The notes under the pieces: model-generated
Database searches by the model: none
The model's input: the letters and a program-made list of their open reading frames with translations, nothing else
Told to the model about the DNA's origin: nothing
Position numbers and translations under genes: made by a program
Origin: a virus
Length of the DNA: 23,789 bases
Virus genome (UHGV): UHGV-1460385
Reading direction: 5' to 3' (one strand)
In this document: positions 1 to 23,789 of the stretch, one piece after another
Numbering within the stretch: the stretch's first letter is position 1
How the letters are laid out: each line of letters opens with the position of its first letter

Positions 1-382
1 ACATTTTTACCGTTCACGCGCTGGATGTAGAACGTATTGATGTCGATGAAGGTGCCAGCGGCGCGATGGTCGGGTTTAACGTCCATTTCCATTCTCTGGC
101 AAGCGCCTCGATTACTGCGATGTTTAGTTAATCACTCTGCCAGATGGCGCTATGCCATCTGGTATCACTTAAAGGTATTAAAAACAACTTTTTGTCTTTT
201 TACCTTCCCGTTTCGCTCAAGTTAGTATAAAAAAGCTGAACGAGAAACAGAAAACACTGTAAATATCAATATGTTACGAAGGATTTAGTCTAAATAATAG
301 ACTGCATAATACTACAAAACACAACATATCCAGTCACTATGAATCAACTACTTAGATAGTATTAGTGACCTGAGGCAGAGCA

Positions 383-423
383 TTAGCGCAAGGTGATTTT
401 TTGTCCTCTTGCGCTAATTTTTT
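383..423 (+). terminator. Intrinsic terminator-like hairpin (TTAGCGCAAG / CTTGCGCTAA stem, then T6) in the AT-rich region beyond the tailspike
   Basis: Seen in sequence: 10-bp perfect inverted repeat at 383-392 and 408-417 followed by TTTTTT at 418-423. The 15-nt loop is longer than typical, and no plus-strand gene lies immediately upstream. Confidence 0.45.
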
Positions 424-515
424 GTCAACGGACTGGGTTAGTTGAATTTACAACCATGCTCAGTATCTCGATAAGCGCAGAGAAATGATGCAGTGGTGGG
501 CGGACTGGCTTGATG

Positions 516-537
516 AAAAGGTGGCGTAATGCCACCC
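516..537 (-). terminator. Putative intrinsic terminator just downstream of the tailspike gene
   Basis: Minus-strand reading GGGTGGC-ATTAC-GCCACC followed by TTTT (plus-strand A-run 516-519). Lies about 40 nt after the tailspike stop codon (576-578). Short U-tract, so moderate. Confidence 0.45.
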
Positions 538-575
538 AAATAGCGGACACTTATACCTATGCCAATATCACAGAC

Positions 576-3263
576 CTATTCCACAACATCATCTTCTATC
601 AATTCAGCCTTATTTAGTTGTTCCTTAAGCTTATTCCATGCAGAATCCTCAGGCATCTGTACTCGCACAGAAACGAATTGATTAGCAGGAATGTCGATCG
701 GGTCACCGTTCGAAACACCAGGGATGTCGTTACGTGCAAAAACGGGCGAGTTATCATGAGTGCGGTGAAACGTTTTCACCAACACAGATCCATCTTGGTT
801 AACAACATAATCCAGCCAGATGAGCGGCTGCTTGTTTCGGTCCTGCGGTATTTCAAATCCACCATCAATCCCCCCCCATGAAGCATCTGCATTCAGACCT
901 ACGCAACCCTCAATCAGATATTCACCCAATGCCAGCCGTGTGACGGTTACCCCATCTGATTCGCGATTTGTTTCACTACTACCGTCTGAGAAAATCTTCA
1001 CAACCGGAGAGGCTTTTTTGATGAAACCACTTGAATCGACGGTCGTGTTCAGCGACGACCATGCCTCAGCCCAGCCTGTGTTACCTGCGCGAATAGCATC
1101 GTCTGCGTAGCGGAAGAACAGTTTTGATGTTGTGGACATGAATATCTGCAACACACGGTTTTTTGCATATCCTGACTCCCATAATGCTCCGTTACCTGTT
1201 CCTTCTGGCTGCCAGTTTGTCACCCCACCTGCAGCTCCTATACTTACACCAGTAGACCAGTCTCCAGCAAATTCTGGAAGATTTAGTGAGTTAGGTGAGC
1301 GAATTGATACATCAACCAGACCAGGGGATCCGAGAATCGACATGCTGCGGGAGGACACCTTAGTAAAAGAGTTGTACCCGCCGTTTTTGGAAATCCTTCC
1401 TGTATAATTATTAGCCCTGTTAGTTCCATTAACTGTAATTTCCCAGGTATCGCCGTTGATGAAGTCGATCTGCAATAGGCAGAATGCTGGCAGCGTCATC
1501 TGTCCTGGCGCAGATGGCCCACCTTCAAACAGTGGCATATCCTGTTCAAGATATGTCACATATCTACCTGCATCTGTATTCCGCAAATAGTCACAAATAG
1601 CCTGTGCCGATGTAAATAGCGCAATACCATCAGCCGGGTTTACAGGGTGACGGCCAGCGTTAATCACCCTTCCGCGAGGGTTAAATAACTGTGATGAGGC
1701 ATTGGATAGCGGAGTCATGTCTACTGTTCCAGGTTCATTAGATGGACAGTTAGCGCGAATGATGTTTAAAGTCCTATAATTTGATCCGCCCCCATTGTCA
1801 TAGCGAATAGACTGTAGAAGATACAATTCCTCAGAGCCAGAAATATCACAAGACTGCACCCCCTCATTTTCAGTGGAGTAAACACTCTTCCCTGAATAAC
1901 TATCCCAGTATGTTTTGAAATCTGCAGGTGACAGCAGGTACTGACCTAATTCTGAACCATTAAGGCTGTACTCAATATAACCCTGCAACCCTGCGAAAGT
2001 ATTTCCAGATCCCGCCGTGGTAGATGCACCAATACCAGCAAATATCCGTTGAGAACCAAGAGCGACACCCTGCCGTTTTGGTTTACCGGCTCCGCGACCT
2101 CCAACATTTGCATCAACCGTAATAGTCCCCATTGGACTGTAAGATCCTTCTATAAGGCTGTTAATATCCAGTGTGTTAAAGATATTGGATACACCTGTCT
2201 CAACATCAAAAATTTTCGGCCAACCCATATCCGCATTTTCGTATATCAGGGTATTACCAAAGCCACTAAACTGATATCGCACTCCAAGGCGTGTTGATTC
2301 AGTGAAGTTTGTAATCTGCGTTTTATCAACCAGCGTACGCGGATCTTCGATAGGGTAAATTCTGATAGTGCGAGATGGGCTGTACGGCAGCAGGATGTAA
2401 CGCTGTCCTGCCACTCGGTAAACGTGGATGCCTTCTGGTGCACCAACGTTATTCGGAAAATGAAGACGTGTTACCAATGCTCCTGTTACCCAGTCATGCA
2501 CCGTAACCCATACCGATGCGGGGTCTAGCGTCTGCCAGCCGATGTATACCATTCCATCATTGCTGTCTATGTAAATCCCCTGAAATCCCATGGTCGTGTA
2601 ACCATACTGATCTTTAAGATCTGCGGTAATCTCATCGTCTATGATGCTGAATTCTAATTTCCAGTTCAGCGGCCTACGCGTACCACTGACATGCCTAGAA
2701 ATATGAGACAGGTAGCTTTTAACCCCGCCTGCGATAATGTATCTATGTTTGATCTCAGTAACAATTCCAGTTGCAACTGGAGTGCATTTATAGACGCCGC
2801 CGTTTATTCTAATAAAATTGGTTCCTGTTAGATTATCCCCAATGGCAACGTCTTTTCTACTATTCTTAAACGTCCCATTACCTAAGTCAGTAACAAGCAA
2901 TGCCCCTTCTACATATTTCAATGACTGATCAGGGTCATACTTCAGCACATTAGGAAAATAGAACTGCTGCGCACCATACGCATCATAAACAGCCATAGAG
3001 TGGCCTTGCACAGTTACGAACTTGGCAATCTGTCCGTTATATACCGGGTAACCAGCAGCGTTAATGATTATTGGTTGCGAAACAGGAACGTGAGAACCGT
3101 CTTCATTCTCCACATAGACCTGAATCTGGTTTTCTGGATTTACAGGATCAGTGTCAATTTTACCGATATAAATTTTGCCATTGGCTACGGCTTTAAAAGA
3201 ACGCGCCATAGTGAAGAGTTGCGAAGGCATCGATACGATCACATTGGCTGTAATGTCTCTCAT
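576..3263 (-). CDS. Tailspike / receptor-binding protein (895 aa): P22-type N-terminal head-binding domain fused to a large non-P22 C-terminal body
   Basis: Residues 1-110 ([40 protein letters not shown]...[12 protein letters not shown]...NVLKYDPDQ) closely match my recollection of the P22 gp9 head-binding domain. The remaining ~780 aa do not resemble the P22 endorhamnosidase body. Last gene of the late operon, after ant, as in P22. ATG at 3263 with GGAG 9 nt upstream; TAG stop at 576-578. Confidence 0.9.
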
Positions 3264-3321
3264 TTAATTTGCTCCAGACACAAGGAATCGCCGCAGCATG
3301 GCTACGGTGAATTTTGGGCAT

Positions 3322-3344
3322 AAAAAAACCCAGCCGAAGCTGGG
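3322..3344 (-). terminator. Intrinsic terminator between ant and the tailspike gene
   Basis: Minus-strand CCCAGC-TTCG-GCTGGG hairpin followed by TTTTTTT (plus-strand A7 at 3322-3328). Canonical GC stem with TTCG tetraloop. Confidence 0.75.
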
Positions 3345-3385
3345 TCGTTGCGTTGGTTATTGACCTACACTTTTCGTGCAGGTAG

Positions 3386-4315
3386 TTAAAGTTTAATTGA
3401 GTGGCACGCTCTATCACGTATCGCTGCGAATGAAGCTATCTCTTTAAGTGCCCAGCTTTGCTCAGCCATTAAATGGCGAAGTGCTTTTAGTTCAGCTCTT
3501 ACTGCTGAAACGTCATACCCCGCTTTTGTCAGAATATTGATTAGTTTATACGCCGGACTGCATTCAACGAGTGCGCTGCGGTCAAGAGCAACAGTATCAC
3601 CGCATTGCTGCCTGATAATGGCGTAAGGTGCATTTTCAGCAAACCATGAAATCGGGAAGTTAATATCCAGTTTTGGCGCTGGTAACTCTTCTTGTTTGCC
3701 AATGAACTCACCTTCAAGCGGAACGCGAGCAGCAAGTGACAGTGCTTCGGTAAACTGCTCCTCACTGATTTCTTTGTACGAACATCCAAAATGGGATTTC
3801 AGTGACGACCACATGGTGATCATCGCCTTAGCCTGTTTTTCTTTTGGCAGAGACTGACCGCGACTCATGACGAGTTGTTTAATGGCTTCCTGCTGTTCAG
3901 TGGTAATTTTACTCGGCAACGCCTTTTTAGCTTTGCGTGGGTTAACTACATGACCTTTAGTCCAGTACTCGTAGAGCACATCGTCACACTCTTCCTGATA
4001 CTGGATTACCTTGTCGCGGATTTCAGGGCGGACTTTGTTTGGACTGATGGTTTGCAGCCAGCCAGCAAGTTTGCGAAGTGCCAAACAAATAATCTCACGG
4101 CACTGTTCATCACCAGGAAGCTGCATTGTGATTTTCACAATGGAGGTTTTAAACCGTTGCTTTATTTTCGTAAACTGTGAAGCCCAATCCATACCCATAC
4201 CTTCAACGATAGGTTTCATTGGGGTGTACGGCTCACCGTTGTGATTGACGACATAAAGCTCTGCGCCGTGGAATGGTACATTGATAGTAGATACTGCTGT
4301 TGCTATACTTTTCAT
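3386..4315 (-). CDS. ant: Antirepressor Ant (P22_AR-type N- and C-terminal domains), 309 aa from ATG 4315
   Basis: Position immediately upstream of the tailspike and downstream of arc, as in P22 immI; size near P22 Ant (300 aa). N-terminal VPFHGAELYVVNHNGEPYTPMKPIVEGMGMDW...QLPGDEQ resembles the P22 antirepressor N-domain family as I recall it. The ORF-track start at 4381 is TTG; the first ATG (4315) has AGGAAA 7 nt upstream. Confidence 0.7.
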   Translation of the reverse strand: MKSIATAVSTINVPFHGAELYVVNHNGEPYTPMKPIVEGMGMDWASQFTKIKQRFKTSIVKITMQLPGDEQCREIICLALRKLAGWLQTISPNKVRPEIRDKVIQYQEECDDVLYEYWTKGHVVNPRKAKKALPSKITTEQQEAIKQLVMSRGQSLPKEKQAKAMITMWSSLKSHFGCSYKEISEEQFTEALSLAARVPLEGEFIGKQEELPAPKLDINFPISWFAENAPYAIIRQQCGDTVALDRSALVECSPAYKLINILTKAGYDVSAVRAELKALRHLMAEQSWALKEIASFAAIRDRACHSIKL

Positions 4316-4390
4316 GTCAATATTTCCTAAGACGATTTGTTGATACCGAAGCCCTGACTGTTCCAGCAGTTGGGGCTTCAACGTTTTTCC
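4316..4390 (+). ncRNA. sar: sar-type antisense RNA candidate (~73 nt) covering the ant ribosome-binding site
   Basis: Plus-strand promoter -35 TTGATA (4281-4286), 17-bp spacer, -10 TATACT (4304-4309) with TGc extension. Predicted start near 4316, directly opposite the ant start codon. Ends at a long hairpin (GAAGCCC..ACTG-ttccag-CAGT..GGGCTTC, 4348-4379) followed by ACGTTTTT. Matches the known P22 sar arrangement; transcript not demonstrated. Confidence 0.5.
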
Positions 4391-4647
4391 ACTTCATTTT
4401 GAATTTGCTTAAGTAGCATATTTGTCTCGTCAAGCCTCTTGTTAATACGGTCAAGGCTTTCTACTAAATCGTTATGTGCATGTGATACTTCGTAATTTGA
4501 GACTGATTTCTTTTCCTCTATCGTCTTTGTCAATCGTTCCCCTGATTGATACATATTGATTAGCGCTGTAAAAATCACAAGCAAGCAAACCACAATGATT
4601 GCGCCAGACAAAAATTGTAAAGAACGATCAAGCAATGACACCCTCAT
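4378..4647 (-). CDS. Hypothetical 89-aa protein with one N-terminal transmembrane helix and a charged coiled-coil tail, between arc and ant
   Basis: ATG at 4647 overlaps the arc stop (ATGA). Predicted TM segment LSGAIIVVCLLVIFTALI followed by a heptad-like charged region. No family recognised. Confidence 0.5.
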   Translation of the reverse strand: MRVSLLDRSLQFLSGAIIVVCLLVIFTALINMYQSGERLTKTIEEKKSVSNYEVSHAHNDLVESLDRINKRLDETNMLLKQIQNEVEKR

Positions 4648-4802
4648 ACCATTACCCCCTCCCTCTTCAGGCTGTCCAATACTCGCTTGTAAATCTCAGA
4701 GTTAACAGATCGCTCATTCTCTTTGGCTACCTTGCGCACCAAATCCAATACTTCTTTAGGCATCCGCAAATTAAACTGCGGCATTTTTCTTGCACCTTGC
4801 AT
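4644..4802 (-). CDS. arc: Arc repressor (ribbon-helix-helix), 52 aa; below the 60-aa cutoff so absent from the ORF track
   Basis: Translation by hand: MQGARKMPQFNLRMPKEVLDLVRKVAKENERSVNSEIYKRVLDSLKREGVMV. This matches the P22 Arc sequence as I recall it (MKGMSKMPQFNLRWPREVLDLVRKVAEENGRSVNSEIYQRVMESFKKEGRIGA). GGAG 5 nt upstream of the ATG; TGA stop at 4644-4646. Confidence 0.85.
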   Translation of the reverse strand: MQGARKMPQFNLRMPKEVLDLVRKVAKENERSVNSEIYKRVLDSLKREGVMV

Positions 4803-4818
4803 ACCCTCTCCCAATCAA

Positions 4819-4835
4819 TGAACCACCGTGGTTCA
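4819..4835. promoter_or_regulatory. Omnt-like palindromic operator TGAACCA-CCG-TGGTTCA
   Basis: Perfect 7-bp inverted repeat with 3-bp spacer between the divergent mnt and arc genes. Its core CCACCGTGG resembles the symmetric P22 mnt operator core (TCCACGGTGGA, from memory). Confidence 0.55.
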
Positions 4836-4836
4836 A

Positions 4837-4870
4837 TTGAGAATGTACTATCACCGTTATAGACTGTCAA
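4837..4870. promoter_or_regulatory. Overlapping divergent promoters: Pmnt-like (plus) and Pant-like (minus)
   Basis: Plus strand: -35 TTGAGA (4837-4842), 17 bp, -10 TAGACT (4860-4865). Minus strand: -35 TTGACA (4870-4865), 17 bp, -10 TACATT (4847-4842). The two share bases, and the Pant-like transcript would start inside the palindrome. Confidence 0.45.
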
Positions 4871-4889
4871 GAAAAAACATGGTGATAAA

Positions 4890-5144
4890 ATGTCCAGAGA
4901 AGACCCACAATTTAAGTTGCGCCTTCCAGCAGAGTTAAAAGCAAAGTTAGACCAAAGGGCAAAAATGAATGGTCGGTCTATCAATTCTGAACTAGTTCAG
5001 ATCGTACAGAAGGCGTTATCTGAACCATCACCGATTGCAGGCTATCGAGACGAAGCTGAACGCTTGGCTGATCAGCAAGCAGAGCAGTTCAAGACTGTTG
5101 TGTTTGAGACACTTAAAAAGATTTATGGCAAGGATGATAAATAA
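4890..5144 (+). CDS. mnt: Mnt repressor (Arc/MetJ-family ribbon-helix-helix), 84 aa
   Basis: MSREDPQFKLRLPAELKAKLDQRAKMNGRSINSELVQIVQKALSEPSPIAGYRDEAERLADQQ... is near-colinear with the P22 Mnt sequence as I recall it (ARDDPHFNFRMPMEVREKLKFRAEANGRSMNSELLQIVQDALSKPSPVTGYRNDAERLADEQ...). Divergent from arc-ant across an operator. Confidence 0.85.
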   Translation: MSREDPQFKLRLPAELKAKLDQRAKMNGRSINSELVQIVQKALSEPSPIAGYRDEAERLADQQAEQFKTVVFETLKKIYGKDDK

Positions 5145-5680
5145 TGCTGCACACAATTCATTTCTTATGCCCCGTTAACACCGCCACTGTTGGGCAACTT
5201 CAGAACCACTGTCTCACCGCATTATCTCAAGGCGCAACTGAATTAAATATCCATATATCAAGTCAGGGAGGGGAAACAGCCGCTGGCTTTACTGCGTATA
5301 ACTTTCTTAAGTCACTCCCTGTTACCGTTAGAACTCACAACATAAGCAATGTTGAATCCATAGCTAATATCGTTTTCCTGGCTGGCTCAGAACGTTTCGC
5401 AAACCCATTATCAAGATTCCTGTTACATCCTCTATTATGGTGCTTTGCCTCCCCAGCCGCCGACCATGCCAGATTGAGAGAGTACGGGAAATGCCTCGAT
5501 AACGATCTTGATCGCTTCGTTGAGACGTTCAATATCGACATCGGAACCCATATTAGGTGGGCATCCCTGATAGCAGACTCGACCATTTTGGATGCTAACA
5601 AGGCTCTTGAGCATGGCATAATTAATTCCATAAAAACTGCAAGGCTGGTATCCAATCAGGCAAACTGGTGGGTTGTTTGA
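5144..5680 (+). CDS. Truncated ClpP-family (S14-like) serine protease, 178 aa, translationally coupled to mnt
   Basis: Start ATG overlaps the mnt TAA (TAATG). By-eye alignment to E. coli ClpP: NIHISSQGGETAAG vs YINSPGGVITAG; SNVESIANIVFLAG vs GQAASMGAFLLTAG (Ser); RFLLHPL vs RVMIHQPL (His); ILDANKALEHGII vs FLSAPEAVEYGLV with an upstream Asp. Ser-His-Asp spacing matches. The ~25 N-terminal residues of ClpP are absent. Confidence 0.75.
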   Translation: MLHTIHFLCPVNTATVGQLQNHCLTALSQGATELNIHISSQGGETAAGFTAYNFLKSLPVTVRTHNISNVESIANIVFLAGSERFANPLSRFLLHPLLWCFASPAADHARLREYGKCLDNDLDRFVETFNIDIGTHIRWASLIADSTILDANKALEHGIINSIKTARLVSNQANWWVV

Positions 5681-5704
5681 TGGGTAAATCATGAATACTC
5701 CTTA

Positions 5705-5730
5705 TAAAAAACCCGCGATTAAGCGGGTTT
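5705..5730. terminator. Bidirectional intrinsic terminator between the convergent ClpP-like gene and the minus-strand antirepressor operon
   Basis: AAAAAA-CCCGC-GATTAA-GCGGG-TTT. Strong U-run for the minus-strand transcript, weaker (TTT) for the plus-strand one. Confidence 0.7.
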
Positions 5731-5736
5731 AGTTGG

Positions 5737-5958
5737 TTAGTTATCAAAAAGTCCGTACGTTTCTTCTTCTTCAGGTGTAAGGGGAAGAATCTCTACTCTA
5801 TCTATAGATACCTTTTCAATGTACCCATGAGGTCTACTTAAAATTAAAGCTCTCTCATGCCACAGAACTCCAAGAATGTGATACCTCCCAGCATCGCCTT
5901 TTACCCTGGCTCTTCCTTTGATTCTTGGCGGCATAATGCCATATTTTTTCTTTGCCAT
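5737..5958 (-). CDS. Hypothetical 73-aa protein, last gene of the minus-strand antirepressor operon
   Basis: ATG at 5958 overlaps the upstream TAA (TAATG); basic N-terminus, acidic C-terminus; followed by the terminator at 5705-5730. No family recognised. Confidence 0.45.
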   Translation of the reverse strand: MAKKKYGIMPPRIKGRARVKGDAGRYHILGVLWHERALILSRPHGYIEKVSIDRVEILPLTPEEEETYGLFDN

Positions 5959-6686
5959 TATGCAACATTACTCCCATGAATCAGGTGTTGTAGAGCTTTA
6001 ACACCTTCCGCATTGTAGCGGAATGCTTCCACCTGTTTGCTGGAATGTGCAGATTTATCCAGGAAGAACTTCCCGTACTGCTCAGTTTTGAGGTTGTTTG
6101 CGTTAGCAATGCGACCAATCTTGTTGGCCGTTACTCCAAGCTGCTCTGCAACCTCCCCTGCTGAGTAGTAATGCTCTTCTATTGCTGGAAGAGGTATTGC
6201 ATTAAAACCAACGATCGGGTTGATTATGCTTGCTGCCGCAGTCTGCTTTGCTTCCGGCGCAAGATTTGGCATCAAATCGAACAGATTGGTAACAGCTTCA
6301 ACCGTCATTTTCAATGTTCGCGCCTGGCGATACTCAACAAGTCCACTCGACGATTTACCGCTTTTAATGTGCGCTTCTTGCATACTTTCAAGTTGGTCTA
6401 CAAGTGAGCGGCGAACAGCTTTAGATTCACGAGCAGCCACTCGAAGGGCTTGCTTAATTGACATAACAACTTTTTCAGAAGTTGTCTTGTTTGATTTTTG
6501 AACTACGAAAATTTCGTAGTGCTCACCTTCAAGTTCATCCTTAATGCGTGCAATAAAGTCGTTATTTCGGACTTCTTTTTCCCCGCACTGTCTACGAGCA
6601 TGATTGACCATCTCTAACAGGTACTGGCTATCAATGGTTTTATCCGTGACAACGGATCCGATGTTTGCTACATTCTTAAAAGTCAT
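5958..6686 (-). CDS. Rha-like N-domain plus KilA-C-like C-domain protein (antirepressor-family regulator), 242 aa from ATG 6686
   Basis: N-terminal TIDSQYLLEMVNHARRQCGEKEVRNNDFIARIKDEL...HYEIFVVQKS resembles the Rha family. C-terminal YSAGEVAEQLGVTANKIGRIANANNLKTEQYGKFFLDKS resembles KilA-C-type antirepressor C-domains. AAGGA 7 nt upstream of ATG 6686; the track start at 6737 is GTG and would run through a terminator hairpin. Confidence 0.65.
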   Translation of the reverse strand: MTFKNVANIGSVVTDKTIDSQYLLEMVNHARRQCGEKEVRNNDFIARIKDELEGEHYEIFVVQKSNKTTSEKVVMSIKQALRVAARESKAVRRSLVDQLESMQEAHIKSGKSSSGLVEYRQARTLKMTVEAVTNLFDLMPNLAPEAKQTAAASIINPIVGFNAIPLPAIEEHYYSAGEVAEQLGVTANKIGRIANANNLKTEQYGKFFLDKSAHSSKQVEAFRYNAEGVKALQHLIHGSNVA

Positions 6687-6724
6687 TAGGCATTCCTTAT
6701 GTGGTAGTAAGGGTGTGACATAGG

Positions 6725-6755
6725 CCGCCAGCAGCACACTGGCGGTTTTCTTTTT
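6725..6755 (+). terminator. Orphan plus-strand intrinsic terminator in the Bro-N / Rha-like intercistronic gap
   Basis: CCGCCAG-cagcaca-CTGGCGG followed by TTTTCTTTTT. Canonical geometry. There is no annotated plus-strand gene upstream, so it would terminate an antisense transcript. Confidence 0.6.
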
Positions 6756-6774
6756 GCGCAGTCCGGCGCACCAA

Positions 6775-7401
6775 TCAATGAATCCATTCCTCGCCGCGAA
6801 GTTTTGCCAGCATTGGCTGAGCGTTCTTTACGACAAAATTGTTGGTATCAAGATTCTTCATTTCACGAAGAAGTGATTTCTTGGTTTCTTCTGACATGTA
6901 GCGAGTCTCATATGCAATATCGTAAATCCTTCCTGAAAGCTCAGAACCAATTTGCTTCATTCCTGGGTAGATGTGTTTGCACATTTGTTGACTCTTCTCC
7001 ATCCACAATTGTAAGTAGCAGAGATTAACCAGTTCTTCGTCAGTAAACTGTTTTGCAATCGGTGAGCATTCTGCCTGCCGATCCAAAATATCCAGCACCC
7101 AGCGGCGGAACTCTTTGGCTACCGGAGTGCGAGCAAACATCGCGATTAGGTGGGCACCGCGTAGTGAGAAAACTCGCACTTTTTTGCGATAATTTCCTGA
7201 GGTACTCACTTCGAGTACCTGAGTCATTCCGGCGCTAAACTCATCGCTATACTTGTTATAAATCATTGTTACTGCACGACTATTTGCGTATTTAAGTGCA
7301 GATGCAATATTAGATGATGTAAACCAAACACCATGCATATCACGGGTGGGCACCAACTCAACTCCGTGGAAGTTGTAATCTGATTTTGCTACAATATTCA
7401 T
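6775..7401 (-). CDS. Bro-N domain antirepressor-like protein, 208 aa from ATG 7401
   Basis: NFHGVELVPTRDMHGVWFTSSNIASALKYANSRAVTMIYNKY...KKVRVFSLRGAHLIAMFARTPVAKEFRRWVLDIL fits the Bro-N prophage antirepressor pattern. AGGAAA 6 nt upstream of ATG 7401; the track start at 7506 is TTG. Confidence 0.8.
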   Translation of the reverse strand: MNIVAKSDYNFHGVELVPTRDMHGVWFTSSNIASALKYANSRAVTMIYNKYSDEFSAGMTQVLEVSTSGNYRKKVRVFSLRGAHLIAMFARTPVAKEFRRWVLDILDRQAECSPIAKQFTDEELVNLCYLQLWMEKSQQMCKHIYPGMKQIGSELSGRIYDIAYETRYMSEETKKSLLREMKNLDTNNFVVKNAQPMLAKLRGEEWIH

Positions 7402-7476
7402 GTTAGTTTCCTTGCATACGGTTACTGACATAGAGGCCCGGTTTGTGTTCGCGCACTGCCGGGCTTCACTATTTTT
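7402..7476 (+). ncRNA. Second sar-like antisense RNA candidate, opposite the Bro-N gene start
   Basis: Extended -10 TGcTACAAT at 7387-7395 on the plus strand, ending 3 nt before the complement of the Bro-N ATG (same geometry as at ant). Hairpin GCCCGG..CCGGGC (7436-7464) followed by U-rich TTCACTATTTTTATT. Weak -35, and the U-tract is interrupted. Confidence 0.35.
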
Positions 7477-7648
7477 ATTGGATGACAACATCGCCCTTTG
7501 CCTCAAGTTTCATCAATAACTCCATTCGATAAGCTATCTCTGCCTGAATTGACCTATGGCATCTTTTTGCTGATTCGCGGATATGTGAATCAACCTTTTC
7601 TGTAAAACGAACCTGACGCGGCTTGATGGAAGATATCTTTTCAGTCAT
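7475..7648 (-). CDS. Arc-like ribbon-helix-helix regulator, 57 aa; absent from the ORF track
   Basis: Translation by hand: MTEKISSIKPRQVRFTEKVDSHIRESAKRCHRSIQAEIAYRMELLMKLEAKGDVVIQ. Pattern of beta-strand (RQVRFTEKV) then two helices with RS-I-EI motif is typical of Arc/CopG. GGAG 6 nt upstream of ATG 7648; TAA at 7475-7477. Confidence 0.7.
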   Translation of the reverse strand: MTEKISSIKPRQVRFTEKVDSHIRESAKRCHRSIQAEIAYRMELLMKLEAKGDVVIQ

Positions 7649-7697
7649 TATGCACTCCTGTTTTTAAAAAACTCATAATCTCACTTTTTGTAGTTTG

Positions 7698-7726
7698 ATT
7701 ATTCACTCACACTCAGCATGAGTCAA
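7698..7726 (-). promoter_or_regulatory. Pant-like promoter for the Arc-like / Bro-N operon
   Basis: Minus strand -35 TTGACT (7726-7721), 17-bp spacer containing tandem CACTCA repeats, -10 AATAAT (7703-7698). Confidence 0.4.
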
Positions 7727-7747
7727 TGAATTTTTTATGGTGAACTA

Positions 7748-8389
7748 ATGAATTTTGACGATCAATTCCCATCAAGAGTATCTCTGGCAAGACAGTCCAG
7801 GGGTATGACGCAGGCGCAGTTGTCAAAATTAGCTGGTGTTGTTCAACGTCAAATAGCTGCATACGAGGGTGGTGAGGCTAAACCACGGCTTCGGGTATTG
7901 CAGGCATTAGCCAACGCATTAGGTACTACAGCTGAGTGGTTAGCTCTAGGTGAAGGTCAGGGTCCGGGAACAAAAAACGTCATGCCTGACGTTCTGGTAA
8001 AGCAAATACCAATCCTCAAACTAGATGAAGTTATGCATTACCTAAACACAGGTGAACATTCATCGTCTAGATTTCATCCGGCAATATACAATGTTGGTGA
8101 CTCTGCATTTGCATTGACTATTGAAGGTGAAGCTATGACTACAAGTTCAGGTATTAGCTTTCCCAGAGGATCGGTTGTCACGTTCAGCCCTCTAGTAAAA
8201 GCTAAAAGCAAAGATTATGTAATAGCATCATTGGATAAAGAGCAAATATTGAGCTTCAAACAGGTTTACATTGGTGAAATAGAGACAAACCTAGTATCCC
8301 TAAACCCAATGTATCCTAATATTCTTGTTAGAAATGAAGATGTTAGTATTTTGGCAACCGCAGTTTACCTTGAAATCCCGTTGCTTTGA
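7748..8389 (+). CDS. Lambda-CI/LexA-fold repressor (HTH plus S24-like C-domain) with Ala at the nucleophile position
   Basis: N-terminal Cro/C1-type HTH (MTQAQLSKLAGVVQRQIAAYEGGEAKP). C-domain aligns with lambda CI: FALTIEGEAM vs FWLDVQGDSM (Ser to Ala, codon GCT), LSFKQV vs ATFKKL (Lys kept), LNPMYPNI vs LNPQYPMI. Confidence 0.85.
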   Translation: MNFDDQFPSRVSLARQSRGMTQAQLSKLAGVVQRQIAAYEGGEAKPRLRVLQALANALGTTAEWLALGEGQGPGTKNVMPDVLVKQIPILKLDEVMHYLNTGEHSSSRFHPAIYNVGDSAFALTIEGEAMTTSSGISFPRGSVVTFSPLVKAKSKDYVIASLDKEQILSFKQVYIGEIETNLVSLNPMYPNILVRNEDVSILATAVYLEIPLL

Positions 8390-8449
8390 TATCCTTTAGG
8401 AAGCGACACATTATCATCTGGTATCCTGCTCAAAACTAAGGAGGTTGGT

Positions 8450-8638
8450 GTGAAGAAAAAATTTGTAAACGTTGCAAAGTGCGCAATTTTTATATTTTTT
8501 ATGACCTTTTACGGATTTAGTGCCGGAGAAGGTTTCGATCGTGATGCCAATGCATTCAGTTTCTTTTGTCTGTCTATAGTGGTCATAATTGTATGGGTGG
8601 AATTAAAGCAAACATTGTTTCATGTGCTAAGGAAATAA
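8450..8638 (+). CDS. Small two-helix membrane protein (62 aa) downstream of the CI-like repressor
   Basis: GTG start preceded by AAGGAGG at 5-nt spacing. Two hydrophobic segments (CAIFIFFMTFYGF and FSFFCLSIVVIIVWV). Same strand as the repressor, 60 bp downstream. Confidence 0.55.
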   Translation: MKKKFVNVAKCAIFIFFMTFYGFSAGEGFDRDANAFSFFCLSIVVIIVWVELKQTLFHVLRK

Positions 8639-8655
8639 CCATCCATGGCATTTAG

Positions 8656-10485
8656 TCACTGCTGTGTTGCCTCAGTGGCAAGCAGCGGTCTGATGGCATT
8701 TGCAGCGTTACTTAATGCTCTTTCATAGGCTGGCGTTCCTGCTTTGGTGTTTGCCAAACGTAAGAGAGCATTCCTTGCTGCTTTTGACTCATACAAGCGC
8801 ATCATTGCACCGAAACCAGCCTCAAGCCCCATTGATACGCCAAGAGTCGCAGTTGCGCCAATCGTCCTTATCCTGTTGGCTTGCGATTGTCCTGTCTGTG
8901 TTACTACATTTGCGGCGTCCGACCTTGCTGTTTGCTGTAGAACTTCATGAAGAGCATCAAGCTCTTTCATGTGTCTCCCACTGAATATCGTGTTATAGAT
9001 CTGACCGTCAGATTGCGACTTCAACTTATTTAACTCGGTAAGAAATTTTGTTGGCGAGTCTCCTGCTTTTTCTGCAATCTTGCTGATATAAGCAGCACGC
9101 ATAGCGTTCTTTCCATCTTCACTAAGAGCTGGCCATATCCTCTTAATATCTGATGGTTTTCTGCTGAATACAACACTGTTTATTAGCTCTGGAGTAAACT
9201 CTTTTTTAGCTTTGTTGAGATTATTCGCAATCCTTTTATTAAGAACCTTATTGAAGACGTTAGAGTAGTCAGAGTTTGCCTTGACGTATCTGGCGGCCTC
9301 TCCAGCCCCCAAATACCGCGCTGCGTTATTCCTCAAATCTGCCCCCATTGCCCTCTCCACGGTATCAGTTGCGGCTTTCGCGCTATTAGGAAAAACCATG
9401 GCATCTCCCTGAATACTTTCCCTCAAGGCTGACCGCAACTCTCTCAATAGACCAAAATCTATATCTGGTTTAGCAAGTTCTTCTCGCAAATCGGATAACC
9501 CGCGAATCAAATCCTTATTTGCCACTTTCCCAAGCCTATTAGCTCTGGTAAGTACGTTGTCGATAACCTTAATAGATTTTGATGTGTCAACTGGTGTGTC
9601 TCCCATTTTGGCTGTAATGTCTTCAATAACGCTTCCGGCCGAATCCTTCCTTGACTTCAGAGAACCATACAGATCGTCAACAACAACTGATGGGCTATAT
9701 TCACCATATTTCTCAAGCTGTTTTTTAACTAGCTGACTTCTTTTTGCATACTGCTCAGCTCGCTTTGAGCCTGTCCCGAGCAAAGCCCCCTCGGCATCCT
9801 GAGTTAGGCCGCGAGTGAAAGCATTTTTCGGCGGGATAACATCAGATGTCATTGGTGTCACGCCCATCGATTCTGAGGTGGCAATTTTTTTCGCTACTTC
9901 TGGCGCGATATCGCCTTTTATAGCCGTTATTCCACGCCCTATTCCCTTTGCTGCTGCGGAAAGAACACCCTGAGCAGCAAGGTTAACTCCGGCGTTTATG
10001 GCTGCATTTTGCGCGAAATCGCCTTTCTGGTTTGCGGCTTCTGCCAGTGATCCAATAGCCATGCTTCCTGCAGTTCCAACTCCTGGAACTAAATACCCGC
10101 CAATTGTTTCTCCAGCTTGCGCATAAGGGTCTGTTGGTCGATCTACTGGACGATAGACATCGTCCAAAACCTTGTGACCACCAAGCCCCTGGCTGATTGC
10201 ATTAATCAGACTTGCGCCACCCTGCAATACGTCAAATGGTATGTTTACCAGACCACGACCAGCCTGTTCTGCAATTTGCCCTGCACTTTGACCACCAGTG
10301 AGCCAATCGCCAGCTTGTTGCATCAATGATGGTTCTTCCTGTGTTGGTGCATTATTGGCCTGATTAACTGTTTGTTGCTGAACAGCCTGACCAGCAAAAT
10401 ACTCATCAATGGCGGTGCCAATATCTTCGGTGCTCGTACCATCAGGAAAGGTAAATGTCTTACCGTTTGCAGTTACTTTCATCAT
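8656..10485 (-). CDS. 16: Ejection (internal virion) protein gp16, 609 aa
   Basis: Same length as P22 gp16 and N-terminus [16 protein letters not shown] as I recall it; last of the three ejection-protein genes. ATGA overlap with gp20. Confidence 0.9.
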
Positions 10486-11861
10486 TCCACCGTAAATTGA
10501 ATGCCTGATTTTGACGTGTAGCTACCTCCTGCTGATTGCTGAGTAGCTGGCTGTTGCCTTGATGATTTCTTCCCGCCATTACCGACATTAACGTTATATT
10601 GCTGGTTGTAATTGTCGGTATATTGCTGAATGTCGCGCATTGATTGTTGTAGTGCTTCAGGGCTTGAGAAATCAACCTGTGGCATACCTTGAAAATACAT
10701 CTTTGCTTCTGCAACGGTGTTGATACCAGATGCCCCCATGTCTCTGGCTGCTGCAATGCCCTGATTCTGCATCTTTCCTTGGATTCGCTGTGCAGCGTTG
10801 TATAGTTTCCTCTGATCACCACCAGAGGCACGGCTACGAATATCTGCACCAAGAGCAGGAGAACCTGAAGAGCCTGTAATGCCAGTCATGAAGCCAAGAT
10901 CGTCAATTGATGCGCCAGAAATTGCATCAAGATCTTTCTTCATTGCGTAATTCTGCGCGCTTGCTGCCGACGTGGCCGGAGCAGCAATAGAGCCAGCAGG
11001 AACGCGAACCATGTTCCCCTCATTGTCTATTCCTTCGTAGAACGCGTTAGCACCTGCACCATGAAGCTTCCCGCCTACGGTTACAGTTCTTCCGTCTGCT
11101 AGTTGAACTGTGCGCTCATTATTACCAACAGCCCCTTTCATTGATGCTCTCTGCATCGCTAAATCCTGACCTCTCCGTGCAGTAGCAGCAGATAAATCCT
11201 GACCGCGCATCGTGATATCCTGACCACGAGCAGTTAACTGATTTCTTTCTCCTTCAAGTCGACGCCCCTCCATTCGATCTTTGATATCGAAGTACTTCTC
11301 ATGACCGAGAGAAAATAGTGCCAGATTACCTGTGAAGTGCTGGAAGCCCTGCGGGTCATTAACCTGCATTTCCGCAATAGTTTCTGGAGGGATACCTAAA
11401 CGACGCATCTCATTTTCGTTATCCATCATGAACCTGCCAAATGCACCCGGACCAAGCGACGAAGCGACCTGAGCCTTAAGCGCCAGATTGCCAAAATCAT
11501 CCCGCTGGGCGTCATCGACATACCCCATGCCTTTACGGACTTCCTCAAACTCTTCGGGGAATGCTGTAATAAGATTACGCATCTGCTCCCTGTCGCCGGA
11601 CGCATAAGCATCCGCATAACCTTTCTGGAATGCCGCTTTACGCTCCTGCTGTTGCTGCTGCTTATAAATATCAGCAACTCCAGCCAGACCACGAAGACCT
11701 GTCAGAGCAACGTTATTTGCACCTGATCGAGCCAGTTCATTGTTTTCGCGAATCAGACCAAGCGTTGCGTTAATGTCGCTTGCCTTTGGCGCATTCTCAT
11801 TTTGCGCACCAATTCCAGCCAGAAAACCACCAGAATTAATACCCTGTTGCCACGTAGCCAT
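10482..11861 (-). CDS. 20: Ejection protein gp20, 459 aa
   Basis: Synteny (gp7-gp20-gp16); Gly/Ala/Gln-rich low-complexity composition typical of P22-like ejection proteins. Confidence 0.9.
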
Positions 11862-11871
11862 TGATTACCCC

Positions 11872-12564
11872 TTAAAACAACGAGCCAAGCAGACCAAGAC
11901 CAGCACCGATACCAGCACCCCACGGAGTTGATAGCTCGAGAGCACTGGCTATGCCACCACCCAAAAGCGCACCGGATGCAGCACCACTAACACCCTGCCG
12001 CAATGCTGACGGTCGGTTGGCGTTTGCCGCTGCAAGAGCCGCGCTTTGCTGTGAAATCTGGCTCATGTTGTTGGCATATGTCTGCCCGGCGTTTGCCTGC
12101 CCCTGAAGAGCGCCAAGACCGATATTTGCCAGGTTGTTGTAATTGTTCATTTGTCCAGACAGCCATTGCTGACCAAGCGTTGGTGCGATTGTTGCTAACT
12201 GATTACTGGTTGCGGTGGAACCCAATCCACCTGTTGCTTCCGCTGCCGCCAGACTCTGATAGCGCGCCTGACCAGCAAGGTCTTTATACTGCTGAGAGTT
12301 GTAATACTGGTTAAGTGCCTGACTTTGCCCCTCCAGAGACGATAAGTTTTCGAGGCTGCCTACATACTTATCAGCCAGAGGAGTAAACGGCTTCAGGTTA
12401 TTCATGATGGTGTTGAACTGCTGATTTTGCAGGTCTGCAGCATACTTCTGGGCTTCTGCTGCATACTTTGCGCTTTTATCAGAACTGCCACCTTTCCCGC
12501 CTTTTTCAGGGCAATAAGGTTCCTCGCCGCGCAGTTTTCTGCCCAGCTTAAATGCATATAACAT
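11872..12564 (-). CDS. 7: Ejection protein gp7, 230 aa
   Basis: Synteny and size near P22 gp7 (229 aa); N-terminus MLYAFKLGRKLRGEEP. Confidence 0.9.
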   Translation of the reverse strand: MLYAFKLGRKLRGEEPYCPEKGGKGGSSDKSAKYAAEAQKYAADLQNQQFNTIMNNLKPFTPLADKYVGSLENLSSLEGQSQALNQYYNSQQYKDLAGQARYQSLAAAEATGGLGSTATSNQLATIAPTLGQQWLSGQMNNYNNLANIGLGALQGQANAGQTYANNMSQISQQSAALAAANANRPSALRQGVSGAASGALLGGGIASALELSTPWGAGIGAGLGLLGSLF

Positions 12565-12566
12565 GG

Positions 12567-13022
12567 CTATCTCCCGTGATTCAGGAAGTCGATTAGTTCT
12601 TCGCGTGTGGCGCTGTAAAACGTCACGTCATCCACGCCTTTGAAGTATTTCTTGATGGTTCCTACACGCTTAAGGCCAATCATTGCGCAGTACATCTGCC
12701 CGTGGCGGAATTTGCGTGCAGCGAACGATGTGACGCACTGAACGGTGGTGTTAGTCAGAATGTATCGCCAGAACGCCAGCCCGATTTCCTTGCTGAATCC
12801 GCGAACCTCTGGCAGGTACATGGCGTGGCAATCGAATGTAAGCGGCTGAATCTCCTGATAGTAAACAATGCCGCCAAACTGACCGTGCACGTTAACCTCA
12901 AAGTAACGGCATTCAGGCTTGTAGTCGTATCCATCACCGTTGTTGCTCCCGGCAATAATGTCAGGGTGATTTCCCACGGCTTCTATCAGGTCGATGTTTC
13001 GTGTTGGTTTGAATGTAATCAT
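12567..13022 (-). CDS. 14: gp14 head/ejection assembly protein, 151 aa
   Basis: Synteny between needle gp26 and gp7; start overlaps the gp26 stop (ATGA). Confidence 0.85.
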   Translation of the reverse strand: MITFKPTRNIDLIEAVGNHPDIIAGSNNGDGYDYKPECRYFEVNVHGQFGGIVYYQEIQPLTFDCHAMYLPEVRGFSKEIGLAFWRYILTNTTVQCVTSFAARKFRHGQMYCAMIGLKRVGTIKKYFKGVDDVTFYSATREELIDFLNHGR

Positions 13023-13723
13023 CAGTCAATCAGCCCATGTAATCTAAGTGCTGTTTCAAGCGCCAGAATACGCTGCCGCGCCTGCTCCAAACCTGTAGCG
13101 ATAGCTGCGACTTCGGATTGTGTGTACGTAGTGCCGACAGTGTATGACTGGTTAGCGTTGAATGAGCCAAGAAGTGGCGTACCTGTGGCTGCAGTCCATC
13201 CGGTATTTCTTGCTCCAACAACCTGAATTCCATCAACTGAATATGATGTTTTTACATCCAGCGGTGACGCAAGAGACTGCGATTCTGTTACGGTTTTCGA
13301 TACGTAATCACTCTTAATGTCAGATACATCGCTTTCTACGCCATCCAGTCTTTTGTCAACAGTGACCAGATGCGCCTGAATATCGATAACCTCATCCAGC
13401 AAGTAATCAACATCGCTACGCAGTACGACTATCTTCCCTTCGGCGGTTGTTAACCTGACCTCAAGGAGATTTATCGCTTTTGTGTTTGCGGTGATTCTTG
13501 AATCGTGATCTGCCAGTTCGACGTCCTGTTCATCGTTTTTCACCTGAGCATCGTAAGCGCCCTGACCAGCCTGATTTGCCTTCCCGGCAATTGCGCCGAC
13601 ATCAGCCCCCTGATTAATGACATACAGCAGGTAAGACTGGCTGAATATATTGCGTGGAAGGATTGATGTATCGAGCCGCGTCGCCTGCACAATAACAGGG
13701 GTGTTGAGATTCGAATCAGCCAT
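13022..13723 (-). CDS. 26: Tail needle / plug protein gp26, 233 aa
   Basis: [36 protein letters not shown]...[19 protein letters not shown]...[12 protein letters not shown] matches my recollection of P22 gp26, and the length equals P22 gp26. ATG at 13723 overlaps the gp10 stop (TAATG); the track start at 13825 is GTG. Confidence 0.9.
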
Positions 13724-15141
13724 TACTCGATCCTTATCTGAGCGCCAGACAGAGTGACAGGTGACTTCGTGATAACGCGCAATTTGAAGCCGACATTTTT
13801 CCTGATGCGCCCTACTCGCTTCCACAAAACGCGTTTGTCGTAAACGAACGGTTCATTCTGCTCAATCATCTGCTCTTTTCCCCAATTGATGCCGTCAGTG
13901 GTTGCAGAGAGGAACAGGCGGTCAGCGTACTGAGCGACACCAGTCGATGATTCAACTTCCAGATCAAAACATCTGGCGTTCTCAGCTTTGAAGAGTGGTG
14001 TAAACAACAGGTGTTCTTGCTGTAGCCCATACTGGCTGCTGATATCGAACTGCAATTTGCCGATAACCGATTCCAGCTTATCTCCGCACGTTATCTGATT
14101 GCCTTCGTAAATGAAGTCGATAGCGCGGTACACATCGTCATACAAGCCTGTTTTCAGCACACACCATTGCGGACCATTAGCGCTTGAAGATGCGTCATAT
14201 ACTAGGACGTGGCGCGGAAGGTGGATAATCAGCAACTCATGAGCATCAAAGCGCAACGATTCCATCACGCCATCAGCCAGTTCATCAGCAGTGTAGGAGC
14301 GGAGGATTTTCTCAATGCTCGCGCTGGCGATTGGTGACACCTGACCGGAACCGATGATGTACACAGACGGCGCACCCGTTGCCGGATTGCTGATGAACGC
14401 ATACGAATCAGCAAACGGCGTTTTGCAGTAGGTTCCGGCAATTCCTTTCTGCACCATCAGTGATGGCTGTGCGACATACAACGCGGCACCAACGGTGGTT
14501 GCGCCAGTCAGGGAGAAATATTCAATCGTTGATGAACCAAAGCATACGATGAAGTCTCGCCATGTTCCGATGCCGATGATGCCGTCAGGCTGCGATTCTG
14601 CGCGATATTGTGCGCTGTAGCGGTCAGGATGAGATTCGTCTTCAAGGTCAGTGATAAACCATGAATCAGTACCGTCTTTTGACCACGCATAACGCCCACG
14701 TAATCGCGTAATGTCGCGGACTGAGCCTAACTCATACTGCGTGAATCCGCTGTCTGTAGGCCAGTTTGAGACGGTTTTAACCGTACCATCATAGCGATAC
14801 TCGACCAGTTGACCATTAACGCCTACAGCCTGAGATGTTCGACCATGCGCCATTGATACGCGACCACTTCCGGCGACGTCACCGACTTCACTTTCTCCTT
14901 TGTACAGCTTACCACCACATACGCGATAAACAGCATTCTGCGCCATGTTGTACTCGACGCCCCGCGATACGCCGTTCACATCAGAACGTTTGGCAATGCC
15001 CGGGAATGAGCGAAGATATCCGCTGCTGTTGAGTATTTCTTTGGGCGTAGCCAGCATATTCACTGGCAGATAGTCGATATAGTCGGCGTTTCGAAAGTCT
15101 TTGCCGACACCTTTCATAAGCGGAAGTTGCTGAATCGGCAT
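13723..15141 (-). CDS. 10: Tail accessory factor gp10, 472 aa
   Basis: Same length as P22 gp10; synteny gp4-gp10-gp26. Confidence 0.9.
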
Positions 15142-15150
15142 TTATTCACC

Positions 15151-15612
15151 TCACGTACTCGGTTCATCTTTCTCGATGTAAAACCGATTCCACGTAAACG
15201 CGCTTTTTAACCCCGCCCCGCGAGGCATATCATTTCGCCGCTCAAGTGGTGGTATTTTGGTTAAAGCGATACAGATTGTTTGATATGCACTGTCAGCAGC
15301 GGTAAGGAGAGCGTCTGACGGCTGAATGACGTTATCCATGCACACTTGCACAGCGAGTTTCAAAGCGACGCCATCATTTGCCCATGCAGGGATACCTGAA
15401 TCATCGTCAGGTAACGGCATGATGCCGTTTTCTGTATCAGCAAACTGATATCCAAGCTCGATACCTTTAGCCTGCCATGCTGCCATCATGTCTTCGAGGT
15501 CATTAATGGCATCTTCAATTGCCTGAGGGTCAGCATCTGTCAACGTGGCATTGGAATACAGCCCGGCTTTTCGTAAAGCCTTTAGAACGAGATCACCCTT
15601 CGTTTTCGCCAT
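15151..15612 (-). CDS. 4: Tail accessory factor gp4, 153 aa
   Basis: MAKTKGDLVLKALRKAGLYSNATLTDADPQAIEDAINDLEDMMAAW resembles the P22 gp4 N-terminus as I recall it ([43 protein letters not shown]). Confidence 0.9.
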   Translation of the reverse strand: MAKTKGDLVLKALRKAGLYSNATLTDADPQAIEDAINDLEDMMAAWQAKGIELGYQFADTENGIMPLPDDDSGIPAWANDGVALKLAVQVCMDNVIQPSDALLTAADSAYQTICIALTKIPPLERRNDMPRGAGLKSAFTWNRFYIEKDEPST

Positions 15613-15781
15613 CTTCTTCCGCCTTAGCCACTTTTTGCTTCGTTGCGGTTTCTTCAGGAGTTTTTACCCAGCCTTTTTTCAGGTGAGATTTAACTTCTTC
15701 GTCATCAACGATGATGTAATCCAGCGAGTGGGGGCCGCAGGTGATCATCGTTCCCGGCTTATAAAGCATGATTTGAGACAT
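15593..15781 (-). CDS. Small hypothetical protein (62 aa) between coat and gp4
   Basis: ATG at 15781 with GGAG 6 nt upstream, placed immediately after the coat terminator. The track start at 15793 is TTG inside the terminator U-tract. Acidic C-terminus. Confidence 0.5.
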   Translation of the reverse strand: MSQIMLYKPGTMITCGPHSLDYIIVDDEEVKSHLKKGWVKTPEETATKQKVAKAEEDGENEG

Positions 15782-15790
15782 TTCGATCTC

Positions 15791-15817
15791 CAAAAAAAAG
15801 AGGGGCCGAAGCCCCTT
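15791..15817 (-). terminator. Intrinsic terminator directly after the coat gene
   Basis: Minus-strand GGGGC-TTCG-GCCCC followed by TCTTTTTTTT (plus-strand A8 at 15792-15799), 4 nt after the coat stop. Confidence 0.75.
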
Positions 15818-15820
15818 GGA

Positions 15821-17080
15821 TTACTGGTTAGCCAGTACCAGGCCGGTGAATTCCGGGACCAGTACGCTTGCGCCAGCCAGCGTGGTGAAGCGAGTCCACG
15901 TTTTGCCAGATTTAGCGTCGAATTGGTAAGCCATGATGATGGTCGCACCCTGCTCGGTCGTTGCGGTCATAACCTGCGGACCCTGGCCGGTAGGGAATGC
16001 CAACTTGCCATACATCAGCTCAACAGAACCCTCAGCGAAGAAGATGTTGGAAGCCGCAGCCTTCTTGTTGAGGATGGTGATCGCCGCGTTTGCCACCGGA
16101 TTGGCGGTAACGTTCTGGTAAGGAATAGACGCCTTATCCGCGTTGTCTGGTGGCAGAATTTTCGGGCTGATGGTAACGGTAGTGCCATTTACTGCCAGGA
16201 CGCGGAATACCTGCGGCTTACCTGTATCCACCTTCTTGATCATGTGGACACTGTTAACGCCTGCGATAGTGAATGCATCGCCGACAGCCAGTACGCCAGC
16301 AGTGGATACGGTGATGTCACCCTGGCGGTTATCGGTAGGCGCGCCGTTGGAATCCATCGCGGTAACTTTGTGTTTTACTGCGCCGCCGAGAGTTACAGCG
16401 GTAGCTGAACCAGCCTTCATTGCGCCAGCATAATCAACGCGGAAACTGTCGAAGGATGCCACAGGTGGAATCTGAGCTTTCTCATAGGCTGTCAGAGTTG
16501 CACCGACCGCATATGCGCGAGAGCCAAGCTCCTTAGCCAGGTCTTTGTAGTTGAACGGGTTGTAGAACGCCTTGCGCTGACCACCCTGAGGCACACCAAT
16601 GGACAGCATCATTGCATCAACGTCAGCCGATGCGTTCCAGAGTTCTTCGCCGAGAGTGCTACCGGTGGACGCCGATTTAATGGTGACCACGTTGGTGGAG
16701 CGAGCGACCACCTCATCGACGATCATGTTATCAACCCACGCCGCCAACTGGCGACCCGCCGCCTTGCCAGCCTGCTCTTTGTGCCACGGATCGCGCATTT
16801 CTTTTGCGTCCAGTTCGTAGATGACGTTCTCTGGCTCGCGGAAGCGAGCAGGCACCTGACGCTGAACGAGTGAGTTTGCAGTGGCCGAAGTCAGATCAAG
16901 TCCGCTCACGGTTTTCAGGTGGTAGCCCTGAGGGCGATAAACAACGTCGCCAGCGCGCTGCATTTCAATGTCGCCCGGTCGGAACTTGCTGCACTCGCGG
17001 GAAACGACATTGGACGCCTCAAAACTATCAATGACGCTCTCAAAGAGGATTTCGAGGTCTTTTGTTAACTGGTTAGACAT
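15821..17080 (-). CDS. 5: Major coat protein, 419 aa
   Basis: Synteny (scaffold-coat-gp4), size near P22 gp5 (430 aa), followed by a strong terminator. Sequence is divergent from the P22 coat as I recall it. Confidence 0.85.
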   Translation of the reverse strand: MSNQLTKDLEILFESVIDSFEASNVVSRECSKFRPGDIEMQRAGDVVYRPQGYHLKTVSGLDLTSATANSLVQRQVPARFREPENVIYELDAKEMRDPWHKEQAGKAAGRQLAAWVDNMIVDEVVARSTNVVTIKSASTGSTLGEELWNASADVDAMMLSIGVPQGGQRKAFYNPFNYKDLAKELGSRAYAVGATLTAYEKAQIPPVASFDSFRVDYAGAMKAGSATAVTLGGAVKHKVTAMDSNGAPTDNRQGDITVSTAGVLAVGDAFTIAGVNSVHMIKKVDTGKPQVFRVLAVNGTTVTISPKILPPDNADKASIPYQNVTANPVANAAITILNKKAAASNIFFAEGSVELMYGKLAFPTGQGPQVMTATTEQGATIIMAYQFDAKSGKTWTRFTTLAGASVLVPEFTGLVLANQ

Positions 17081-17100
17081 AGGTATTTAGCTCCGATGGA

Positions 17101-17997
17101 TTATTTTTTAGCTTTGTTCTTCGCCGCCCGGTATTCGGTGTAATCACCGGTGTCGCGCGCTTTTTCGAGAAGTTTGTCGAGGTTATTGATTACTGCGCCG
17201 TTGCTCCCCTTAACTGTCGGGGTTGTGGCTGCCGTGGTTTTTGCTTTTGGCATGATTCTGGCCTTCGATTCTATACGTTCCAGCAGACGACCAATTGCTA
17301 CGGGGTTGGTAGCTTCTGCCAGTTGCTTGCGCAGTTCAGCGTTGCGACCGAGCGCCAGAACAACGATTTCCGGCTTCTCTGACTCAAACAGGATCGCGTT
17401 TTGTGTCTCGATGGGAATTTCCTCGAGTACGGCCTGCTCAGCTTCCTGATAGCCAGGAACTTTGAGAGCCTTAACACGTTGCTGATATTTGGATAATCGC
17501 TCTTGATAGGCAGCCTGAAGCTCCTGCTCCTTCTGCTTGCGAGCCATCTCCTGTTGCTGGTACTTGCCGTTATCCTCTGCCCACTTAGCCATGCGTTGCT
17601 GGTAGATTTCTTCATCGAAACCGATGTCCTCATCATCCAGTTTTGGCATTCGCGGTGGTTGAGTGATTACCGGCTGCTGCTCGACGGGTTTCTGAGACTG
17701 ACGCATCAGCTCTTTCAGCTCACGGTCTTTCTCTTTAATCGTCTTGCGCAGGTGTTTTACCAGTCCATGCTCTGCGCCATCTTCGCTGGTTGGCGAATCC
17801 AGCTTTTCGTCACCAAAGTAGAATTCCTGTTCTGATTCGTCGTCATCAGTTTCAGTAGCTTCCTCTGCATCATTGCCGGAGGACTCACTGCCATCTTCTG
17901 TTTCGACTTCTTCAGCCAGTTCGACATCATCAGGAATCTGCTCTGACGCGTCGGTTTCGATTTCAACTTCTGGTGTGTTTTCTGCCATCTGGTCCAT
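17101..17997 (-). CDS. 8: Scaffolding protein, 298 aa
   Basis: Synteny between portal and coat; very acidic N-terminus, charged coiled-coil-like middle, basic C-terminus, as expected for a P22-like scaffold. AGGGG 6 nt upstream of the ATG. Confidence 0.85.
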   Translation of the reverse strand: MDQMAENTPEVEIETDASEQIPDDVELAEEVETEDGSESSGNDAEEATETDDDESEQEFYFGDEKLDSPTSEDGAEHGLVKHLRKTIKEKDRELKELMRQSQKPVEQQPVITQPPRMPKLDDEDIGFDEEIYQQRMAKWAEDNGKYQQQEMARKQKEQELQAAYQERLSKYQQRVKALKVPGYQEAEQAVLEEIPIETQNAILFESEKPEIVVLALGRNAELRKQLAEATNPVAIGRLLERIESKARIMPKAKTTAATTPTVKGSNGAVINNLDKLLEKARDTGDYTEYRAAKNKAKK

Positions 17998-18087
17998 TTG
18001 TTACCCCTGTTTACTCGATGTTCAGCCCATCGGAAGGCAATAGGGTGCCAGGCCTCATAAAGACAGCCATTGCACGTTATGGGTTAA

Positions 18088-20289
18088 TTACTGCTGTGGT
18101 TGTTGCTGAGTTGATTTTTGCAGGATGCTGCTGATGTCCATGCGCTGCGCATGACCCTGTGCCTGACTTTTCAGGACAAGCTCTGCATCAGCACGGGCAT
18201 TGTCTCCTTGCTGTTGCTGGAACTGTCCGAGCAGTTTCAGAGCCTCGCGGATATCAGATTTCTGCTGACTATCGGCAGATGCGAGTATTTTCACAACATT
18301 TGCCGCTGCAACCTGAGCATCAGTCTGTGCCTGGAATGCTTTAACCTGAATGGCTGCCTGTTCGTTCTGCGCTTTCTGCAATTCAGCCTGACCAGCAAGA
18401 AGCTGACCTTGCGCAGCAACCATAGCCGGATCTGGCTGACTGGCCTGTTGTTGTTTCGCCTGCTCAACCATCTTCTGTTCTTCTGGTGTTCTCGGCTTGA
18501 TAACTCCAGACAGAAGCAACTGATTGCGGTTGTATTCTTTAAGGTCGTCCATCCCTTCGCCGTCCATATTGTCGAGAATCATCGACGATACAAGGTCGTG
18601 CTTCTGCGTTCCTGGTGGGATAAGTGCCAGCATGGAAAGTAACGACTTAACCGTTGCATCACGGCGAGTAGCGAACGACTGACCGACATCGACAGTCACT
18701 TCATAGTTGCCCTGCGAAAGGTCATTAAGCGCGATAACCTGCCCTGTCTGACGGTCAACCACTTCACCAGTCATCAGCGCCACGTCATCGCTGCCGTCCT
18801 CATTAACGATACGCATCGGCGTATCACTGCCATAGACCTCACGCGCCATAGAAAGCCACACAACGCCAGCGCGACGCATGGATTTAGCCATGTTGTCCAT
18901 GTAGATATAGGACTGCGTATCCATCCGGTTAAAGATGCTATCAACGGTATCGGTGGCGACGTTGCTCGGCATGTTCTCAAGCTGCGACGCACCTGTAATT
19001 TGCTGAATAGCCGTTCCGGTGTACTGCAATAGCCCGGCAAGAGCTGGAGGCATTTGTGTCGGAGGCGTATAACTGCTGACCTGAGCCTGCGCAGTAATAT
19101 CTCCGTTTTTGTTTTTCAGACTGACCATCGGCAGGAACGCCGGGCGATTTTTGTTGCGCTCCGCCCAATGAGTGGCGAGAGGACCAGGAATCATGTCAAC
19201 ATCAACTACAGGAATGCCATCACCGCCAGCCTGAGTAGCGTTATCTGCAATCATGGAAACCATCAGGTTCTCAAGACGCTGTGCATCCATCGCTTTTGCT
19301 GCGTGGCCTTCGATTCGCTCCTGATTATCAACAAATGAACGACGCCCATATACCGGGATGAGAGGAATATGTTCGCCCGGAATGCGCTTCGGTTCTTCCA
19401 GCCATTCAGCGCCAGACAGAAGACCGCAATAAACGCGGCGTTTCTTCACCGTTCGCTCACCGATCAGTTCGAATGCACCATCGGTTAGCTCGTCGACAAT
19501 ATCTTTGATTTGCTCTTCATCATAGATTGCCGTTTCTCCGCTAACAGGGTTGCGCCACGCCGTGAGCTTCACCTTCTCTATGCGGACTTCATAGTAGCGA
19601 CCAACATAGATAGCATCAGGAGTTGACCAGTCATATTGAGTGCCAGTGCCATCACGAGAAAGACTTGCAGCGATGGAATCAGGGTATTCAGCTTCGAACG
19701 CTTTAGGCGTCATGGAGAACATTTCCATAGCCCACATAGCATCAGAGCGGTCATATTGCTTGCTGTCCTGATCGAAGAAGACGCATGTCGCTGGGTCGTA
19801 AACAGGAAGAAGGCTTATACGGCGTTGCTCGTTACTCGGATCCATTTCATCTTCGTAATCGGCACACATGCGGAAACAACCGAATCCGCCCGTTACAGCA
19901 TCATCAAATGCGTTATCACACGCTTCGCCACCGGATGTTTCCTGATAGTCAGCGCGGAATTTGCCGTTCATCTTTTCGGCTAACGCTTCCGATGCCTTAT
20001 CGTCCTTCGGCCTGAATTTAACGCTGATGCGATTCTGTCGATACTCGCCAATGATGCGATCACATTCACGGGCAATCTTATTCAGTTCAAAGCGCGGGTA
20101 ATGCTCAAACCTGCCTTCATCAAATGAGTAACCAGCGTTTGTGCTGCCTTCCCACTGTGCGCCGGATACCCGGACGAAACGTTGAGCCTCAATAATCTGC
20201 TCACGCATATCCTGCGTTGCTGACCAGGCATTATCAAAGTTGCACAGCACCTTGCGATGCCAGTCAGTCATCTTTCTATCATCAGCCAT
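18088..20289 (-). CDS. 1: Portal protein, 733 aa from ATG 20289
   Basis: C-terminal region (PEEQ...AKQQ..DPAMV.AQG.LLAGQAELQKAQN...ARADAEL.LK...H.QRMDI) matches the P22 portal barrel as I recall it. GGAG 7 nt upstream of ATG 20289, which overlaps the terminase TGA; the track start at 20304 is TTG. Confidence 0.9.
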   Translation of the reverse strand: MADDRKMTDWHRKVLCNFDNAWSATQDMREQIIEAQRFVRVSGAQWEGSTNAGYSFDEGRFEHYPRFELNKIARECDRIIGEYRQNRISVKFRPKDDKASEALAEKMNGKFRADYQETSGGEACDNAFDDAVTGGFGCFRMCADYEDEMDPSNEQRRISLLPVYDPATCVFFDQDSKQYDRSDAMWAMEMFSMTPKAFEAEYPDSIAASLSRDGTGTQYDWSTPDAIYVGRYYEVRIEKVKLTAWRNPVSGETAIYDEEQIKDIVDELTDGAFELIGERTVKKRRVYCGLLSGAEWLEEPKRIPGEHIPLIPVYGRRSFVDNQERIEGHAAKAMDAQRLENLMVSMIADNATQAGGDGIPVVDVDMIPGPLATHWAERNKNRPAFLPMVSLKNKNGDITAQAQVSSYTPPTQMPPALAGLLQYTGTAIQQITGASQLENMPSNVATDTVDSIFNRMDTQSYIYMDNMAKSMRRAGVVWLSMAREVYGSDTPMRIVNEDGSDDVALMTGEVVDRQTGQVIALNDLSQGNYEVTVDVGQSFATRRDATVKSLLSMLALIPPGTQKHDLVSSMILDNMDGEGMDDLKEYNRNQLLLSGVIKPRTPEEQKMVEQAKQQQASQPDPAMVAAQGQLLAGQAELQKAQNEQAAIQVKAFQAQTDAQVAAANVVKILASADSQQKSDIREALKLLGQFQQQQGDNARADAELVLKSQAQGHAQRMDISSILQKSTQQQPQQ

Positions 20290-21785
20290 CATCCAACTCC
20301 GCAAGGTATGTTGTAGCTTGAGTAATCAATCTCTTTAGGATCTTTGATGTCTCGCATCTGTATTGCAAAACGCCTCATCATGTAGCCATAGCGAACAGCA
20401 GAAAGGATGTCGTCATTTAGCTTGACGATCTTCCCGTTCTCATCGCGGTGATACAGGCGAAACTCTTCAAAGAATGGCTCGCAGGTGTTAAATACCTTGA
20501 AACGACCGTCGAGCATCATGTCGCGTATCTCTGCTATCCCGGGTTCGACCGCATTACCTCCATCAGGCCATGTTGCATGATCTGGCAACATATCGAACCC
20601 AGCGTCGGCGTATTGTTCCTTGAGCTGAGCGCCGCCTCCCTTTTCGTGCTGATGCCCGTCATGAGGCCAAGCCGTAGGGGTGTTTTTGCTCCATGCTTTA
20701 ACAGCACTCCATGCCTCTGTCGCCTTCTTCTGTTTGGCCTTCCAGACGCGAGAAAGATAAATCACGTCCTCGTCTTTATCCCACCAAAGCTGGATGTGTG
20801 CCTGTGGGTGATCCCATCCGAAGTCCATTGCATTGATGACGTAGAAGTGATCAGGACACTCGAACGGCTGACACTTAATAGTCTCTTCCGGTATCTGGAA
20901 GATTCGACCACTACCCATCGTAGGAATACCGCGAGCACGCGCCTCTCTCTCATGCTCAGGATAGGATGCGATGATTTGCTCTTTCTGCTCGTCGGTATAG
21001 TGCTCAGCGTCATAGATGGTCATGTTGACCACTTTCTGCGACTTGCTGGGATTCTTCAGGAACTTGGTAACAACGTCAGACATCCCCATCAGCGGGGTAA
21101 ACGTCAGAATTGAGAATTGCCCGTATTTGTTGGTACGGGTAAGACCTTCGCCATAAATGCTGTATGGTGGCTCTTCGTCAAACCACACGCCGTGGATTGT
21201 GTCACCCTGCCAGCGAGCGCGGCCTTGCGAGTATGGTTTGAAGTAGCAGATTGAAATGCCATCTTCAACGCCATCAGCCGTGTGATGCTTAACCAGAAGA
21301 TGATCAACAAGGTTCGGAAAGAAAGGAGACTTCTTCCAGCTAATGATGTCCTCTTTCGGTATTGAACCGTAGCCCGGCTCATCATTCTCTTCAATACGAC
21401 CGCACAGGATGCGTTGAGTCGTTTTGGTTACCGTCTCGTTTGTCTCGCCGCCAATCCAGAAGACAACAGGCTCATAGAAACGCTTACCTTTCCACTCACC
21501 GCCATATTTACCATCAGCAGGATAGCCTTTTGTGCCCGGATAACGCCCGGTAAGGTGAAACGCGACTTCAGCAGCACCAGTAAATGACTTACCAAGCTGG
21601 TTACCAGCCATAAAACAGCGCTCTGGATAGTCATGCCCGGCGTCGATGAACTCACGCTGTTTGCTGTATGGCGTAAATTCATATAGCAGGTGTGTGTTCC
21701 GGTAGTTCTCTTCTTCTTCGAGTAGCTCGAGCAATTCGATTTGCTCTTCGTCGCTCAGGTTATCAAGAATCGCGTCCAGTTCCAC
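20289..21785 (-). CDS. 2: Terminase large subunit, 498 aa
   Basis: Synteny between small terminase and portal, size near P22 gp2 (499 aa), ATPase-like N-half. Start is GTG at 21785 (AAGGAG 10 nt upstream) inside the last codons of the small-terminase gene; the first in-frame ATG is codon 59. Confidence 0.9.
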
Positions 21786-22251
21786 GGTTGAATAGCTCCT
21801 TGATACGAGAGCGTCGCTTATCGCGATCTCCCTTATCAGGTGTCACGTCTTCAACTTGCGACTGCTCTTTGAGGCCCAAATCACGGGCGATGATGTTAGC
21901 GTTGAGAAGGTCAGCGGCTGCGCCAGAGAATTTCTGGTCGTAGATAACCTGTTCTGCTCGCGTAACGACTTCAGATAAATCTTCTCGCAGGCGATATGTG
22001 CGCCACGTTTCAAGCGTCACATCAATGAACAGAGTGAGGCCGGTAATGGTCATCGCTCGCATCTTGGCGATAGGCTCTTGTATCACTTCGCCCTGATACG
22101 AGAACGCCTTCATCTCCCATAGCGGGTTAGCTTCTACCCACTCGAAGTATTCACAACAAGCAGCCCACAGCGCCTCAGGCGATTCGAATTTAGGGTTTCG
22201 CCCATGACTACTGCGGGCCTCCCAAAATCGGTTGCCCTTTGGTGCTGCCAT
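21763..22251 (-). CDS. 3: Terminase small subunit, 162 aa from ATG 22251
   Basis: [50 protein letters not shown]... matches my recollection of P22 gp3 (162 aa). Contains the pac sequence. ATG 22251 has GAG 6 nt upstream; the track ATG at 22257 is two codons earlier. Confidence 0.9.
21957..21984 (-). promoter_or_regulatory. P22-type pac site inside the small-terminase gene
   Basis: Minus-strand sequence GAAGATTTATCTGAAGTCGTTACGCGAG contains the 22-bp P22 pac sequence as I recall it (GAAGATTTATCTGAAGTCGTTA). It encodes [10 protein letters not shown] within the small-terminase protein. Confidence 0.6.
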
Positions 22252-22286
22252 ATTCATCTCACTTAGTTGTTATTTCAGGTTGAGCA

Positions 22287-22529
22287 TCATGCTCCGGTGG
22301 TGAACAGGTCTAACGCTTCCTTCGATTTACGCACCGCTTCGATAGTGCGGGTCGTGATATCTGAATTAGCGCCGCCTGACTGGAAGTGAATTTTGAATAG
22401 CTCAAGCTTCAGCTCGTCAGTGCCAATGAACTGAAATGCTTCTTCTGCGGCTGCGTTCTGGTTCATGACCAGTTTGTAAATCTCTAACTGGAATTTCTGT
22501 TCTTCAGTCATGGGAATAATCTCTGCCAT
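22287..22529 (-). CDS. orf80-like hypothetical protein, 80 aa, between rha and the small-terminase gene
   Basis: Position and length correspond to the small ORF that precedes gene 3 in P22; GGAG 6 nt upstream of the ATG. Confidence 0.6.
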   Translation of the reverse strand: MAEIIPMTEEQKFQLEIYKLVMNQNAAAEEAFQFIGTDELKLELFKIHFQSGGANSDITTRTIEAVRKSKEALDLFTTGA

Positions 22530-22756
22530 TGTTGGCTCCGTTTATCCGTTAAAAGGGATATCAGTTAAGTTATCCCGTGTAGGGTATAAGCCATTGTCGA
22601 GACCACTCATTGAATGGTCTCTGCAATAACCGATGTCTTTCCATCAGTCCGCCACCACAAAGAATCTTTTTTGCCATAAGGCAGGAGGTTCATCTTTCAG
22701 TGGCTGCCAGTGTTATTTCCCCACTTACTGGCTTGGGTTGTTTCGCGGTGCTGCCG

Positions 22757-23299
22757 TTAATTGGTGAGTCCGGGGATTACGGTTTGCCCGTGCTGTTCAA
22801 GGCGTTCAATTCTCGCCAGTAGCTGAGGCTTCTTAATTTTTCCCCAGCGATTGAGCAGACGACCTGACATGCTGGCAACATCCTTCTCTTTCATGTACTC
22901 CAGCATTACGGCATTTCTCTCTTCTTCAAATTGACGATGACCAACCTGAAGCATGGCGTACATCCAGTTAAATGCGTTGATGTAAGCAATTTTGATACGC
23001 ATTGCTTCTTTTTTGGTGTAGGACATAACCAAAAGCATCAACCCATCCTTACGGAGACGGTAGAATTTTTGCGGCTTACCATTCTGTAACTCATTGTTTT
23101 TATAGCAAAGCTCAAAGTTGAGCTTTGTATCAAACTCAGGAGGGCAAGCTTCTATGGTTCGCTCAATGTCACGGACTACGTTCTTCGGCAGCTTTCCAAA
23201 TGCTTTTGCCACCATAAAAGAATCTGTAACCGGATCGTTGTTTGCTACAAAAATTAGGTCTCTGAAATCTATATCGTTAACAACGGTTGGGTAGTTCAT
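22757..23299 (-). CDS. rha: Phage regulatory protein Rha, 180 aa
   Basis: PVTDSFMVAKAFGKLPKNVVRDIERTIE...FYRLRKDGLMLLVMSYTKKEAMRIKIAYINAFNWM fits the Rha family signature. Sits between the lysis genes and the terminase genes, as rha does in P22. Confidence 0.85.
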   Translation of the reverse strand: MNYPTVVNDIDFRDLIFVANNDPVTDSFMVAKAFGKLPKNVVRDIERTIEACPPEFDTKLNFELCYKNNELQNGKPQKFYRLRKDGLMLLVMSYTKKEAMRIKIAYINAFNWMYAMLQVGHRQFEEERNAVMLEYMKEKDVASMSGRLLNRWGKIKKPQLLARIERLEQHGQTVIPGLTN

Positions 23300-23447
23300 T
23301 GCGTCTTTACCTTTTAGAAAGATGAGCCTGTTCGCACAGAAAAGCCGTCCCCGAGATGGTCGCCACCATATACGGCAATTCTCAGGCTCAGCTTTCTGAA
23401 AGACTCGGGATTGTTACGCGCTGCGATGCGCGGTTTACTGCAGATGT

Positions 23448-23471
23448 AAAAAAGCCCCGCAAATGCGAGGC
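23448..23471 (-). terminator. Intrinsic terminator between the lysis genes and rha
   Basis: Minus-strand GCCTCGC-ATTT-GCGGGGC (7-bp stem with one G-U pair) followed by TTTTTT (plus-strand A6 at 23448-23453). Confidence 0.65.
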
Positions 23472-23645
23472 TAAATCCTGGTATTTGTAATGACTGGCCC
23501 TTATCTCAACGCAGCCCCTTACCGCGCGCCAGATGCTCAATATCAAGCATCAGCAATGAGATATTTAATCTGGATTCACTCCAGAAGTGATCACCACCCT
23601 GTCTACAGAGCCAGATGTGAAGGATGATGAGTAAAATTATCGCTA

Positions 23646-23789
23646 TCATCGAAGGCATTGCGTCCTGATGTATTCCTGAAGCGTTCTCAGTGCTGTTTGG
23701 TCGCGGATAATTCCGTCCCGGATACCGAGAACGTTTCGTCCAGCAACTGGAGAGAGTTCGACGGTGGCATCATTGCCCATGCCGGAGGC
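23646..23789 (-). CDS. Rz: i-spanin Rz, C-terminal 47 codons only (gene continues beyond the window)
   Basis: Translation from the window edge: ASGMGNDATVELSPVAGRNVLGIRDGIIRDQTALRTLQEYIRTQCLR. This is colinear with the lambda Rz C-terminus as I recall it (ASGVDNAASPRLADTAERDYFTLRERLITMQKQLEGTQKYINEQCR). Confidence 0.7.
   Translation of the reverse strand, partial: ASGMGNDATVELSPVAGRNVLGIRDGIIRDQTALRTLQEYIRTQCLR
23687..23788 (-). CDS. Rz1: o-spanin Rz1, C-terminal part, nested in the +1 frame of Rz (5' end beyond the window)
   Basis: Translation: PPAWAMMPPSNSLQLLDETFSVSGTELSATKQH. Proline-rich like the lambda Rz1 C-terminus (PPPPAWIMQPPPDWQTPLNG, from memory), embedded in Rz in another frame. 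Confidence 0.55.
   Translation of the reverse strand, partial: PPAWAMMPPSNSLQLLDETFSVSGTELSATKQH

Follow-up and report, generated by a model that had tools for sequence, protein, structure and literature searches.

Tailspike swapping is the main route of host change in P22-like phages. Their known bodies cut the receptor enzymatically and are either beta-helices or, in CUS-3, an endosialidase. The K1F/CUS-3 endosialidase combines a six-bladed sialidase propeller containing a nested barrel with a cleaved S74 chaperone. No characterized P22-like tailspike (P22, Sf6, HK620, CUS-3, and epsilon34) is known to be other than an enzyme acting on its receptor glycan, by cleavage or by modification. 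For the receptor-binding protein (RBP) Gp45 of the staphylococcal phage phi11, residues of a GlcNAc pocket have been proposed (PMC4901313); the pocket was modeled only, soaking experiments having failed, and no enzymatic activity was shown for the protein.

Here, we analyze a tailspike gene within a 23,789-nucleotide stretch of the virus genome UHGV-1460385 (the window). Our evidence makes it fairly probable that the product of this gene is the receptor-binding tailspike of a temperate, P22-like Escherichia coli podophage, with three exchangeable modules and a propeller as its body.

Genomic context of the tailspike gene

The open reading frame (ORF) list contains a complete tailspike ORF at positions 576..3263 of the window, which starts with ATG and encodes 895 amino acids (aa) followed by a stop codon. 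An earlier reading made from the letters of the DNA (here, the sequence-only reading) had delimited this ORF exactly, giving no strand; it lies on the minus strand. A complete P22-like prophage of E. coli terminates with this gene. Upstream lies a full P22-like late module comprising gp3, terminase, portal, scaffold, coat, gp4, gp10, DUF2824/gp14, gp7, gp20, and an immI-like region, so that the tailspike gene occupies the distal end of the virion assembly module. Positions 1..522 are chromosomal flank on the ybhB side and match E. coli genomes at ybhB with or without the prophage, while positions 1 to 600 are found at 100% identity in KE40 and OZ546993. The boundary of the prophage falls between about 523 and 575; therefore, the tailspike gene is followed directly by host DNA, with no intervening gene.

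The gene is present at 99.0 to 99.7% DNA identity, with its ORF intact, in 11 of 5,426 E. coli genomes, which annotate it as “phage head-binding domain-containing protein.” Counting every locus with the body, 14 E. coli genomes have it, and cluster P0001 comprises 182 member sequences. The protein also matches PHROG 20129, which has no annotated function, over its full length. In TO6, the prophage adjoins intS and a tRNA-Arg gene, whereas in KE40, OZ546993, SCU-109, and ECamp083 it adjoins ybhB; thus, at least two integration sites are used. A circular 39.9-kb record corresponding to the whole phage was assembled in two strains. GC composition at the module boundaries of the tailspike gene gave no signal of foreign DNA.

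A P22-type anchor and a recombining linker

Residues 1 to 113 (2925..3263, minus strand) form a P22-type head-binding domain, the expected trimer anchor to the gp4/gp10 tail hub. This segment matches Pfam Head_binding (PF09008) over all 113 profile positions (E = 1.2e-66), and phmmer against the PDB aligned aa 1 to 114 without gaps to residues 1 to 114 of P22 gp9 (8tvr_A, E = 9e-52) and also to Sf6 gp14 (7sg7_A). Identity over the 114 aligned positions is 74.6% to P22 gp9 and 90.4% to Sf6 gp14, in agreement with the claim of the sequence-only reading that the first ~110 residues are colinear with the P22 domain. At the DNA level, likeness to other P22-like phages covers only nucleotides (nt) 1 to 340 of the gene (aa 1 to 113), at 97.4% for CUS-3, 92% for HK620, and 88% for Sf6, and the junction between the head-binding domain and the body falls directly after the YDPDQ boundary. 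Beyond this point, phmmer against the PDB found no sequence match between aa 115 to 895 and the tailspike bodies of P22, Sf6, and HK620, even at E ≤ 1. The remainder had indeed been described as unlike the P22 endorhamnosidase and some 230 aa longer; at 895 versus 667 aa, the protein exceeds P22 gp9 by 228 aa. Of the comparisons proposed in the same reading, those with Sf6 and HK620 showed this pattern of a shared N terminus and no body match, and CUS-3 shares the N-terminal DNA.

The anchor is followed by a linker or neck, a small beta module at aa 114 to ~200 (2664..2924, minus strand). It is conserved in the six close relatives and has a separate match in P0011 and P0012; its modeled confidence (pLDDT) is 66 to 80 at body residues 30 to 73 and below 50 at body residues 1 to 22 and 75 to 83. 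A second recombination junction lies inside the linker, at about aa 175 to 182: three E. coli genomes share only nt 523/544 to 2661 of the gene, at 99.4 to 99.6% identity, behind a different N terminus.

A predicted five-bladed propeller in place of a beta-helix

Residues 115 to 895 comprise the short linker, a propeller (aa ~200 to 516), a beta-rich region, and a separate Pfam domain, PF25670. The sequence-only reading had treated this ~780-aa stretch as one body; it was right that the stretch is unrelated to the P22 body, but the stretch is not one unit. Its description as Gly/Asn/Ser/Thr-rich and beta-like fits aa 115 to 740, which contain 11.7% Gly, 8.6% Ser, 8.0% Thr, and 6.9% Asn and which AlphaFold2 models as almost all beta. 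The model, built from a shallow alignment of 15 sequences, has a mean pLDDT of 71.9, with about one-third of residues below 70; confidence reaches about 90 across aa 204 to 345, and each blade has four antiparallel strands. Model, fold search, and profile comparison agree on a five-bladed beta-propeller “platform” at aa ~200 to 520 (1704..2663, minus strand), the predicted receptor-binding (or catalytic) domain. A beta-helix depolymerase had been the fold to look for in the body; no right-handed parallel beta-helix was found, and the propeller appeared instead.

Pfam detected no domain between PF09008 (aa 1 to 113) and PF25670 (aa 739 to 872). A Foldseek search of BFVD with the body model gave as its best match the tail fibre of Staphylococcus phage vB_SscM-1 (E = 1.9e-23). 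Likewise, hhalign matched the family alignment to a protein of Staphylococcus phage HHU-22 with a probability of 99.95% (E = 1.5e-38, 393 columns). The gene for the HHU-22 protein is flanked by SGNH hydrolase and BppU genes, and its N-terminal stem matches phi11 Gp45, 80alpha gp61, and NF5 Gp17. In addition, tblastn with the distant relative P0013 retrieved 29 Staphylococcus phage records. The family profile gave no significant match to PDB sequences, and hhalign of the family with phi11 Gp45 itself was not significant (probability of 0.1%); therefore, the connection to Gp45 runs through the fold and through a sequence bridge provided by the HHU-22 RBP. Judging from the model and these profile comparisons, the body is predicted to form a five-bladed beta-propeller like that of staphylococcal phage RBPs such as phi11 Gp45 and not a beta-helix, and the sequence matches indicate that it shares homology with the Staphylococcus phage RBP platforms beyond an analogy of fold.

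Neither the signature of the GH43/GH32 five-bladed propeller glycosidases nor the endosialidase combination of a six-bladed sialidase propeller with a C-terminal S74 chaperone was found in the protein. Kinship with endosialidases, which the annotation of relatives had raised, was rejected, as the S74 chaperone alone accounts for that annotation.

The body is rare and moves between anchors

The propeller body is very rare, with 12 matches among 1.84 billion representative proteins. When searched by tblastn against 50,697 phage genomes, the tailspike body gave no match; phage-genome matches came only from the distant relatives P0013 and P0008. A search with the distant-relative alignment (A2) returned only already known close relatives, and a locus search with a second alignment (A1) added one further locus, in Kluyvera intermedia.

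Within this family, the body has been combined with several anchors. Together with PF25670, it forms a cassette that also occurs behind an epsilon15-type N terminus, in P0002 (74% protein identity) and in XJ55 (WP_094284520), the latter being 99.5% identical in DNA to the tailspike gene from nt 523 on. Over its N-terminal 166 aa, the epsilon15-type chimera shares 73% identity with the anchor of the epsilon15 tailspike; thus, the cassette is mounted there on a different podophage tail. TSP1/gp66-type N-domains (PF18668) also precede the same body, and distant relatives have T7-type and tail-collar anchors in that place. The domain swap proposed in the sequence-only reading is therefore real in the sense that the body moves between P22, epsilon15, and TSP1/gp66-type anchors, whereas a switch of O-antigen specificity, as implied there, is doubtful, given the four O-genotypes described below.

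The rarity of the body and the lack of any cultured phage carrying it among the 50,697 genomes would be expected if the gene were an inert remnant, a chimera in a decaying prophage without present function. We consider this highly improbable: the 895-codon ORF is intact and nearly identical across 11 genomes and at least two integration sites, the surrounding virion module is complete, whole-phage circular molecules were assembled from two strains, and relatives at 67 to 74% identity retain the same conserved motifs.

Conserved residues and the question of an enzyme

Conserved positions of the propeller are Q228, D233, W252, E277-G278, Q331, K396, Q398, E465-N466-E467-G468, and D515. Each of the five blades bears one conserved motif on its first strand (Q228, E277, Q331, K396/Q398, and E465/E467, respectively). 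All sequences of the family alignment A2 have the carboxylates E277, E465, E467, and D515, which are kept in 11 of 12 sequences after phi11 Gp45, HHU-22, and ZCEC02 are added. A MAFFT alignment places M164, Q165, T211, M329, and Q330 of Gp45 opposite F227, Q228, E277, R397, and Q398; since the direct profile comparison with Gp45 was not significant, this mapping of the Gp45 pocket depends on an alignment at ~10% identity. The working site most likely lies in a crevice at the center of one propeller face, and the four carboxylates may about equally well belong to a hydrolase or esterase or serve to hold a metal ion or a sugar.

Their invariance is one reason to ask whether the body is an O-antigen-specific depolymerase or deacetylase, which would cleave or modify one O-antigen, so that the swap retargets the phage to one serogroup. 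The enzymatic nature of the characterized P22-like tailspikes raises the prior for such an enzyme here. Even so, we judge this explanation unlikely. The pattern of the five blades (Q, E, Q, K/Q, E/E) differs from the GH43/GH32 pattern. Searches of the body against Pfam, NCBIfam, and PDB sequences gave no match to any enzyme family, and its nearest structures are phage RBPs without demonstrated activity (PMC4901313). The glycan depolymerase or deacetylase suggested by the sequence-only reading thus found no direct support.

Lysogens of several O-genotypes and a proposed shared receptor

The distribution of the gene among hosts also bears on this point. Typing of the host O-antigen, proposed as a check in the sequence-only reading, was done as O-genotypes read from the rfb region of individual lysogens. 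Five lysogens with tailspike genes at least 99% identical are of O16 (TO6), O25 (WP7-S17-ESBL-01), O15 (KE40), and OgN12 (SCU-109 and MS14384) genotypes, and three of the five have possible lesions in their O-antigen clusters. Prophage carriage is no proof that the present O-antigen is permissive, and O-antigen loci recombine. The occurrence of near-identical tailspike genes in these lysogens argues against a single O-antigen as the receptor and against an O-antigen-specific enzyme, as does the lack of serotype-conversion genes beside the tailspike. RBP subtypes spread over serogroups have been read likewise in the literature (PMC10408124).

At least four O-genotypes among the lysogens, together with the lack of neighboring serotype-conversion genes, lead us to propose a saccharide receptor shared by E. 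coli strains. The head-binding domain would plug the tailspike trimer into the tail hub, and each virion would bear six such trimers, like P22 and Sf6, a stoichiometry taken from the family. After the short linker, each subunit would bear the propeller homologous to the staphylococcal platform (phi11 Gp45 and P68 fibre type), followed by the beta-rich region, and the PF25670 beta-sandwich would cap the C terminus. The propeller would then bind a surface saccharide common to many E. coli strains and not one O-antigen type. Tentatively, it may be a serogroup-independent receptor module that binds, and perhaps hydrolyzes, a common saccharide (e.g., the GlcNAc-containing base of the O-unit, enterobacterial common antigen, or lipopolysaccharide [LPS] core) through a central pocket sharing an ancestor with the platforms that bind the GlcNAc of staphylococcal wall teichoic acid. 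If true, this would be the first P22-like tailspike not tied to one polysaccharide type, one RBP platform family would serve both Gram-positive and Gram-negative envelopes, and the propeller could represent a new class of phage enzyme.

The beta-rich region and the C-terminal domain

The propeller is followed by a beta-rich region at aa ~520 to 738 (1050..1703, minus strand) with two apparent subdomains, modeled at a pLDDT of 50 to 80 with a disordered stretch at body residues 523 to 545. It occupies the position of the “tower” of Gp45 and P68; close relatives retain it, as do P0008, P0009, and P0014. No internal repeat was detected in this region, and BLASTP found no likeness to the Gp45 tower.

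Residues 739 to 872 (648..1049, minus strand) are a C-terminal beta-sandwich domain, Phage_tail_C_2 (PF25670; E = 2.1e-59, positions 1 to 133 of 133), a third module missing from the sequence-only reading. The chaperone-like C-terminal segment anticipated there is not of the S74 type but this widespread end domain of tail fibres. The last residues (aa 873 to 895; 579..647, minus strand) form an acidic tail with a predicted helix (model residues 176 to 194, with low confidence at the extreme end), the sequence of which varies among relatives. PF25670 has 329 homologues and is common on enterobacterial tail fibres; a literature search for PF25670 or Phage_tail_C_2 returned nothing. A PDB match to SU10 gp12 was rejected as a structure for this domain, as only residues 1 to 90 of gp12 were built. 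The domain could be a trimer stabilizer or a second adhesin.

The receptor tips of fibres are usually distal C-terminal domains. Hundreds of enterobacterial tail-fibre proteins have PF25670 at their distal end, and the SU10 fibre protein gp12 also has it as its end domain; hence the possibility that it is the true receptor-binding tip, directed at an outer-membrane protein or the LPS core, with the propeller as a spacer or a lectin for reversible first contact. Of the five lysogens, three are possibly rough or semirough, a state in which the core and outer-membrane proteins would be exposed. We hold this to be quite unlikely, however, since PF25670 is 60 to 86% identical across Enterobacter, Citrobacter, Salmonella, and E. 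coli proteins, which is unusual for a specificity determinant, and since SU10 carries it on a proximal, not a distal, fibre protein (PMC9509320). Moreover, in distant relatives, its position is taken by S74 or by nothing: P0008 and P0009 end directly after the body, and others carry the S74 chaperone. Therefore, the body works without PF25670.

Comparison with known systems

Tailspike gene and protein share much with P22 gp9, Sf6 gp14, and the HK620 tailspike. All have a gapless head-binding domain (75 to 90% identical to P22/Sf6 in our protein) with the same YDPDQ boundary, and their genes lie at the same place, the end of the P22-like virion module; the trimeric assembly, six per tail, is expected here too. 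They differ in that the known bodies are right-handed parallel beta-helices, while a five-bladed propeller with extra domains is predicted here; neither its sequence nor its fold matched the endorhamnosidase or endo-N-acetylglucosaminidase bodies. The fusion of a P22 head-binding domain to a body that contains a propeller and is not a beta-helix has a precedent in CUS-3, the first 340 nt of whose gene are 97.4% identical to ours. A propeller of the staphylococcal type would widen the known receptor-binding folds of P22-like phages.

The epsilon15-type chimeras of E. coli prophages (P0002 and XJ55) carry the same body and PF25670 cassette as our tailspike and differ in their epsilon15-type N terminus. 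More distant are propeller-bearing fibres of cultured coliphages, such as a protein of the Kayfunavirus-like phage vB_Eco_ZCEC02 annotated as “endo-N-acetylneuraminidase.” Its propeller is homologous to ours (hhalign E = 2.7e-31, 395 columns) and shares the EG, KRQ, and IENEG motifs at about 21 to 23% identity. In place of PF09008 and PF25670, the ZCEC02 protein has a T7-type N terminus followed by PF18668 and a C-terminal S74 domain, from which alone its sialidase label appears to derive. This label and “head-binding domain-containing protein” are thus uninformative on the receptor-binding part of these relatives. Since urinary and bloodstream isolates are among the lysogens, the tailspike is a candidate for adsorbing to clinical E. 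coli irrespective of serogroup, which is of relevance for engineering the host range of phages or tailocins.

Compared with phi11 Gp45, 80alpha gp61, and the P68 fibre, the tailspike likewise has a beta-rich region after its propeller, and the family profile matches a Staphylococcus phage RBP with a Gp45 stem, as described above for HHU-22. Glutamines Q165 and Q330 of the Gp45 pocket align with the conserved Q228 and Q398 at the ~10% identity of the MAFFT alignment. In contrast, the anchor is PF09008 and not a coiled-coil stem, no likeness to the triple coiled-coil stem being found; the four carboxylates are kept in the tailspike family and absent in Gp45; and PF25670 is an additional end domain. 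With a Gram-negative host, wall teichoic acid cannot be the ligand of the tailspike. The propeller would link the RBPs of Gram-positive and Gram-negative phages by homology.

Modular architecture of the tailspike

The tailspike ORF (576..3263, minus strand, 895 aa) stands last in a complete P22-like virion module. Its modular reading from sequence alone was right and now gains a third module, Phage_tail_C_2 (PF25670; Pfam E-value, 2.1e-59), at aa 739-872, so the ~780-aa body can no longer be treated as a single unit; the resulting architecture is well supported. The Pfam Head_binding profile is covered in full by residues 1-113 (E-value, 1.2e-66), which align without gaps to residues 1-114 of P22 gp9 (74.6% identity) and Sf6 gp14 (90.4%). 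DNA likeness to CUS-3 (97.4%), HK620, and Sf6 ends at gene nt 340, just past the YDPDQ motif. Past residue 114, a cutoff as loose as E <= 1 yields no match to the body of the P22, Sf6, or HK620 tailspike, and the protein exceeds P22 gp9 by 228 aa, close to the ~230 aa first estimated. Together, the Pfam match, the gapless alignment, the unmatched body, and the extra length confirm the original observation of a conserved P22-type head-binding domain joined to a body unlike the P22 endorhamnosidase.

Only the extreme N terminus (aa 1-33, window 3165-3263) separates the cluster representative, P0001, from the window protein, with MPEQLYNVVVSQPSQLFTLARSFKAN set against a 26-letter stretch. Three genomes, KE40 among them, match the gene only from nt 34 onward; both differences indicate that the head-binding domain itself contains another small mosaic patch.

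Sequence comparison with Pfam, NCBIfam, and the PDB gave no match for the ~620 residues that separate the head-binding domain from PF25670. The rarity of this stretch is striking: among 5.8 billion proteins, a word-indexed search returned six clusters (67-100% identity); among 1.84 billion representatives, exhaustive HMMER scanning returned only 12 proteins at E <= 1e-3; and tblastn against 50,697 phage genomes returned none. One additional locus, in Kluyvera intermedia, was found among 185,579 species-representative genomes. PHROG 20129 is a full-length match, with no function attached to it.

The cassette formed by the body and PF25670 is carried on several anchors. Of 5,426 complete E. coli genomes, 11 have it behind the P22 head-binding domain (99.0-99.7% DNA identity). 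It also follows TSP1/gp66-type N-domains and an epsilon15-type N terminus (73% identical to the epsilon15 tailspike over 166 aa) in an E. coli prophage, directly upstream of holin and GH19 genes. The proposed domain swap is thus borne out and reaches further than suggested. Three E. coli genomes share no more of the gene than nt 523/544-2661 (99.4-99.6% identity), which places a second junction within the linker, near aa 175-182. Remoter propellers are mounted on T7-type, tail-collar, and staphylococcal coiled-coil anchors.

Predicted fold and kinship of the body

We modeled aa 115-740 from a 15-sequence alignment that included distant relatives. The model (mean pLDDT, 71.9; ~90 over aa 204-345) is all-beta, with four-stranded blades, and a fold search with it ranked phage receptor-binding proteins (RBPs) nearest. 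Behind them stood the five-bladed propellers of YjiK (17.1), bacterial glutaminyl cyclases (14.7-16.4), a GalNAc deacetylase (14.3), and GH43 enzymes (12-14). No beta-helix tailspike is among the best 60 matches, and the body is predicted to be a staphylococcal-type five-bladed propeller RBP rather than a beta-helix depolymerase. A Foldseek search of predicted viral structures agrees with this model-based result, the best match being a Staphylococcus phage tail fiber (E-value, 1.9e-23), with an E. coli podophage fiber also listed (2e-10).

The likeness to staphylococcal RBP propellers is homology, beyond a shared fold. By tblastn, the distant relative P0013 matches 29 Staphylococcus phage records (best E-value, 1e-18), as well as T7-like and other coliphages. 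The family alignment matches a protein of Staphylococcus phage HHU-22 over 393 columns (hhalign probability, 99.95%; E-value, 1.5e-38) and the T7-like coliphage fiber of vB_Eco_ZCEC02 at 2.7e-31. The HHU-22 gene is flanked by SGNH hydrolase and BppU genes, and the N-terminal stem of its product matches phi11 Gp45, 80alpha gp61, and NF5 Gp17. Direct comparison of the family alignment with Gp45 was not significant, and the family profile found no sequence match in the PDB; kinship with Gp45 is therefore structural and runs through intermediates.

Staphylococcal RBPs with similar Gp45-like stems bear two sequence-distinct propeller variants. By sequence comparison, the HHU-22 type (L010:2575-4587) is clearly related to the enterobacterial family (1.5e-38), and for the phi11 type such kinship is undetectable by sequence. 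In vB_Eco_ZCEC02 (L009:1736-4591) and similar records, several cultured coliphage fibers are labeled "endo-N-acetylneuraminidase" without an endosialidase domain. They combine a T7-type N terminus, PF18668, a five-bladed propeller belonging to the present family, and an S74 chaperone, and the label seems to derive from the chaperone domain alone.

Candidate binding site

Conservation across the window protein, its distant relatives, HHU-22, ZCEC02, and Gp45 is highest at Q228, D233, W252, E277-G278, Q331, K396, Q398, E465-N466-E467-G468, and D515. The strand map of the model puts Q228, E277, Q331, K396/Q398, and E465/E467 in blades 1 to 5, respectively, each on the first strand or immediately ahead of it. 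The first strand of a propeller blade is normally innermost and lines the central funnel. A GlcNAc pocket has been modeled at the center of the Gp45 propeller, formed by Met164, Gln165, Thr211, Met329, and Gln330 (PMC4901313). In a MAFFT alignment at ~10% identity, these correspond to F227, Q228, E277, R397, and Q398, a correspondence that is suggestive only, the Gp45 pocket being itself a model. Four carboxylates are kept in the family, including the staphylococcal HHU-22 protein, and are lacking in Gp45; they could be catalytic, metal-holding, or sugar-binding.

O-antigen loci of lysogens

O-antigen loci were inspected in five lysogens. The cluster is O16 and intact in TO6, O25 in WP7-S17-ESBL-01, and O15 in KE40; SCU-109 and MS14384 have a common cluster, typed OgN12 (PMC10024524). 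One tailspike thus occurs with four O-genotypes, and there are no gtr- or oac-type conversion genes between the tailspike and host DNA. Both observations argue against a single O-antigen as the receptor, making specificity for one O-antigen unlikely, although prophage carriage is no proof of present-day susceptibility. The same inference has been drawn by others from RBP subtypes spanning serogroups (PMC10408124).

Possible inactivating O-antigen lesions occur in three of the five lysogens (L006:10067-11129, L008:31812-33289, and L012:6413-9757). The ORF at the wzy position is frameshifted in WP7-S17-ESBL-01 (O25); SCU-109 has IS remnants and a truncated glycosyltransferase (318-nt fragment), and MS14384 a split EpsG-family (EpsG/wzy-like) gene. 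The cluster common to SCU-109 and MS14384 carries different lesions in the two. These might reflect a receptor beneath the O-antigen, coincidence, or assembly error.

Prophage context

Upstream of the tailspike lie genes for the small and large terminase, portal, scaffold, coat, gp4, gp10, DUF2824/gp14, gp7, and gp20, a gp16-position ORF, and an immI-like region that contains Arc/Mnt and antirepressor genes. Window 1-522 is the chromosomal flank on the ybhB side, placing the prophage end ~50 bp past the tailspike stop codon. Prophages with this tailspike adjoin ybhB in KE40, OZ546993, SCU-109, and ECamp083, and intS and a tRNA-Arg gene in TO6, which points to repeated, independent lysogenization. 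The entire phage is also deposited as a 39.9-kb circular "plasmid" from two hospital wastewater isolates, E. coli B1.H1.18 and B1.H1.1 (NZ_CP146561.1 and NZ_CP146567.1; L003), which suggests that it was induced spontaneously or exists as an episome.

The immI-like region has two distinct antirepressor-like genes, 3386-4381 (-) and 6775-7506 (-), one with P22_AR_N and the other with Bro-N and P22_AR_C; between them, a 259-aa ORF (5958-6737) has no family match. A 178-aa ClpP-related ORF (5144-5680, +) begins at the point where an Arc/Mnt-type repressor gene (4890-5144, +) has its stop codon. It matches Pfam CLP_protease (2.2e-11) and, at 5e-13 but far below that model's cutoff, NCBIfam "head maturation protease, ClpP-related". 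For a P22-like phage, this is an unusual location of a ClpP-like protease. A CI/LexA-like, self-cleaving repressor gene (HTH_3 and Peptidase_S24; 7748-8389, +) lies between ejection-protein and antirepressor genes, on the strand opposite to the late operon.

Comparison with known systems

Overall, the tailspike would attach as a trimer through its head-binding domain and recognize its receptor in the central propeller pocket, the putative ligand being a widely shared glycan. Our literature search did not find this five-bladed propeller type described on an enterobacterial phage. The staphylococcal platform fold is well described (PMC4901313; PMC6795507), and a P22 anchor with a propeller-containing body has already been shown in CUS-3.

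Follow-up and report, generated by a model that had tools for sequence, protein, structure and literature searches.

The virus genome UHGV-1460385 contributes a stretch of 23,789 nucleotides (hereafter the window) in which an antirepressor gene, ant, lies on the minus strand. The question raised by this locus is whether the short plus-strand transcription unit that the initial annotation placed opposite the ant start codon is a homologue of the sar RNA of Salmonella phage P22 (Liao et al. 1987; Wu et al. 1987; Schaefer & McClure 1997; as cited in PMC2629481 and PMC12197685), or whether its promoter-like and terminator-like elements are to be explained in some other way.

The immI region of the window

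The predicted gene content of the window is that of a late region in a P22-like phage, and its best matches are Escherichia Lederbergvirus-type phages. The features that surround the antisense unit are as follows.

576-3263, minus strand: tailspike with a P22 head-binding domain (domain match)
3320..3346, minus strand: terminator after ant, GACCCAGC-TTCG-GCTGGGTT followed by TTTTT, coinciding in position with the ant terminator annotated in P22
3386..4315, minus strand: ant, antirepressor of 309 aa (Pfam P22_AR_N, 4.8e-45; PHROG anti-repressor Ant)
4378..4647, minus strand: orf89, 89 aa, between arc and the sar terminator (phrog_27312, 5.8e-60, full length)
4644..4802, minus strand: arc, 52 aa (Pfam Arc, 1.5e-24; ATG 4802 aligns with the P22 arc start)
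4820..4834, no strand assigned: putative Mnt operator, the perfect palindrome GAACCACCGTGGTTC, aligned with the Mnt operator of P22 (GGTCCACCGTGGACC)
4837..4865, plus strand: Pmnt-like promoter, TTGAGA, 17 nt, TAGACT, aligning with the annotated P22 Pmnt
4842..4870, minus strand: Pant-like promoter, TTGACA (4870..4865), 17 nt, TACATT (4847..4842), aligning with the annotated P22 Pant
4890..5144, plus strand: mnt, 84 aa (Pfam Arc, 7.2e-19, and Repressor_Mnt, 3.2e-12)
5958-6737, minus strand: open reading frame of 259 aa, no family match
6775-7506, minus strand: second antirepressor-type gene (Bro-N plus P22_AR_C)
7748-8389, plus strand: CI/LexA-like repressor (HTH_3 plus Peptidase_S24)

The antisense unit had been taken as support for an immI identity of this locus, and the neighboring genes bear that identity out: Mnt, Arc and a P22_AR_N antirepressor are all encoded, mnt diverges from arc-ant, the Pmnt-like and Pant-like promoters overlap as they do in P22, and an operator palindrome is present. 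An arc gene placed directly before the sar terminator and ant was not found in the window, where orf89 intervenes. Judged from its sequence, the P22-type immI region at this locus is complete. The half-sites of the Mnt operator have changed symmetrically, from GGTCC...GGACC in P22 to GAACC...GGTTC in the window. In place of the P22 Arc operator (ATAGTAGAGTGCTTCTATCAT), window positions 4842-4865 have a different imperfect inverted repeat, GTACTATCACCGTTATAGACT, which suggests that the specificity of the Arc operator may differ from that in P22.

The mechanical list of open reading frames starts ant at TTG 4381, yielding a product of 331 aa; this start was rejected, since the ATG at 4315..4313 aligns with the ant starts of P22 and CUS-3. 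The same list extends the arc start to TTG 4814, and its frames of 38 aa on the plus strand (4300-4416) and 45 aa on the minus strand (4317-4454) were set aside as calls without support. On the other side of the locus, a 178-aa ClpP-like protein (5144-5680, plus strand; Pfam CLP_protease, 2e-11, below the NCBIfam cut-offs) is encoded directly after mnt, with overlapping stop and start codons, a layout shared with phiv205-1, EC.P3 and many prophages of E. coli. Positions 5737-8389 form an 'ant moron' with further regulators, which include the last three features listed above.

The start of orf89 overlaps the arc stop codon through ATGA and has GGAGG upstream. Residues 10-33 of its product form a hydrophobic stretch, the C-terminal part is helical, and the PHROG family that the product matches is one of unknown function; no confident match was found in Pfam, NCBIfam or PADLOC, the sole Pfam match (DUF1664) scoring 16.6 bits against a cutoff of 34.6. 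Only two deposited phages, EC.P3 and S.Kent 1-2-1, carry orf89 (97-98% amino-acid identity), and it is at least 96% identical across these two and seven loci of the arc-to-hairpin comparison described below. Because orf89 sits between arc and sar, the distance from Pant to Psar is about 560 bp in the window, compared with about 275 bp in P22. The frame ends in GAA AAA CGT TGA; the U-tract of sar is complementary to the last three codons of the frame, and the stop codon (TGA, 4380..4378) shares the last two bases of the terminator stem, so the initial annotation was right that the 3' end of this frame overlaps the antisense terminator. Having orf89 in place of arc as the upstream frame does not change the interface between sar and ant.

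The antisense unit and its match to P22 sar

The plus-strand unit consists of four features.

4281..4309, plus strand: Psar promoter, inside ant codons 3-12, homologous to the annotated P22 sar promoter
4316..4388, plus strand: predicted sar RNA of about 71-73 nt (Rfam RF00262), both ends predicted
4316..4344, plus strand: sar stem-loop I, in which 4316-4322 pairs with 4338-4344 (7 bp; fold)
4348..4388, plus strand: sar stem-loop II, predicted intrinsic terminator (terminator scan and fold)

A near-consensus promoter had been claimed within the first codons of ant, and all of its elements are in place: a -35 hexamer TTGATA at 4281-4286, a 17-nt spacer, a -10 hexamer TATACT at 4304-4309 and, at 4301-4302, the TG of an extended -10 (TGcTATACT), giving 10 of 12 consensus matches plus the TG. 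Transcription would begin at G4316, which is 7 nt past the -10 and abuts the ant ATG on the other strand, would cross the complement of the ant Shine-Dalgarno sequence (AGGAAA, 4328..4323) and would end within the U-tract at 4384-4388, G4316 to T4388 being 73 nt. As sequence predictions, the start opposite the ant ATG, the run over the ribosome-binding site and the hairpin end about 73 nt on therefore agree with the coordinates first proposed. The loop of stem-loop I bears UUUCCU (4323-4328), the complement of AGGAAA, and stem-loop II (stem 4348-4379) has 14 bp between 4348-4361 and 4366-4379, seven of them G-C, closed by the loop UCCA and followed on its 3' side by the tail AACGTTTTT (4380-4388). 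When folded as a 75-nt RNA, the sequence forms both hairpins with an energy of -29.8 kcal/mol (z -5.4), a value that none of 200 shuffled sequences equaled.

Could such promoter-like and terminator-like motifs coincide by chance? They are common in this AT-rich region, in which nine promoter-like sites were found and 5.5 +/- 2.5 expected, and four terminator-like sites were found and 2.4 +/- 1.6 expected, neither number being significant alone. The significance of the sar unit thus comes from the Rfam match, the z score of the fold and conservation, and not from the motifs alone. The Rfam sar model, RF00262, matches positions 4317-4383 over its entire length (model positions 1-68 of 68) with 66.2 bits and an E value of 6.4e-12, against a gathering score of 43 bits; this is the sole Rfam match across the 23.8-kb window, and the scan found no second sar-like RNA there. 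Further evidence against coincidence is that the elements are positionally homologous to annotated P22 features and conserved in more than 100 loci, and that, of 5426 complete E. coli genomes, 703 have a sar-like match, 150 of these matching 80% or more of the query. Taken together, the Rfam match, the alignment with P22 and the model matches in relatives refute a chance origin, to which we give practically no weight.

In the curated P22 record (BK000583), sar is represented by a promoter, a 70-nt RNA starting beside the start codon of ant, and a terminator overlapping the stop of arc; alignment to the arc-ant region of P22 shows that the window matches the annotated promoter, RNA and terminator position for position. 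In both phages the 5' end of sar abuts the ant ATG, the promoter lies within the first ant codons and has the same extended -10 (TTGCTATACT; TGcTATACT), the RNA has two hairpins with a terminator stem of identical sequence (loop excepted), and complementarity to the ant ribosome-binding site is found within an mnt/arc/ant context. Stem I differs in sequence, with UCAAUA/UGUUGA in the window and GUUGGU/ACUGAC in P22, but its pairing is kept; its loop also differs. Because of these differences in stem I and its loop, the score of the window (66 bits) is below that of P22 (98 bits). The -35 element of the window (TTGATA) is better than that of P22 (GTGTTA), and the U-tract is longer in the window (AACGUUUUU versus AACUUUA in the RNA, AACGTTTTT versus AACTTTA as the DNA tail). 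Finally, the terminator lies at the end of the 89-aa membrane-protein frame in the window, whereas in P22 it lies at the end of arc.

The architecture of P22 sar that had been attributed to this unit is thus upheld by the full-length RF00262 match, the base-for-base alignment with P22 features and the immI context. The RNA is encoded opposite the leader of the antirepressor gene, its 5' end lies beside the ant start with the Shine-Dalgarno sequence covered, it has what appears to be its own sigma-70 promoter opposite the first ant codons, and of its two stem-loops the 3' one has the form of an intrinsic terminator. By all of these comparisons the element is a member of a known, curated RNA family in its canonical context, that is, an ordinary copy of sar.

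Alternatively, the structure might act on the minus strand, as an attenuator, processing site or stabiliser within ant mRNA, with no antisense transcript being made. The complementary mRNA can form versions of both hairpins, but these are weaker: three G.U pairs of stem II become A.C mismatches on the minus strand, which makes the structure strand-specific, and the minus-strand fold has an energy of -20.3 kcal/mol (z -1.3) that 25 of 200 shuffled sequences equaled. Moreover, a conserved plus-strand promoter points into the structure. With no T-run after the hairpin on the minus strand and only this weak fold, a terminator or attenuator role on that strand was rejected. The strand specificity of the fold and the lack of a minus-strand T-run argue for a terminator of a plus-strand RNA rather than an mRNA element, and we consider the latter extremely unlikely.

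Conservation of the hairpin and the genes beside it

RF00262 scores above threshold in P22 (97.8 bits), 611R6, CUS-3, phiv205-1, Emek, SPN3UB and TL-2011b, and below threshold in the Edwardsiella phages GF-2 and Edno5 (32 and 30 bits). Scanning IMG/VR for the exact hairpin yielded 119 loci, and with the window and phage loci 121 could be scored; since the scan demanded an exact stem, the invariance of the hairpin in this set arises partly by construction, and divergence of the hairpin was judged instead from the copies found by BLAST in SPN3UB, TL-2011b, GF-2 and Edno5. The extended -10 motif TGnTAnnnT keeps a constant distance from the ant ATG in 120 of the 121 loci, the TG being one base closer in the remaining one (L068), and this spacing holds over 16 variants of the promoter and Ant N-terminus. 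The window has its Psar variant in common with 21 loci, and this variant is the nearest to consensus of all.

Stems were compared across relatives with Rfam structural alignments, and the stem I variants were folded one by one, a MAFFT alignment having put stem I of P22 and of the window one column apart. Stem I occurs in at least eight sequence types, all of which give a common two-hairpin fold, indicating compensatory change, and the terminator stem of the Edwardsiella phages and TL-2011b differs in sequence, with changes on both sides and pairing kept. Loss of the promoter or terminator in related P22-like phages had been named at the outset as an observation that would speak against a sar unit; both elements are conserved.

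Invariance of the hairpin might also reflect a role mainly as a recombination joint, or 'boundary sequence', in which case the promoter-like match and the fold would be relics without regulatory function. The CUS-3 record (CP000711) annotates this zone as 'bsq2; boundary sequence', and stem I types and right-flank types (12 x 18 types) are found in 39 combinations, compared with 15 for the tightly linked ant N-terminus and stem I. Because stem I and right-flank types reassort so freely, the sar hairpin behaves also as a recombination joint, which agrees with the CUS-3 annotation. It resembles the lambdoid and P22-like boundary sequences (bsq1 and bsq2 in CUS-3) in being a conserved joint between reassorting modules; these are, however, a descriptive category only, whereas the joint here is predicted to be a functional RNA terminator as well. 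Joint and regulatory roles are not exclusive, and relics are difficult to reconcile with a promoter as close to consensus as that of the window, with a U-tract longer than that of P22, with covariation of stem I or with hairpin pairing that compensatory changes have kept where the sequence differs. We therefore regard a joint devoid of regulatory function as very unlikely and retain the reading of the element as sar.

Within the terminator loop (window 4362-4365), three variable bases take 10 values among loci with an identical stem, and these values are reassorted with respect to both flanks. The explanation is either rapid evolution of the loop or crossing-over within each 14-nt arm. It could also be frequent recombination, and not selection on the RNA, that keeps the hairpin identical.

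The window is not alone in having a gene between arc and the sar terminator. Emek, EC.P3, S.Kent 1-2-1, 611R6, phiv205-1 and CUS-3 share the order arc, small extra open reading frame, sar terminator and ant, together with an identical hairpin; they differ in having other pairings of Ant N-termini with stem I types. The extra frame is orf89 in EC.P3 and S.Kent 1-2-1 and is unrelated to it in the others, comprising 73 aa in Emek and 611R6, 57 aa in phiv205-1 and a Cys-rich, unannotated 67 aa in CUS-3. Among 114 loci compared from arc to the hairpin, the frame ending at the hairpin encodes an Arc-type repressor in the majority; 49 loci have in its stead a small frame, of which at least eight unrelated kinds occur (57, 60, 63, 67, 73, 74, 80 and 89 aa). 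An upstream joint, GACAGCCTGAAGAGAGAGGGGnTnnnGGTATGA, precedes all of these cargo frames; it encodes the C-terminus '...DSLKREGxxV*', with which three different Arc-type proteins end, and also provides a Shine-Dalgarno sequence and an ATGA or GTGA overlap with the cargo frame. At the other end, all five right-flank types checked by hand terminate at a TGA formed from one tail base and the first two hairpin bases. Of 16 distinct frames ending at the hairpin (Arc-type and cargo), nine have a C-terminal Lys-(Ser/Gln/Arg) whose Lys is encoded by the complement of the sar U-tract. This layout is seen in the window (4378-4647, minus strand), in L002, L003 (CUS-3), L125, L126 and L129, and in IMG/VR loci.

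These observations lead us to propose, with somewhat more confidence than doubt, that the sar terminator is one of two fixed joints bracketing a slot for swappable cargo genes within immI. The downstream joint would consist of an A-tract and a TGA completed by hairpin bases, and a gene placed in the slot would come under Pant/Arc/Mnt control while itself supplying the U-tract of sar. We found no earlier description of such a two-joint cargo slot. The pattern is a modest side observation and leaves the identity of the sar element unchanged.

Several cargo frames have CxxC...CxxC motifs (L046-, L075-, L025- and L003-type loci), and the 60-aa frame (MNKEDGFKCSFCGKPQHECAMLIRAKAEIFICSSCVSLC...) presumably resembles the N-terminal zinc-binding domain of ClpX; two further cargo frames are likewise Cys-rich. 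In the CUS-3 locus (L003), the intervals 1610-1813 and 1810-about 1950 (both minus strand) between them hold an unannotated Arc-like gene (MKVKTLRMPEKLEK...REGVMV) and the unannotated 67-aa Cys-rich frame within the 'bsq2 boundary sequence'; CUS-3 has been described as apparently lacking arc (PMC2629481).

Proposed control of ant and its significance

We conclude that the unit is, with high probability, a functional sar homologue, and that the immI region containing it belongs to a P22-like (Lederbergvirus-type) phage or prophage whose host is Escherichia or a close relative. In the mechanism that we envisage, a sigma-70 promoter of the extended -10 type, lying within the first ant codons, would fire away from ant on the opposite strand and give rise to a two-hairpin RNA of about 72 nt. 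Being encoded opposite its target, this RNA is perfectly complementary to the 62-nt leader that extends from the upstream open reading frame to ant and includes the Shine-Dalgarno sequence, and pairing with the leader would occlude the ribosome-binding site and lower Ant synthesis. In this way sar may limit the Ant made both from Pant transcripts and from read-through transcripts of the late operon, in addition to transcriptional repression by Arc and Mnt. In a lysogen, Mnt represses Pant, and transcription from Pant may activate Psar.

A comparable outcome is reached by other means in the immI regions of phages P1 and P7, where the c4 antisense RNA is likewise a small RNA that limits ant synthesis by pairing near the ribosome-binding site. 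Unlike sar, c4 is not made from the opposite strand; it is processed from the transcript of its own target and acts via short complementary boxes. To our knowledge, c4 and sar have no sequence or structural homology.

Transcription of sar, its pairing with the leader and repression of ant are proposed for this phage by homology to P22, for which the mechanism has been published (PMC12197685, PMC7968456; context in PMC2629481). The late promoter also reads arc and ant (PMC12111858), and sar reads have been detected during P22 infection (PMC13397905).

Among the records listed, sar is annotated in those of P22, P22virB-3 and epsilon34, and no sar feature is found under the RefSeq E. coli matches listed or in the other phage records listed, which have the flanking coding sequences only. 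A standard Rfam scan would annotate sar in the window, and the annotation of ant is to be corrected to a start at ATG 4315 instead of TTG 4381. In itself the finding matters very little, its consequence being to confirm the locus as a complete P22-type immI region. The cargo slot, if true, could explain the presence of small accessory genes under antirepressor-type control in P22-like phages, and it yields a defined set of candidates that includes orf89 and the ClpX zinc-finger-like proteins.

Follow-up and report, generated by a model that had tools for sequence, protein, structure and literature searches.

Organization of the immI-type region

The DNA analyzed in this study, a stretch of 23,789 nucleotides that is referred to as the window, represents the late region of a P22-like prophage on the minus strand. 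Structural genes run to an injection translocase homologue (PF16928; Inj_translocase, E 2e-72), and an immI-type region is located between this gene and the tailspike gene. Specifically, the following features were identified:

576-3263, tailspike gene with the P22 head-binding domain (Head_binding, E 1e-66)
3386-4315, minus strand, ant, 309 aa from the ATG at 4315 (PF10547 P22_AR_N, E 5e-45)
4281-4309, plus strand, Psar-like promoter, TTGATA-17-TATACT with a TG upstream, whose equivalent is annotated in P22
4317-4389, plus strand, sar antisense RNA (Rfam RF00262 match at 4317-4383, 66.2 bits, gathering score 43)
4348-4379, plus strand, sar terminator stem of 14 bp, followed by ACGTTTTTC (terminator scan)
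4383-4388, plus strand, sar U-tract
4378-4647, minus strand, 89-aa cargo ORF with an ATG start and a TGA stop at 4378-4380
4381-4542, minus strand, helical, roughly heptad tail of the ORF product (residues ~36-89)
4552-4617, minus strand, TM helix of the ORF product (residues ~11-32), preceded by a short N-terminus
4644-4799, minus strand, arc, 51 aa (PF03869 Arc, E 1e-24)
4655-4663, minus strand, Shine-Dalgarno-like GGGAGGGGG, ~7-10 nt 5' of the cargo ATG, read from the sequence
4842-4870, minus strand, Pant-like promoter, TTGACA-17-TACATT, in the same relative place as the annotated P22 Pant
4890-5144, plus strand, mnt, 84 aa, divergent (PF03869 and PF11423 Repressor_Mnt)

The start of ant was picked by alignment to the P22 ant start and sar. 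The features of a P22-type immI operon that were checked were all present, including the Arc/Mnt ribbon-helix-helix repressors divergent around Pant/Pmnt, sar, and Ant downstream of arc. The sar sequence folded into two hairpins as expected (-28.3 kcal/mol, z = -6.0), and the RF00262 match spanned the ant ribosome-binding site.

The immI region of P22 (mnt - Pant - arc - sar - ant, BK000583) matches that of the window in gene content, gene order and orientation, and it too is flanked by ejection-protein genes on one side and by the tailspike gene on the other. However, only the 68-nt sar region lies between arc and ant in P22, where 4 nt separate the arc stop from the terminator hairpin of sar, whereas a 270-nt coding cassette is interposed between the arc stop and the sar hairpin in the window. 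Compared with P22 Arc, the Arc of the window also has an alternative C-terminus, ..DSLKREGVMV, which carries the Shine-Dalgarno sequence and the ATGA overlap. The GC content of the interposed ORF was 37%, against ~45% in the neighbouring genes. In addition, the ORF was not bound to one set of genes on the mnt side, since a ClpP-like gene was found there in the window and in Escherichia phage EC.P3, a YafO toxin gene at some loci, and others elsewhere.

Junctions and reading frame of the ORF

The ATG of the ORF (4647-4645) overlaps the TGA of arc (4646-4644), with the minus strand reading ...GGT ATG AGG... (ATGA), and the Shine-Dalgarno-like sequence in front of it is encoded by the final codons of arc (..R E G V..; AAG AGG GAG GGG GTA ATG GTA). 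At the other end, the TGA of the ORF provides the first bases of TGAAGCCCC, the foot of the sar terminator stem. The overlap with the sar terminator is made up of the ORF stop and the last three codons, and the closing codons GAA AAA CGT provide, on the opposite strand, the U-tract of sar. A type I toxin - antisense RNA pair formed with sar was considered and rejected, because sar is complementary to the ant leader, which it targets instead of the start or ribosome-binding site of the ORF, and overlaps the ORF only in its last ~10 nt.

The promoter scan found no promoter-like site between Pant and the ORF start. No sense-strand terminator for the ORF was found either, the sole terminator being that of sar on the opposite strand. 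Among the five other frames of these 270 nt, the longest open run was 51 codons, and an in-frame stop was absent in merely 0.1% of mononucleotide shuffles of the 264-nt ORF body.

Predicted protein

The hydropathy profile of the product reached a Kyte-Doolittle 19-residue maximum of 2.93 at residues 12-30. A cleavable signal peptide was rejected by inspection, as the hydrophobic stretch extends over ~22 residues and no AxA-like cleavage site was seen. Directly after the TM helix lies a conserved juxtamembrane SGERLxxxIE motif. The AlphaFold model, computed from a shallow alignment of 7 sequences, consisted of one unbroken helix from residue 5 to residue 88 (mean pLDDT 82). Residues 33-89 contain 10 K+R and 11 D+E, and hydrophobic residues are approximately heptad-spaced from about residue 60 (by inspection; the scoring covered two registers). 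The segments flanking the TM helix each carry a net charge of about +1, which leaves the topology ambiguous.

The product is predicted to be a bitopic inner-membrane protein with a nearly invariant TM face, LSGAIIV, and a clade-specific tail, and the helical tail likely forms a coiled coil. The TM face and juxtamembrane motif are invariant across the clades, the tail is conserved within each clade and differs between them, and this pattern in the aligned sequences suggests a specific partner in the inner membrane. The original prediction had described an extra 89-aa ORF with an N-terminal TM helix and a charged, heptad-like tail, inserted between two genes that are adjacent in P22, with its start overlapping the arc stop and its 3' end overlapping a sar-like terminator; each of these points was borne out by the hydropathy profile, the AlphaFold helix, the junction coordinates, the RF00262 match and the comparison with P22.

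Searches with the ORF against families of known function returned little. Pfam gave no family hit, with sub-threshold matches to DUF1664, TssO and DUF948 only (E <= 0.1), and nothing was obtained from NCBIfam or PADLOC. The PDB profile search retrieved only designed coiled coils and chemoreceptor helices (E >= 0.009), and Foldseek found no match in BFVD for the single-helix model.

Homologues and distribution

The ORF is already in RefSeq as a hypothetical protein and is clustered in PHROGs: its full length (positions 1-89 of 89) matched the profile of PHROG 27312, a family of unknown function, at E 5.8e-60. It was present in 14 of 5426 complete E. coli genomes, and the 4 genomes inspected carried an intact 270-nt CDS annotated as 'hypothetical protein', always between arc and ant. 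Phage records with the ORF were Escherichia phage EC.P3 and Salmonella phage S.Kent 1-2-1, close copies were located on twelve IMG/VR contigs, and the metagenome scan added four contigs with near-identical copies only. The plasmid search yielded zero copies, the GTDB species representatives zero matches, and IMG/VR no copy of the Serratia type.

Close copies were therefore few but widely spread, and the family also proved small in larger protein collections. A word search of 5.8 billion proteins returned 8 clusters, all at least 81% identical, and exhaustive phmmer against 1.84 billion representatives returned 5 hits, of which only P0009 was informative. Another candidate, P0010, was discarded as a repeat-protein artefact. 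P0009 is 83 aa long, shares 46% identity over the phmmer-matched stretch and 44% in the alignment to the window protein, and matches the PHROG 27312 profile at E 5e-19. The window protein shares 41% identity with P0012, which comes from Serratia marcescens, and 54% with P0013. These three proteins belong to three further P22-like prophage types, in which the gene occupies the same position between arc and ant; again its start overlaps the stop of arc, and its own stop is located at the sar hairpin.

Decayed alleles were found as well, namely 60-aa frameshift forms that stop about 90 nt early (P0006-P0008), and other altered forms comprised the truncated P0005 and P0011 and the N-terminal fusion P0004. 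The existence of truncated, frameshifted and fused alleles indicates that the gene is dispensable for prophage carriage.

Purifying selection on the ORF

The original prediction had proposed frame conservation and the substitution pattern as the check on coding, and the outcome was in favour of a coding gene. The between-clade alignment contained one indel only, of seven whole codons, so that the frame was kept across it. Residues of LSGAIIV in the TM helix were invariant, and so were S35, G36, R38, L39, I43 and E44 just after it. Codons 1-51 evolved with an omega of about 0.30 between clades (Fisher p = 4e-4 to 2e-3). The ORF frame was the sole stop-free frame among the six, and its pN/pS of 0.43 and 0.38 was the lowest or joint-lowest, against 0.59 and 0.41 in the -2 frame. 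Differences at the three codon positions numbered 15/8/23 versus L016 and 11/6/16 versus L019.

The tail, from codon 52 to the end, had an omega of about 1 between clades and of 0.10-0.13 within the Serratia clade (p = 0.003-0.006). Across 32 E. coli-type copies, representing 10 DNA alleles, 11 synonymous and 12 nonsynonymous segregating sites were counted (per-site ratio about 0.3, p = 0.003). Taken together, the substitution patterns indicate that the codons of the ORF are under purifying selection. Between the same phages, arc and the Ant N-terminal domain showed stronger constraint with saturated synonymous sites, and the dS of the ORF (about 0.6-0.8) was below that of its flanks, which is consistent with a cassette that moved between lineages after the flanks had diverged.

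A cassette slot between arc and sar

In Salmonella phage Emek, the corresponding position is taken by a 73-aa ORF that is wholly unrelated but has the same junctions, and for this reason IMG/VR was scanned for the sar terminator hairpin. The scan, by one exact hairpin motif, gave at least 119 loci, and arc was found in 117 of the matches listed. The slot was measured as the spacing between the arc stop and the sar hairpin; as the sample is biased toward one exact hairpin motif and the matches listed, its frequencies are rough. Among the matches listed, 67 of the 117 loci had a distance of -2 to +7 nt and no cargo, as in P22, and the other 50 fell into ten discrete classes of 33, 168, 177, 180, 186, 198, 216, 219, 237 and 264 nt. 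A single ORF that begins with ATGA/GTGA on the arc stop and closes with the TGA of TGAAGCCCC accounted for 49 of these 50 listed cargo loci, and the remaining locus had a mutated Zn-ribbon copy that starts internally.

Among the matches listed, the cargoes formed six clusters without BLAST-detectable relationship:

TM protein of 83/89 aa, in 7 of the 117 loci among the matches listed
57-aa protein, phrog_17642, together with its 12-codon in-frame deletion remnant MIRLDAAKKSKQ, which retains both slot junctions
CxxC...CxxC group of 60-67 aa, including phrog_7150, with one member matching the ClpX zinc finger PF06689 (E 4e-11)
74-aa CxxC protein
Emek-type 73-aa protein, phrog_11805, with weak, sub-threshold FlbD hits
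80-aa protein, with weak, sub-threshold FlbD hits

By inspection of the sequences, no obvious hydrophobic TM stretch was seen in the other cargo families. The penultimate residue was Lys (AAA) in most cargoes and supplies the sar U-tract. On the arc side, all cargo-bearing operons among the matches listed ended in an Arc C-terminus of the form DSL(K/R)(R/K)(E/D)G(V/I)x(V/I)*, in which the closing codons are rich in G (mostly GAGGGG) and lead into (A/G)TGA, whereas cargo-free operons had other Arc endings, for example ..EGRIGA*. P22-type sieA (SieA type A) was rare in every class (0/21, 1/29 and 2/47). Neither the arc-sar cassette slot nor the ORF protein or its accessions were described in the literature searched.

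On the basis of the junctions, the homologues and the substitution patterns, the 89-aa ORF is very probably a real, coupled cargo gene in an exchangeable slot. A broader and more speculative proposal is that the arc-sar junction is a dedicated, recombination-exchangeable cassette site and that its cargoes form a toolbox of 'first-minute' effectors. The conserved flanks, that is, the arc 3' end (..DSLKREGxxV, the Shine-Dalgarno sequence and (A/G)TGA) and the highly conserved sar terminator TGAAGCCCC, would allow small genes with no relationship to one another to be inserted; each cargo would then be translated with Arc, end at the hairpin of the ant leader and sar target, and supply the sar U-tract. 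Pant of P22 is controlled by Mnt and Arc, not by the C2 repressor. Without C2 control of Pant, the cargoes could be made even when immunity in a lysogen keeps PL and PR of the phage silent. If the toolbox proposal holds, membrane proteins, ClpX-zinc-ribbon mimics and FlbD-like proteins might serve immunity-breaking, anti-defence or competitor exclusion, and the toolbox would include the 89-aa TM protein.

The P22 immI circuit (Mnt, Arc, sar and Ant) is a textbook module that is usually drawn with adjacent arc and ant. About 40% of the sar-bearing relatives in this rough sample of the matches listed carry a coupled extra gene at the arc-ant junction. If functional, such cargoes would be made in the brief burst of the antirepressor and would be good candidates for early host-manipulation, anti-defence or exclusion factors. 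We regard the slot architecture and its diverse cargo as a more interesting result than the ORF alone.

Expression and possible functions

The behaviour of Pant, Mnt, Arc and sar in P22 forms part of the basis for the proposed timing of expression. Translation of the ORF would be coupled to that of arc, and the product would be made when Pant fires, in a burst that directly follows DNA entry and precedes the shut-off of Pant by Arc. Loss of Mnt repression would be a further occasion for its synthesis, and so, probably, would late-operon (Plate) read-through transcripts toward the tailspike gene. In P22-like phages, Plate transcripts pass through arc and ant toward the tailspike gene (PMC2629481; PMC12111858).

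Our overall explanation, to which we give slightly better than even chances and which draws on the sequence comparisons above, is that the ORF is a genuine cargo gene in a polymorphic slot and acts as an early accessory effector at the membrane. Its product may contact an inner-membrane complex through the TM helix and the coiled coil. As to what such contact would achieve, we tentatively favour, by analogy with T4 Imm, a barrier against competitors or against the entry of more phage DNA in the opening minutes of infection. A classical superinfection exclusion expressed in the lysogen is disfavoured, because Pant would be off in lysogens if Mnt acts as in P22.

Host take-over, for example by inhibited cell division, comes second among the possible functions and is rather unlikely. 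The TM helix and coiled coil would here mimic FtsB/FtsL-type divisome proteins or an FtsH-HflKC-type complex, and the early burst would transiently block division or the membrane protease. The architecture of a short N-terminus, a TM helix and a juxtamembrane helical tail does resemble FtsB/FtsL, and the invariant LSGAIIV face suggests a specific helix-helix partner instead of a plain anchor. A precedent is given by SPO1 gp56, a small early protein that is reported to bind DivIC/FtsL and to stop division (bioRxiv 10.1101/2020.02.06.938217). The ClpX-zinc-ribbon-like cargo in the same slot also makes modulation of host machinery a plausible theme. However, the search gave no DivIC/FtsB, FtsL or other Pfam match at E <= 0.1, the likeness is architectural only, and the ambiguous topology left by the net charge further weakens the comparison.

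Improbable as the main explanation, but able to coexist with a protein function, is a role in cis. In that case the slot would be kept open mainly because a ribosome has to travel on from arc and terminate at the foot of the hairpin of the ant leader and sar target, like the arc ribosome in P22; this would set ant translation and sar pairing, and the peptide would matter little. All cargoes among the matches listed span the slot precisely and share the stop at the TGA in TGAAGCCCC, the remnant MIRLDAAKKSKQ keeps both junctions, and the P22 arc stop lies close to the same hairpin. A mechanistic tie between upstream translation and sar/ant control is suggested by the fixed position of the stop within the sar terminator, and the between-clade omega of the tail, about 1, is in line with such a role. 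A role in cis cannot, however, account for the amino-acid constraint (omega 0.3 in codons 1-51 and 0.1 in the tail within the clade, with a conserved TM helix and motifs), and natural frameshift alleles that miss the fixed stop persist.

The original prediction had also offered the ORF as a modulator of Ant. A dedicated modulator or membrane tether of the downstream Ant would agree with co-transcription of the ORF with ant and its position immediately upstream, yet the Ants encoded downstream of ORF copies with 93% identity or more are only 25-100% identical to the Ant of the window in the N-terminal domain. The five lowest identity bands alone contained 14 distinct Ant sequences of 270-311 aa, and unrelated soluble proteins fill the slot in other phages. 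Such pairing of a near-invariant ORF with widely different partners makes this role a poor candidate.

A part in lysis, as a holin, antiholin or i-spanin-like membrane protein produced from late transcripts that read through the region, is in our view very unlikely. The layout is that of an i-spanin, with a TM helix at the N-terminus and then a helical domain, the ORF is on the strand of the late operon, and a weak match to phrog_214, an Rz-like spanin, was obtained (E 0.042). This match, however, is not significant, the neighbours are arc and ant with no adjacent or embedded o-spanin gene and no endolysin, and the ORF is far from the expected site of a lysis cassette, inside the regulatory immI operon. 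Finally, the possibility raised at the outset that the ORF is spurious, in an expanded arc-ant spacer, can be rejected at the level of sequence evidence despite its shortness, AT-richness and want of a family of known function, because so few shuffles stay open, the frame, TM helix and junctions are kept across 44-54% protein identity, the single indel is in frame, and omega is below 1.

Comparison with known systems

T4 Imm is a protein of about 83 aa that resides in the inner membrane and is made early. Its size and early timing are comparable to those proposed for the ORF product, and the two have no sequence relationship. FtsB/FtsL-type proteins share the bitopic layout of a TM helix plus a coiled coil. 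The ORF has no detectable homology to FtsB/FtsL/DivIC or to SPO1 gp56, and hosts and phage types differ.

Among exclusion proteins, P22 SieA is an inner-membrane superinfection-exclusion protein (PMC10883804). It is likewise encoded in the ant-moron region, but it has three TM helices and 162-164 aa and is expressed from the prophage, whereas the ORF should be repressed by Mnt in lysogens. HK97 gp15, cited in PMC10883804 and PMC3594210, is another small inner-membrane exclusion protein. Homology of the ORF to a known exclusion family was looked for in Pfam and PADLOC, with no hit at E <= 0.1.

Within the slot itself, orf73 of Emek (Salmonella phage vB_SemP_Emek, AFM54340) and the other cargoes, 57-89 aa in length, have the same junctions as the ORF and no sequence similarity to it. 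The 'ant moron' has been described as a hypervariable region between gene 16 and the tailspike gene, with ten gene-content types in sixteen genomes (Villafane et al. 2008, PMC2629481), and the ORF resembles the ant-moron genes in being an accessory gene in a hypervariable region of P22-like phages. The original prediction had suggested a moron made when Pant fires, and part of this view stands: presence of the gene is patchy (7 of 117 loci among the matches listed carry it and 67 are empty), and its GC content is atypical and foreign-looking. The other part has to be revised. Classical morons are independent transcription units, whereas the ORF lacks a promoter and terminator of its own and is coupled to arc inside the arc-ant operon, where it appears as one allele of a multi-allelic slot instead of a one-off insertion.

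Sequence divergence and variant alleles of the cargo ORF

Comparison of the 89-aa cargo ORF (window 4378-4647, minus strand) between E. coli-type and Serratia-type phages (the latter represented by loci L016, L017 and L019) gave a dS of approximately 0.6-0.8. The arc and ant genes on either side had diverged further, their synonymous sites being saturated in the same comparison. This difference suggests either that exchange of the cassette postdates the divergence of its flanks, or that the synonymous sites of the cargo ORF are under extra constraint.

Variant alleles of this ORF were also identified in E. coli assemblies (proteins P0004-P0008 and P0011). The 60-aa alleles are consistent with the loss of one A from the AAGAAATC run, as deduced from the protein sequences. 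One further variant was truncated to 42 aa and another was 69 aa long, while a 94-aa protein was an apparent fusion in which a foreign acidic N-terminus was joined at residue 29.

Other occupants of the arc-sar slot

The slot between the arc stop and the sar terminator hairpin contained a 12-codon ORF, MIRLDAAKKSKQ, at three loci (L043, L073 and L130), and this ORF was an in-frame deletion remnant of a 57-aa cargo. In the remnant, the start still overlapped the arc stop as GTGA and the TGA stop still lay in the hairpin, and these intact junctions hint that selection acts on translation itself as far as the hairpin. Weak sub-threshold matches to FlbD (PF06289) were detected for the Emek orf73-type cargo family, whose members have 73 aa (E 0.025), and for the 80-aa family (E 7e-4); the two families may be distant relatives of each other.

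Repressor and antirepressor genes in the ant-moron region

The ant moron, the variable region bounded by gene 16 and the tailspike gene, also carried the following ORFs:

5737-5958, minus strand: 73-aa ORF
5958-6737, minus strand: antirepressor-like ORF, 259 aa, no family assigned
6775-7506, minus strand: antirepressor-like ORF, Bro-N and P22_AR_C domains
7748-8389, plus strand: CI/LexA-type repressor, 213 aa, HTH_3 and Peptidase_S24 domains

The minus-strand segment 5737-7506 thus adds two antirepressor-like genes, bringing the antirepressor-type genes of the ant moron to as many as three. The repressor gene is located within this region, distant from the usual immC position.

Clp-related genes around immI

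A further gene was found beside mnt:

5144-5680, plus strand: ClpP-fold protein, 178 aa (PF00574, E 2e-11)

Its ATG overlaps the end of mnt. The gene is probably co-transcribed with mnt and hence expressed in the lysogen. Judged by inspection, the Ser and His at ClpP-like positions seem to be kept. In Escherichia phage EC.P3, which carries the cargo ORF, the same ClpP-fold gene follows mnt. In addition, small CxxC...CxxC proteins of 60-74 aa were encoded in the arc-sar slot of IMG/VR loci (e.g., L066, L029, L044, L039 and L059); one matched the ClpX C4 zinc finger (PF06689, E 4e-11), and others matched phrog_7150 or phrog_5259. These proteins could be ClpX N-domain mimics that are co-expressed with Ant. 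Together with the ClpP-fold gene after mnt, the ClpX-zinc-ribbon-like ORFs that occupy the arc-sar slot in other phages make Clp-related genes recurrent around immI.

Follow-up and report, generated by a model that had tools for sequence, protein, structure and literature searches.

Stretch 4803-4889 of the viral DNA analysed here (UHGV virus genome UHGV-1460385; 23,789 nucleotides, referred to in its full length as the window) is intergenic, with two small divergent genes, homologues of arc and mnt of phage P22, on either side. It bears a perfect 17-bp palindrome, TGAACCAC-C-GTGGTTCA, at 4819-4835 (sequence TGAACCACCGTGGTTCA, centre c4827), which an earlier interpretation made from the letters alone (the sequence-only reading) had taken for an operator of the P22 mnt type (Omnt) with an altered specificity. 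Mnt and Arc are textbook models of β-sheet DNA recognition, and their specificity has mostly been explored via laboratory mutants. The question raised by this locus is whether the palindrome serves the adjacent Mnt homologue as its operator, and whether the two together form a natural specificity class distinct from that of P22.

Gene content of the region

The candidate cognate repressor is the product of the mnt homologue (4890-5144, + strand, 84 aa, from the list of open reading frames), which is matched by the Pfam families Arc (7e-19) and Repressor_Mnt (3e-12), by the PDB entry 1mnt (3e-26) and by the Mnt tetramerisation domain 1qey (5e-5). It displays 59% identity to P22 Mnt and 68% to the closest Mnt of a named phage, and shares with P22 Mnt the ribbon-helix-helix domain, the C-terminal tetramerisation helix and the residues Arg2 and Arg10. 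Where P22 Mnt has His6 and Asn8, the N-terminus here, MSREDPQFKLRLP, has Gln6 and Lys8. Exactly this protein occurs on 64 public contigs, under no other names than 'Arc family DNA-binding protein' and 'plasmid stability protein', and its record carries the label MULTISPECIES Enterobacteriaceae. A protein scan of genome contigs returned no full-length Mnt relatives, only relatives of the N-terminal domain from Pseudomonas, Pantoea and related genera.

The arc homologue (4644-4802, - strand, 52 aa, Pfam Arc 1e-24) has its start codon at 4802 and the N-terminus MQGARKMPQFNLRMP. Beyond it on the same strand lie an 89-aa ORF with one predicted membrane helix (4378-4647, from the ORF list) and the ant antirepressor gene (3386-4318; P22_AR_N, 5e-45). 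Opposite the start of ant, the + strand encodes the sar antisense RNA (4317-4383; Rfam RF00262, 66.2 bits against a gathering score of 43), with a terminator-like site found at the position of the sar terminator hairpin (4348-4379). The genes mnt, arc, ant and sar are thus all present, between the injection-protein genes and the tailspike gene (576-3263, from the ORF list), whose product has a P22-type head-binding N-terminus. The structural genes of the window are ~94% identical to those of the E. coli P22-like phages JEP4, E212, EC.P3 and CUS-3. This combination of mnt, arc, sar and ant with the P22-type tailspike and structural genes identifies the region as the immI region ('ant moron') of a P22-like prophage, a region whose gene content is highly variable among P22-like phages (PMC2629481, PMC8022706). 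As to annotation, the pairs of 'Arc family DNA-binding protein' genes seen here form a complete immI switch.

The window differs from P22 in the 89-aa ORF inserted between arc and ant, in a ClpP-like gene after mnt and in the sequence of the Arc operator. The stop codon of the 89-aa ORF lies inside the sar terminator, and P22 is without a gene at that place; homologues of the ORF are annotated as hypothetical in E. coli prophages, and a Pfam comparison gave no confident family for it. The ClpP-like gene (5144-5680, + strand; Pfam CLP_protease, 2e-11) occupies the place of orf59a and sieA of P22. Its start overlaps the stop of mnt (ATGA), which makes joint transcription of the two genes from the prophage probable.

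Geometry and conservation of the palindrome

The sequence-only reading had described a perfect inverted repeat of 7-3-7 geometry. The perfection of the repeat was borne out, and its geometry had to be corrected to 8-1-8: the repeat search resolved two arms of 8 nt each (4819-4826 and 4828-4835), 100% complementary, on either side of a single central base. A search for further copies of the operator in the window, allowing up to 3 mismatches, returned none against 0.03 expected. Perfect palindromes with 8-bp arms and spacers of 0-3 are more frequent in the window (9) than expected from Markov-chain simulations (1.7), so that a palindrome as such is not rare here, and the significance of this one rests on its position and conservation. 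Others are situated at 1549-1565, 2766-2781, 4124-4142, 6502-6520, 15413-15429 and 23108-23125, and most of these palindromes lie within coding regions. A second palindrome inside mnt (4986-5001), which shares TGAAC/GTTCA with the first, is conserved in no relative and was treated as a chance occurrence.

Conservation was assessed in the clade to which the window belongs (17 loci, which yielded 10 distinct sequences). Invariant columns make up 82% of the palindrome and 91% of the block of promoters and Arc operator, but only 19% of the arc leader (4803-4818). Within the palindrome, variation in this clade is confined to the outermost base, to the central base and to position 3 in one of the arms. 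The centre can be C or G here and any of the four bases in the P22 class; such a free central base between conserved arms is as expected of a dyad site with an unread centre.

Comparison with the P22 operator

Over the region, the window and P22 are ~71% identical. When the region was aligned with the Omnt/Oarc region of P22, a check proposed along with the sequence-only reading, the palindrome fell column for column on the P22 operator AGGTCCACCGTGGACCT (1763-1779 of the P22 locus, L001), which lies within the feature annotated 'mnt operator' in BK000583 and reads AGGTCCAC-C-GTGGACCT in arm form. The claim that the CCAC-N-GTGG core of the P22 operator is retained and the flanks are changed was confirmed, as positions 1, 3 and 4 of the half-site differ in both arms. 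The outer positions read AGGT in P22 and TGAA in the window, and all three changes are mirrored in the other arm, leaving the dyad perfect. Common to both sites are the 17-bp dyad, the single central base pair, the inner CCAC-N-GTGG and the G at position 2.

PMC2726951 describes P22 Mnt as binding a symmetric site as a tetramer, with GTGGACC as the best half-site and with some positions strongly read and others mattering little. In this published orientation the window half-site (TGAACCAC, against AGGTCCAC in P22) reads GTGGTTC, departing from the optimum at 2 of the 7 positions in both arms, which points to a homologous operator of another specificity class rather than a site of P22 specificity.

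Arrangement of the divergent promoters

Two promoter-like sites were picked up independently by a consensus scan. The Pmnt equivalent (4837-4865, + strand) has its -35 hexamer TTGAGA at 4837-4842 and its -10 hexamer TAGACT at 4860-4865, with a 17-bp spacer and a predicted start at ~4872. The Pant equivalent, serving arc, the 89-aa ORF and ant (4842-4870, - strand), has TTGACA at 4870-4865 and TACATT at 4847-4842, likewise with a 17-bp spacer, and matches the consensus at 10 of 12 positions; its predicted start is at ~4835. The hexamers of both promoters lie at offsets identical to those annotated in P22.

The operator is thus located between divergent mnt and arc, at the predicted start of Pant and next to the Pmnt -35, and the window and P22 agree in its placement with respect to the two overlapping promoters, the Arc-operator position and the genes arc, sar and ant. 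Not every detail of the sequence-only reading survived this comparison. The palindrome does reach the predicted arc-ant start, which coincides with its right edge, so that it would span ~+1 to +17 of the Pant transcript; the Pant -10 ends 7 bp from the operator edge. On the other hand, the reported overlap with the -35 of the mnt promoter is not seen, the palindrome merely abutting TTGAGA with a 1-bp gap, although a protein footprint of the size found in P22 would overlap this hexamer. The promoters had also been called face-to-face; they are divergent, lie on the same DNA and fire outwards, with transcripts that do not converge, as the Pant and Pmnt promoters of P22 are 'divergent and overlapping' (PMC2724298).

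As the spacing of the site to the promoters is identical to that in P22, the expected logic, in which Mnt controls both ant and mnt, would hold for the window as well. The sequence-only reading had pictured this as repression of ant with autoregulation. For P22, Vershon et al. (1987) reportedly found that Mnt does not repress its own gene; it silences the competing Pant and in this way stimulates Pmnt.

Covariation of the half-site with the Mnt β-strand

Loci related to the window (~110) were gathered from IMG/VR, GTDB genomes, phage records and E. coli genomes, and every NNNNNCACNGTGNNNNN within 160 nt upstream of each gene was tabulated. Across these loci the outer half-site tracks the class of the Mnt β-strand. 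The P22 type, PHFNFR (38 loci), is accompanied by the half-site rGGTCCAC, with T at position 4 in 13 of 14 cases. The window type, PQFKLR (52 loci with 50 distinct 17-mers), goes with nGrAyCAC, and position 4 is A in 99 of 100 half-site instances. For PQFR(I/V)R (10 loci) the half-site is TGyCnCAC, with C at position 4 in 22 of 24, and PQFN(L/F)R (7 loci; phages L, ST160 and 720R6 and the L028 group) displays rAGACCAC in clean arms, with A at position 4 in 7 of 8.

The QFKLR class also includes arc-less ribbon-helix-helix genes, with the N-terminus MSREDPQFKLR and 2-3 copies of the motif upstream, on contigs that include Pseudomonas and Pantoea. As these genes have no arc partner, the motif belongs with that β-strand rather than with Arc or the arc mRNA. 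Simple linkage nevertheless explains part of the covariation, because the operator and the mnt N-terminus are only ~55-70 bp apart. The class is loose at positions 1 (T/G/A), 3 (A/G) and 5 (C/T), and position 4 is then the one place where the P22 half-site departs from its consensus; P22 Mnt could therefore be discriminated against less strongly than three mismatches would lead one to expect.

A single substitution in Mnt shifts its preference mainly at two adjacent operator positions, according to PMC1184061, which cites Raumann 1995, Silbaq 2002 and Man 2004. We infer that position 4 of the half-site is one of these two. The substituted residue is presumably residue 6, and the two positions of the published shift are taken by us to be those changed naturally here, GTGGAC to GTGGTT. 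Relative to P22, positions 3-4 of the half-site (GT to AA) have changed together with His6 to Gln and Asn8 to Lys in Mnt.

Exchange of the control region as a cassette

The window was compared with the prophage of E. coli CU37RT-2 in sliding windows of 30 nt. Identity is only 50-73% from 4783 to ~5020, against 80-97% on the left, in the body of arc (4648-4780), and 93-100% on the right (5023 onwards), in the mnt C-terminal domain and the ClpP-like gene. The divergent block of ~240 bp (4783-5020) comprises arc codons 1-7, Omnt, both promoters, the Arc-operator position and the mnt ribbon-helix-helix domain, and the CU37RT-2 prophage bears the P22-type version of every one of these components. 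The Mnt/operator pair is evidently passed on as one ~240-bp unit, recombination taking place within the two genes arc and mnt. Of 5426 complete E. coli genomes, 2 contain the window-type cassette; a search of 50,697 phage genomes did not turn it up, the best match being partial (73%).

In phage EC.P3 (L003, 3340-3865, against 4640-5150 of the window), the flanks are ~94% identical on both sides, and the regulator N-termini and the intergenic region are unrelated. A third type of cassette seems to be present here in EC.P3, again with breakpoints inside both repressor genes.

Immunity cassettes of lambdoid phages are exchangeable, for example imm434 and imm21 against that of lambda. They have in common with the present one that a short block, containing the DNA-reading part of the repressor together with its operators, is swapped as a unit. 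The window differs from them in that the immunity concerned is secondary (antirepressor) immunity, the repressors are of the ribbon-helix-helix type and the recombination points fall inside arc and mnt.

The covariation across ~110 loci and the swapped cassette together back the claim, made in the sequence-only reading, of a Mnt specificity different from that of P22. The window Mnt/operator pair is likely not to cross-react with the P22 pair, and it probably represents a different immI immunity type, that is, one heteroimmune to P22.

Sequence types at the Arc-operator position

The Arc-operator position of the window, GTACTATCAC-C-GTTATAGACT (4845-4865, centre c4855), lies 28 bp from the Omnt centre, as in P22. 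Its 21-mer differs from the P22 Oarc at 12 of 21 positions, yet P22 and the window have identical base-contacting residues in Arc (Gln9, Asn11 and Arg13), and the β-strand PQFNLR(W/M) is the same everywhere. The 21-mers at this position form discrete types that track residues 2-5 of the Arc N-terminal arm. The arm MKGMSK occurs with ATAGTAGAGTGCTTCTATCAT (32 loci), M(K/Q)GARK with GTACTATCACCGTTATA(GA/TG)CT (15 loci, including the window) and MKGASK with ATArTAGCATCrTCCTATCAT (2 loci). Phage N7, whose Arc differs from that of P22 only by K2Q, M4A, S5R, R16K and E43D, has the site GTACTACTACCGTTCTAGCAT (L111, 958-978), which is of the window type.

The arm itself may contribute to specificity, the half-sites may be re-oriented, or the tracking may be plain linkage, as the arm codons lie inside the cassette. 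As regards re-orientation, hexamers of the Arc operator centred on TA steps match those of P22 at 10 of 12 positions when read outwards and at 6 of 12 when read inwards; against a flipped half-site, the sub-clades L004-L017 and L028 are without TAG. A broader proposal is that immI is a natural series of exchangeable cassettes, in which Mnt residues 6 and 8 re-code positions 3-4 and the Arc operator shifts with arm residues 2-5 while the β-strand stays unchanged. It is put forward tentatively, the odds being somewhat against it. If true, the arm or the orientation of the half-sites would partly determine which sites natural Arc proteins recognise, and the series would provide a ready-made recognition code for ribbon-helix-helix proteins.

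Alternative explanations

A functional difference from P22 need not follow from the altered outer bases. These could be tolerated drift, each Mnt still repressing the Pant of the other, and the identity of the core CCAC-N-GTGG, of G2 and of Arg2 and Arg10 is in keeping with such homoimmunity. The QFKLR class, moreover, accepts A or G at position 3 and several bases at position 1, so that position 4 may be the sole firm discriminator, and some half-site positions matter little for Mnt (PMC2726951). Position 4 is, however, almost strictly class-specific (T, A or C), residues 6 and 8 of Mnt both differ from P22, and the control region behaves as a discrete swapped cassette, without intermediates, in prophages that are otherwise near-identical. 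Homoimmunity with P22 is accordingly rated unlikely, and an operator of separate specificity is preferred.

The remaining explanations deny the palindrome its role as a Mnt site. Lying at ~+1 to +17 of the predicted Pant transcript, it could act mainly as a 5'-terminal hairpin of the arc-ant mRNA, affecting stability or translation; a 7-bp stem with a 3-nt loop is possible (-7.4 kcal/mol), and mirror-image changes in the two arms would preserve an RNA or a DNA hairpin equally well. The fold is, however, no better than that of shuffled sequences (z -0.76; 46 of 200 shuffles fold at least as well), and the one-arm variants in relatives include A-C mismatches and not wobble pairs alone. The homologous P22 site is, moreover, an experimentally defined and annotated Mnt operator (PMC2726951), and at arc-less ribbon-helix-helix genes 2-3 copies of the motif lie upstream, overlapping promoter elements. 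A hairpin function as the main role is accordingly improbable. The adjacent Arc homologue might be the binding protein instead, as the palindrome is 17 bp from the arc start codon and the sequence at the Arc-operator position is unexpectedly unlike that of P22. This is still harder to credit, given that the Arc β-strand QFNLR is unchanged between P22 and the window while the palindrome changes, that the motif accompanies QFKLR proteins at arc-less loci, and that the exact Arc-operator position, 28 bp away, has a conserved near-palindrome of its own. Nor does the palindrome resemble an Oarc of the P22 type, a 21-bp site with inverted TAGA boxes between the Pant -10 and -35; it has no TAGA boxes and lies downstream of the Pant -10, and this assignment was rejected. 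Chance could be invoked from the 9 perfect palindromes with 8-bp arms against 1.7 expected and from the unconserved one at 4986-5001 inside mnt, but the positional homology to P22, the conservation against a variable neighbouring stretch and the class-specific covariation reduce its probability to almost nothing.

Proposed mechanism

The palindrome is very probably the cognate Mnt operator of the window. Judged by sequence, it is a homologue of P22 Omnt that agrees with it in every architectural respect compared above and belongs to a separate specificity class. The full reading, in which it is a single operator of a tetrameric Mnt in the immI region of a Lederbergvirus-type prophage, altered in specificity and inherited as a cassette, is also held to be likely, with good confidence.

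The palindrome would be the single operator for a tetrameric Mnt-type repressor encoded 55 bp to its right. One ribbon-helix-helix dimer would occupy each 8-bp arm, and the C-terminal coiled coil would join the two dimers, as the conserved tetramerisation domain suggests. Bound Mnt would block initiation at Pant and so hold arc, the 89-aa ORF and ant silent during lysogeny. As both promoters compete for the same DNA, the silencing of Pant would free Pmnt and sustain mnt expression. Arc made after infection would, by homology to P22, bind 28 bp away and shut both promoters, as P22 Arc shuts Pant and Pmnt (PMC2724298), and sar would limit the translation of ant.

In the window and its ~110 relatives there thus appear to be several discrete natural classes of Mnt specificity, each with a matching operator, the pair being exchanged as a compact cassette. 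The repressor-operator pairs assembled here are directly testable, both for work on the recognition code and as orthogonal genetic parts. Differences in secondary (antirepressor) immunity among P22-like prophages are further implied, and these would affect which superinfecting phages induce or escape the resident prophage. Nothing in the literature searched describes natural alternatives to the P22 Mnt operator or heteroimmunity of immI; only variability in gene content is reported, and such an absence is no proof of novelty.

Related loci and other features of the window

Phages L, ST64T and ST160 and the E. coli phage vB_EcoP-720R6, which have mnt only, display the operator architecture of the window directly upstream of a TTG -35-like element and a mnt homologue. 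They differ from the window in the QFNLR β-strand, in the half-site rAGACCAC and in the lack of arc, sar and ant. The operator of ST160 and L is perfect (TAAGACCAC-G-GTGGTCTTA) and lies ~65-85 nt upstream of mnt (L103, L108). Such a perfect operator next to the TTG -35-like element suggests that L and ST160 carry a working autoregulated Mnt with a specificity class of its own (QFNLR). In the genome paper of phage L, the mnt-like gene was suggested to be a possible remnant of a degrading immI region.

Short Arc-family regulators from viral contigs of IMG/VR and from genomes of Pseudomonas, Pantoea, Stutzerimonas, Mixta and related genera (L058-L102) resemble the window in the N-terminus MSREDPQFKLR(M/L)P and in the site nGrAyCAC-N-GTGrTyCn, and one of these loci (L059) bears the identical 17-mer, TGAACCACCGTGGTTCA. 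Unlike the window Mnt, they are homologous over only the first ~36-49 residues and have no arc or ant partner; their operators, again unlike that of the window, come in 2-3 copies, ~28-30 bp apart, over their own promoter. Across the whole set the N-terminus reads MSREDPQF(K/R)(L/I)R and is accompanied by CAC-N-GTG palindromes, and the QFRIR subgroup has the half-sites TGCCCCAC or TGTCACAC.

A possible second switch is present in the window at 6775-8389. It consists of an antirepressor-like gene with Bro-N and P22_AR_C domains (6775-7506, - strand), a 57-aa ORF ahead of it (7475-7648, - strand), which is ribbon-helix-helix-like by sequence and has a weak, sub-threshold ParD-like Pfam match, and a gene for a CI/LexA-like repressor with HTH_3 and Peptidase_S24 domains (7748-8389, + strand), divergent from the pair formed by the Bro-N gene and the 57-aa ORF.

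Follow-up and report, generated by a model that had tools for sequence, protein, structure and literature searches.

Among solved structures, the nearest to the protein considered here is that of Pseudomonas plecoglossicida PpClpP1 (PDB 9UXT), an N-terminally truncated ClpP that forms a homotetradecamer with a 42.7 Å pore and has a Ser-His-Pro active site (PMC12900304). Its peptidase activity is about 13-fold below that of canonical ClpP, it did not pull down ClpX, and on its own it degraded neither FITC-casein nor GFP-ssrA (PMC12900304). When PpClpP1 is combined with canonical ClpP, the two form a stable, more active heterotetradecamer that binds ClpX (PMC12900304). ClpP2 of P. aeruginosa, an atypical ClpP, has been reported to tune the assembly of ClpXP, for which about 200 substrates are given in E. 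coli (PMC13056064). Atypical ClpPs such as P. aeruginosa ClpP2, Listeria ClpP1 and Mycobacterium ClpP1P2 contribute a weak or inactive second ring that modulates ClpXP through a hetero-14-mer, a concept similar to the one proposed below; however, each is a paralogue encoded on the chromosome of its own host, whereas in the present case a prophage would supply the isoform to a host with a single clpP gene. There is only one ClpP in E. coli and its relatives, and ClpXP and ClpAP control many regulators.

The window, that is, the whole stretch of 23,789 nucleotides analysed here (UHGV virus genome UHGV-1460385), contains an immI region of the P22 type, with ribbon-helix-helix proteins of the Arc/Mnt kind, a Mnt C-terminal domain, a palindromic operator, divergent arc and ant genes, and sar (Table 1). 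The 84-aa mnt product matched Pfam Arc (7e-19) and Repressor_Mnt (3e-12) in a profile search and was 60% identical to P22 Mnt across 81 residues, in agreement with the preliminary description of the locus, which had called it a Mnt homologue. The operator, TGAACCACCGTGGTTCA, was collinear with Omnt as annotated in P22, AGGTCCACCGTGGACCT, and the block ATTGAGAAT was common to the window and the P22 Pmnt/Pant region. The predicted Pant-like promoter was located at the position of P22 Pant, upstream of arc, a small ORF and ant. At the other end of the unit, the hairpin had an 8-bp GC-rich stem and folded on both strands (−13.8 and −13.5 kcal/mol, z −2.9 and −3.5), with the better U-tract on the minus strand. 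Both the Omnt-like operator and the bidirectional terminator that had been proposed to flank the pair were thereby recovered.

As compared with P22 immI, the window has homologous mnt, arc, ant and sar genes, a collinear operator and promoter region, and cargo between mnt and the terminator. The cargo itself differs, being a ClpP isoform in the window and orf59a in P22, where the record coordinates leave a 99-nt gap ahead of orf59a, while here the cargo appears to be translationally coupled to mnt. In P22, sieA follows orf59a, whereas no sieA was noted in the window, which, unlike P22, carries an extra module of an S24 repressor and an antirepressor between the terminator and gene 16. The earlier statement that mnt stands alone in P22 was not strictly true, since in the P22 record mnt is followed by orf59a before its terminator is reached.

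Table 1. Features of the immI region and its protease gene, with positions in the window
Feature	Position	Strand	Basis
ant, antirepressor with P22_AR_N domain	3386..4381	−	Pfam P22_AR_N 5.6e-45
sar antisense RNA	4317..4383	+	Rfam RF00262, 66.2 bits (gathering score 43)
arc homologue	4644..4814	−	Pfam Arc 1.4e-24
Omnt-like operator, perfect 17-bp palindrome TGAACCACCGTGGTTCA	4819..4835		inverted repeat; collinear with P22
Predicted Pmnt-like promoter, TTGAGA, 17-nt spacer, TAGACT	4837..4865	+	consensus scan, 9/12 matches
Predicted Pant-like promoter, TTGACA, 17-nt spacer, TACATT	4842..4870	−	consensus scan, 10/12 matches
mnt homologue, 84 aa, ribbon-helix-helix N-domain and Mnt C-terminal domain	4890..5144	+	Pfam, P22 comparison
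Shine-Dalgarno-like AAGGA of the protease gene, within mnt codons Gly-Lys-Asp	5130..5134	+	sequence reading
TAATG stop/start overlap from mnt to the protease gene	5142..5146	+	sequence reading
Predicted short ClpP isoform, PpClpP1 type, 178 aa	5144..5680	+	PF00574, 9UXT match, AF2, Foldseek
Hairpin terminator, common to mnt-clpP (+) and the genes converging on it from the minus strand	5709..5730		folding

As had been described, the stop codon of mnt (TAA, 5142–5144) and the start codon of the 178-aa ORF (ATG, 5144–5146) overlapped by 1 nt. The protease gene had no promoter-sized gap of its own and its ribosome-binding site lay inside the final mnt codons, a layout that supports the proposed translational coupling of the ORF to a genuine mnt gene within immI. 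The linkage also recurred. The TAATG overlap was kept in all intact P22-like loci, the protease gene always followed mnt in P22-like prophages, and the junction A[TA]AAATAATGCT was identical in approximately 38 such loci and, together with the Mnt tail ..YGKD[DE]K, invariant over at least six Mnt alleles.

Assignment of the ORF to the ClpP family, which the preliminary description had made by eye, was borne out by both a profile search and structure prediction. The protein matched PF00574 with 44.4 bits (cut-off 20.2, E 2.2e-11), with residues 24–165 aligned to profile positions 37–180 of 182, and its AF2 single-chain model had a pLDDT of 94.2 and a TM score of about 0.83 to E. coli ClpP. The best structure in Foldseek was 9UXT, i.e. 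PpClpP1 (TM 0.93, rmsd 1.7 Å), with Listeria ClpP1/2 as the second-best match, while the canonical ClpPs of E. coli, S. aureus and T. thermophilus gave TM scores of 0.82–0.84. In phmmer, residues 3–175 aligned to residues 4–179 of 9UXT at 38–40% identity (E 1.8e-35). Scores against the NCBIfam equivalog models of canonical ClpP fell far below their cut-offs, for TIGR00493 (19.2 bits vs 308.6) as well as for the PRK models (24–40 bits vs 228–361). Profile and model together support the reading of the 178-aa gene as a truncated ClpP-family serine protease gene, whose product has a complete ClpP core and handle.

The extent of the truncation was close to the approximately 25 residues estimated earlier: Met1 pairs with Leu24 of mature E. 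coli ClpP, leaving 23 N-terminal residues without a counterpart, and these include the gate or axial loops contacting the ATPase and the beginning of helix A. The Met1 start is real, since the relatives share the opening M[LI]HT[IV]HF. A 238-aa relative from Klebsiella was considered as a possible carrier of a hidden ClpP N-terminus and rejected, as its extension is non-conserved and resembles an over-called start.

In the alignment with ClpP, Ser72 (5357–5359) corresponds to the catalytic Ser97 and His95 (5426–5428) to His122, and both residues were invariant, in 26 of 26 and in 59 of 59 relatives. The oxyanion Gly and the equivalent of ClpP Arg118 were conserved in the protein as well. The column of ClpP Asp171 is occupied by Ser146 (5579–5581), and among 26 relatives it contained Ala in 14, Ser in nine, Gly in two and Thr in one, and Asp in none; Asp145, adjacent to Ser146, was present only in the closest relatives. 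With no conserved Asp, the active site is a Ser-His dyad, and of the Ser, His and Asp candidates originally put forward only the first two hold. We then take the ClpX/ADEP pocket of E. coli ClpP, from the ClpP-ADEP and ClpXP structures, to consist of Y60, Y62, F82, I90, M92, F112, L114 and L189. At this surface the aligned residues amount to the replacements Y60N, Y62H, F82S, I90H and L114N, with L189 variable and only M92I and F112F kept. Judged from the alignment, most hydrophobic residues of the pocket in which the IGF/LGF loops of ClpX and ClpA dock are missing from the 178-aa protein.

The protein therefore resembles canonical ClpP (E. coli ClpP, MEROPS S14) in its fold with handle and in its catalytic Ser and His, but differs from it in an identity of only approximately 20–25%, the loss of 23 N-terminal residues, the loss of the Asp and a mostly replaced pocket. 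The likeness to PpClpP1 extends to length class (178 vs 183 aa), N-terminal truncation, Ser and His, and a non-Asp third position, although in the same alignment column the window protein has Ser and PpClpP1 has Pro. The C-terminal motif NWWVxC is conserved in the phage clade, while PpClpP1 has only the first Trp. The clade of PpClpP1 is chromosomal, syntenic in approximately 50 of 79 Pseudomonas species loci and near stress-type genes, whereas that of the window protein is found on temperate phages; the idea that PpClpP1 is itself prophage-borne was ruled out by a locus search with its subclade, which showed a chromosomal Pseudomonas clade. The preliminary description had been unable to assign the protein to a described system, a view that has to be abandoned now that it can be placed among the short ClpP isoforms with PpClpP1 (9UXT) as a characterized member. 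The type of protein is known from a 2026 Pseudomonas study, but the phage-borne form and any role it may have in the lysogen are undescribed; our literature searches returned nothing on a phage-borne ClpP isoform.

We tentatively propose, with a probability of about 0.45, that the gene is a prophage moron encoding a short accessory ClpP of the PpClpP1 type, which was captured into the mnt unit and pairs with host ClpP in the lysogen. From the biology of P22 Pmnt and the arrangement of the genes, the protease would be produced along with Mnt and hence in the lysogen. By analogy with PpClpP1, it may form heptameric rings that assemble into a 14-mer whose axial pore is wide, and the phage isoform would probably be weak on its own. 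Its main action would then come from one ring of the phage isoform paired with one ring of host ClpP, a hybrid 14-mer on which host ClpX or ClpA could dock on the host-ClpP face only, and the amount, activity or cleavage pattern of ClpXP and ClpAP proteolysis in the lysogen might change as a result. The benefit to the prophage can only be speculated on and may be exclusion of other phages, stabler lysogeny or host fitness. The presumed oligomeric state, the pairing with E. coli ClpP and the activity are all carried over from PpClpP1, a homologue of only 38–40% identity whose clade is chromosomal and not phage-borne. The stronger version of this proposal is that temperate phages of enterobacteria possess a specialized 'proteolysis moron': a gate-less ring unable to dock an ATPase, expressed from the lysogeny operon, co-assembles with the sole host ClpP and reprograms ClpXP and ClpAP, with the lysogen gaining phage exclusion or an altered stability of key regulators. 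It would amount to an undescribed form of host control by a prophage; we consider this version somewhat doubtful. Should a second ClpP ring indeed come from a prophage, both the choice of proteins degraded and the speed of their degradation could shift upon lysogeny, giving prophages a new means of altering host physiology or of excluding other phages. PpClpP1, a proposed drug target, also becomes part of a larger family, some of whose copies are mobile and carried by phages. As the gene is small, has a clean catalytic mutant (Ser72Ala) and belongs to a well-understood operon, the question is directly testable.

The same protein could instead work alone, as a gate-less 14-mer with an open pore that digests unfolded or extended polypeptides without an ATPase and so protects the lysogen. 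Candidate targets would be the ejection or early proteins of a superinfecting phage, leading to superinfection exclusion or abortive infection. The absence of the gate agrees with this reading and the invariant catalytic dyad fits it equally well; the homologue PpClpP1 has a pore of 42.7 Å (PMC12900304), the cargo slot adjoins that of sieA in P22, the relatives occupy classic moron positions in other phages, and expression would be from a lysogenic promoter. On the other hand, PpClpP1 alone showed low peptidase activity and left FITC-casein and GFP-ssrA undegraded (PMC12900304), and toxicity would be expected of a protease that is always open, whereas the gene was intact in 126 E. coli genomes and mostly lacks a partner gene. 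In PADLOC-DB v2, neither the protease nor Mnt nor the neighbouring genes matched a defence family at E values up to 0.1, and the literature search found no defence phenotype or paper. While roles in defence or exclusion are possible, we regard a protease acting alone as unlikely. The earlier suggestion of a possibly ungated protease is thus retained for the missing N-terminal gate and weakened for the free protease, the behaviour of PpClpP1, weak alone and more active in the hybrid, favouring a complex with host ClpP.

The distribution of the gene bears on the accessory-ClpP proposal and on two further explanations. Relatives with 51–74% identity were solitary genes in prophages of lambdoid or myovirus-like type and had neither mnt nor arc nor ant in the vicinity. 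Their sites were the Rz-terS interval, the N-erf interval, or positions next to lysis or tail-fibre genes. In approximately 55 loci the protease had no abutting upstream gene on the same strand, and of 55 non-P22 loci, 50 had the downstream neighbour on the opposite strand. One Klebsiella locus (L003) gave the protease gene a terminator and a predicted promoter-like site of its own. In the P22-like prophages, the gene sits in a variable cargo slot, taken up in P22 itself by orf59a and sieA, and in E. coli STEC383 the same mnt allele was followed by a three-gene cargo including a YafO-family toxin, the YafO domain being the only match in PADLOC and Pfam scans of the alternative cargo genes. The variable slot, the antisense orientation to lytic genes and the predicted promoter and terminator mark the 178-aa gene, as judged from gene arrangement, as a prophage moron, and its linkage to mnt is specific to one phage lineage. 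GC content over positions 3000–9000 did not mark the cassette as foreign.

One of these explanations, Ant turnover, had been among the roles first suggested: as a regulator specific to immI, the protease would degrade Ant, or else Arc or Mnt, and so give the lysogen a back-up to transcriptional repression. It is attractive because of the physical and translational link to mnt in every P22-like locus examined, with arc, ant and sar adjoining. The stand-alone relatives in other prophages, together with a linkage confined to one lineage, make an Ant-centred role improbable. In addition, the protease was 97–100% identical across P22-like loci whose upstream Mnt ranged from 36 to 100% identity to the window Mnt, and over all linked alleles Mnt and Ant varied between approximately 31 and 100%; a nearly constant protease beside varying Mnt and Ant argues against a specific, co-evolving substrate. 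The stand-alone relatives and the junction common to at least six Mnt alleles also disfavour an addiction pair, in which the ribbon-helix-helix protein would be the antitoxin and the overlapping protease the toxin. Such a pair would account for the type II-like operon, with a small ribbon-helix-helix gene first and an overlap of 1 nt, and the Mnt homologue was weakly similar to RelB-like antitoxins (24 bits vs a cut-off of 50). However, the gene upstream is a genuine mnt, tetramerization domain and operator included, one and the same protease is linked to at least six very different Mnt N-domains, the loci without an abutting upstream gene lack a candidate antitoxin in that position, and the protease matched no known toxin family, so that we consider this explanation very improbable.

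A function as prohead (head-maturation) protease, as annotated in GenBank for phage phiv205-1, can practically be dismissed: the best PHROG match was phrog_94 (head maturation protease, 7e-21) and NCBIfam Clp_rel_HeadMat (NF045542) gave 49.3 bits, but this score is far under the cut-off of 120 and reflects a distant S14-type similarity, the gene belongs to immI instead of the head-gene block and is on the strand opposite to the head genes, without a scaffold or capsid partner, it is an antisense insert in unrelated phages, the protein is structurally closest to a cellular ClpP isoform, and P22 assembly needs no prohead protease.

Among 5,426 complete E. coli genomes, 128 carried the gene (approximately 2.4%), all of them on the chromosome, and 126 of these carriers had at least 80% of it. 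Many of the E. coli carriers were avian or human extraintestinal isolates.

The preliminary description had assigned the 178-aa protein encoded directly after mnt to the ClpP family, and both profile search and structure prediction bore this out. The protein passed the Pfam ClpP model (44.4 bits, cut-off 20.2), fell far under all NCBIfam ClpP equivalog cut-offs and scored below the cut-off of the NCBIfam model for the ClpP-related head protease. An AlphaFold2 model (mean pLDDT 94.2, input alignment of 59 relatives) matched canonical ClpPs at a TM of ~0.83, and its best superposition was with PDB 9UXT (TM 0.93, rmsd 1.7 Å), which was also by far the top sequence match among solved structures (E 1.8e-35, full length). 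As shown by a MAFFT alignment, Met1 pairs with Leu24 of mature E. coli ClpP, so that the protein lacks the axial loops and the beginning of helix A, in agreement with the truncation first described. Relatives have the same start, M[LI]HT[IV]HF; where database entries are longer, the additional residues are not conserved and the start looks over-called. The start of the Klebsiella RefSeq protein P0027 (238 aa, 206 member sequences; database loci L003-L006, 6001-6717 in their own coordinates) appears over-extended, residues 1-52 not being conserved and homology starting at an internal MIHTVHF. The catalytic triad that had been proposed stood for two of its residues: Ser72 and His95 pair with Ser97 and His122 of E. 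coli ClpP and are invariant in relatives, while the Asp171 column holds Ser146 (mainly Ala or Ser in 26 relatives), and Asp145, one position before, is found only in the closest relatives. At the E. coli ClpP residues that form the ClpX/ADEP docking pocket, the aligned residues are mostly polar (Y60N, Y62H, F82S, I90H and L114N). Judged from its sequence, the protein is shown to be a short ClpP that keeps the Ser-His pair, lacks both the gate and the Asp, and has a degraded docking pocket. The phage-borne clade shares a conserved C-terminal motif, NWWV(T)C (residues 172-178, window 5657-5677), which is predicted to form a terminal beta-strand; Trp175 is present in at least 90 % of relatives, and canonical ClpP has no counterpart of the motif.

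This type of protein is already known from PpClpP1 of Pseudomonas plecoglossicida (2026), the protein in 9UXT (PMC12900304), and atypical ClpP isoforms are known generally. PpClpP1 is truncated at its N-terminus, has a Ser-His-Pro active site, forms a homotetradecamer with an axial pore of 42.7 Å, shows peptidase activity ~13-fold under that of its canonical paralogue, does not pull down ClpX and, when alone, degrades neither casein nor GFP-ssrA; together with canonical ClpP it forms a stable heterotetradecamer that is more active and binds ClpX (PMC12900304). Homologues with 67-93 % identity were found at 79 more loci from species of Pseudomonas, Azotobacter and Stutzerimonas (L098-L177). The clade is located on the chromosome, and its surroundings, which are largely syntenic, encode an iron-permease-family protein, a KGG stress-repeat protein, DUF6555, a PLD-type enzyme and LigD. 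These genes suggest a stationary-phase or stress neighbourhood, which is not discussed in the original paper; prophages are nowhere mentioned there (PMC12900304). That PpClpP1 might itself be phage-borne was rejected, since its homologues share chromosomal neighbours in ~50 of the 79 species loci. A profile search returned 212 cluster representatives at E <1e-30, mostly 180-200 aa, so short ClpPs are a sizeable family.

In the window, the protease gene is shown, at the level of sequence, to be translationally joined to mnt, and the overlap of stop and start codons, the Omnt-like operator and the two-way terminator flanking the pair were all recovered as described. The Mnt product is 60 % identical to P22 Mnt. 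The palindrome upstream is collinear with AGGTCCACCGTGGACCT, annotated in P22 as the mnt operator, and after it come two promoter blocks of the P22 Pmnt/Pant region, ATTGAGAAT and TGTCAA. The terminator has its better U-tract on the minus strand. Completed by arc, ant and sar, this is a genuine immI region. Between arc and ant lies an 89-aa ORF (4378-4647, minus strand) with a hydrophobic N-terminal segment, which matches the function-unknown family PHROG_27312 (3e-59); P22 has no gene there.

Features of the window, with coordinates and strand
Feature	Position	Strand	Remarks
Tailspike, 895 aa	576-3263	-	P22 head-binding domain; C-terminal Phage_tail_C_2 domain
ant	3386-4381		immI; P22_AR_N
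sar RNA	4317-4383		Rfam match, 66 bits
arc	4644-4814		immI
Operator candidate	4819-4835		Upstream of mnt; perfect 17-bp palindrome TGAACCACCGTGGTTCA
mnt homologue, 84 aa	4890-5144	+	Arc-type ribbon-helix-helix domain 7e-19; Mnt C-terminal domain 3e-12
Candidate ribosome-binding site, protease gene	5130-5134	+	AAGGA, within mnt Gly-Lys-Asp codons
mnt stop/protease start	TAA 5142-5144, ATG 5144-5146	+	One base in common
Protease gene, 178 aa	5144-5680	+	From ATG 5144-5146
Terminator hairpin	5709-5730	both	GC-rich 8-bp stem; ~-13.8 kcal/mol either way
73-aa ORF	5737-5958	-	Second module; PHROG_4977
259-aa ORF	5958-6737	-	Second module
Antirepressor	6775-7506	-	Second module; Bro-N plus P22_AR_C
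Small RHH/ParD-like gene	7475-7648	-	Second module; divergent
LexA/S24-family repressor	7748-8389	+	Second module; HTH domain
Rha/ORF11CD3 regulatory gene	22757-23299	-	Near right end

P22 mnt is not strictly the stand-alone gene that it had been taken for: according to the P22 record, orf59a lies between it and the mnt terminator, and sieA, which has its own promoter, comes next. E. coli STEC383 carries the mnt allele of the window (99.3 % over 269 nt) followed by other cargo, namely genes for a 199-aa protein, a YafO-family toxin and a 122-aa protein on the same strand (locus L178, 4076-5782). The site 3' of mnt thus accepts variable cargo, the ClpP isoform being one example.

Every context recovered for the enterobacterial clade was a temperate phage. 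The linkage recurs in the P22-like prophages, found in E. coli and Pectobacterium: there the gene is always directly 3' of mnt, and in ~38 loci neither the junction, A[TA]AAATAATGCT, nor the tail of Mnt, ..ETLKxxYGKD[DE]K, varies. Across these the protease is 97-100 % identical (79 % in Pectobacterium), whereas outside the tail at least six widely differing Mnt alleles occur (36-100 % identity to that of the window). The mosaic joint lies within mnt (window 5101-5146), and in loci L001-L050 the last ~13 codons travel with the cassette, one protease cassette being joined to at least six Mnt/RHH N-terminal alleles. As megablast matches in E. coli genomes usually start ~40 nt ahead of the mnt stop and the junction is invariant, the mobile unit comprises the protease gene, the terminator and about the last twelve codons of mnt, in which the protease ribosome-binding site lies. 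The exact gene was present in 128 of 5,426 complete E. coli genomes, always on the chromosome and with at least 80 % of its length covered in 126, under the RefSeq name 'ATP-dependent Clp protease proteolytic subunit' beside an 'Arc family DNA-binding protein'. It is truncated or interrupted in the P22-like viral contigs L053, L055, L056 and L068 (in L056, ~1.4 kb separates mnt from the remaining 3' part) and is therefore sometimes lost or disrupted.

In other temperate phages, relatives at 51-74 % identity stand alone with no abutting upstream gene, and in 50 of 55 loci the next gene downstream runs on the opposite strand. Klebsiella-type lambdoids have the relative between Rz and the small terminase, with its own promoter-like site and terminator; in Proteus it is found between N and erf, and in Chromobacterium its neighbours are lysis and tail-fibre genes. 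The gene is shown to behave as a mobile accessory gene of prophages. E. coli lambdoid prophages (L080-L086; L081, 5374-5922) have a 182-aa ORF with an HEPN-like RNKRSH motif (Rx4H) 79 nt upstream of the homologue and on its strand; this ORF had no match in Pfam or PADLOC and may be a partner or an independent moron.

Our tentative reading, to which we give a probability of about 45 %, is that the gene provides an accessory ClpP. By analogy with P22, it would be made in lysogens, where Pmnt is active; by analogy with PpClpP1, it would form rings and 14-mers and be weak alone, acting mainly through 14-mers mixed with host ClpP, where only the host ring would dock ClpX or ClpA. An atypical ClpP, ClpP2 of P. 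aeruginosa, can tune ClpXP assembly and downstream phenotypes (PMC13056064). A stand-alone open protease serving exclusion or abortive infection would fit the missing gate and the cargo slot, but PpClpP1 is inactive when alone and the gene persists without a partner, making this rather unlikely. Turnover of Ant is improbable, since the gene's relatives are also present where immI is not, and the protease is constant across differing Ant and Mnt alleles. Still less credible is a toxin-antitoxin pair, which fails the rule that the toxin always has its antitoxin. A head-maturation role, the GenBank annotation of an identical gene in phage phiv205-1 (MN340231; L001, 6764-7300), can practically be dismissed and probably reflects a homology-transfer error; in five other phage records the gene is hypothetical or unannotated. 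No PADLOC model matched the protease, and a literature search returned no account of ClpP isoforms forming a phage-borne clade, of the clade's fixed coupling to mnt, the immunity repressor gene, or of any role in lysogens. The mnt-coupled isoform is well defined, fairly common and open to direct testing.

Between the terminator and gene 16, the window carries a second antirepressor-type module (5737-8389). The prophage therefore appears to have two antirepressor circuits, one under Mnt and the other under a repressor of the SOS-cleavable type.

Follow-up and report, generated by a model that had tools for sequence, protein, structure and literature searches.

The four minus-strand genes at 5737-7648 of the window (the whole 23,789-nucleotide stretch of the virus genome UHGV-1460385 analysed here), together with a divergent repressor gene, probably constitute a self-contained, horizontally exchanged antirepressor module of the P22 immI type. 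P22 immI is the textbook secondary immunity system, which combines protein repressors with an antisense RNA. The behaviour of its components Mnt, Arc, sar and Ant has been summarised (PMC2629481, PMC8022706). Judged in silico, the cassette appears to be a real and intact variant of this module. We infer its antirepressor activity and its targets; the 'antirepressor' names that PHROG and Pfam give to its proteins are annotations by family. The features of the cassette are as follows.

5706-8410, no strand, about 2.7 kb: mobile cassette (mosaic unit), from breakpoints in the phage and genome comparison
5710-5729, minus strand: intrinsic operon terminator and left cassette edge, from the fold and the mosaic boundary at this position
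5737-5958, minus strand: translationally coupled 73-aa ORF, from PHROG and its overlap
5958-6686, minus strand: 242-aa two-domain protein (PHROG 1726 'anti-repressor')
6646-6674, plus strand: promoter of antisense RNA 2 (GTGACA, 17 nt, TGnTACATT), from the promoter scan
6681-6757, plus strand: predicted antisense RNA 2, about 75 nt, from the terminator scan and covariation
6775-7401, minus strand: 208-aa Bro-N + P22AR_C antirepressor-family protein, from Pfam and PHROG
7386-7395, plus strand: extended -10 promoter (TTGCTACAAT) of sar-like RNA 1, from its likeness to the canonical Psar
7402-7475, plus strand: predicted sar-like antisense RNA 1 in the RHH/Bro-N gap, from the fold and a covariance model
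7475-7648, minus strand: 57-aa Arc-like RHH protein, first gene of the operon, from profile comparison and position
7666-7684, minus strand: conserved block TGAGA-TTA-TGAGTTT between the -10 hexamer and the ribosome-binding site
7698-7726, minus strand: operon promoter-like site (TTGACT, 17 nt, AATAAT), with 10 of 12 consensus matches
7711-7723, no strand: perfect palindrome ACTCA-GCA-TGAGT over the -35 hexamer and spacer, read from the sequence
7748-8389, plus strand: divergent maintenance repressor of 213 aa with HTH_3 and S24-like domains, from Pfam and alignments

The cassette, which comprises the four minus-strand genes and the divergent HTH_3 and Peptidase_S24 repressor gene, occupies the 'ant moron' position of a P22-like genome, between gene 16 and mnt. 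It adjoins a canonical mnt-arc-sar-ant immunity region that the window also carries, with the true Mnt at 4890-5144 (an RHH protein of the Pfam Arc and Repressor_Mnt type) and the canonical Ant at 3386-4315 (P22_AR_N, E 4.8e-45). In JEP4-type genomes, the adjoining mnt is an orphan. Comparisons with JEP4 and 25 complete E. coli genomes showed that the match to the window starts at 5706 and runs onward, while phiv205-1, EC.P3 and E212 have no cassette and their matches end at ~5714 and resume at ~8406. The window as a whole was covered to 69% at most by any of 5426 complete E. coli genomes. The four co-oriented genes described in the first-pass annotation are present, with starts that match the RefSeq gene lengths in homologous prophages, and its count of three antirepressor-family proteins in the window is correct, the third being the canonical Ant. 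A second antirepressor-type operon under separate regulation is likewise supported. All five ORFs of the cassette are uninterrupted, both here and in the viable phage JEP4 and the 25 E. coli genomes. JEP4 and the window share their repressor, RHH and 73-aa proteins at 100% identity (dS 0.02-0.04), and the cargo genes are under purifying selection (dN/dS 0.07-0.42). The promoter, the ribosome-binding sites, the terminator and the two structured antisense RNAs are kept across genera.

The repressor gene (7748-8389) faces the operon (7648-5737) across a 99-bp control region at 7649-7747, and this divergent arrangement is kept in other loci, as is the TTGAC of the operon -35 hexamer. The palindrome over the -35 hexamer and spacer is a candidate operator of the CI-type repressor, and the conserved block at 7666-7684 is a candidate operator of the RHH protein, both assignments resting on position and co-variation over few loci. 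At the corresponding site, loci whose repressors are 43-47% identical have another palindrome, ATATGAA-N3-TTCATAT. The 7666-7684 block is common to Yersinia and Klebsiella loci whose RHH proteins are 81-86% identical, although the upstream palindrome differs there. The promoter scan found no sigma-70-like promoter with at least 9 of 12 matches for the repressor gene; the alternative of a leaderless start, driven by a TATGGT -10 hexamer, was not supported.

Pfam comparisons identified HTH_3 (9e-13) and Peptidase_S24 (1.3e-12) in the 213-aa repressor. Its domain order and the lysine of the catalytic dyad are those of lambda CI, P22 C2 and LexA, with strong local similarity at the active-site strand (SAFALTIEGEAMT vs. 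SAFWLEVEGNSMT). However, alignment with lambda CI, LexA and the C2 repressor of JEP4, all of which have serine in a G-[DN]-S-M motif, showed that GEAM replaces GDSM, with the catalytic serine changed to alanine. GEAM is also found in P0300 and P0301. The general-base lysine is present (SFKQV aligns with TFKKL of lambda). At the scissile Ala-Gly (or Cys-Gly) bond the aligned residues are Glu-Val, in a linker whose alignment is less certain than that of the active site. Thus, RecA-driven cleavage of the repressor is unlikely, and the protein is best described as a probable pseudo-peptidase that should not respond to DNA damage, a trait that the first-pass annotation had missed. It further differs from the lambda CI, P22 C2 and LexA family in controlling an accessory operon rather than lytic promoters. 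Homologues at 42-49% identity keep the serine and the lysine, and one of them (P0315) also has Ala-Gly; since these more distant proteins retain the dyad, some family members might still cleave.

The first-pass annotation had found no LexA box (CTG-N10-CAG) in the control region and had proposed regulation by local repressors. The 7649-7747 region indeed contains no such box; when up to one mismatch is allowed, 7600-7800 has a single site, which falls within the RHH coding sequence. The absence of both the catalytic serine and the Ala-Gly site from the divergent CI-type repressor strengthens the case for local control without LexA. With the nucleophile and cleavage site lost and no LexA box, no link to the SOS response is predicted.

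The first gene of the operon encodes a 57-aa protein that compares with Arc/Mnt in hhalign at 93.7% probability (E 1.9e-7) and holds the arc position in parallel modules. Its Pfam matches to Arc (0.011; 16.0 bits vs. a cutoff of 20.4) and ParD_like (8e-4) are both under the cutoff, the best match in the PDB profile search is AmrZ (0.028), and the AF2 monomer is a single long helix rather than a helix-turn-helix. The first-pass description of an unannotated Arc-like RHH gene is supported at the profile level but not in the word 'unannotated', as the protein is listed as hypothetical in RefSeq and in JEP4.

The Bro-N assignment of the next gene agrees with Pfam, which places Bro-N (PF02498; 41.6 bits vs. 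a gathering threshold of 25.6) at residues 23-105 of the 208-aa protein and additionally P22_AR_C (PF10548; 53.4 bits vs. 22.4) at residues 117-184; PHROG assigns it to family 245, 'anti-repressor Ant' (2e-53). A 243-aa version from a TTG start was set aside for the 208-aa ATG start with an AAGGAA ribosome-binding site. The gap between the RHH and Bro-N genes is predicted to encode a sar-like antisense RNA, which the first-pass annotation had missed. Its promoter lies 3 nt ahead of the complement of the Bro-N start codon, is nearly identical to the canonical Psar region of the window (TTGCTATACT-TTT-CAT) and is kept in 8 other loci. The RNA would form a stem-loop with an anti-SD UUUCCU followed by a terminator hairpin, is complementary to the Bro-N ribosome-binding site and shares the two-hairpin layout of the canonical sar (dG -33.3 kcal/mol, z -6.1). 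Derived from 7 other loci, the covariance model R1 gives 7402-7475 a score of 36.8 bits (E 2e-5) and the canonical sar one of 53.3 bits. Among 73 related loci it detects a single RNA of this kind in 50, in every case antisense. The Rfam sar model RF00262 has no match at 7402-7475, and at gathering score neither it nor any other Rfam family has a match in the cassettes of 8 related loci. A SymR-like Rfam match was dismissed (21.8 bits vs. a gathering score of 61).

In the 242-aa protein, a helical linker connects an N-domain (about residues 14-110) to a MerR/Xis-like winged helix at the C-terminus. The protein has no Pfam match (Phage_pRha PF09669 included, E up to 0.1) or NCBIfam match, and the PDB sequence search gave nothing usable. 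The first-pass annotation had described it as a Rha-like N-domain with a KilA-C-like C-domain. These family labels fail in the domain and profile comparisons: the C-domain shows no similarity to ANT/KilAC (PF03374; hhalign probability 1%), nor does the N-domain to Rha, and hhalign to Rha-containing relatives aligns only the shared C-domain. However, the architecture class holds, as one of shuffled domains. The C-domain is found elsewhere after Bro-N, Rha, ORF6N and KilA-N domains and the N-domain before ANT domains, and the Foldseek matches are phage proteins named antirepressor, KilA or KilAC. Like the Bro-N, KilA-N, Rha and ANT (KilAC) regulators, the protein joins an N-domain through a linker to a small C-terminal domain of a DNA-binding type, and its domains are fused to those families, whereas its halves fall under the Rha and ANT Pfam thresholds and its C-domain is a winged helix.

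Another predicted antisense RNA, also overlooked before and unrelated to sar-like RNA 1, spans the start codon and SD of the 242-aa gene. Its promoter lies within codons 5-14 of that gene. Both hexamers and their spacing are the same in all 18 of the 18 loci compared, which come from many genera, while the spacer sequence varies. The terminator hairpin at 6722-6748 is followed by UUUUCUUUUU. Compensatory changes occur in 4 of the 9 pairs of its stem and 96.5% of the cells are paired, a level that none of 500 shuffles attained. For the covariance model R2, which was derived from 15 other loci, this RNA is the sole significant match in the window (50.5 bits, E 2e-9), and no Rfam family corresponds to the RNA. 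The same hairpin was rejected as a terminator of the operon, as its U-tract and G-U pairs fit the plus strand only.

Comparisons of related loci showed that the pair of repressor and 57-aa gene is kept while the cargo changes, in sipho- and myovirus prophages of Yersinia, Klebsiella and Morganella. The alternative cargoes are Bro-N/P22AR_C, KilA-N with ANT, Rha with the same C-domain as the 242-aa protein, and a P22_AR_N Ant homologue; in Klebsiella the pair drives this Ant homologue, which is 46.6% identical to the Ant of the window (tblastn). In sister modules, the same cargo has Mnt and Arc as regulators instead. Across many Enterobacterales, in prophages of the sipho-, myo- and podovirus types, the repressor and RHH pair appears to drive interchangeable cargo alongside the Mnt/Arc versions, and the whole cassette behaves in silico as a mobile unit with kept regulators and swapped cargo, which the first-pass annotation had not recognised.

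The cassette resembles P22 immI in lying in the same slot, between genes 16 and 9, in its divergent maintenance repressor, in a small, putatively RHH protein as the product of the first gene, in a predicted cis-antisense RNA that precedes the antirepressor gene and matches sar in promoter motif and two-hairpin fold, and in a protein with a P22_AR_C domain. However, its maintenance repressor is of the CI type (HTH_3 and Peptidase_S24) rather than an RHH Mnt, its RHH-like protein has diverged so far that it misses the Pfam Arc cutoff, its antirepressor has Bro-N in place of P22_AR_N, it has a 73-aa gene and two large cargo genes with a predicted antisense RNA apiece, and neither RNA is detected by the Rfam sar model. 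Enterobacterales prophages with all three kinds of tail would carry the P22 immI circuit in a second, widespread form, in which a CI-type repressor without self-cleavage replaces Mnt and the antirepressor cargo is freely swapped. The Rfam model would cover only a small part of the sar RNA family, and for another gene family the same task would fall to a second antisense RNA, unrelated to the first. The cassette is a concrete candidate for the 'different mechanism' of ant control that was inferred by Villafane et al. (PMC2629481) for P22-like coliphages without arc. A phage with two immI-type modules side by side would also be a natural system for the layering of antirepressor specificities in polylysogens.

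In the proposed working of the module, the CI-type repressor of a lysogen would bind the palindrome over the -35 hexamer and spacer and keep the operon off, taking the role of Mnt. Because the S24-like domain has neither the serine nucleophile nor the Ala-Gly site, it would act as a dimerisation module and not as a RecA-triggered switch. On entry of the DNA into a cell without this repressor, the operon promoter would fire and yield the 57-aa RHH, Bro-N/P22AR_C, 242-aa and 73-aa proteins, and the RHH protein may then close the promoter in the manner of Arc. The two cis-antisense RNAs, whose predicted extended -10 promoters lie within the 5' portions of both large genes, would pair with the ribosome-binding sites of these genes and cap translation, as sar does on ant. 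By family, the two large proteins may bind and inactivate CI/C2-type repressors of their own phage or of resident prophages, which could favour lytic growth or anti-immunity. The layered arsenal proposed in the first-pass annotation is a conjecture. It is also conceivable, but rather unlikely, that the modules form a relay, in which the non-cleavable CI look-alike is the target of the canonical Ant 3 kb away or of the Ant of an incoming phage, so that release from Mnt lets Ant strip the cassette repressor and second-tier antirepressors with other specificities follow. Such a relay would broadcast induction or anti-immunity across co-resident prophages without SOS input.

The slot and the repressor allow other readings. 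At the position of the P22 sieA gene (PMC2629481), the cassette could be a defence or exclusion moron, in which toxic or transcription-blocking effectors with Bro-N and wHTH domains are held by a decoy CI-like repressor and freed, for abortive infection or exclusion, when an antirepressor or other factor of an invading phage inactivates the decoy. The non-cleavable CI look-alike would suit a decoy, and the 242-aa protein has domains of a DNA-binding type rather than a proven repressor-binding domain. However, PADLOC gave no match to the cargo proteins beyond an HTH-level one (0.0036), an Arc-like first gene and translational brakes of the sar type are typical of immI, whose purpose is a brief pulse of expression on entry, and in Klebsiella the same control pair drives the P22 Ant homologue. 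We consider both the moron and this mode of release unlikely.

Coupling to SOS, in which RecA-stimulated self-cleavage or loss of LexA would release antirepressors that induce the prophage, is suggested by the Peptidase_S24 domain, by the homologues with Ser and Lys and by Ala-Gly in P0315. LexA-controlled antirepressors are well documented (PMC3121763), and the modules of 186 (Tum), N15 (AntC) and Gifsy (GfoA/GfhA) share with the cassette a separate locus, trans-acting antirepressor-family proteins and their own repressor (PMC3121763). Unlike them, the cassette has no LexA box, and its local repressor and the closest relatives of this protein have alanine at the nucleophile and Glu-Val at the Ala-Gly position. 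JEP4, with the same cassette, has a full-length immC C2 repressor with GDSM and Ala-Gly intact; thus the cassette is not needed for SOS induction there. This coupling is improbable. Still less credible is the reading that the cassette no longer functions and is what is left of a former immunity region in decay. The interval between genes 16 and 9 is in rapid flux with frequent degraded ant genes (PMC2629481), and an orphaned mnt lies beside the cassette in JEP4-type genomes. However, the five intact ORFs, the three proteins identical in JEP4, the cargo dN/dS values and the expression signals and RNAs kept across genera argue against decay, one of the outcomes in which the first-pass annotation would have been wrong.

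At the distal end of the operon, the first-pass annotation had noted a bidirectional terminator, which is only half true, because just three T follow on the plus strand, whereas on the minus strand the hairpin at 5710-5729 is followed by U6 (dG -13.5 kcal/mol, z -2.9). Pfam, NCBIfam and PDB sequence searches with the last gene product, of 73 aa, gave nothing usable. Its coupling is as first described, the stop codon of the 242-aa gene and its own start codon overlapping as TAATG. The protein belongs to PHROG 4977 (5.5e-54), and among the versions of the cassette its gene is confined to the P22-like one of E. coli.

In reverse reading, the window corresponds to the late/immI end of a P22-like genome (Lederbergvirus type). 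The interval from gene 16 to gene 9 is what Villafane et al. (PMC2629481; see also PMC8022706) call the 'ant moron'. Their 16 genomes gave 10 types of it, and because some coliphages carry ant genes without arc, they proposed for these 'a mechanism that differs from P22'. It was already known that the region is variable, and an alternative control of ant was suspected. The literature searched contained no description of a control pair of CI-type pseudo-peptidase and RHH protein or of its wide distribution, and none of an enlarged sar family or a second antisense RNA family.

Features of the window (coordinates, strand, description)
576-3263, minus, tailspike with Head_binding domain
3386-4315, minus, Ant (P22_AR_N, E 4.8e-45)
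4317-4383, plus, canonical sar RNA (Rfam RF00262, 66 bits)
4378-4647, minus, 89-aa ORF with hydrophobic N-terminus (PHROG 27312, a family without functional annotation)
4644-4814, minus, arc
4890-5144, plus, mnt
5144-5680, plus, ClpP-like serine-protease gene (Pfam CLP_protease, 2e-11)
6646-6674, plus, promoter-like site (GTGACA, 17 nt, TGnTACATT) within codons 5-14 of the 242-aa gene
6722-6748, plus, terminator hairpin followed by TTTTCTTTTT, in the 88 nt between the Bro-N and 242-aa genes
7726-7698, minus, candidate operon promoter (TTGACT, 17 nt, AATAAT; 10/12 matches)
7711-7723, perfect palindrome ACTCA-GCA-TGAGT overlapping the -35 hexamer and spacer of the operon promoter
7748-8389, plus, divergent 213-aa repressor (HTH_3 and Peptidase_S24) inside the mobile block
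8656-10485, minus, gp16-type ejection protein gene with homologues in related genomes

By analogy, the anatomy of the cassette at 5706 to ~8410 is that of P22 immI part for part, differing in the superfamily of the repressor and in the doubled cargo. The cassette repressor would functionally take the place of Mnt. All four minus-strand ORFs of the first-pass annotation are present, with best starts at 7648 (57 aa), 7401 (208 aa, AAGGAA ribosome-binding site), 6686 (242 aa, AAGGAA) and 5958 (73 aa, overlapping the 242-aa stop in TAATG), and the resulting gene lengths agree with RefSeq in E. coli E66 and EC17CM7. The hairpin at 5710-5729, previously read as a bidirectional terminator, has a U6 tail on the minus strand (-13.5 kcal/mol, z -2.9) but a T-run of just three bases on the plus strand, so that the bidirectional label is only half borne out. 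Pfam confirmed the Bro-N domain of the 208-aa protein and showed that it also carries P22_AR_C. The Arc-like RHH label of the 57-aa gene falls under the Pfam cutoffs (Arc 0.011, ParD_like 8e-4) but is supported by alignment of its family profile with Arc/Mnt (hhalign, 93.7% probability, E 1.9e-7), which extends from the beta-strand through helix A into the first part of helix B and takes in the RS(I/V)xxEI motif. The top PDB profile match is the Arc-family protein AmrZ (0.028). The AF2 monomer is a single long helix, a model uninformative for an obligate intertwined dimer. The window Ant has P22_AR_N only, P22_AR_C being instead on the Bro-N protein (6775-7401, minus strand); the two P22 antirepressor Pfam domains are thus split over two proteins with different repressors.

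The 242-aa protein has no match in Pfam or NCBIfam, yet over its full length it belongs to PHROG 1726 'anti-repressor' (2.4e-100), and its family comprises >2000 proteins in Enterobacterales. An exhaustive HMMER search found its two halves independently of each other, and Pfam scans of the relatives placed the C-half behind Bro-N, Rha, ORF6N or KilA-N and the N-half ahead of ANT/KilAC domains; the Rha fusions were confirmed by hhalign. In the AF2 model (pLDDT 72), an N-domain of beta-alpha-alpha-beta-beta-alpha topology is followed by long linker helices and by a small domain at the C-terminus, and its full-length Foldseek matches among viral models carry the names antirepressor, KilA or KilAC (best E 6e-9). 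Direct profile comparison of the family with ANT was negative (probability 1.1%). Thus, the protein belongs to the architectural class meant by the earlier Rha/KilA-C-like label, whereas membership in the Rha or KilAC families was rejected.

Alignment of the cassette repressor showed that it reads IEGEAMT where lambda CI has GNSMT, LexA GMSMK and the JEP4 immC C2 GDSMT, and D-E-V-M at the position of their Ala-Gly bond; the Lys is retained. Of 25 homologues, those with the Ala are P0300, P0301, P0303 and P0304, the four closest of this kind, and L011 from Morganella; Ser-Lys is retained in most of the others and Ala-Gly in just one. Judged from these residues, the window repressor would have no capacity for self-cleavage, making RecA-driven cleavage unlikely, so that no SOS input to the cassette is predicted. 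As the first-pass annotation stated, the control region has no LexA box (CTG-N10-CAG); the sole one-mismatch site falls within the 57-aa coding sequence. An SOS-coupled module is disfavoured by both the lost active site and the missing box.

At the site equivalent to the palindrome, loci with repressors just 43-47% identical have another palindrome, and a block 3' of the -10 hexamer (…TATGAGTTT…) is common to loci with RHH proteins 81-86% identical. From the few loci compared, we infer that the palindrome is a candidate operator of the repressor and the block a candidate operator of the RHH protein. A promoter scan gave no good candidate for the repressor gene.

The RHH and Bro-N genes are 73 nt apart, and in this gap the plus strand reads TTGCTACAAT-ATT-CAT, a near match to the canonical Psar region TTGCTATACT-TTT-CAT. 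The 79 nt 3' of this promoter form two hairpins (-33.3 kcal/mol, z -6.1), the first exposing UUUCCU and the second a terminator, in the dot-bracket layout of canonical sar. The element (predicted RNA 1) recurs in eight further loci, which include both types of regulator, and 6 of 14 pairs of its terminator stem show compensatory changes. A covariance model built from seven other loci only, scanned with filters off, matched canonical sar (53.3 bits, E 1.4e-8) and RNA 1 (36.8 bits, E 2e-5), and nothing further in the whole window at E < 0.1. It found one element in 50 of 73 related loci, in each case on the strand opposite the operon and directly next to the first cargo gene. The Rfam model RF00262 misses such elements (0 at gathering score in 8 loci tested). 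Sar-like RNAs are far commoner than it captures (loci L005-L060, antisense, just 5' of the first antirepressor gene). RNA 1 (7399-7470, plus strand) also has weak Rfam similarity to the cis-antisense RNA SymR (21.8 bits against a gathering score of 61), probably only a common hairpin layout.

The promoter-like site and terminator before the 242-aa gene delimit a predicted RNA 2 of ~75 nt, which would cover the start codon and Shine-Dalgarno sequence of that gene. All 18 loci compared (from Serratia, Buttiauxella, Citrobacter, Proteus, Erwinia, Kluyvera, Pantoea, Xenorhabdus, Klebsiella, Morganella and others) keep the two hexamers, the TGn and the distance to the start codon unchanged and differ in the spacer and in the residues encoded there. 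The terminator stem is 96.5% paired and 4 of 9 pairs covary; 0 of 500 shuffles equalled this and slid controls collapsed. On the operon strand, its G-U pairs would turn into A-C mismatches. A model from 15 other loci matched 6678-6761 (plus strand; 50.5 bits, E 2e-9) as its only significant match in the window, and no Rfam family matches RNA 2. The sar-type model gave 8 bits, indicating that RNA 2 is an analogue of sar rather than a homologue. Both RNAs are presumably produced and would repress translation.

Megablast showed that 5706 to ~8410 travels as one block, whose copy in phage JEP4 is 95% identical and whose copies in 25 complete E. coli genomes are 95-99.6% identical; phiv205-1, EC.P3 and E212 have only its flanks in common. 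For the window, with its combination of both modules, a search of 5426 complete E. coli genomes gave no match with coverage above 69%. In JEP4, E. coli E66 and EC17CM7, all the annotated genomes examined with the cassette, it adjoins an orphan mnt without arc or ant. The repressor, RHH and 73-aa proteins of JEP4 are identical to those of the window but the Bro-N and 242-aa proteins only 77% and 87% identical, indicating that regulators and cargo recombine separately. Contigs with 57-aa homologues (81-86% identical), which come from Yersinia and Klebsiella prophages of sipho- and myovirus type, without exception carry a homologous HTH_3+S24 repressor gene in divergent orientation to the RHH gene. 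Their cargo is Bro-N then KilA-N+ANT, Bro-N/P22AR_C and next to it a fusion of Rha with the 242-aa C-domain, or a lone P22_AR_N protein 46.6% identical to the window Ant. Contigs with 242-aa homologues have the Bro-N and 242-aa pair behind a CI-type repressor or a Mnt/Arc pair; across 54 species-level loci, tblastn found a Mnt-like gene upstream in ~26 and a CI-type repressor in 7.

The conservation of the parts and selection on the cargo genes (dN/dS 0.07-0.42) contradict a decaying remnant, and a role as a defence module found no positive support. In the immI-like reading, the cargo proteins would inactivate repressors. A more novel but much less likely reading is a relay, in which the neighbouring canonical Ant would act on the cassette repressor itself as a substrate.

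The 89-aa ORF sits as an insert between arc and sar/ant and overlaps arc at its stop codon; the 74 related loci contained no recognisable homologue. The ClpP-like gene, 99% identical to a copy in phiv205-1, shares 1 nt with the stop codon of mnt and is therefore probably co-expressed with the maintenance repressor Mnt in lysogens; NCBIfam head-maturation models scored under cutoff and PADLOC gave no match. Directly 3' of the cassette repressor, a strongly hydrophobic 62-aa ORF (8450-8638, plus strand) without a match in family searches lies in backbone DNA partly common to phiv205-1 and epsilon34, and might be a small membrane moron.

Follow-up and report, generated by a model that had tools for sequence, protein, structure and literature searches.

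Gene organization of the locus

The window (the whole 23,789-nucleotide stretch analysed here, UHGV virus genome UHGV-1460385) corresponds to the late region of an E. coli prophage of the P22-like kind. Its late genes, encoding terminase, portal, ejection proteins that include a 609-aa gp16 homologue, and then the tailspike, all lie on the minus strand. Across positions 5900-7600 the window is 92% identical to JEP4 (Lederbergvirus). Between gp16 and the tailspike gene lies an enlarged "ant moron" (immI-like region) made up of two modules, A and B. The features of this region are as follows.

576-3263, minus strand: tailspike gene
3386-4315, minus strand: module A, P22_AR_N (P22-type) antirepressor gene ant, start codon 4315-4313
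4644-4814, minus strand: module A, arc
4890-5144, plus strand: module A, mnt
5144-5680, plus strand: module A, ClpP-like gene, directly after mnt
5703-5730, minus strand: sense-direction intrinsic terminator at the end of the module B operon (hairpin 5709-5730), U-tract on the minus strand
5958-6686, minus strand: module B, target gene, 242-aa PHROG 1726 "anti-repressor"
6698-6684, minus strand: translation-initiation region of the target gene, Shine-Dalgarno (SD) sequence AAGGAA 6698-6693 and ATG 6686-6684
6775-7401, minus strand: module B, upstream cistron, antirepressor with Bro-N and P22AR_C domains, stop codon 6777-6775
7475-7648, minus strand: module B, 57-aa ribbon-helix-helix (RHH)-like gene; ParD_like (weak), PHROG 10182
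7698-7726, minus strand: candidate sense promoter of the module B operon, TTGACT-17-AATAAT, 10/12 matches
7748-8389, plus strand: module B, divergent HTH_3 + Peptidase_S24 repressor gene (cI/LexA-like)
8656-10485, minus strand: gp16 homologue, 609 aa

Module A, which is P22-like, also includes an 89-aa ORF. The operon of module B has the order RHH-ant1-ant2-73aa: the RHH-like gene is the first cistron and occupies the position of arc, the target gene is the second antirepressor cistron, and a 73-aa ORF comes last. The hairpin at 5709-5730 has a poor T-tail on the plus strand.

A preliminary description of this DNA had called the target gene Rha-like. We rejected the Rha family (PF09669) as its identity, since the protein has no Phage_pRha match even at E≤10. 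No Pfam family matched at E≤0.01, the best Pfam result at E≤10 was a single 13-bit match to HTH_31, and neither NCBIfam nor the PDB sequences gave a usable match. The protein does match PHROG 1726, labelled "anti-repressor", with an E-value of 2.4e-100; by this label, the one source of the functional assignment, the target gene would belong to an antirepressor family.

A predicted promoter and a terminator opposite the start of the target gene

Opposite the start of the target gene is a plus-strand element, which we refer to as unit 2, with the following parts.

6646-6755, plus strand: unit 2, whole extent, opposite the start of the PHROG 1726 antirepressor gene
6646-6651, plus strand: -35 hexamer GTGACA, in codons 12-14 of the target gene
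6666-6674, plus strand: extended -10 TGcTACATT (TG 6666-6667, c 6668, TACATT 6669-6674), in codons 5-7 of the target gene
6681-6755, plus strand: predicted antisense RNA of 72-76 nt, +1 A at 6681, 7 nt past the -10
6682-6719, plus strand: 5' stem-loop of the predicted RNA (RNAfold; GUC 6682-6684 pairs with GAC 6717-6719)
6722-6755, plus strand: intrinsic terminator, stem 6722-6748, T-tract 6746-6755, -14.9 kcal/mol

The promoter GTGACA-17-TGcTACATT and the hairpin CCGCCAG/CTGGCGG with its T-tail had been reported in the preliminary description, and both lie on the plus strand where it had placed them. The two promoter elements, separated by a 17-bp spacer, fall inside codons 5-14 of the target gene; with nine of 12 consensus positions plus the TG they have the pattern of a sigma-70 extended -10 promoter, in which TGn immediately precedes a TAnnnT hexamer and the -35 is 16-18 bp away (Psar, the sar promoter of P22, scores 8/12 by hand count). 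The predicted offset of the +1 from the -10 equals that annotated for P22 sar. For the predicted RNA (6681 to ∼6755) a folding energy of -25.1 kcal/mol was calculated, against -19.5 kcal/mol for its reverse complement. The 5' part of this RNA is fully complementary to the SD/ATG region of the target at 6684-6698, and its 5' stem-loop would hold the anti-SD UUCCUU (6693-6698) together with the complement of the start codon. The terminator hairpin has a core of CCGCCAG (6725-6731), loop CAGCACA (6732-6738) and CTGGCGG (6739-6745), extendable to 6722-6748 via G·U and A-U pairs to give a stem of 7-10 bp, and the T-tail TTTTCTTTTT follows on the plus strand at 6746-6755, ending ∼20 nt short of the stop codon of the upstream gene. 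The sole plus-strand ORF near unit 2 is a 40-aa TTG ORF (6754-6876) that overlaps the upstream gene.

A chance pairing of promoter-like and terminator-like matches has to be considered, given how common such matches are in this AT-rich region: the window contains 14 promoter-like matches compared with 10.9 expected from shuffled sequences, and 10 terminator-like matches compared with 5.2 expected, and neither difference is significant. Evidence beyond chance comes from the comparison of homologues, not from the window alone. The conservation and covariation across genera, and the presence of three units of the same design at three antirepressor starts, both described below, effectively refute the chance explanation.

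Conservation of the promoter within the coding sequence

The homologue set was drawn from 80 viral-contig loci, 11 species-level genome loci and annotated records of phages and E. coli, and included homologues of the target protein down to 57% identity. They came from at least eight genera, namely Escherichia, Klebsiella, Citrobacter, Buttiauxella, Erwinia, Pantoea, Kluyvera and Dryocola; since close relatives are numerous in the set, we count ∼12-15 independent lineages. GTGACA, a 17-bp spacer and TGnTA[C/A]A[T/G]T are present in each of the 87 loci that share this N-terminal architecture, with the -10 taking the forms TGnTACATT, TGnTAAATT and TGnTAAAGT. The sequences of the spacer and the loop vary among homologues; the spacer length was 17 bp in every one inspected.

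The location of the promoter inside a gene allowed its conservation to be read at synonymous sites. Among 40 unique gene starts the -35 GTGACA is invariant, including both of the codon third positions that it covers. Invariant third positions occur in codons 2, 5, 6, 7, 12 and 13, and these coincide exactly with the promoter elements, namely the -35, the TG, the -10 and, in codon 2, the predicted +1 at position 6681. For the remaining 22 third positions in codons 2-30, K16 alone is invariant and the others have entropies of 0.4-1.8 bits; the hypergeometric probability of such a coincidence between invariant third positions and promoter elements, calculated by hand, is ∼2e-5. Third-position diversity is 0.22 in codons 2-14 compared with 0.42-0.43 deeper in the gene. 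Where the amino acid does change, the promoter bases are still preserved. The replacements at codon 7 (A/S/T) are encoded by GCA/TCA/ACA and those at codon 6 (V/L) by GTA/TTA, and in both cases the TG survives together with the leading T of the hexamer; those at codon 12 (V/S/I/A) are GTT/TCT/ATT/GCT. Unit 2 is a clean case of a promoter that constrains its host gene, both at synonymous sites and in the amino acids encoded. The embedded promoter dictates an N-terminal x-[I/V/L]-A (nTA GCA) in three unrelated antirepressor families.

The shape predicted for the RNA is also conserved. We folded eight diverged homologues, and every one of them kept the two hairpins, the 5' stem-loop and the terminator, with z-scores between -2.8 and -4.6. 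The inner sequence of the 5' stem-loop differs among these homologues, and in several the anti-SD is apical, as in sar.

Strand specificity of the terminator

For covariation analysis of the hairpin we used an alignment of 27 distinct RNAs and a 10-bp helix, with 500 shuffles and slid controls. In this helix 98.1% of the cells are paired; none of the 500 shuffles was as good and the slid controls were far worse. Compensatory changes are found in four pairs of the terminator helix: G-C is replaced by A-U in L088 and C-G by G·U in L083, and two pairs are altered in each of L090 and L091.

A hairpin with these properties might instead serve the sense mRNA, by stabilising the 3' end of the upstream cistron, by marking a processing site or by weakly attenuating transcription between the two antirepressor genes, with no plus-strand RNA being made. 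The minus-strand form of the stem has virtually the same stability (-14.8 kcal/mol, compared with -14.9 on the plus strand), and it lies ∼27 nt past the upstream stop codon, as such a role would have it. Since the hairpin energy does not separate the strands, the strand assignment rests on the G·U pairs and the T-tract. The two basal pairs of the stem are G·U in 16-18 of the 27 sequences, and these become C·A mismatches on the sense RNA, as does the single G·U pair in the stem core of L083. A T-tract follows the stem in 27/27 aligned homologues, across at least four unrelated upstream contexts, and no T-tract is present on the other flank of the stem in any homologue examined. To terminate sense transcription the conserved T-tract would have to be on the other side of the stem; at 5703-5730, where the operon has its true sense terminator, the U-tract is indeed on the minus strand. 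A role on the sense mRNA would in addition leave the conservation of the promoter unexplained, and we consider it highly improbable. Taken together, the plus-strand G·U pairs and the T-tract on one side establish from sequence comparison that the hairpin is selected as a plus-strand intrinsic terminator; the stem, the U-tract, the compensatory changes and the strand-specific G·U pairs all agree with the preliminary description on this point.

Linkage of promoter and terminator

We built a covariance model of unit 2 from the homologues (R1), which on the window scores unit 2 at 85.5 bits (6681-6757). Copies of the element were found in other gene contexts. Phage SPN3UB has a downstream antirepressor with a different, longer N-terminus, yet it carries TCGACA-17-TGcTACATT and the same terminator; this copy, which was outside the training set, scores 48 bits with R1. 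In E. coli A41 the sole stretch that matches a 281-nt query corresponds to 6625-6753 (98.5% identity), and there the upstream gene is a different one and the downstream allele has diverged. Conversely, the antirepressors of Stx phages, and those of L076-L080 and L094, have a related gene body with their own sense promoter and an upstream sense terminator, and these loci lack both the antisense promoter and the plus-strand terminator.

These comparisons bear on the possibility that the hairpin is only a guard terminator against plus-strand read-through, the promoter match being a product of coding constraint. Read-through is conceivable in the window, where mnt and the ClpP-like gene occupy the plus strand at 4890-5680 and are followed by the poor plus-strand T-tail at 5709-5730. 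However, A41, WS4437A-1, KP12 and SPN3UB have kept the terminator with no downstream plus-strand gene. Every downstream neighbour gene in A41 and WS4437A-1 is on the minus strand, so that nothing else there needs a plus-strand terminator. Neither the invariant synonymous sites at the -35, TG, -10 and +1 with their fixed 17-bp spacing nor the joint loss of promoter and terminator would be explained by a guard function, which we judge very unlikely.

A further R1 match, at 7643-7690, raised the possibility that the RHH gene is regulated in trans, its translation-initiation region being identical to that of the target at 16 of 20 positions. In 15 diverged loci the resemblance falls to 11-13/20, and because it is absent there we dropped conserved trans-regulation of the RHH gene.

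Three sar-type units in the window

The preliminary description had called the element an orphan. That label is misleading, as the element is one of three sar-type units in the immI-like region. The other two are as follows.

4281-4390, plus strand: unit 1, canonical sar (RNA 4317-4383); Rfam RF00262, 66.2 bits, E 6.4e-12
7387-7479, plus strand: unit 3, TGcTACAAT 7387-7395, RNA ∼7402-7479, z = -6.2

The promoter of unit 1, TTGATA-17-TGcTATACT at 4281-4309, lies opposite the start of the P22-type ant gene (4315-4313). Unit 3, with a 5' stem-loop at 7402-7429 and a terminator at 7433-7467 plus a T-tract, is antisense to the start of the Bro-N antirepressor gene, in the gap after the RHH gene. 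Units 2 and 3 both repeat the sar layout: the extended -10 is in codons 3-7 of the antirepressor gene, the predicted start is at or beside the complement of the start codon, the 5' stem-loop carries the anti-SD, and the intrinsic terminator ends shortly before the stop codon of the upstream gene. All three antirepressor cistrons thus have a unit of their own, and the small RHH first cistron has none. The preliminary description had also recognised unit 2 as the third carrier of TTGCTAyAnT. This motif does occur three times in the window (4300, 6665 and 7386), always on the plus strand, compared with 0.57 occurrences expected, and 4 of 100 shuffles reach three; since it is present at all three units, we identify TTGCTAyAnT as the extended -10 of Psar-type promoters.

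At the sequence level the units are less alike. The sole match to RF00262 in the window at gathering level (43 bits) is that at 4317-4383, and over 6500-7800 the model gave no sar match even at E≤10, which places unit 2 outside the Rfam family. The permissive Rfam matches obtained over 6500-7800 (Hrs13, SgrS and SymR) were sub-threshold terminator look-alikes that we take as chance; for SymR (RF01809, threshold 61 bits), unit 3 reached only 21.8 bits (E 0.23), a chance hairpin resemblance. In the reciprocal direction, a search of the window for paralogues with R1 did not find sar and gave unit 3 only 11.4 bits (E 0.84). The counterparts of unit 3 in L088, L089 and L005 reach the Rfam sar threshold (44-50 bits). 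Because the sar model and R1 fail to cross-detect, unit 2 is a separate sequence family, a distinct predicted RNA family with the sar architecture, for which common descent with sar or unit 3 is unproven.

Proposed mechanism

We propose that 6646-6755 encodes a small antisense RNA like the sar RNA of P22, which blocks translation of the second antirepressor, and we put the probability of this reading at roughly 0.75. A sigma-70 extended -10 promoter within the second antirepressor cistron would fire on the opposite strand at ∼6681, and the transcript would run back over the start codon, the Shine-Dalgarno sequence and the entire intercistronic leader before stopping at the terminator at 6722-6755. 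Once made, this RNA of 72-76 nt would anneal to the antirepressor mRNA where translation initiates and block 30S binding, and the RNA/mRNA pairing would probably yield a substrate for RNase III. Synthesis of the second antirepressor would thereby be prevented even during transcription of its operon, or of the Q-antiterminated late operon that would run through the "ant moron" towards the tailspike gene. Antirepressor cistrons in the orientation of the late operon would need such a post-transcriptional lock, and the intercistronic hairpin must not stop sense transcription; a one-sided T-tract would meet both demands, as sense transcription can continue through a hairpin that has no U-tract in that direction. 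We infer promoter activity, the RNA ends and translational repression from the sequence. The ∼75-nt RNA antisense to the ribosome-binding site and start codon, as proposed in the preliminary description, remains a prediction, and it gains support from the synonymous-site conservation, the covariation, the strand asymmetry, the joint loss and the Psar layout.

A real promoter at this position could instead act mainly by transcriptional interference, through polymerase collision or occlusion at ant1-ant2, with the short RNA as a by-product. The promoter does face the sense operon head-on, and any function that depends on transcription beginning here and ending early would account for the conservation of the two elements. 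The transcribed segment, however, always spans exactly the SD and the start codon and ends before the upstream ORF, and the 5' stem-loop kept in diverged homologues, often with an apical anti-SD, is expected for a pairing RNA and needless for interference. Moreover, sar, the architectural model, represses ant by base pairing with ant mRNA (review). We therefore regard interference as the main activity as unlikely and favour the antisense RNA.

Distribution and significance

Of 5,426 complete E. coli genomes, 77 carry unit 2. None of the phage and RefSeq records that we inspected has an annotated RNA at unit 2, and our literature search returned nothing describing an RNA at this locus. Annotation pipelines miss unit 2 because Rfam does not detect the family. 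From its sequence unit 2 appears to be a new RNA family with a sar-type mechanism, the underlying principle of which was already known.

In a comparison published in 2008 (the epsilon34 paper) it was pointed out that the ant morons of E. coli HS-1 and CUS-3 carry putative antirepressors without arc, and that arc-less ant morons must be controlled differently from that of P22. Our results suggest that modules of the HS-1/CUS-3 type use the logic of P22, with an RHH first cistron and one sar-type RNA per antirepressor cistron. This is of interest because antirepressors decide between prophage silence and induction and mediate cross-talk between co-resident prophages.

More speculatively, every antirepressor cistron may have its own portable "antisense lock", and such units may move between unrelated phages as self-contained cassettes and, by silencing in trans, determine cross-immunity. 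Since the RNA would be diffusible and the target region is near-identical across many prophages, a resident prophage could silence in trans the matching antirepressor of an incoming or co-resident phage. We hold this idea to be doubtful at present; if it is true, the RNA sets the specificity of cross-immunity and of antirepressor-mediated cross-induction between prophages, and its role resembles that of c4 in defining the heteroimmunity of P1 and P7.

Comparison with known systems

The closest known system is sar of phage P22. In the P22 GenBank record, Psar is annotated within ant as GTGTTA-17-TGcTATACT, the start of the RNA is 7 nt past the -10, and the sar terminator is at the end of the upstream gene; P22 late transcripts cross arc and ant en route to the tailspike gene. 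As in unit 2, the promoter of sar is convergent and in the first codons of an antirepressor gene, has an extended -10 of the form TTGCTAyAyT with a -35 starting GTG 17 bp upstream, and starts transcription ∼7 nt after the -10. Both systems have an RNA of ∼70 nt with two hairpins that is complementary to the intercistronic leader and ribosome-binding site (RF00262 is ∼68-69 nt long, compared with the 72-76 nt predicted for unit 2), a one-directional terminator abutting the end of the upstream cistron, and a location in the "ant moron" of the late operon. They differ in the terminator stem, GAAGCCC.../...GGGCUUC in sar and CCGCCAG/CTGGCGG in unit 2; in the RNA of unit 2 also covering the start codon and codon 2, unlike sar; in the target, PHROG 1726 rather than P22_AR_N; and in the upstream cistron, which is another antirepressor for unit 2 and arc for sar. 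The likeness is thus architectural, and the unit 2 RNA is predicted from sequence alone.

Divergent relatives of sar located opposite Bro-N antirepressors (unit 3 and its counterparts in SPN3UB, Erwinia and other loci) have the same design as unit 2. Units 2 and 3 share TGACATAG(A)GGCC just before the terminator, but homologues of unit 3 pass the Rfam sar threshold, unlike unit 2.

Two other small RNAs invite comparison. The c4 RNA (phages P1 and P7, immI) is encoded upstream in its target's own transcript, is processed out and acts on separate complementary sites. It is not, as unit 2 would be, a convergent cis-antisense RNA with its own promoter inside the target gene. Like the RNA proposed here, c4 is small, pairs near the ribosome-binding site and blocks synthesis of Ant (review). 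The OOP RNA of lambda resembles the RNA predicted for unit 2: it is short (77 nt) and cis-antisense, has a dedicated promoter and intrinsic terminator, and is directed at a regulator of lysis-lysogeny (review). OOP, however, overlaps cII at its 3' end and stimulates RNase III-dependent decay, with no coverage of translation initiation and no link to an antirepressor, whereas the RNA of unit 2 would cover the translation-initiation region of an antirepressor gene.

Antisense units and the antirepressor starts

All three antirepressors open with x-[I/V/L]-A (MKSIA, MTFKNVA and MNIVA), and the three families that share this peptide are unrelated at the Pfam level. The peptide lies within codons 3-7 of the antirepressor genes (4301-4309, 6666-6674 and 7387-7395). 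Since the TGCTA of the antisense promoter is encoded by codons nTA GCA, the common N-terminal peptide is imposed by a regulatory signal.

7387-7479, plus strand: third sar-type unit (unit 3), opposite the start of the Bro-N/P22AR_C antirepressor gene

Unit 3 is placed within the 73-nt gap after the gene for the ribbon-helix-helix-like protein (RHH gene), the first cistron of the operon, and its predicted fold is very good (z = -6.2). Whereas the copy in the window scores under the Rfam sar threshold, its homologues in the Erwinia and SPN3UB loci score above it, indicating that the Rfam model under-detects this branch. Public records label the antirepressor genes inconsistently: in JEP4, KP12 and SPN3UB the PHROG 1726 gene is a 'KilA protein' and the Bro-N/P22AR_C gene a 'Rha protein'. 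The Bro-N gene is also probably annotated with a start too far upstream in the KP12 and SPN3UB records, where it overruns the sar-like RNA and reaches into the RHH gene.

The RHH gene and the operon

The translation-initiation region of the RHH gene, AACAGGAGTGCATAATGACT, matches that of the target antirepressor (PHROG 1726) at 16 of 20 positions (7631-7650 against 6681-6700, both on the minus strand). The RNA of unit 2, the antisense unit opposite the target, could in principle also pair in trans with the RHH initiation region. Because this likeness was not kept across 15 diverged loci, it is probably coincidental or lineage-specific.

5144-5680, plus strand: gene resembling ClpP-family serine proteases (Pfam CLP_protease, E = 2e-11)
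5703-5730: hairpin AACCCGCGATTAAGCGGGTT, flanked by the ClpP-like gene and the 73-aa gene, which converge on it
7748-8389, plus strand: cI/LexA-like repressor gene (HTH_3 and Peptidase_S24 domains)

The repressor gene is divergent from the RHH-antirepressor operon, and in other loci the same position holds a LexA-family or Mnt/Arc-family gene. Its two domains suggest RecA-dependent self-cleavage and antirepressor expression that would be SOS-inducible. At the other end, the hairpin has a U-tract that is strong on the minus strand and weak on the plus strand; it probably serves the RHH-ant1-ant2-73aa operon as a partly bidirectional sense terminator. The ClpP-like gene, directly downstream of mnt on the plus strand, is an unusual passenger within the ant moron, the immI-like region holding all units.

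Comparison with P22

4281-4390, plus strand: sar RNA with Psar promoter (unit 1; Rfam RF00262, 66 bits)
4378-4647: 89-aa ORF (PHROG 27312)

In the window, a canonical sar with its Psar faces the start of the P22-type ant. The stop codon of the 89-aa ORF adjoins the sar terminator; here this ORF separates arc from sar/ant, whereas P22 is without such an ORF.

Follow-up and report, generated by a model that had tools for sequence, protein, structure and literature searches.

A likely sar-family antisense RNA gene facing the Bro-N antirepressor gene of a P22-like prophage

The locus analysed in this work raises the question of whether an antirepressor gene other than the classical ant of phage P22 may also be held in check by a small antisense RNA facing its start codon. 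In P22, the sar RNA binds the ribosome-binding site of ant and blocks Ant synthesis (PMC10732415, PMC13397905), and both its mechanism and its expression are documented (PMC10732415, PMC13397905, PMC2629481); the sar RNA studies of Liao et al. 1987, Wu et al. 1987 and Schaefer & McClure 1997 are cited in two of these sources (PMC2629481, PMC10732415). The window, by which we mean the whole 23,789-nucleotide stretch of UHGV virus genome UHGV-1460385, is a prophage resembling P22 (Lederbergvirus-type); its late genes run on the minus strand, and a first-pass annotation had proposed that a sar-like antisense unit faces a Bro-N antirepressor gene. The proposal is borne out by the RNA fold, by homology to a covariance model built with the clade of the unit left out, by helix covariation and by promoter conservation beyond coding constraint. 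We therefore consider it likely that the segment 7367-7479 (+) is a sar-family cis-antisense RNA gene which, by homology with sar, would block the initiation of Bro-N translation.

The antirepressor region of the prophage is an enlarged "ant moron" made up of two modules and located between the gene-16 homologue (8656-10485) and the tailspike gene (576-3263). Module A is a classical immI, with mnt (4890-5144, +), arc (4644-4793, -), an 89-aa ORF (4378-4647, -), a P22_AR_N ant gene (3386-4315, -) and a true sar. In module B, a CI/LexA-type repressor gene (HTH_3 plus Peptidase_S24; 7748-8389, +) occupies the position of mnt and is divergent from a leftward operon comprising a 57-aa gene (7475-7648, -), the Bro-N gene (6775-7401, -), a 242-aa gene of PHROG 1726, 'anti-repressor' (5958-6686, -), and a 73-aa gene (5737-5958, -). 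The 208-aa product of the Bro-N gene carries the Pfam domains Bro-N and P22AR_C and matches PHROG 245, 'anti-repressor Ant', with an E-value of 2e-53. The 57-aa gene stands in the position of arc, and its product, assigned to PHROG 10182 (unknown function), is probably a ribbon-helix-helix protein, judging by weak matches to ParD_like (E 8e-4), TprA (E 0.009) and AmrZ (3qoq, E 0.8). The label "Arc-like" goes no further than these weak matches; the protein is no recognisable Arc, and BLASTP found no similarity between it and the Arc-family protein encoded at the same position in L002. Module B thus departs from the P22 immI both in its small protein and in the presence of an S24 repressor instead of Mnt; this replacement points to a possible release of the module by RecA-mediated cleavage. 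A sigma-70-like promoter with inverted repeats nearby (TTGACT-17-AATAAT; 7698-7726, -) would drive the 57-aa gene, Bro-N and the downstream genes.

Three candidate antisense units can be distinguished in the window: the resident classical sar (unit 1), the "Rha-like" unit (unit 2) and the sar-like unit opposite Bro-N (unit 3). Direct reading of unit 3 places an extended -10 element, TGCTACAAT (TGcTACAAT), at 7387-7395 (+), within Bro-N codons 3-5 (I-V-A). Next come ATT and then CAT (7399-7401, +), which is the ATG of the 208-aa Bro-N/P22AR_C gene read on the other strand. The end of the -10 (7395) is hence separated from the start-codon complement by 3 nt, exactly as the first-pass annotation had it. 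A weak -35-like hexamer, TGGAAG (7367-7372, +), lies 17 bp upstream of the -10 and matches the consensus at three of six positions. The predicted sar-like RNA, of ~72-75 nt (7402-7476, +), would begin 7 nt beyond the -10, at G7402, with its 3' end falling in the U-run. The region 7402-7476 is complementary to the Bro-N leader, to its Shine-Dalgarno sequence AAGGAAA and to the bases up to the ATG. Unit 3 fills the intercistronic gap (7402-7474) between the 57-aa gene and Bro-N, and the stop codon of the 57-aa gene (7475-7477) falls within the tail of the terminator.

The predicted RNA opens with a 5' hairpin (7402-7429, +) with a 6-bp stem (7402-7407/7424-7429) and a loop that displays the anti-Shine-Dalgarno sequence UUUCCUU (7407-7413), the complement of the Bro-N site. 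A 3-nt linker separates it from a 3' terminator hairpin (7433-7467, +) composed of a 10-bp outer stem (7433-7442/7458-7467), a UU bulge, a 4-bp inner stem (7445-7448/7453-7456) and a UCGC loop, and followed by the tail ACUAUUUUUAUU (7468-7479, +), in which U5 (7472-7476) begins 4 nt after the stem. This is the GC hairpin with a U-rich tail that had been noticed about 35 nt further on in the gap; by direct reading, its arms GCCCGG and CCGGGC lie at 7436-7441, 34 nt past the CAT, and at 7459-7464. A simple terminator scan of the window did not flag the hairpin because it allows no internal loops; both this and the 4 nt between stem and U-run count against the unit. Folding of the unit 3 RNA yields -33.3 kcal/mol (z = -6.2), as opposed to only -19.5 kcal/mol (z = -1.9) for the complementary strand, which is weaker because four G-U pairs turn into A-C mismatches; the stronger fold of the plus strand argues that the structure has been selected on the antisense strand. 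The minimum free energy fold of unit 3 has a layout identical to that of the resident sar (-28.3 kcal/mol, z = -5.3), both consisting of a 6-bp 5' hairpin with an anti-Shine-Dalgarno loop, a linker, a long terminator hairpin, 4 nt and U5, and the spacing between -10 and CAT is also the same.

The resident sar unit (4281-4389, +) has the promoter TTGATA-17-TGcTATACT and an RNA (4317-4383, +) recognised by the Rfam sar model (RF00262) with 66.2 bits. Unit 2 (6646-6757, +), with promoter GTGACA-17-TGcTACATT, a CAT 9 nt after the -10 and a clean terminator (6722-6748) followed by a U tail, faces the 242-aa antirepressor gene. The word TTGCTA-yA-nT, reported earlier as common to the ant, Rha-like and Bro-N units, is indeed found in all three: the window contains TTGCTAYANT at exactly three positions (4300, 6665 and 7386), always on the plus strand and each time opposite the start of an antirepressor-type gene, against an expectation of 0.57. 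At least three matches are nevertheless reached in 4 of 100 shuffles of the window. A composite scan of both strands, requiring an extended -10 and, 45-110 nt further on, a hairpin (dG <= -14) with a U-run, likewise returned the three units as the only loci on either strand, against a mean of 0.61 in shuffled sequences, 4 of 160 of which reach three. Considered within the window only, the pattern is modestly unlikely, a marginal and suggestive result that does not decide the matter, and hence the argument must come from other genomes.

The relationship of unit 3 to sar is not apparent from Rfam. The sar model gave no match at 7399-7477 at its gathering score (43 bits), nor, in a permissive search covering 6550-7750, at E <= 10, and in the latter the best Rfam match to unit 3 was symR (21.8 bits, E 0.22). 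Homology was assessed with model R2, a covariance model of 48 sar-type sequences from other phages that excludes unit-3-type sequences and those of the window. R2 matches 7399-7477 over its full length (model positions 1-77 of 77) with 57 bits and an E-value of 1.3e-12, the resident sar scoring 90.9 bits and the best unrelated site 12 bits. In plain sequence identity, unit 3 and P22 sar share 62% of their positions, compared with a mean of 49% and a maximum of 60.5% in shuffles. Two IMG/VR pattern scans that specified only parts of the 3' hairpin retrieved about 230 contigs, and the 69 distinct RNAs obtained from them all display the layout of CAT, 5' hairpin, linker and terminator. Some of these (L125, L162 and L191) have a 5' hairpin like that of sar but a 3' hairpin like that of unit 3, and such intermediate forms connect unit 3 to the classical sar in a continuum.

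Covariation across homologues supports the same relationship, with both helices covarying in the family. In a covariance-model alignment of 72 distinct sequences, 92% of the cells pair, versus 83% in shuffles, and the covariation score is 0.285, versus 0.137 in shuffled alignments (none of 500 reaches the observed value) and 0.02-0.095 with slid partners; these figures lean towards structure, as the larger part of the 3' stem was prescribed by the retrieval pattern and the model itself guided the alignment. The 5' helix was unconstrained by the retrieval pattern, and five of its six pairs have changed on both sides. Many of the sequences being related, counts in this family do not represent independent events. 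Within the unit-3 clade, two independent G-C to A-U compensations (L005 and L134) keep the stem, substitutions being otherwise confined to loops, and G-U pairs, which read as A-C on the mRNA strand, are common in the family. The use of covariance-model alignments follows from the behaviour of MAFFT with RNAalifold, which on 38 family sequences misaligned the 5' hairpin and so recovered just the 3' one. Unit 3 is therefore a divergent, unannotated member of the P22 sar family and no new kind of element, in a family that is much broader and more modular than its Rfam entry suggests.

A detailed comparison with the P22 sequence (taken from PMC13397905) is in line with this assignment. Each element faces the 5' end of an antirepressor gene as a cis-antisense unit, with a promoter in its first codons, a -10 ending 3 nt from the start-codon complement, a predicted start at the base after CAT and an RNA of about 70 nt. 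The 5' hairpins, each with an anti-Shine-Dalgarno loop, differ in their stems (GUUAGU/ACUGAC in unit 3, GUUGGU/ACUGAC in P22) by a single G-U to A-U change, the terminators align as GArGCCC..UGUUCnnGCA..GGGCUUC, and in both cases the stop codon of the small upstream gene lies in the terminator tail. On the other hand, identity is only about 62% and the Rfam model does not recognise unit 3, whose 3' hairpin is longer and has a UU bulge, whose target is a Bro-N/P22AR_C antirepressor instead of a P22_AR_N Ant, and which shares its prophage with a classical sar.

The conservation of the promoter provides a further line of evidence. The family keeps a TG-n-TAnAnT element ending 3 nt from CAT and, 17 bp further up, a (T/G)(T/G)GAA -35-like element. 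In the targets, codon 3 is of the form AnT, giving S, I or N, in 43 of 49 sequences and codon 4 reads nTA in 43 of 49 (GTA, ATA and TTA for V, I and L, the rare ATA included), while Ala5 is encoded by GCA in 34 of 35; together, codons 3-5 spell the reverse complement of TGc-TAnAnT. With bases fixed while the encoded amino acids vary, selection acts on the promoter nucleotides rather than on the protein. The writing of an extended -10 into codons 3-5 explains the M-x-(S/I/N)-(V/I/L)-A N-terminus shared by unrelated antirepressors, and it is because this element is read through the target codons that the three units of the window have TTGCTAyAnT in common. A pattern describing the hairpin alone retrieved 231 viral contigs (4.37 Mb over both strands), in which 130 of the 188 TTGCTAYANT matches sit 30-55 nt upstream of the hairpin, and the objection that the motif might fall at random positions in related genomes consequently fails. 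Similarly, TGnTAnnnT is present in the expected 26-nt slot at 79 of 99 distinct hairpin loci, versus 1.9% by background density, an enrichment of ~40-fold.

The unit-3 element is found with 95-100% conservation in 70 of 5,426 complete E. coli genomes (about 1.3%), and the classical sar in 536 of the 5,426; an RNA feature is listed at neither type in the RefSeq records and tables examined. In identity profiles unit 3 stands out as an island, and its edges coincide with recombination breakpoints in other phages. In JEP4 and L003, identity is ~45-55% across 7100-7365 and rises to 95-100% from about 7366 (7381-7460). In L002, identity stays at about 100% as far as about 7481, where it gives way to unrelated sequence. 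The RNA body is the only part shared with L005, a lambdoid prophage (7421-7460, 92%), and SPN3UB keeps the promoter and the Bro-N gene next to a different sar allele, which places a breakpoint at the start codon. The targets across the family are antirepressors of several families, and the pairings are exchanged in both directions: Bro-N-type genes occur with classical sar hairpins (L056, L063 and SPN3UB), and a P22_AR_N ant with a unit-3 RNA (L005). These combinations show that RNA body, promoter-bearing N-terminal codons and gene bodies recombine independently between phages. Module B as a whole is a separate mobile cassette: it is also present in phage JEP4, in the prophage of the laboratory strain E. 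coli HS, at 99% identity, and in a myovirus-type prophage, STEC299, where baseplate genes surround it. Such mosaicism runs against the earlier suggestion that the antisense element was duplicated in situ along with the antirepressor genes, as do the unrelated families of the three targets in the window (P22_AR_N, Bro-N/P22AR_C and PHROG 1726).

By homology with sar, regulation at this locus would proceed as follows. An RNA of ~72-75 nt would be made from the extended -10 promoter within Bro-N codons 3-5, and its transcription would stop at the intrinsic terminator that separates Bro-N from the 57-aa gene. Being perfectly complementary to the Bro-N mRNA from its leader through the Shine-Dalgarno sequence to the start codon, and offering an anti-Shine-Dalgarno in the loop of its 5' hairpin, it would pair with this mRNA, block translation initiation and keep the antirepressor off. 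Geometry, fold, homology to sar, covariation and selection on promoter nucleotides are what we observe; from them we infer that the RNA is made, with the start and end given above, and that it represses translation. The leftward promoter (7726-7698) converges on the sar-like one, and mutual transcription interference is probable by analogy with Pant and Psar of P22. There, Pant transcription reportedly suppresses Psar until Arc shuts Pant off, a finding attributed to Liao et al. in 1987; a comparable interplay is plausible at the Bro-N locus.

Other readings of the same hairpins must be weighed against this one. The hairpins might act in the sense mRNA only, for instance as a leader structure governing Bro-N translation, stability or RNase processing, with no antisense RNA being made and the -10-like word arising as a by-product of a conserved peptide at the N terminus. 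Mirror-image hairpins, one of them with the Shine-Dalgarno sequence in its loop, can form on the minus strand, the antisense RNA is a predicted one, and its -35 element is weak; moreover, the conservation described above could partly reflect constraint on the Bro-N mRNA leader itself. We nonetheless regard this explanation as unlikely. The fold is far more stable on the plus strand, the G-U pairs common in the family would be A-C mismatches in the mRNA, the U-tract follows the hairpin on the plus strand only, and promoter bases are fixed as amino acids vary, the rare ATA codon being used as well. The homologous P22 element is, furthermore, a proven transcript.

It is also conceivable that the main role of the hairpin is to terminate or attenuate transcription, or to serve as a recombination linker that separates the 57-aa gene from Bro-N, its conservation being due to module shuffling instead of to an RNA regulator. 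Mosaic phages often have short conserved stretches where their modules meet, and the breakpoints of several phages fall exactly at the edges of the hairpin unit. However, the minus strand has UCUAUGUCAGU after the hairpin and no U-tract, and a linker needs neither a covarying 5' hairpin nor an anti-Shine-Dalgarno loop nor a positioned extended -10, all of which makes this explanation quite improbable. The least credible alternative is that an A/T-rich -10-like word and a GC hairpin came to lie near a start codon by chance. The shuffle counts leave it some room when the window is taken alone, but it is already contradicted by the comparative data: the conservation of the element in E. coli genomes, the E-value of the leave-out model (~1e-12) and the enrichment of the promoter word at its expected slot.

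Returning to the antisense reading, its extension to unit 2 is less straightforward. At 35 distinct loci homologous to it, where the protein may be as little as about 70% identical, the promoter and terminator of unit 2 are still present, and unrelated DNA starts directly after its U-run. Unit 2 is hence probably an antisense RNA gene too. Models R1 and R2, on the other hand, did not detect it (6681-6757) even at E <= 10 with filters off, and therefore we do not claim homology for all three units; unit 2 seems analogous to sar, but not demonstrably homologous. It shares the geometry of the other two units and, with its conserved promoter and terminator, would work in the same way. Computed duplex energies range from about -140 to -153 kcal/mol for the cognate pairs of the three RNAs and from -27 to -54 kcal/mol for non-cognate ones (for unit 3, -153 versus -47 to -54 kcal/mol), the latter coming mostly from terminator arms locked in hairpins. 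Since the pairing regions differ between the three RNAs, each should act only on its own antirepressor gene; unit 3, which has another pairing region than the resident sar, would control only Bro-N.

Among other known systems, one close parallel is SymR of E. coli (RF01809), a 77-nt cis-antisense RNA (Kawano, Aravind & Storz 2007, as cited in PMC5415839). Like unit 3, SymR starts beside the complement of its target's start codon and has two hairpins, and the apex of its 3' hairpin (GUGUUGGCGCAC) resembles that of unit 3 (GUGUUCGCGCAC). SymR differs in that its target is a toxin-like protein instead of an antirepressor and in lying outside any phage immunity module. The score of its Rfam model on unit 3 (21.8 bits, as above) is far below the gathering score of 61, and in a 5-kb region around the K-12 symE/symR locus R2 has symR as its top match at a non-significant 10.4 bits (E 0.32), so that the link is at most suggestive. 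The c4 RNA of P1/P7 and the CA RNA of N15 (the latter cited in PMC10732415) resemble unit 3 in being small RNAs that keep the synthesis of an antirepressor low, whether post-transcriptionally or through attenuation. As opposed to unit 3, they are processed from the same strand upstream of their target, act on short repeated sites and are not known to be encoded opposite a start codon. The Rfam C4 model gave no match in searches of the window and of 6550-7750.

Antirepressors decide the induction of their own or of a neighbouring prophage, and three antirepressor-type genes, each with a facing antisense unit, suggest that in this prophage their output is probably gated gene by gene in translation. 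A survey of 'ant morons' like that of P22, published in 2008, concluded that the one in the E. coli HS prophage has no arc and must control its antirepressor otherwise than P22 does (PMC2629481). Our results suggest that the antisense layer of P22 is in fact retained in the HS-type ant moron, which revises this earlier view. The Rfam model misses the unit-3 subfamily; once it is expanded, hundreds of enterobacterial prophages would gain a regulator in their annotation.

More tentatively, and with less than even confidence, we put forward the notion that sar is the best-known member of a large, recombining superfamily of start-codon-guarding cis-antisense cassettes. Each cassette would comprise an extended -10 in target codons 3-5, an exchangeable 5' hairpin conferring specificity and a conserved GArGCCC..GUGUUCnnGCAC..GGGCUUC terminator. 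The targets would include several unrelated antirepressor families, Icd-like small ORFs in P4-like satellites and perhaps symE. If this is true, allele swaps at the start codon and at the terminator would provide co-resident antirepressor modules with non-cross-reacting RNA locks, which would explain the presence of two or three cassettes in one prophage. The P4-like satellite cassettes would extend across the Enterobacterales and even to Dechloromonas. In contigs limited to one genome per species, where the exact unit-3 pattern had no match, a looser hairpin pattern retrieved 19 loci, mostly of this P4-like class.

The whole of region 5737-8389 is a mobile cassette, which comprises the genes for an S24 repressor, a 57-aa product, the Bro-N antirepressor, a 242-aa antirepressor and a 73-aa product, together with the sar-like RNA (unit 3, 7402-7476). 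Besides the window, it is found in STEC299 (L240), E. coli HS (L239) and JEP4 (L001); it occurs in P22-like prophages and also in a myovirus-type prophage, where it lies between tail and baseplate genes. The copy in the latter is 100% identical across a 501-nt query around unit 3 (7250-7750), and the flanking gene order is the same. A lambdoid prophage (L005) has a related set of arc, ant and RNA, located between its tail genes L and K. In L003 (840-2053), from E. coli O111:H- strain 110512, the Bro-N/P22AR_C gene is split by an IS3-family element (IS1203), and the sar-like unit upstream of it is still 95% intact.

Within the cassette, the place of mnt in the late region is taken by a CI/LexA-like repressor (7748-8389, plus strand) that contains a Peptidase_S24 domain. 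Were this repressor autocleavable, it could tie the release of antirepressor to the SOS response. At the leftward promoter, inverted repeats (7675-7702) overlap the -10 element and may constitute its operator.

A third antisense-type unit (unit 2, 6646-6757, plus strand) lies opposite the gene for the 242-aa antirepressor of PHROG 1726. Its promoter elements (GTGACA-17-TGcTACATT) and its terminator (GGCCGCCAG..CTGGCGG followed by a U-rich stretch) are kept in 35 distinct homologous loci, among which the U-run marks a boundary, the DNA directly beyond it being unrelated. Unit 2 gave no match with the covariance models of the sar family; it has the linker UGACAUAG in common with unit 3.

In the targets of the sar family, a protein N-terminus is shaped by a promoter on the opposite strand. 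Antirepressors of unrelated families begin, family-wide, with the common pentapeptide M-x-(S/I/N)-(V/I/L)-A (encoded here at 7387-7401 and 4301-4315), because the antisense promoter, TGc-TAnAnT, runs through codons 3-5.

Small Icd-like ORFs in P4-like satellites and integrative elements (L004, 2465-2547; L136-L140, L154, L193, L223, L232, L234; L241-L259) of E. coli, Erwinia, Serratia, Yersinia, Xenorhabdus, Photorhabdus, Buttiauxella, Cedecea and Dechloromonas also have a related two-hairpin RNA opposite their start codon ('agCCAT'). These RNAs score 39-59 bits with R1, the covariance model of the sar-type family, and that of L004 reaches 34.8 bits (E 1e-4) with the Rfam symR model. SymR of E. 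coli K-12 (L340, 3836-3912) has the geometry of the sar family, with CAT, two hairpins and the apex GUGUUGGCGCAC, and its locus ranks first for the sar-family model within its 5-kb region; at 10.4 bits (E 0.32), however, this match is not significant, and SymR is only a possible relative of sar. The RNAs of P4-like elements hint at a superfamily that would join them with sar and, perhaps, with SymR.

The classical immI module of the window contains two further genes. An 89-aa ORF of unknown function (PHROG 27312; 4378-4647, minus strand), whose product is hydrophobic in its N-terminal half, lies between arc and ant. Its stop codon falls within the 3' arm of the sar terminator, and the resident sar therefore occupies the orf89-ant gap, not the arc-ant gap. 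Directly downstream of mnt, and overlapping its stop codon, a ClpP-like serine protease gene (5144-5680, plus strand; Pfam CLP_protease, E 2e-11) is an unusual passenger of the immI region.

What the first reader, a model, noticed from the sequence alone, without database searches (positions are those of the whole stretch)
7748..8389. CI-fold repressor with Ala in place of the autocleavage nucleophile
The 213-aa protein has a Cro/C1-type HTH and a C-domain that aligns well with the lambda CI / LexA S24 domain, including the catalytic Lys (LSFKQV) and the LNP.YP motif. At the Gly-Asp-Ser-Met nucleophile position it reads Gly-Glu-Ala-Met (GAA GCT ATG, 8128-8136). The Ala codon is one base away from Ser (TCT). 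Such a repressor should dimerise and bind DNA but could not undergo RecA-stimulated self-cleavage. This fits a secondary repressor that must stay insensitive to SOS, or a recent ind-minus-type mutation.
Basis: partly seen in the sequence, partly recalled or inferred. Interest (0 to 1): 0.6.

Follow-up and report, generated by a model that had tools for sequence, protein, structure and literature searches.

The report
Dead-protease CI-type repressor guarding an antirepressor
A second, lambda-CI-shaped repressor in a P22-like phage has lost both the catalytic serine and the cut site needed for SOS self-cleavage, and it most likely just keeps a neighbouring antirepressor operon switched off; this is an interesting variant of a known circuit rather than a new kind of system.

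Summary
ORF 7748..8389 (+) encodes a 213-aa HTH + Peptidase_S24 protein. Lys171 falls on Lys192.

The Ala is not a recent ind- mutation. Relatives at 72-92% identity with saturated synonymous divergence also carry Ala (GCT/GCA), and a Ser (TCT) relative nests among them. Among 68 family representatives, only 2 keep Ala-Gly, 15 have Ala, and the column changed at least 10 times.

In all 11 related loci examined, as in the window itself, the gene lies divergent from antirepressor gene(s), nearly always preceded by a small RHH-like gene. Here the cassette sits in the P22 "ant moron" between gene 16 and the tailspike, next to a canonical mnt-arc-ant set. Phage JEP4 encodes the identical protein plus a canonical, cleavage-competent C2 repressor.

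Best reading: an SOS-blind, Mnt-like maintenance repressor of an antirepressor operon, using the S24 domain only for self-association. This is a new variant of a known kind, of modest interest. No DNA binding, repression or cleavage was tested.

The parts
7748..8389 (+). Gene for the 213-aa HTH + S24-fold repressor (stop included). The start at 7748 is supported by the conserved MNFDD N-terminus. The upstream in-box ATG (7718) runs into TGA after 3 codons.
7787..7942 (+). Cro/C1-type HTH domain (residues 14-65). The recognition-helix region VVQRQIAAYEGGEAKPR is nearly invariant across the family.
   Evidence: Pfam HTH_3 E 9.3e-13; 434 repressor N-domain hits; invariant columns
8030..8035 (+). 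Val95-Met96 (GTT ATG) at the column of the lambda CI Ala111-Gly112 scissile bond: no cleavage site.
   Evidence: residues 92-101 are predicted helical
8069..8365 (+). Peptidase_S24-fold C-terminal domain (residues 108-206).
   Evidence: Pfam E 1.3e-12; Foldseek to 1f39/1kca, TM 0.82-0.84
8132..8134 (+). GCT = Ala129 at the Ser nucleophile column (lambda Ser149, LexA Ser119).
8258..8260 (+). AAA = Lys171 at the general-base column (lambda Lys192), retained.
7649..7747 (.). 99-bp divergent control region. The leftward promoter-like site has -35 TTGACT (7726-7721) and -10 AATAAT (7703-7698). The box ATGAGTCAATG (7718-7728), overlapping the -35, is invariant in the 8 closest loci, and its TGAGTCA core sits at -29/-30 of the ATG in 10 of the 12 sequences examined (window plus 11 loci). 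The dyad ACTCAGCATGAGT lies at 7711-7723. A left conserved box AAAACTCATAATCTCAC (7667-7684) forms an inverted repeat with the right box.
   Evidence: The operator assignment is inference.
7475..7648 (-). 57-aa first gene of the leftward operon, probably a ribbon-helix-helix protein (Arc analogue).
   Evidence: phrog_10182; sub-threshold Arc, ParD_like and CopG matches: Arc domain in 5 of 9 orthologues, best E 6.5e-5, and PDB CopG at E 0.046; conserved position in nearly all loci
6775..7401 (-). Antirepressor-type gene (Bro-N + P22_AR_C). The start is taken at the ATG used by PGAP in E. coli HS; the mechanical ORF extends to 7506.
   Evidence: Pfam P22_AR_C 4.6e-14 and Bro-N 2.2e-10; phrog_245 'anti-repressor Ant' 6e-66
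5958..6686 (-). Second antirepressor-family gene of the operon (annotated KilA in JEP4). The mechanical ORF extends to 6737.
   Evidence: phrog_1726 'anti-repressor' 3.1e-100, match from residue 18
5737..5958 (-). 73-aa last gene of the leftward operon, function unknown.
   Evidence: phrog_4977; also present in JEP4
8450..8638 (+). 62-aa hydrophobic ORF with an AAGGAGG ribosome-binding site, co-directional with the repressor. Possibly co-transcribed prophage cargo.
   Evidence: phrog_21338, function unknown

Best explanation
The gene encodes a catalytically dead homologue of lambda CI/LexA: a Cro/C1 HTH followed by an S24 fold. It has Ala in place of the Ser nucleophile and Val-Met in place of the Ala-Gly scissile bond. 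The S24 domain is kept only as a self-association (dimer or cooperativity) module. The protein is not the phage's immunity repressor. It is the maintenance repressor of a portable antirepressor cassette (small RHH protein, Bro-N/P22_AR_C antirepressor, second antirepressor-family protein, 73-aa protein). The cassette sits in the 'ant moron' slot of a P22-like phage, between gene 16 and the tailspike gene. In the prophage the protein would bind the 99-bp divergent region, probably at the conserved ATGAGTCAA/dyad box over the -35 of the leftward promoter, and keep the antirepressor operon silent. This is the job Mnt does for P22 ant. Because it cannot be cleaved with RecA*, that silence is uncoupled from SOS. 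Antirepressor is then made mainly as a transient burst on entry into a new cell, before the repressor and the Arc-like protein accumulate. Shown: fold, residues, synteny, age of the Ala, and the presence of a separate canonical C2 repressor in JEP4. Inferred: DNA binding site, repression, oligomerisation, non-cleavage in vitro and timing of expression.
For: Fold and columns. No cleavage site. Second repressor: JEP4 encodes the identical protein plus a C2-type repressor with SAG/GDSM/FKKL at immC. The E. coli HS prophage carrying the cassette is mitomycin-inducible (bioRxiv 10.64898/2026.05.19.726188), which fits induction through the primary repressor. Synteny: in all 11 related loci examined the gene is divergent from antirepressor gene(s), with a 56-67 aa gene between in nearly all. 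These loci span podovirus and siphovirus tail regions and 37-100% protein identity. Position: gp16-type gene 8656..10485 and tailspike 576..3263 flank the region. Promoter-like site for the leftward operon, with the invariant box over its -35. Purifying selection: aa identity 72-91% with saturated synonymous sites and dN 0.05-0.25. No LexA box at the promoter. Villafane et al. 2008 (PMC2629481) noted that the HS-1 ant moron must control its antirepressor differently from P22.
Against: No experiment bears on binding, repression or cleavage. The operator is not defined: the 13-bp dyad is clear only in the closest loci, and a dyad with up to 2 mismatches is not rare in the window (14 found versus 7 expected). 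The rightward promoter of the repressor gene was not found by the consensus scan. Most family members keep Ser and Lys despite lacking Ala-Gly, which a pure dimerisation-module reading does not explain. The immC region of this particular phage lies outside the window, so 'second repressor' rests on JEP4 and on the P0016 locus.
Confidence: 0.65

Rival explanations
1. Recent ind-minus-type point mutation (Ser TCT to Ala GCT) in an otherwise cleavable repressor, or a decaying pseudogene.
For: Ala and Ser codons differ by one base, and an 81%-identical relative (P0003) has Ser TCT.
Against: Ala is present in the window, JEP4, E. coli HS and other E. coli genomes, a Salmonella cluster of 62 sequences, and in P0002, P0004 and P0005 at 72-92% identity, with both GCT and GCA codons and saturated synonymous divergence. 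The cleavage site is absent in the Ser-bearing relatives too. The ORF is intact and under strong purifying selection.
Confidence: 0.03
2. It is the phage's primary immunity (C2/CI) repressor, made non-inducible, with induction depending on an antirepressor as in Gifsy phages.
For: It has CI architecture, and JEP4 annotates it as 'repressor protein C2'. Non-cleavable primary repressors inactivated by antirepressors are known (Lemire et al. 2011, PMC3121763).
Against: It lies in the late-operon 'ant moron', not beside cro/cII/replication genes. JEP4 has a canonical C2-cro-c1 immC region with a cleavage-competent repressor. The P0016 locus also has a separate Phage_CI_repr + S24 gene next to an antiterminator region. 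There is no LexA box on the adjacent antirepressor promoter.
Confidence: 0.04
3. The repressor is still removed by proteolysis, but in trans or through another route: cleavage by a Ser-bearing paralogue, by a host protease (Lon, ClpXP), or by the ClpP-related protein encoded 2 kb away. Alternatively it is inactivated by a partner binding the vestigial active-site cleft. The cassette would then respond to a non-SOS signal.
For: Lys171 is conserved in the Ala clade. 50 of 68 family members keep Ser and 49 keep Lys without an Ala-Gly site, hinting at some retained function of the pocket. A ClpP-related gene lies in the neighbouring mnt operon.
Against: There is no direct evidence. The nucleophile column toggles among small residues (S, A, G, T, D) at least 10 times, as expected if only size matters. 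The ClpP-like gene is absent from JEP4 and E. coli HS, which have the same cassette.
Confidence: 0.12
4. It mainly regulates something else, for example its own operon with the downstream 62-aa membrane protein (an exclusion or lysogenic-conversion function), or it acts as an activator. Its pairing with the antirepressor genes would then be incidental.
For: A co-directional 62-aa hydrophobic ORF with a strong RBS follows the gene, at the position where P22 carries sieA.
Against: The downstream gene differs or is missing in other loci, whereas the divergent RHH-antirepressor arrangement and the ATGAGTCAA box are conserved throughout.
Confidence: 0.1

Closest known systems
Phage P22 immI region (mnt - arc - ant; Susskind and Botstein; Sauer et al. 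1983; reviewed as the 'ant moron' in Villafane et al. 2008, PMC2629481)
   Same: Same genomic slot, between gene 16 and the tailspike gene. A maintenance repressor is transcribed divergently from an operon that begins with a small RHH-type protein and encodes an antirepressor. The maintenance repressor is SOS-independent. The window carries a canonical copy alongside: mnt 4890..5144, arc 4644..4814, ant 3386..4381.
   Different: The maintenance repressor is an HTH + S24-fold protein, not the RHH tetramer Mnt. The antirepressor is Bro-N + P22_AR_C rather than P22_AR_N type, and a second antirepressor-family gene follows. The small RHH matches Arc only below threshold. sar antisense RNA was not examined.
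Lambda CI / P22 C2 / 434 CI / LexA / UmuD (MEROPS family S24 self-cleaving proteins)
   Same: Domain architecture and fold. G-x-[S]-M, F-K and LNP-YP motif positions. Lys general base retained.
   Different: Ser nucleophile replaced by Ala. Ala-Gly replaced by Val-Met. The cleavage-loop region is predicted helical. The role is control of an accessory operon rather than immunity. It corresponds to a natural equivalent of the LexA S119A and cleavage-site Ind- laboratory mutants (PDB 1jhh, 1jhf appear among the fold hits).
Non-cleavable prophage repressors inactivated by antirepressors (Gifsy GfoR/GtgR with LexA-controlled GfoA/GtgA; Lemire et al. 2011, PMC3121763)
   Same: A repressor that is not removed by RecA-stimulated cleavage, in a circuit that involves an antirepressor.
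   Different: There the non-cleavable protein is the primary repressor and is the target of the antirepressor, whose gene is under LexA. Here the non-cleavable protein is the presumed regulator of the antirepressor genes, no LexA box is present, and a cleavable primary repressor coexists.

Membership tests
Peptidase S24 self-cleaving repressors (LexA/CI/UmuD) | S24 beta-fold C-terminal domain | tested here: met
   Pfam PF00717 47.9 bits versus cut-off 23.3; Foldseek to lambda CI C-domain, TM 0.84, rmsd 1.8 A
Peptidase S24 self-cleaving repressors (LexA/CI/UmuD) | Serine nucleophile (lambda Ser149 / LexA Ser119) | tested here: not met
   Ala129, GCT 8132-8134, in phmmer, MAFFT and structural alignments
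Peptidase S24 self-cleaving repressors (LexA/CI/UmuD) | Lysine general base (lambda Lys192 / LexA Lys156) | tested here: met
   Lys171, AAA 8258-8260
Peptidase S24 self-cleaving repressors (LexA/CI/UmuD) | Ala-Gly (or Cys-Gly) scissile bond in the linker | tested here: not met
   Val95-Met96 at the column; no AG or CG between residues 86 and 121
Peptidase S24 self-cleaving repressors (LexA/CI/UmuD) | RecA*- or alkali-stimulated self-cleavage | not testable with these tools
   Requires purified protein
Cro/C1-type HTH DNA-binding proteins | HTH_3 domain at the N-terminus | tested here: met
   PF01381 E 9.3e-13; 434 repressor N-domain E 4e-6
P22 immI-type antirepressor control module | Located between the gene 16 and gene 9 (tailspike) homologues of a P22-like late operon | tested here: met
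   Tailspike with Head_binding domain at 576..3263; 8656..10485 corresponds to the JEP4 'DNA transfer protein' (gene 16 type); the L014 equivalent has PF26808 Phage_P22_gp16
P22 immI-type antirepressor control module | Encodes an antirepressor | tested here: met
   Bro-N + P22_AR_C; phrog_245 and phrog_1726 anti-repressor. Activity not tested.
P22 immI-type antirepressor control module | Maintenance repressor is Mnt (RHH, PF11423) | tested here: not met
   The divergent gene is HTH + S24. True Mnt is a separate gene at 4890..5144.
P22 immI-type antirepressor control module | Arc-type RHH protein as first gene of the ant operon | tested here: inconclusive
   57-aa protein: Pfam Arc 16 bits (cut-off 20.4) and ParD_like 19.8 (cut-off 23); Arc matched in 5 of 9 orthologues, best E 6.5e-5; PDB CopG E 0.046
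P22 immI-type antirepressor control module | Repressor binds an operator overlapping the ant promoter | not testable with these tools
   Only a conserved box over a predicted -35
Gifsy-type non-cleavable primary repressor with LexA-controlled antirepressor | Is the primary immunity repressor, and the antirepressor gene carries a LexA box | tested here: not met
   A separate canonical C2 in JEP4; no LexA box within the module

The most novel reading that the evidence does not exclude
The antirepressor-guarding HTH-S24 family as a whole (conserved recognition helix, conserved ATGAGTCAA box) has abandoned RecA-type self-cleavage: 66 of 68 representatives lack Ala-Gly. Yet it mostly keeps the Ser-Lys dyad. 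The pocket may therefore have been repurposed, for trans-cleavage, cleavage at a non-canonical bond, or docking of a partner or signal. That would give lambdoid and P22-like phages an SOS-independent switch that fires antirepressors against resident prophage repressors. The Ala clade in this window would be the fully non-catalytic end state of that family.
Probability: 0.12. Interest if true: 0.6.

Novelty: new variant of a known kind. Interest (0 to 1): 0.3.

Why it matters
The cassette puts a different protein fold, a CI-type pseudo-protease, into the role that Mnt plays in the classic P22 immI circuit. It moves as a unit between podovirus and siphovirus late operons of enterobacteria and is present in full in 27 of 5,426 complete E. 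coli genomes. It is a caution for annotation and for induction prediction. PGAP names the protein 'LexA family transcriptional regulator' in some genomes, and JEP4 names it 'repressor protein C2'. An S24 domain is easily read as evidence of SOS inducibility. Here the S24-bearing gene is neither the immunity repressor nor cleavable. The cassette also offers a natural series (Ala-Gly/Ser/Lys, then no Ala-Gly, then Ala, then Asp-Pro-Ala...Arg) for studying how a self-cleaving switch decays into a plain oligomerisation domain. And phages with two tandem antirepressor modules, as in this window, are candidates for cross-talk between co-resident prophages.

Tried and rejected
1. I asked whether a Ser or Thr from the nearby TTSSG could fall on the nucleophile column. 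It cannot: four independent alignments fix G127-x-A129-M130.

2. I looked for an alternative Ala-Gly or Cys-Gly near the cleavage region and found none in the query. The AG dipeptides seen in some relatives lie in the 'DAGDSAF' stretch of the core, not at the cleavage loop.

3. I searched for LexA boxes at the module promoter. There are none, and the window total is below the chance expectation.

4. I tried to define the operator from the dyad ACTCAnnATGAGT. It is unique with 0 mismatches. But with up to 2 mismatches such sites are only marginally enriched (14 versus 7 expected), and the left half is not conserved in the more distant loci. The assignment stays open.

5. dN/dS could not be computed because dS was saturated in nearly all pairs. 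I reported the fraction of identical-aa codons that differ instead.

6. The consensus scan found no rightward promoter for the repressor gene.

7. Literature searches for a functional study of this cassette found only the 2008 diagram and remark on the E. coli HS prophage. The library excludes most subscription journals, so absence is not proof.

Full report
**Observation**

The ORF at 7748..8389 (+) exists and encodes 213 aa. Pfam places an HTH_3 domain at residues 14-65 and a Peptidase_S24 domain at residues 108-206, both well above the curated cut-offs.

phmmer against solved structures returns lambda repressor chains as the best hits. It aligns 'EGEAM' with lambda 'EGNSM', 'FKQ' with 'FKK' and 'LNPMYP' with 'LNPQYP'. 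MAFFT alignments that include lambda CI, P22 C2, 434 CI, LexA and UmuD give the same columns. For lambda the relevant segments match the PDB alignment.

An AlphaFold model built on the family alignment (pLDDT 86.5) has a C-domain that superposes on the lambda CI C-domain (1f39) with TM 0.84 and rmsd 1.8 A. Ala129 therefore sits at the nucleophile position and Lys171 at the general-base position.

GAA is 8129-8131, GCT is 8132-8134 and ATG is 8135-8137.

At the column of the lambda Ala111-Gly112 scissile bond the protein reads Val95-Met96 (8030-8035). No Ala-Gly or Cys-Gly occurs anywhere between the conserved 'IPIL' strand and the S24 core. In the model, residues 92-101 form a helix where lambda has the cleavage loop. 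On established knowledge of LexA and CI Ind- mutants, either defect alone should block self-cleavage.

**Is the Ala recent?**

No. The identical protein is encoded by the cultured phage JEP4 (Lederbergvirus, MT740315). The cassette occurs at 98.6-99.7% nucleotide identity in 27 complete E. coli genomes, including strain HS. The 99%-identical cluster P0001 holds 62 sequences, with a Salmonella name.

More distant relatives also carry Ala: P0002 (91%), P0004 (76%) and P0005 (72%), with GCA, GCA and GCT codons. P0003 (81%) has Ser TCT.

Between the window and P0002, nucleotide identity is only 76%, and 57% of codons for identical residues differ. Synonymous sites are saturated while dN is 0.05-0.07. 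The Ala state is therefore old and the protein is under strong purifying selection.

**Family view**

A profile search of 1.84 billion representatives found 126 proteins at E <= 1e-30. The 68 closest full-length ones share a nearly invariant recognition-helix region, VVQRQIAAYEGGEAKPR. Their state at the three catalytic columns is:

| Column | State among 68 representatives |
|---|---|
| Cleavage site | Ala-Gly in 2; other residues in 66 |
| Nucleophile | Ser 50, Ala 15, Gly/Thr/Asp 3 |
| General base | Lys 49, mostly Arg in the rest |

On a neighbour-joining tree the nucleophile column needs at least 10 changes. The Ser-bearing P0003 nests inside the Ala clade of the query. One subclade is fully degenerate (Asp-Pro-Ala-Met ... 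Arg-Gln).

Among more distant, ordinary CI-like hits, 33 of 70 have Ala-Gly. The Ser-to-Ala change is thus a recurrent, secondary step in a family that had largely given up canonical self-cleavage. The column seems to require only a small residue. Why Ser and Lys are nevertheless kept in most members is unexplained.

**Context**

The window is the late region of a P22-like phage. Terminase, portal, scaffold, coat and ejection-protein-sized ORFs lie on the minus strand. A gene-16-type gene is at 8656..10485, and a tailspike with a P22 head-binding domain is at 576..3263.

Between them lies the variable 'ant moron' described by Villafane et al. 2008 (PMC2629481). Here it holds two modules.

- **Canonical P22 set.** mnt is at 4890..5144 (Arc + Repressor_Mnt domains), arc at 4644..4814 and ant at 3386..4381 (P22_AR_N).
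- **The cassette under study.** The HTH-S24 gene is divergent from four genes:
  - a 57-aa gene (7475..7648);
  - a Bro-N + P22_AR_C antirepressor-type gene (6775..7401);
  - a second antirepressor-family gene (5958..6686, phrog_1726);
  - a 73-aa gene.

The 57-aa protein gives only sub-threshold but consistent ribbon-helix-helix matches (Arc, ParD-like, CopG).

**Conserved synteny**

Every homologue locus I fetched shows the HTH-S24 gene divergent from antirepressor gene(s). A small 56-67 aa gene precedes the antirepressor in nearly all of them. These loci are JEP4, E. coli HS, and the loci of P0002-P0007, P0016, P0020 and P0022.

The cassette sits either between gene 16 and the tailspike of P22-like phages, or among siphovirus tail genes next to the tape-measure or minor-tail genes. 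In the P0007 locus the small gene was not called, but it is visible in the DNA. The cassette is therefore a mobile unit.

**Control region**

The 99-bp intergenic region contains one promoter-like site, pointing left, with -35 TTGACT (7726-7721) and -10 AATAAT (7703-7698).

The sequence ATGAGTCAATG (7718-7728), which overlaps that -35, is invariant in the eight closest loci even though synonymous sites are saturated. Its TGAGTCA core lies at -29/-30 from the start codon in 10 of the 12 sequences examined, the window plus 11 loci.

In the closest loci it is the right half of a 13-bp dyad (ACTCAGCATGAGT, 7711-7723). It also forms a longer inverted repeat with a conserved left box at 7667-7684. 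That this is the operator is inference. No LexA box is present.

**Second repressor**

JEP4 has a standard immC region (C2, cro, c1). Its 216-aa repressor is nearly P22 C2 and has Ser-Ala-Gly, GDSM and FKKL. The P0016 locus likewise has a separate Phage_CI_repr + S24 gene beside an antiterminator gene. The E. coli HS prophage that carries the cassette amplifies after mitomycin C (bioRxiv 10.64898/2026.05.19.726188). The 213-aa protein is therefore an accessory repressor. The immC region of the present phage is outside the window.

**Mechanism proposed**

By analogy with P22 Mnt/Arc/Ant (established knowledge; Susskind, Sauer and colleagues, as cited in PMC2629481), I propose three steps.

- The HTH-S24 protein binds over the leftward promoter in the lysogen and keeps the antirepressor operon off.
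- Its S24 domain provides self-association only.
- Lacking both nucleophile and scissile bond, it is indifferent to RecA*. Antirepressor is then produced mainly as a burst on infection, before this repressor and the small RHH protein accumulate.

I put about 0.9 on 'cannot self-cleave', about 0.7 on 'represses the divergent antirepressor operon', and 0.65 on the whole picture. The rival readings, with my estimates, are:

| Rival reading | Estimate |
|---|---|
| Recent mutation | 0.03 |
| Primary immunity repressor | 0.04 |
| Proteolysis or partner binding by another route | 0.12 |
| Mainly regulates other cargo | 0.10 |

**Comparison and novelty**

The protein is a structural homologue but not a functional member of the S24 self-cleaving repressors, because two defining features were tested and not met. 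The cassette works like P22 immI. It is not a member in the strict sense: the maintenance repressor is not Mnt, and the Arc relationship is unproven.

It differs from the Gifsy-type arrangement (PMC3121763). There the non-cleavable protein is the primary repressor and the antirepressor gene is LexA-controlled.

The E. coli HS version was drawn in 2008, with the remark that its antirepressor must be controlled differently from P22. I found no functional study. The searchable library omits most subscription journals, so this absence is not proof.

I rate it a new variant of a known kind, interest about 0.3. A specialist would find it tidy rather than surprising. The family-wide retention of Ser-Lys without a cleavage site is the one loose end that could lead somewhere.

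Noticed in passing
window 5144..5680 (+): A 178-aa ClpP-related protein (Pfam CLP_protease E 2.2e-11; sub-threshold 'head maturation protease, ClpP-related') starts on the stop codon of mnt and looks co-transcribed with it. This is an odd cargo for the immI region of a P22-like phage. It is absent at this spot from JEP4 and E. coli HS.
   Followed up: partly
window 3386..5144 and 5737..8389: There are two tandem antirepressor modules in one 'ant moron'. One is a canonical mnt/arc/ant set. The other is the HTH-S24/RHH/Bro-N cassette. JEP4 and E. coli HS keep mnt but lack arc and ant.
   Followed up: partly
window 8450..8638 (+): A 62-aa strongly hydrophobic ORF with an AAGGAGG ribosome-binding site lies just downstream of the repressor gene, at the place where P22 carries sieA. 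It matches phrog_21338, of unknown function. E. coli HS has a different 212-aa gene here.
   Followed up: no
window 4378..4647 (-): An 89-aa ORF with a predicted membrane segment and a coiled-coil-like tail sits between arc and ant and overlaps the ant start. It matches phrog_27312, of unknown function.
   Followed up: no
family alignment (P0001-P0078); loci L002-L015: 66 of 68 representatives of the antirepressor-guarding HTH-S24 family lack Ala-Gly at the cleavage column, yet 50 keep Ser and 49 keep Lys. Members P0012-P0021 also carry a 50-70 aa C-terminal extension that looks coiled-coil-like. This is unexplained.
   Followed up: partly
L002 6001, L006 6001, L012 5001 versus window 7718: Gene callers start several orthologues at the ATG inside the invariant ATGAGTCAA box, giving an 'MSQ...' N-terminal extension. 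In the window that ATG meets TGA after three codons, so the box is regulatory DNA and the extensions are probably mis-calls. JEP4 instead annotates a start 72 nt too far downstream.
   Followed up: yes

Follow-up and report, generated by a model that had tools for sequence, protein, structure and literature searches.

A predicted two-helix membrane protein gene in the sieA position of a P22-like phage: probable occupant of an exchangeable slot and candidate superinfection exclusion factor

Gene content and signals of the locus

The analyzed DNA, called the window throughout, was the whole 23,789-nucleotide stretch of the virus genome UHGV-1460385 and was found to be a Lederbergvirus (P22-like) genome. 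It contained an open reading frame (ORF62) next to gp16, and the genes and signals of this locus were as follows.

7748–8389, plus strand: LexA/C2-type repressor gene, 213 aa, with the Pfam domains HTH_3 and Peptidase_S24
8386–8414, plus strand: candidate sigma-70 promoter TTGATA-17-CATTAT, matching 9 of 12 consensus positions
8419–8427, plus strand: alternative promoter element TGGTATCCT, resembling an extended −10 (TGnTATCCT)
8420–8452, plus strand: the 'sieA leader' GGTATCCTGCTCAAAACTAAGGAGGTTGGTGTG, 33 bp comprising 5′ UTR, Shine-Dalgarno sequence and start codon
8438–8444, plus strand: Shine-Dalgarno sequence AAGGAGG, with a 5-nt spacer to the GTG of ORF62
8450–8638, plus strand: ORF62, 62 aa, GTG start (open reading frame and translation)
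8638–8649: right-border palindrome (A/G)CCATCC(N)TGGC, here ACCATCCATGGC, directly after the cargo stop
8656–10485, minus strand: gp16 DNA-ejection protein gene, 609 aa, convergent with ORF62

ORF62 started 60 bp after the end of the repressor gene, on the same strand and in the same frame, and terminated with a TAA codon (8636–8638). The upstream repressor carries the RefSeq name 'LexA family transcriptional regulator'. The stop codon of gp16 was located at 8656–8658 of the minus strand, which left a gap of 17 bp (8639–8655) between the two genes, and the palindrome took up most of this gap. The gp16 of the window shared 67% identity with its P22 counterpart along the whole protein; its homologues were named 'DNA transfer protein' in the annotations of JEP4, Emek, and UPF_BP1. 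The perfect AAGGAGG sequence was present as a single copy in the 23.8-kb window against 2.2 copies expected by chance; since a single copy does not exceed chance, the evidence lies in its position and not in its presence.

A consensus scan found no intrinsic terminator in the 17-bp gap between ORF62 and gp16 or in the 60-bp gap between the repressor gene and ORF62. A G+C-rich hairpin was found at approximately 8658–8692, devoid of a U-tract and with a z-score of −1.7. The z-scores of RNA folding for the leader and for both strands of the ORF/gp16 junction ranged from +1.1 to −1.7, and a bidirectional terminator at this junction was discarded because both strands folded no better than the shuffled controls.

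Leftward from gp7, gp20, and gp16, the window contained ORF62 (+), the LexA-type repressor (+), and a 57-aa ribbon-helix-helix gene (−). Next came a BRO-N/P22_AR_C antirepressor and a 259-aa gene, both on the minus strand, and then a ClpP-like gene and Mnt, both on the plus strand. Beyond them lay another antirepressor, carrying P22_AR_N, and then the tailspike gene, both on the minus strand. The order of gp16 (−), ORF (+), regulator (+), RHH/Arc-like gene (−), and Ant (−), up to the tailspike (−), mirrors the P22 immI region, and the gene set around ORF62 corresponds to the 'ant moron' or immI region of P22-like phages (PMC2629481). ORF62 was located in the position of P22 sieA, proximal to gp16 and between the homologues of genes 16 and 9; both genes are convergent with gene 16, at a distance of 17 bp for ORF62 and 22 bp for P22 sieA.

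The original prediction had described a 62-aa ORF with two hydrophobic helices, placed 60 bp behind the repressor on the same strand, with a GTG start and a strong Shine-Dalgarno sequence, in the position where P22 carries sieA and 17 bp from the convergent gp16 stop without a terminator. The sequence agreed with this description, the AAGGAGG was found 5 nt upstream of the GTG, the scan confirmed the terminator-free gap, and the position was supported by the immI-like layout together with a leader matching that of sieA.

Family and distribution of ORF62

A search of 5.8 billion proteins revealed a small family, in which the 62-aa members of Salmonella and Serratia shared 77–81% identity with ORF62, and no more than 12 representatives of the family were recovered when its profile was searched against 1.84 billion representative proteins. 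The distant homologues ranged from 61 to 66 aa with 32–52% identity. The homologues were found in E. coli, Salmonella, Serratia, and metagenomes. Homologues with approximately 12% nucleotide divergence were constant in length and contained neither indels nor stop codons, and their pairwise dN/dS ranged between 0.16 and 0.42. The start codon was found at the same position throughout, as GTG in E. coli and Salmonella and as ATG in the Serratia and metagenomic homologues, and a Shine-Dalgarno sequence was present at an equal distance from the start in every homologue. We consider it very probable that ORF62 is a real gene that encodes a membrane protein and is expressed from sieA-type signals.

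The exact ORF62 protein was present in at least 1000 public contigs, where it was named only 'hypothetical' or 'uncharacterized'. It was found in 89 of 5426 complete E. coli genomes and in 89 of the 243 E. coli records that contained the leader. The homologue search at the gp16-proximal position, which had been proposed as a check of the original prediction, showed that the family is conserved there: all the homologues examined were from P22-like phages or prophages only and were immediately convergent with gp16. In two divergent phages the ORF62 homologue was the sole gene between gp16 and the tailspike. The Salmonella homologue was found either directly after the leader or as the second gene after a 161-aa lipoprotein, that of Serratia was placed after a gene for a Rap1a-like periplasmic protein, and in one metagenomic phage a Fic gene preceded it. 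A scan of the GTDB species representatives for the family returned one locus, in Serratia fonticola; such a scan is little informative, as prophage carriage is strain-specific. The nearest phage, JEP4, contained 99% identical DNA in which ORF62 was not annotated, and it was likewise unannotated in phiv205-1, UPF_BP1, and the PGAP-annotated E. coli chromosomes inspected. Our literature search found no description of the 62-aa family as a constant neighbor of gp16 across divergent phages.

Predicted structure of the ORF62 protein

The hydropathy of ORF62 showed two hydrophobic segments, at about residues 5–24 and 35–50. The AlphaFold2 model, built from the family alignment, contained helices at residues 3–24 and 29–61 with a mean pLDDT of 71, so that both approaches gave the two helices that had been proposed. 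The N-terminus carried a net charge of +4, the loop one of −2, and the C-terminus one of +2. This pattern follows the positive-inside rule for a predicted hairpin with N-in/C-in topology.

The family alignment contained the invariant residues K10, F14, M18, G22, and W49. The K10, F14, M18, and G22 residues follow an i, i+4, i+8 spacing and therefore fall on one face of helix 1, and W49, E51, and K53 lie at the cytoplasmic end of helix 2. Conservation of this kind is suggestive of a specific protein-protein interaction inside the membrane. ORF62 matched PHROG 21338, a family of unknown function, with an E-value of 5.3e-45 (residues 1–62 on profile positions 1–62 of 62), and all 12 members of the family alignment matched it also. 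No other meaningful match was found when ORF62 or the family alignment was searched against Pfam, NCBIfam, PADLOC, and the PDB.

The face of helix 1 bears on a reading in which the ORF has no protein function and the DNA is a regulatory or recombination element, acting for instance on the read-through of the late operon into the tailspike gene. A previous study proposed that the P22 region between genes 16 and 9 influences late transcription as it enters gene 9 (PMC2629481), and the leader and the palindrome were found to be more conserved than the DNA that surrounds them. However, the substitutions were of the coding type, with dN/dS below 0.45 and no frameshifts, the helical face was retained at 32–52% identity, where the similarity of the DNA was gone, and the start codon and the Shine-Dalgarno sequence were kept in every homologue. 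We regard this reading as very improbable.

The predicted topology also invites comparison with lysis proteins. Class II holins have two transmembrane helices, N-in/C-in topology, and a short charged C-terminus, and the predicted topology of ORF62 resembles theirs. ORF62 might thus act in the lytic cycle, as a lysis regulator of the pinholin or antiholin type or as a handler of the phage's own ejection proteins; its constant adjacency to gp16 would fit such a role, as would the reported rise of P22 sieA during induction (PMC10883804). However, ORF62 runs antisense to the late operon at a site between gp16 and immI, outside the lysis cassette, and the PHROG holin and lysis families gave no match to it even at E≤1. 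Sister phages with the same virion genes carry SieA or unrelated proteins instead, so ORF62 is not needed for assembly or lysis. A lytic-cycle function is distinctly improbable in our judgment.

Leader and expression signals

The leader GGTATCCTGCTCAAAACTAAGGAGGTTGGTGTG was found exactly in 77 IMG/VR contigs and in a degenerate form in more than 120. It was equal to the P22 sieA leader at 32 of 33 positions, and the P22 copy ends in the GTG of sieA. The same leader was also present at hkcB of HK620 and gene 14 of epsilon34. In P22 it begins where the annotated PsieA ends; this promoter assignment follows the GenBank annotation and Leavitt et al. (2024; PMC10883804), in which it was termed 'putative'.

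Two candidate promoters were found. The TTGATA-17-CATTAT sequence overlapped the stop codon of the repressor gene, and its position matched that of the annotated PsieA of P22. The TGGTATCCT element inside the leader was invariant in all leader-bearing loci, a count to be read with the caveat that GGTATCCT belonged to the search pattern. The T(C)AT just to the left of the leader, before GGTATCC, was conserved in nearly all of 172 loci, and the −35 region was different in every upstream context. If TGGTATCCT works as an extended −10, expression would not depend on the upstream context. Read-through from the repressor gene into ORF62 is possible in the window, as the 60-bp gap contains no terminator, whereas in phiv205-1 and EC.P3 the upstream neighbor is on the opposite strand and ORF62 must have its own promoter. 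In previous work, sieA with 85 bp of upstream DNA, present in a single copy at galK, gave full exclusion (Leavitt et al., PMC10883804). These 85 bp take in the segment that is common to P22 and the window. The transcription of sieA was reported to be modest in lysogens and to rise on induction (PMC10883804).

The leader RNA folded with −4.8 kcal/mol (z = +0.58). A riboswitch or thermosensor in the leader was rejected because its folding was no better than that of the shuffled controls, and since the leader RNA has no significant structure, the Shine-Dalgarno sequence should be accessible.

These signals bear on the proposal in the original prediction that ORF62 might be a toxin-like factor. 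In such a reading it would be an abortive-infection or toxin-like membrane protein, latent in the lysogen until infection triggers depolarization or permeabilization of the membrane, or a type I toxin held under antisense late transcripts. ORF62 is a small hydrophobic protein whose C-terminus is charged, and antisense overlap with the late transcripts is expected since it converges with gp16 and no terminator lies between them. However, the late antisense transcript is absent in the lysogen, where a toxin would therefore be unrestrained, and the Shine-Dalgarno sequence is very strong and open, with no inhibitory structure. No antitoxin or other partner gene and no Rfam antisense RNA were found at the locus; the Rfam scan of 7300–9000 gave only a sub-threshold SymR-like match, 1 kb from ORF62. 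The type I toxins are typically peptides of less than 60 aa with a single helix, and structure or a cis-antisense RNA holds their translation down, whereas ORF62 has two predicted transmembrane helices. Its stable carriage, in the contigs and complete E. coli genomes counted above, and its occurrence in some phages as the sole gene between gp16 and the tailspike also speak against toxicity. The toxin-like part of the original prediction is thus disfavored, and we consider such a function improbable.

Borders and cargo of the gp16-proximal slot

In our study, a census of 172 leader-bearing loci was carried out, in which the first gene after the leader was sorted by family. Thirteen mutually dissimilar families, including SieA, were found directly behind the leader, as follows.

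hkcB-like family: 32 loci
129-aa secreted protein family: 30 loci
ORF62 family: 21 loci
second 109-aa TM/coiled-coil protein family: 19 loci
161-aa lipoprotein family: 14 loci
75-aa multi-TM protein family: 12 loci
SieA types A/B: 12 loci
140-aa protein family: 8 loci
five rarer families: 20 loci together

An N-terminal hydrophobic segment (TM helix or signal peptide) was present in 12 of the 13 families, and the cargo of the slot, comprising at least 13 unrelated genes, is mostly envelope-targeted. The slot usually contained one gene, ending −4 to +45 bp from the gp16 stop. ORF62 was not always the sole occupant, as it was also found behind the 161-aa lipoprotein gene or the Rap1a-like gene. 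An obligatory partnership between ORF62 and the 161-aa lipoprotein was rejected, since 11 of the 14 lipoprotein loci were without ORF62 and the lipoprotein was absent from most of the ORF62 loci.

Many cargo families that are unrelated to one another had the same palindrome after their stop codons, and in P22 its form behind sieA was GCCGTCCTTGGC. The exact pattern GCCATCCNTGGC was present once each in 44 of 182 loci. The DNA common to the window and the other ORF62-bearing phages ended at about 8778, within the 3′ end of gp16. It is this end of the gene that provides the slot with its right-hand homology arm. The slot behaves as a recombination cassette, bounded by the leader on the left and by the palindrome with the gp16 3′ end on the right.

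The exchange of cargo was examined in 151 IMG/VR loci gathered irrespective of cargo. Twelve upstream classes and 13 cargo families were observed in 57 combinations, which points to the leader as the junction at which cargo is exchanged. ORF62 was found behind eight upstream classes, and the repressor context of the window preceded seven cargo families. The original prediction had suggested co-transcription of ORF62 with the repressor, by analogy with the lambda cI and rexAB genes. Since the cargo families combine freely with the 12 upstream contexts, the repressor stands beside ORF62 only incidentally and does not serve it as a dedicated partner; a functional repressor-ORF62 operon as a general feature was rejected by this reassortment. 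At least 13 genes probably replace one another in this slot of P22-like prophages, ORF62 among them.

The variable 'ant moron' has been described previously (Villafane et al., 2008; PMC2629481). Our literature search found no description of a sieA promoter-leader that is common to a dozen unrelated cargo genes with both borders conserved. ORF62 behaves as a moron in that its presence varies among otherwise syntenic phages, where 13 alternative families were found. Like other phage morons it is variable in presence and dispensable for morphogenesis, and it is oriented against the late operon with what appear to be its own expression signals. It differs from the usual moron in having no terminator after it and in the borders of the slot, which permit the exchange of a single-gene cassette.

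Comparison with SieA and other exclusion proteins

No SieA homologue was found in the window; SieA types A and B, used as tblastn queries, returned only matches at noise level (E>2). ORF62 was rejected as a homologue of SieA, as hhalign of the family profile against P22 SieA gave a probability of 0.3% and an E-value of 0.21 over 13 columns. The FxRYPxEAxxFNK motif of SieA was absent from the 62-aa ORF62 sequence. The two proteins also differ in size: SieA contains 162–212 aa with three to four transmembrane helices, whereas ORF62 contains 62 aa with two. They share the slot, the leader with its Shine-Dalgarno sequence and GTG (32 of 33 bp), a predicted location in the inner membrane, and the restriction to P22-like prophages. 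SieA and ORF62 were found together in none of the 172 loci. Previous studies reported that sieA is present in only 22 of 66 P22-like phages (PMC10883804), which leaves room for SieA analogues, and that mutations escaping SieA map to gp16 (G532W, P546S) and gp20 (PMC10883804).

The hkcB protein of HK620 and gp14 of epsilon34, known as 'ant moron' cargo (PMC2629481), use the same slot and leader as ORF62. They are similar to ORF62 in being small and convergent with gp16 and in having an N-terminal hydrophobic segment, but the hkcB-like proteins contain 107–109 aa with one transmembrane helix and a coiled coil and are unrelated to ORF62 in sequence and architecture. Outside this group, a small inner-membrane protein that blocks injection is gp15 of HK97 (cited in PMC10883804). 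The working principle proposed for ORF62, in which genome entry is stopped after adsorption, is common to HK97 gp15 and T4 Imm; both belong to other phage groups, and their target is probably different (the tape-measure protein or other injection machinery, and not ejection proteins of the P22 type). T4 Imm is a small inner-membrane protein that blocks the injection of phage DNA. The PHROG, Pfam, NCBIfam, PADLOC, and PDB searches gave no indication that ORF62 belongs to the family of either protein.

Proposed function of ORF62

We tentatively propose, at somewhat less than even confidence and by analogy with SieA, that ORF62 functions in superinfection exclusion at the DNA entry of P22-like phages. 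ORF62 occupies the slot of SieA, uses its leader, is predicted in the same compartment, occurs in the same range of phages, and alternates with it, and for these reasons an analogous but unrelated entry blocker is the reading that the data favor most. In the lysogen, transcription of ORF62 would be driven by a promoter with its −10 at the left edge of the 33–36 bp sieA-type leader, and in the window phage additional read-through from the LexA-type repressor gene may contribute. The transcript would be translated efficiently from AAGGAGG-N5-GTG, a start that the GTG/ATG exchange in the homologues supports. The protein is predicted to form a hairpin of two helices in the inner membrane, with cytoplasmic ends and a short acidic periplasmic loop. 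There it would hinder the DNA delivery of incoming P22-like phages, as the unrelated SieA does. Its target may be the conduit of the ejection proteins gp7, gp20, and gp16, or an inner-membrane factor of the host on which this conduit depends, for example YajC. ORF62 would most likely act by binding, since it is too small for an enzyme and has one conserved helical face.

Membership of the slot does not by itself imply exclusion, because the neighboring cargo includes Rap1a-like T6SS immunity, Fic, and YobH-like proteins and lipoproteins. ORF62 could instead be an envelope protein that is expressed by the prophage and directed at the host or serves another function unconnected with phages, such as the modulation of a host membrane protein, transport, stress tolerance, or resistance to colicins or T6SS. 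Small two-TM proteins are often regulators of larger membrane proteins. The Rap1a-like, Fic, and YobH-like cargo of the slot region has probable non-phage targets, and PADLOC returned no match for ORF62, in agreement with such a role. However, a generic host-fitness factor would be expected in other phage types also, whereas only 12 representatives of the family were found and those examined were all in P22-like phages. The family always adjoins gp16, even where it is the only accessory gene, and ORF62 uses the sieA leader and alternates with SieA. A host-directed role is the main rival of the exclusion hypothesis, but we think it rather unlikely.

An extension of the exclusion hypothesis concerns the slot as a whole. 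The gp16-proximal slot might be an exchange site dedicated to exclusion genes, where the portable leader on one side and the palindrome with the gp16 3′ end on the other would permit the swapping of single envelope-protein genes by homologous recombination. ORF62 would be its minimal and perhaps ancestral occupant, sufficient alone to block the gp7/gp20/gp16 conduit or the host partner YajC at the inner membrane. We put this forward as a speculative proposal that is more doubtful than the exclusion function itself.

Significance for P22-like phages

SieA is the only characterized DNA-entry blocker of P22-like phages and is carried by about a third of them. The at least 12 further small proteins behind the sieA leader, which are mostly envelope-targeted, make up a list of candidate exclusion factors, of which ORF62 is the smallest and is common. 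As ORF62 is missed by PGAP and in phage annotations, prophage-encoded resistance to P22-like phages used in therapy or typing may be under-called. If ORF62 is indeed an entry blocker, a protein of 62 residues would be a tractable tool for studying how gp7, gp20, and gp16 cross the inner membrane. If the slot is an exchange site of the kind proposed, the 11 other uncharacterized families would form a library of new and mechanistically diverse entry blockers.

Reading frame and annotation of ORF62

The TGA stop codon of the repressor (window 8387-8389) was found to be in frame with ORF62, the predicted two-helix membrane protein gene, and the 20 intervening codons were open (window 8387-8452). 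Gene callers therefore sometimes reported N-terminally extended proteins of 86-103 aa (protein records P0001-P0004). A fusion of the repressor to the membrane hairpin by stop-codon read-through is probably meaningless. ORF62 was left unannotated by PGAP in the E. coli RefSeq chromosomes (L181 3490-3757 and L182 2487-2754) and by the depositors of the related phages JEP4, phiv205-1, and UPF_BP1. The unannotated gene nonetheless contained a perfect Shine-Dalgarno sequence, and the exact protein was present on at least 1000 contigs.

The genes found directly 5' of ORF62 homologues in other genera were as follows.

L086-L088 3483-3968: 161-aa lipoprotein behind the sieA leader, Salmonella
L089-L091 3643-3999: Rap1a-like periplasmic protein (T6SS immunity family), Serratia
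L179 1410-1883: Fic-domain protein, metagenomic phage

Possible right-hand border and the gp16 junction

A short palindrome, GCCATCC(N)TGGC (window 8638-8649), was found 3' of the stop codon in many unrelated cargo genes, where it occupied the gap between the cargo stop and the gp16 stop. The same palindrome was present in P22 (about 3030-3041 of L084) and in 44 other loci, and its variable base N lay in the would-be loop. It could act as a right-hand recombination border; alternatively, it could form a small RNA hairpin in either transcript or serve as a protein-binding site.

The window shared 98.6-99.2% DNA identity with JEP4, phiv205-1, and UPF_BP1 as far as about 8778, a point some 40 codons inside the gp16 3' end (window 8656-8778 and beyond). 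The loss of identity at this point indicates a mosaic junction within gp16, and the last ~40 codons of gp16 travel with the cargo. The gp16 patch holding the P22 SieA-escape sites had diverged in the window, with G532 kept and P546 substituted by Ala.

Beside the 722-aa type of gp16, the 45-63-bp gap contained GGAGGTTAATATG (locus L092 4216-4284, +), which was identical in L017, L031, L093, and L094. This sequence begins a 22-aa hydrophobic ORF (MVTVGWIIVALLVALWAKNRYY) running antisense into the gp16 3' end. The ORF could encode a second micro-membrane peptide. It was absent from the window.

Antirepressor modules between gp16 and the tailspike

The gp16 to tailspike interval contained a tandem pair of antirepressor control modules (window 3386-8389).

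Module one
3386-4381 (-): antirepressor with P22_AR_N
4890-5144 (+): Mnt
5144-5680 (+): ClpP-like protease gene, directly after Mnt

Module two
5958-6737 (-): 259-aa gene
about 6775-7402 (-): antirepressor with BRO-N/P22_AR_C
7475-7648 (-): RHH gene
7748-8389 (+): LexA/S24-type repressor, divergent from the three genes listed above

The interval from the RHH gene to the start of the antirepressor contained a hairpin (GCCCGG...CCGGGC) followed by a T-run (window 7399-7470, +), in the same position and orientation as the P22 sar antisense RNA. The sole Rfam match there was SymR-like and sub-threshold (21.8 bits, E=0.3). In module two, the S24 repressor occupies the Mnt position, which suggests that the second antirepressor is under an SOS-cleavable switch.
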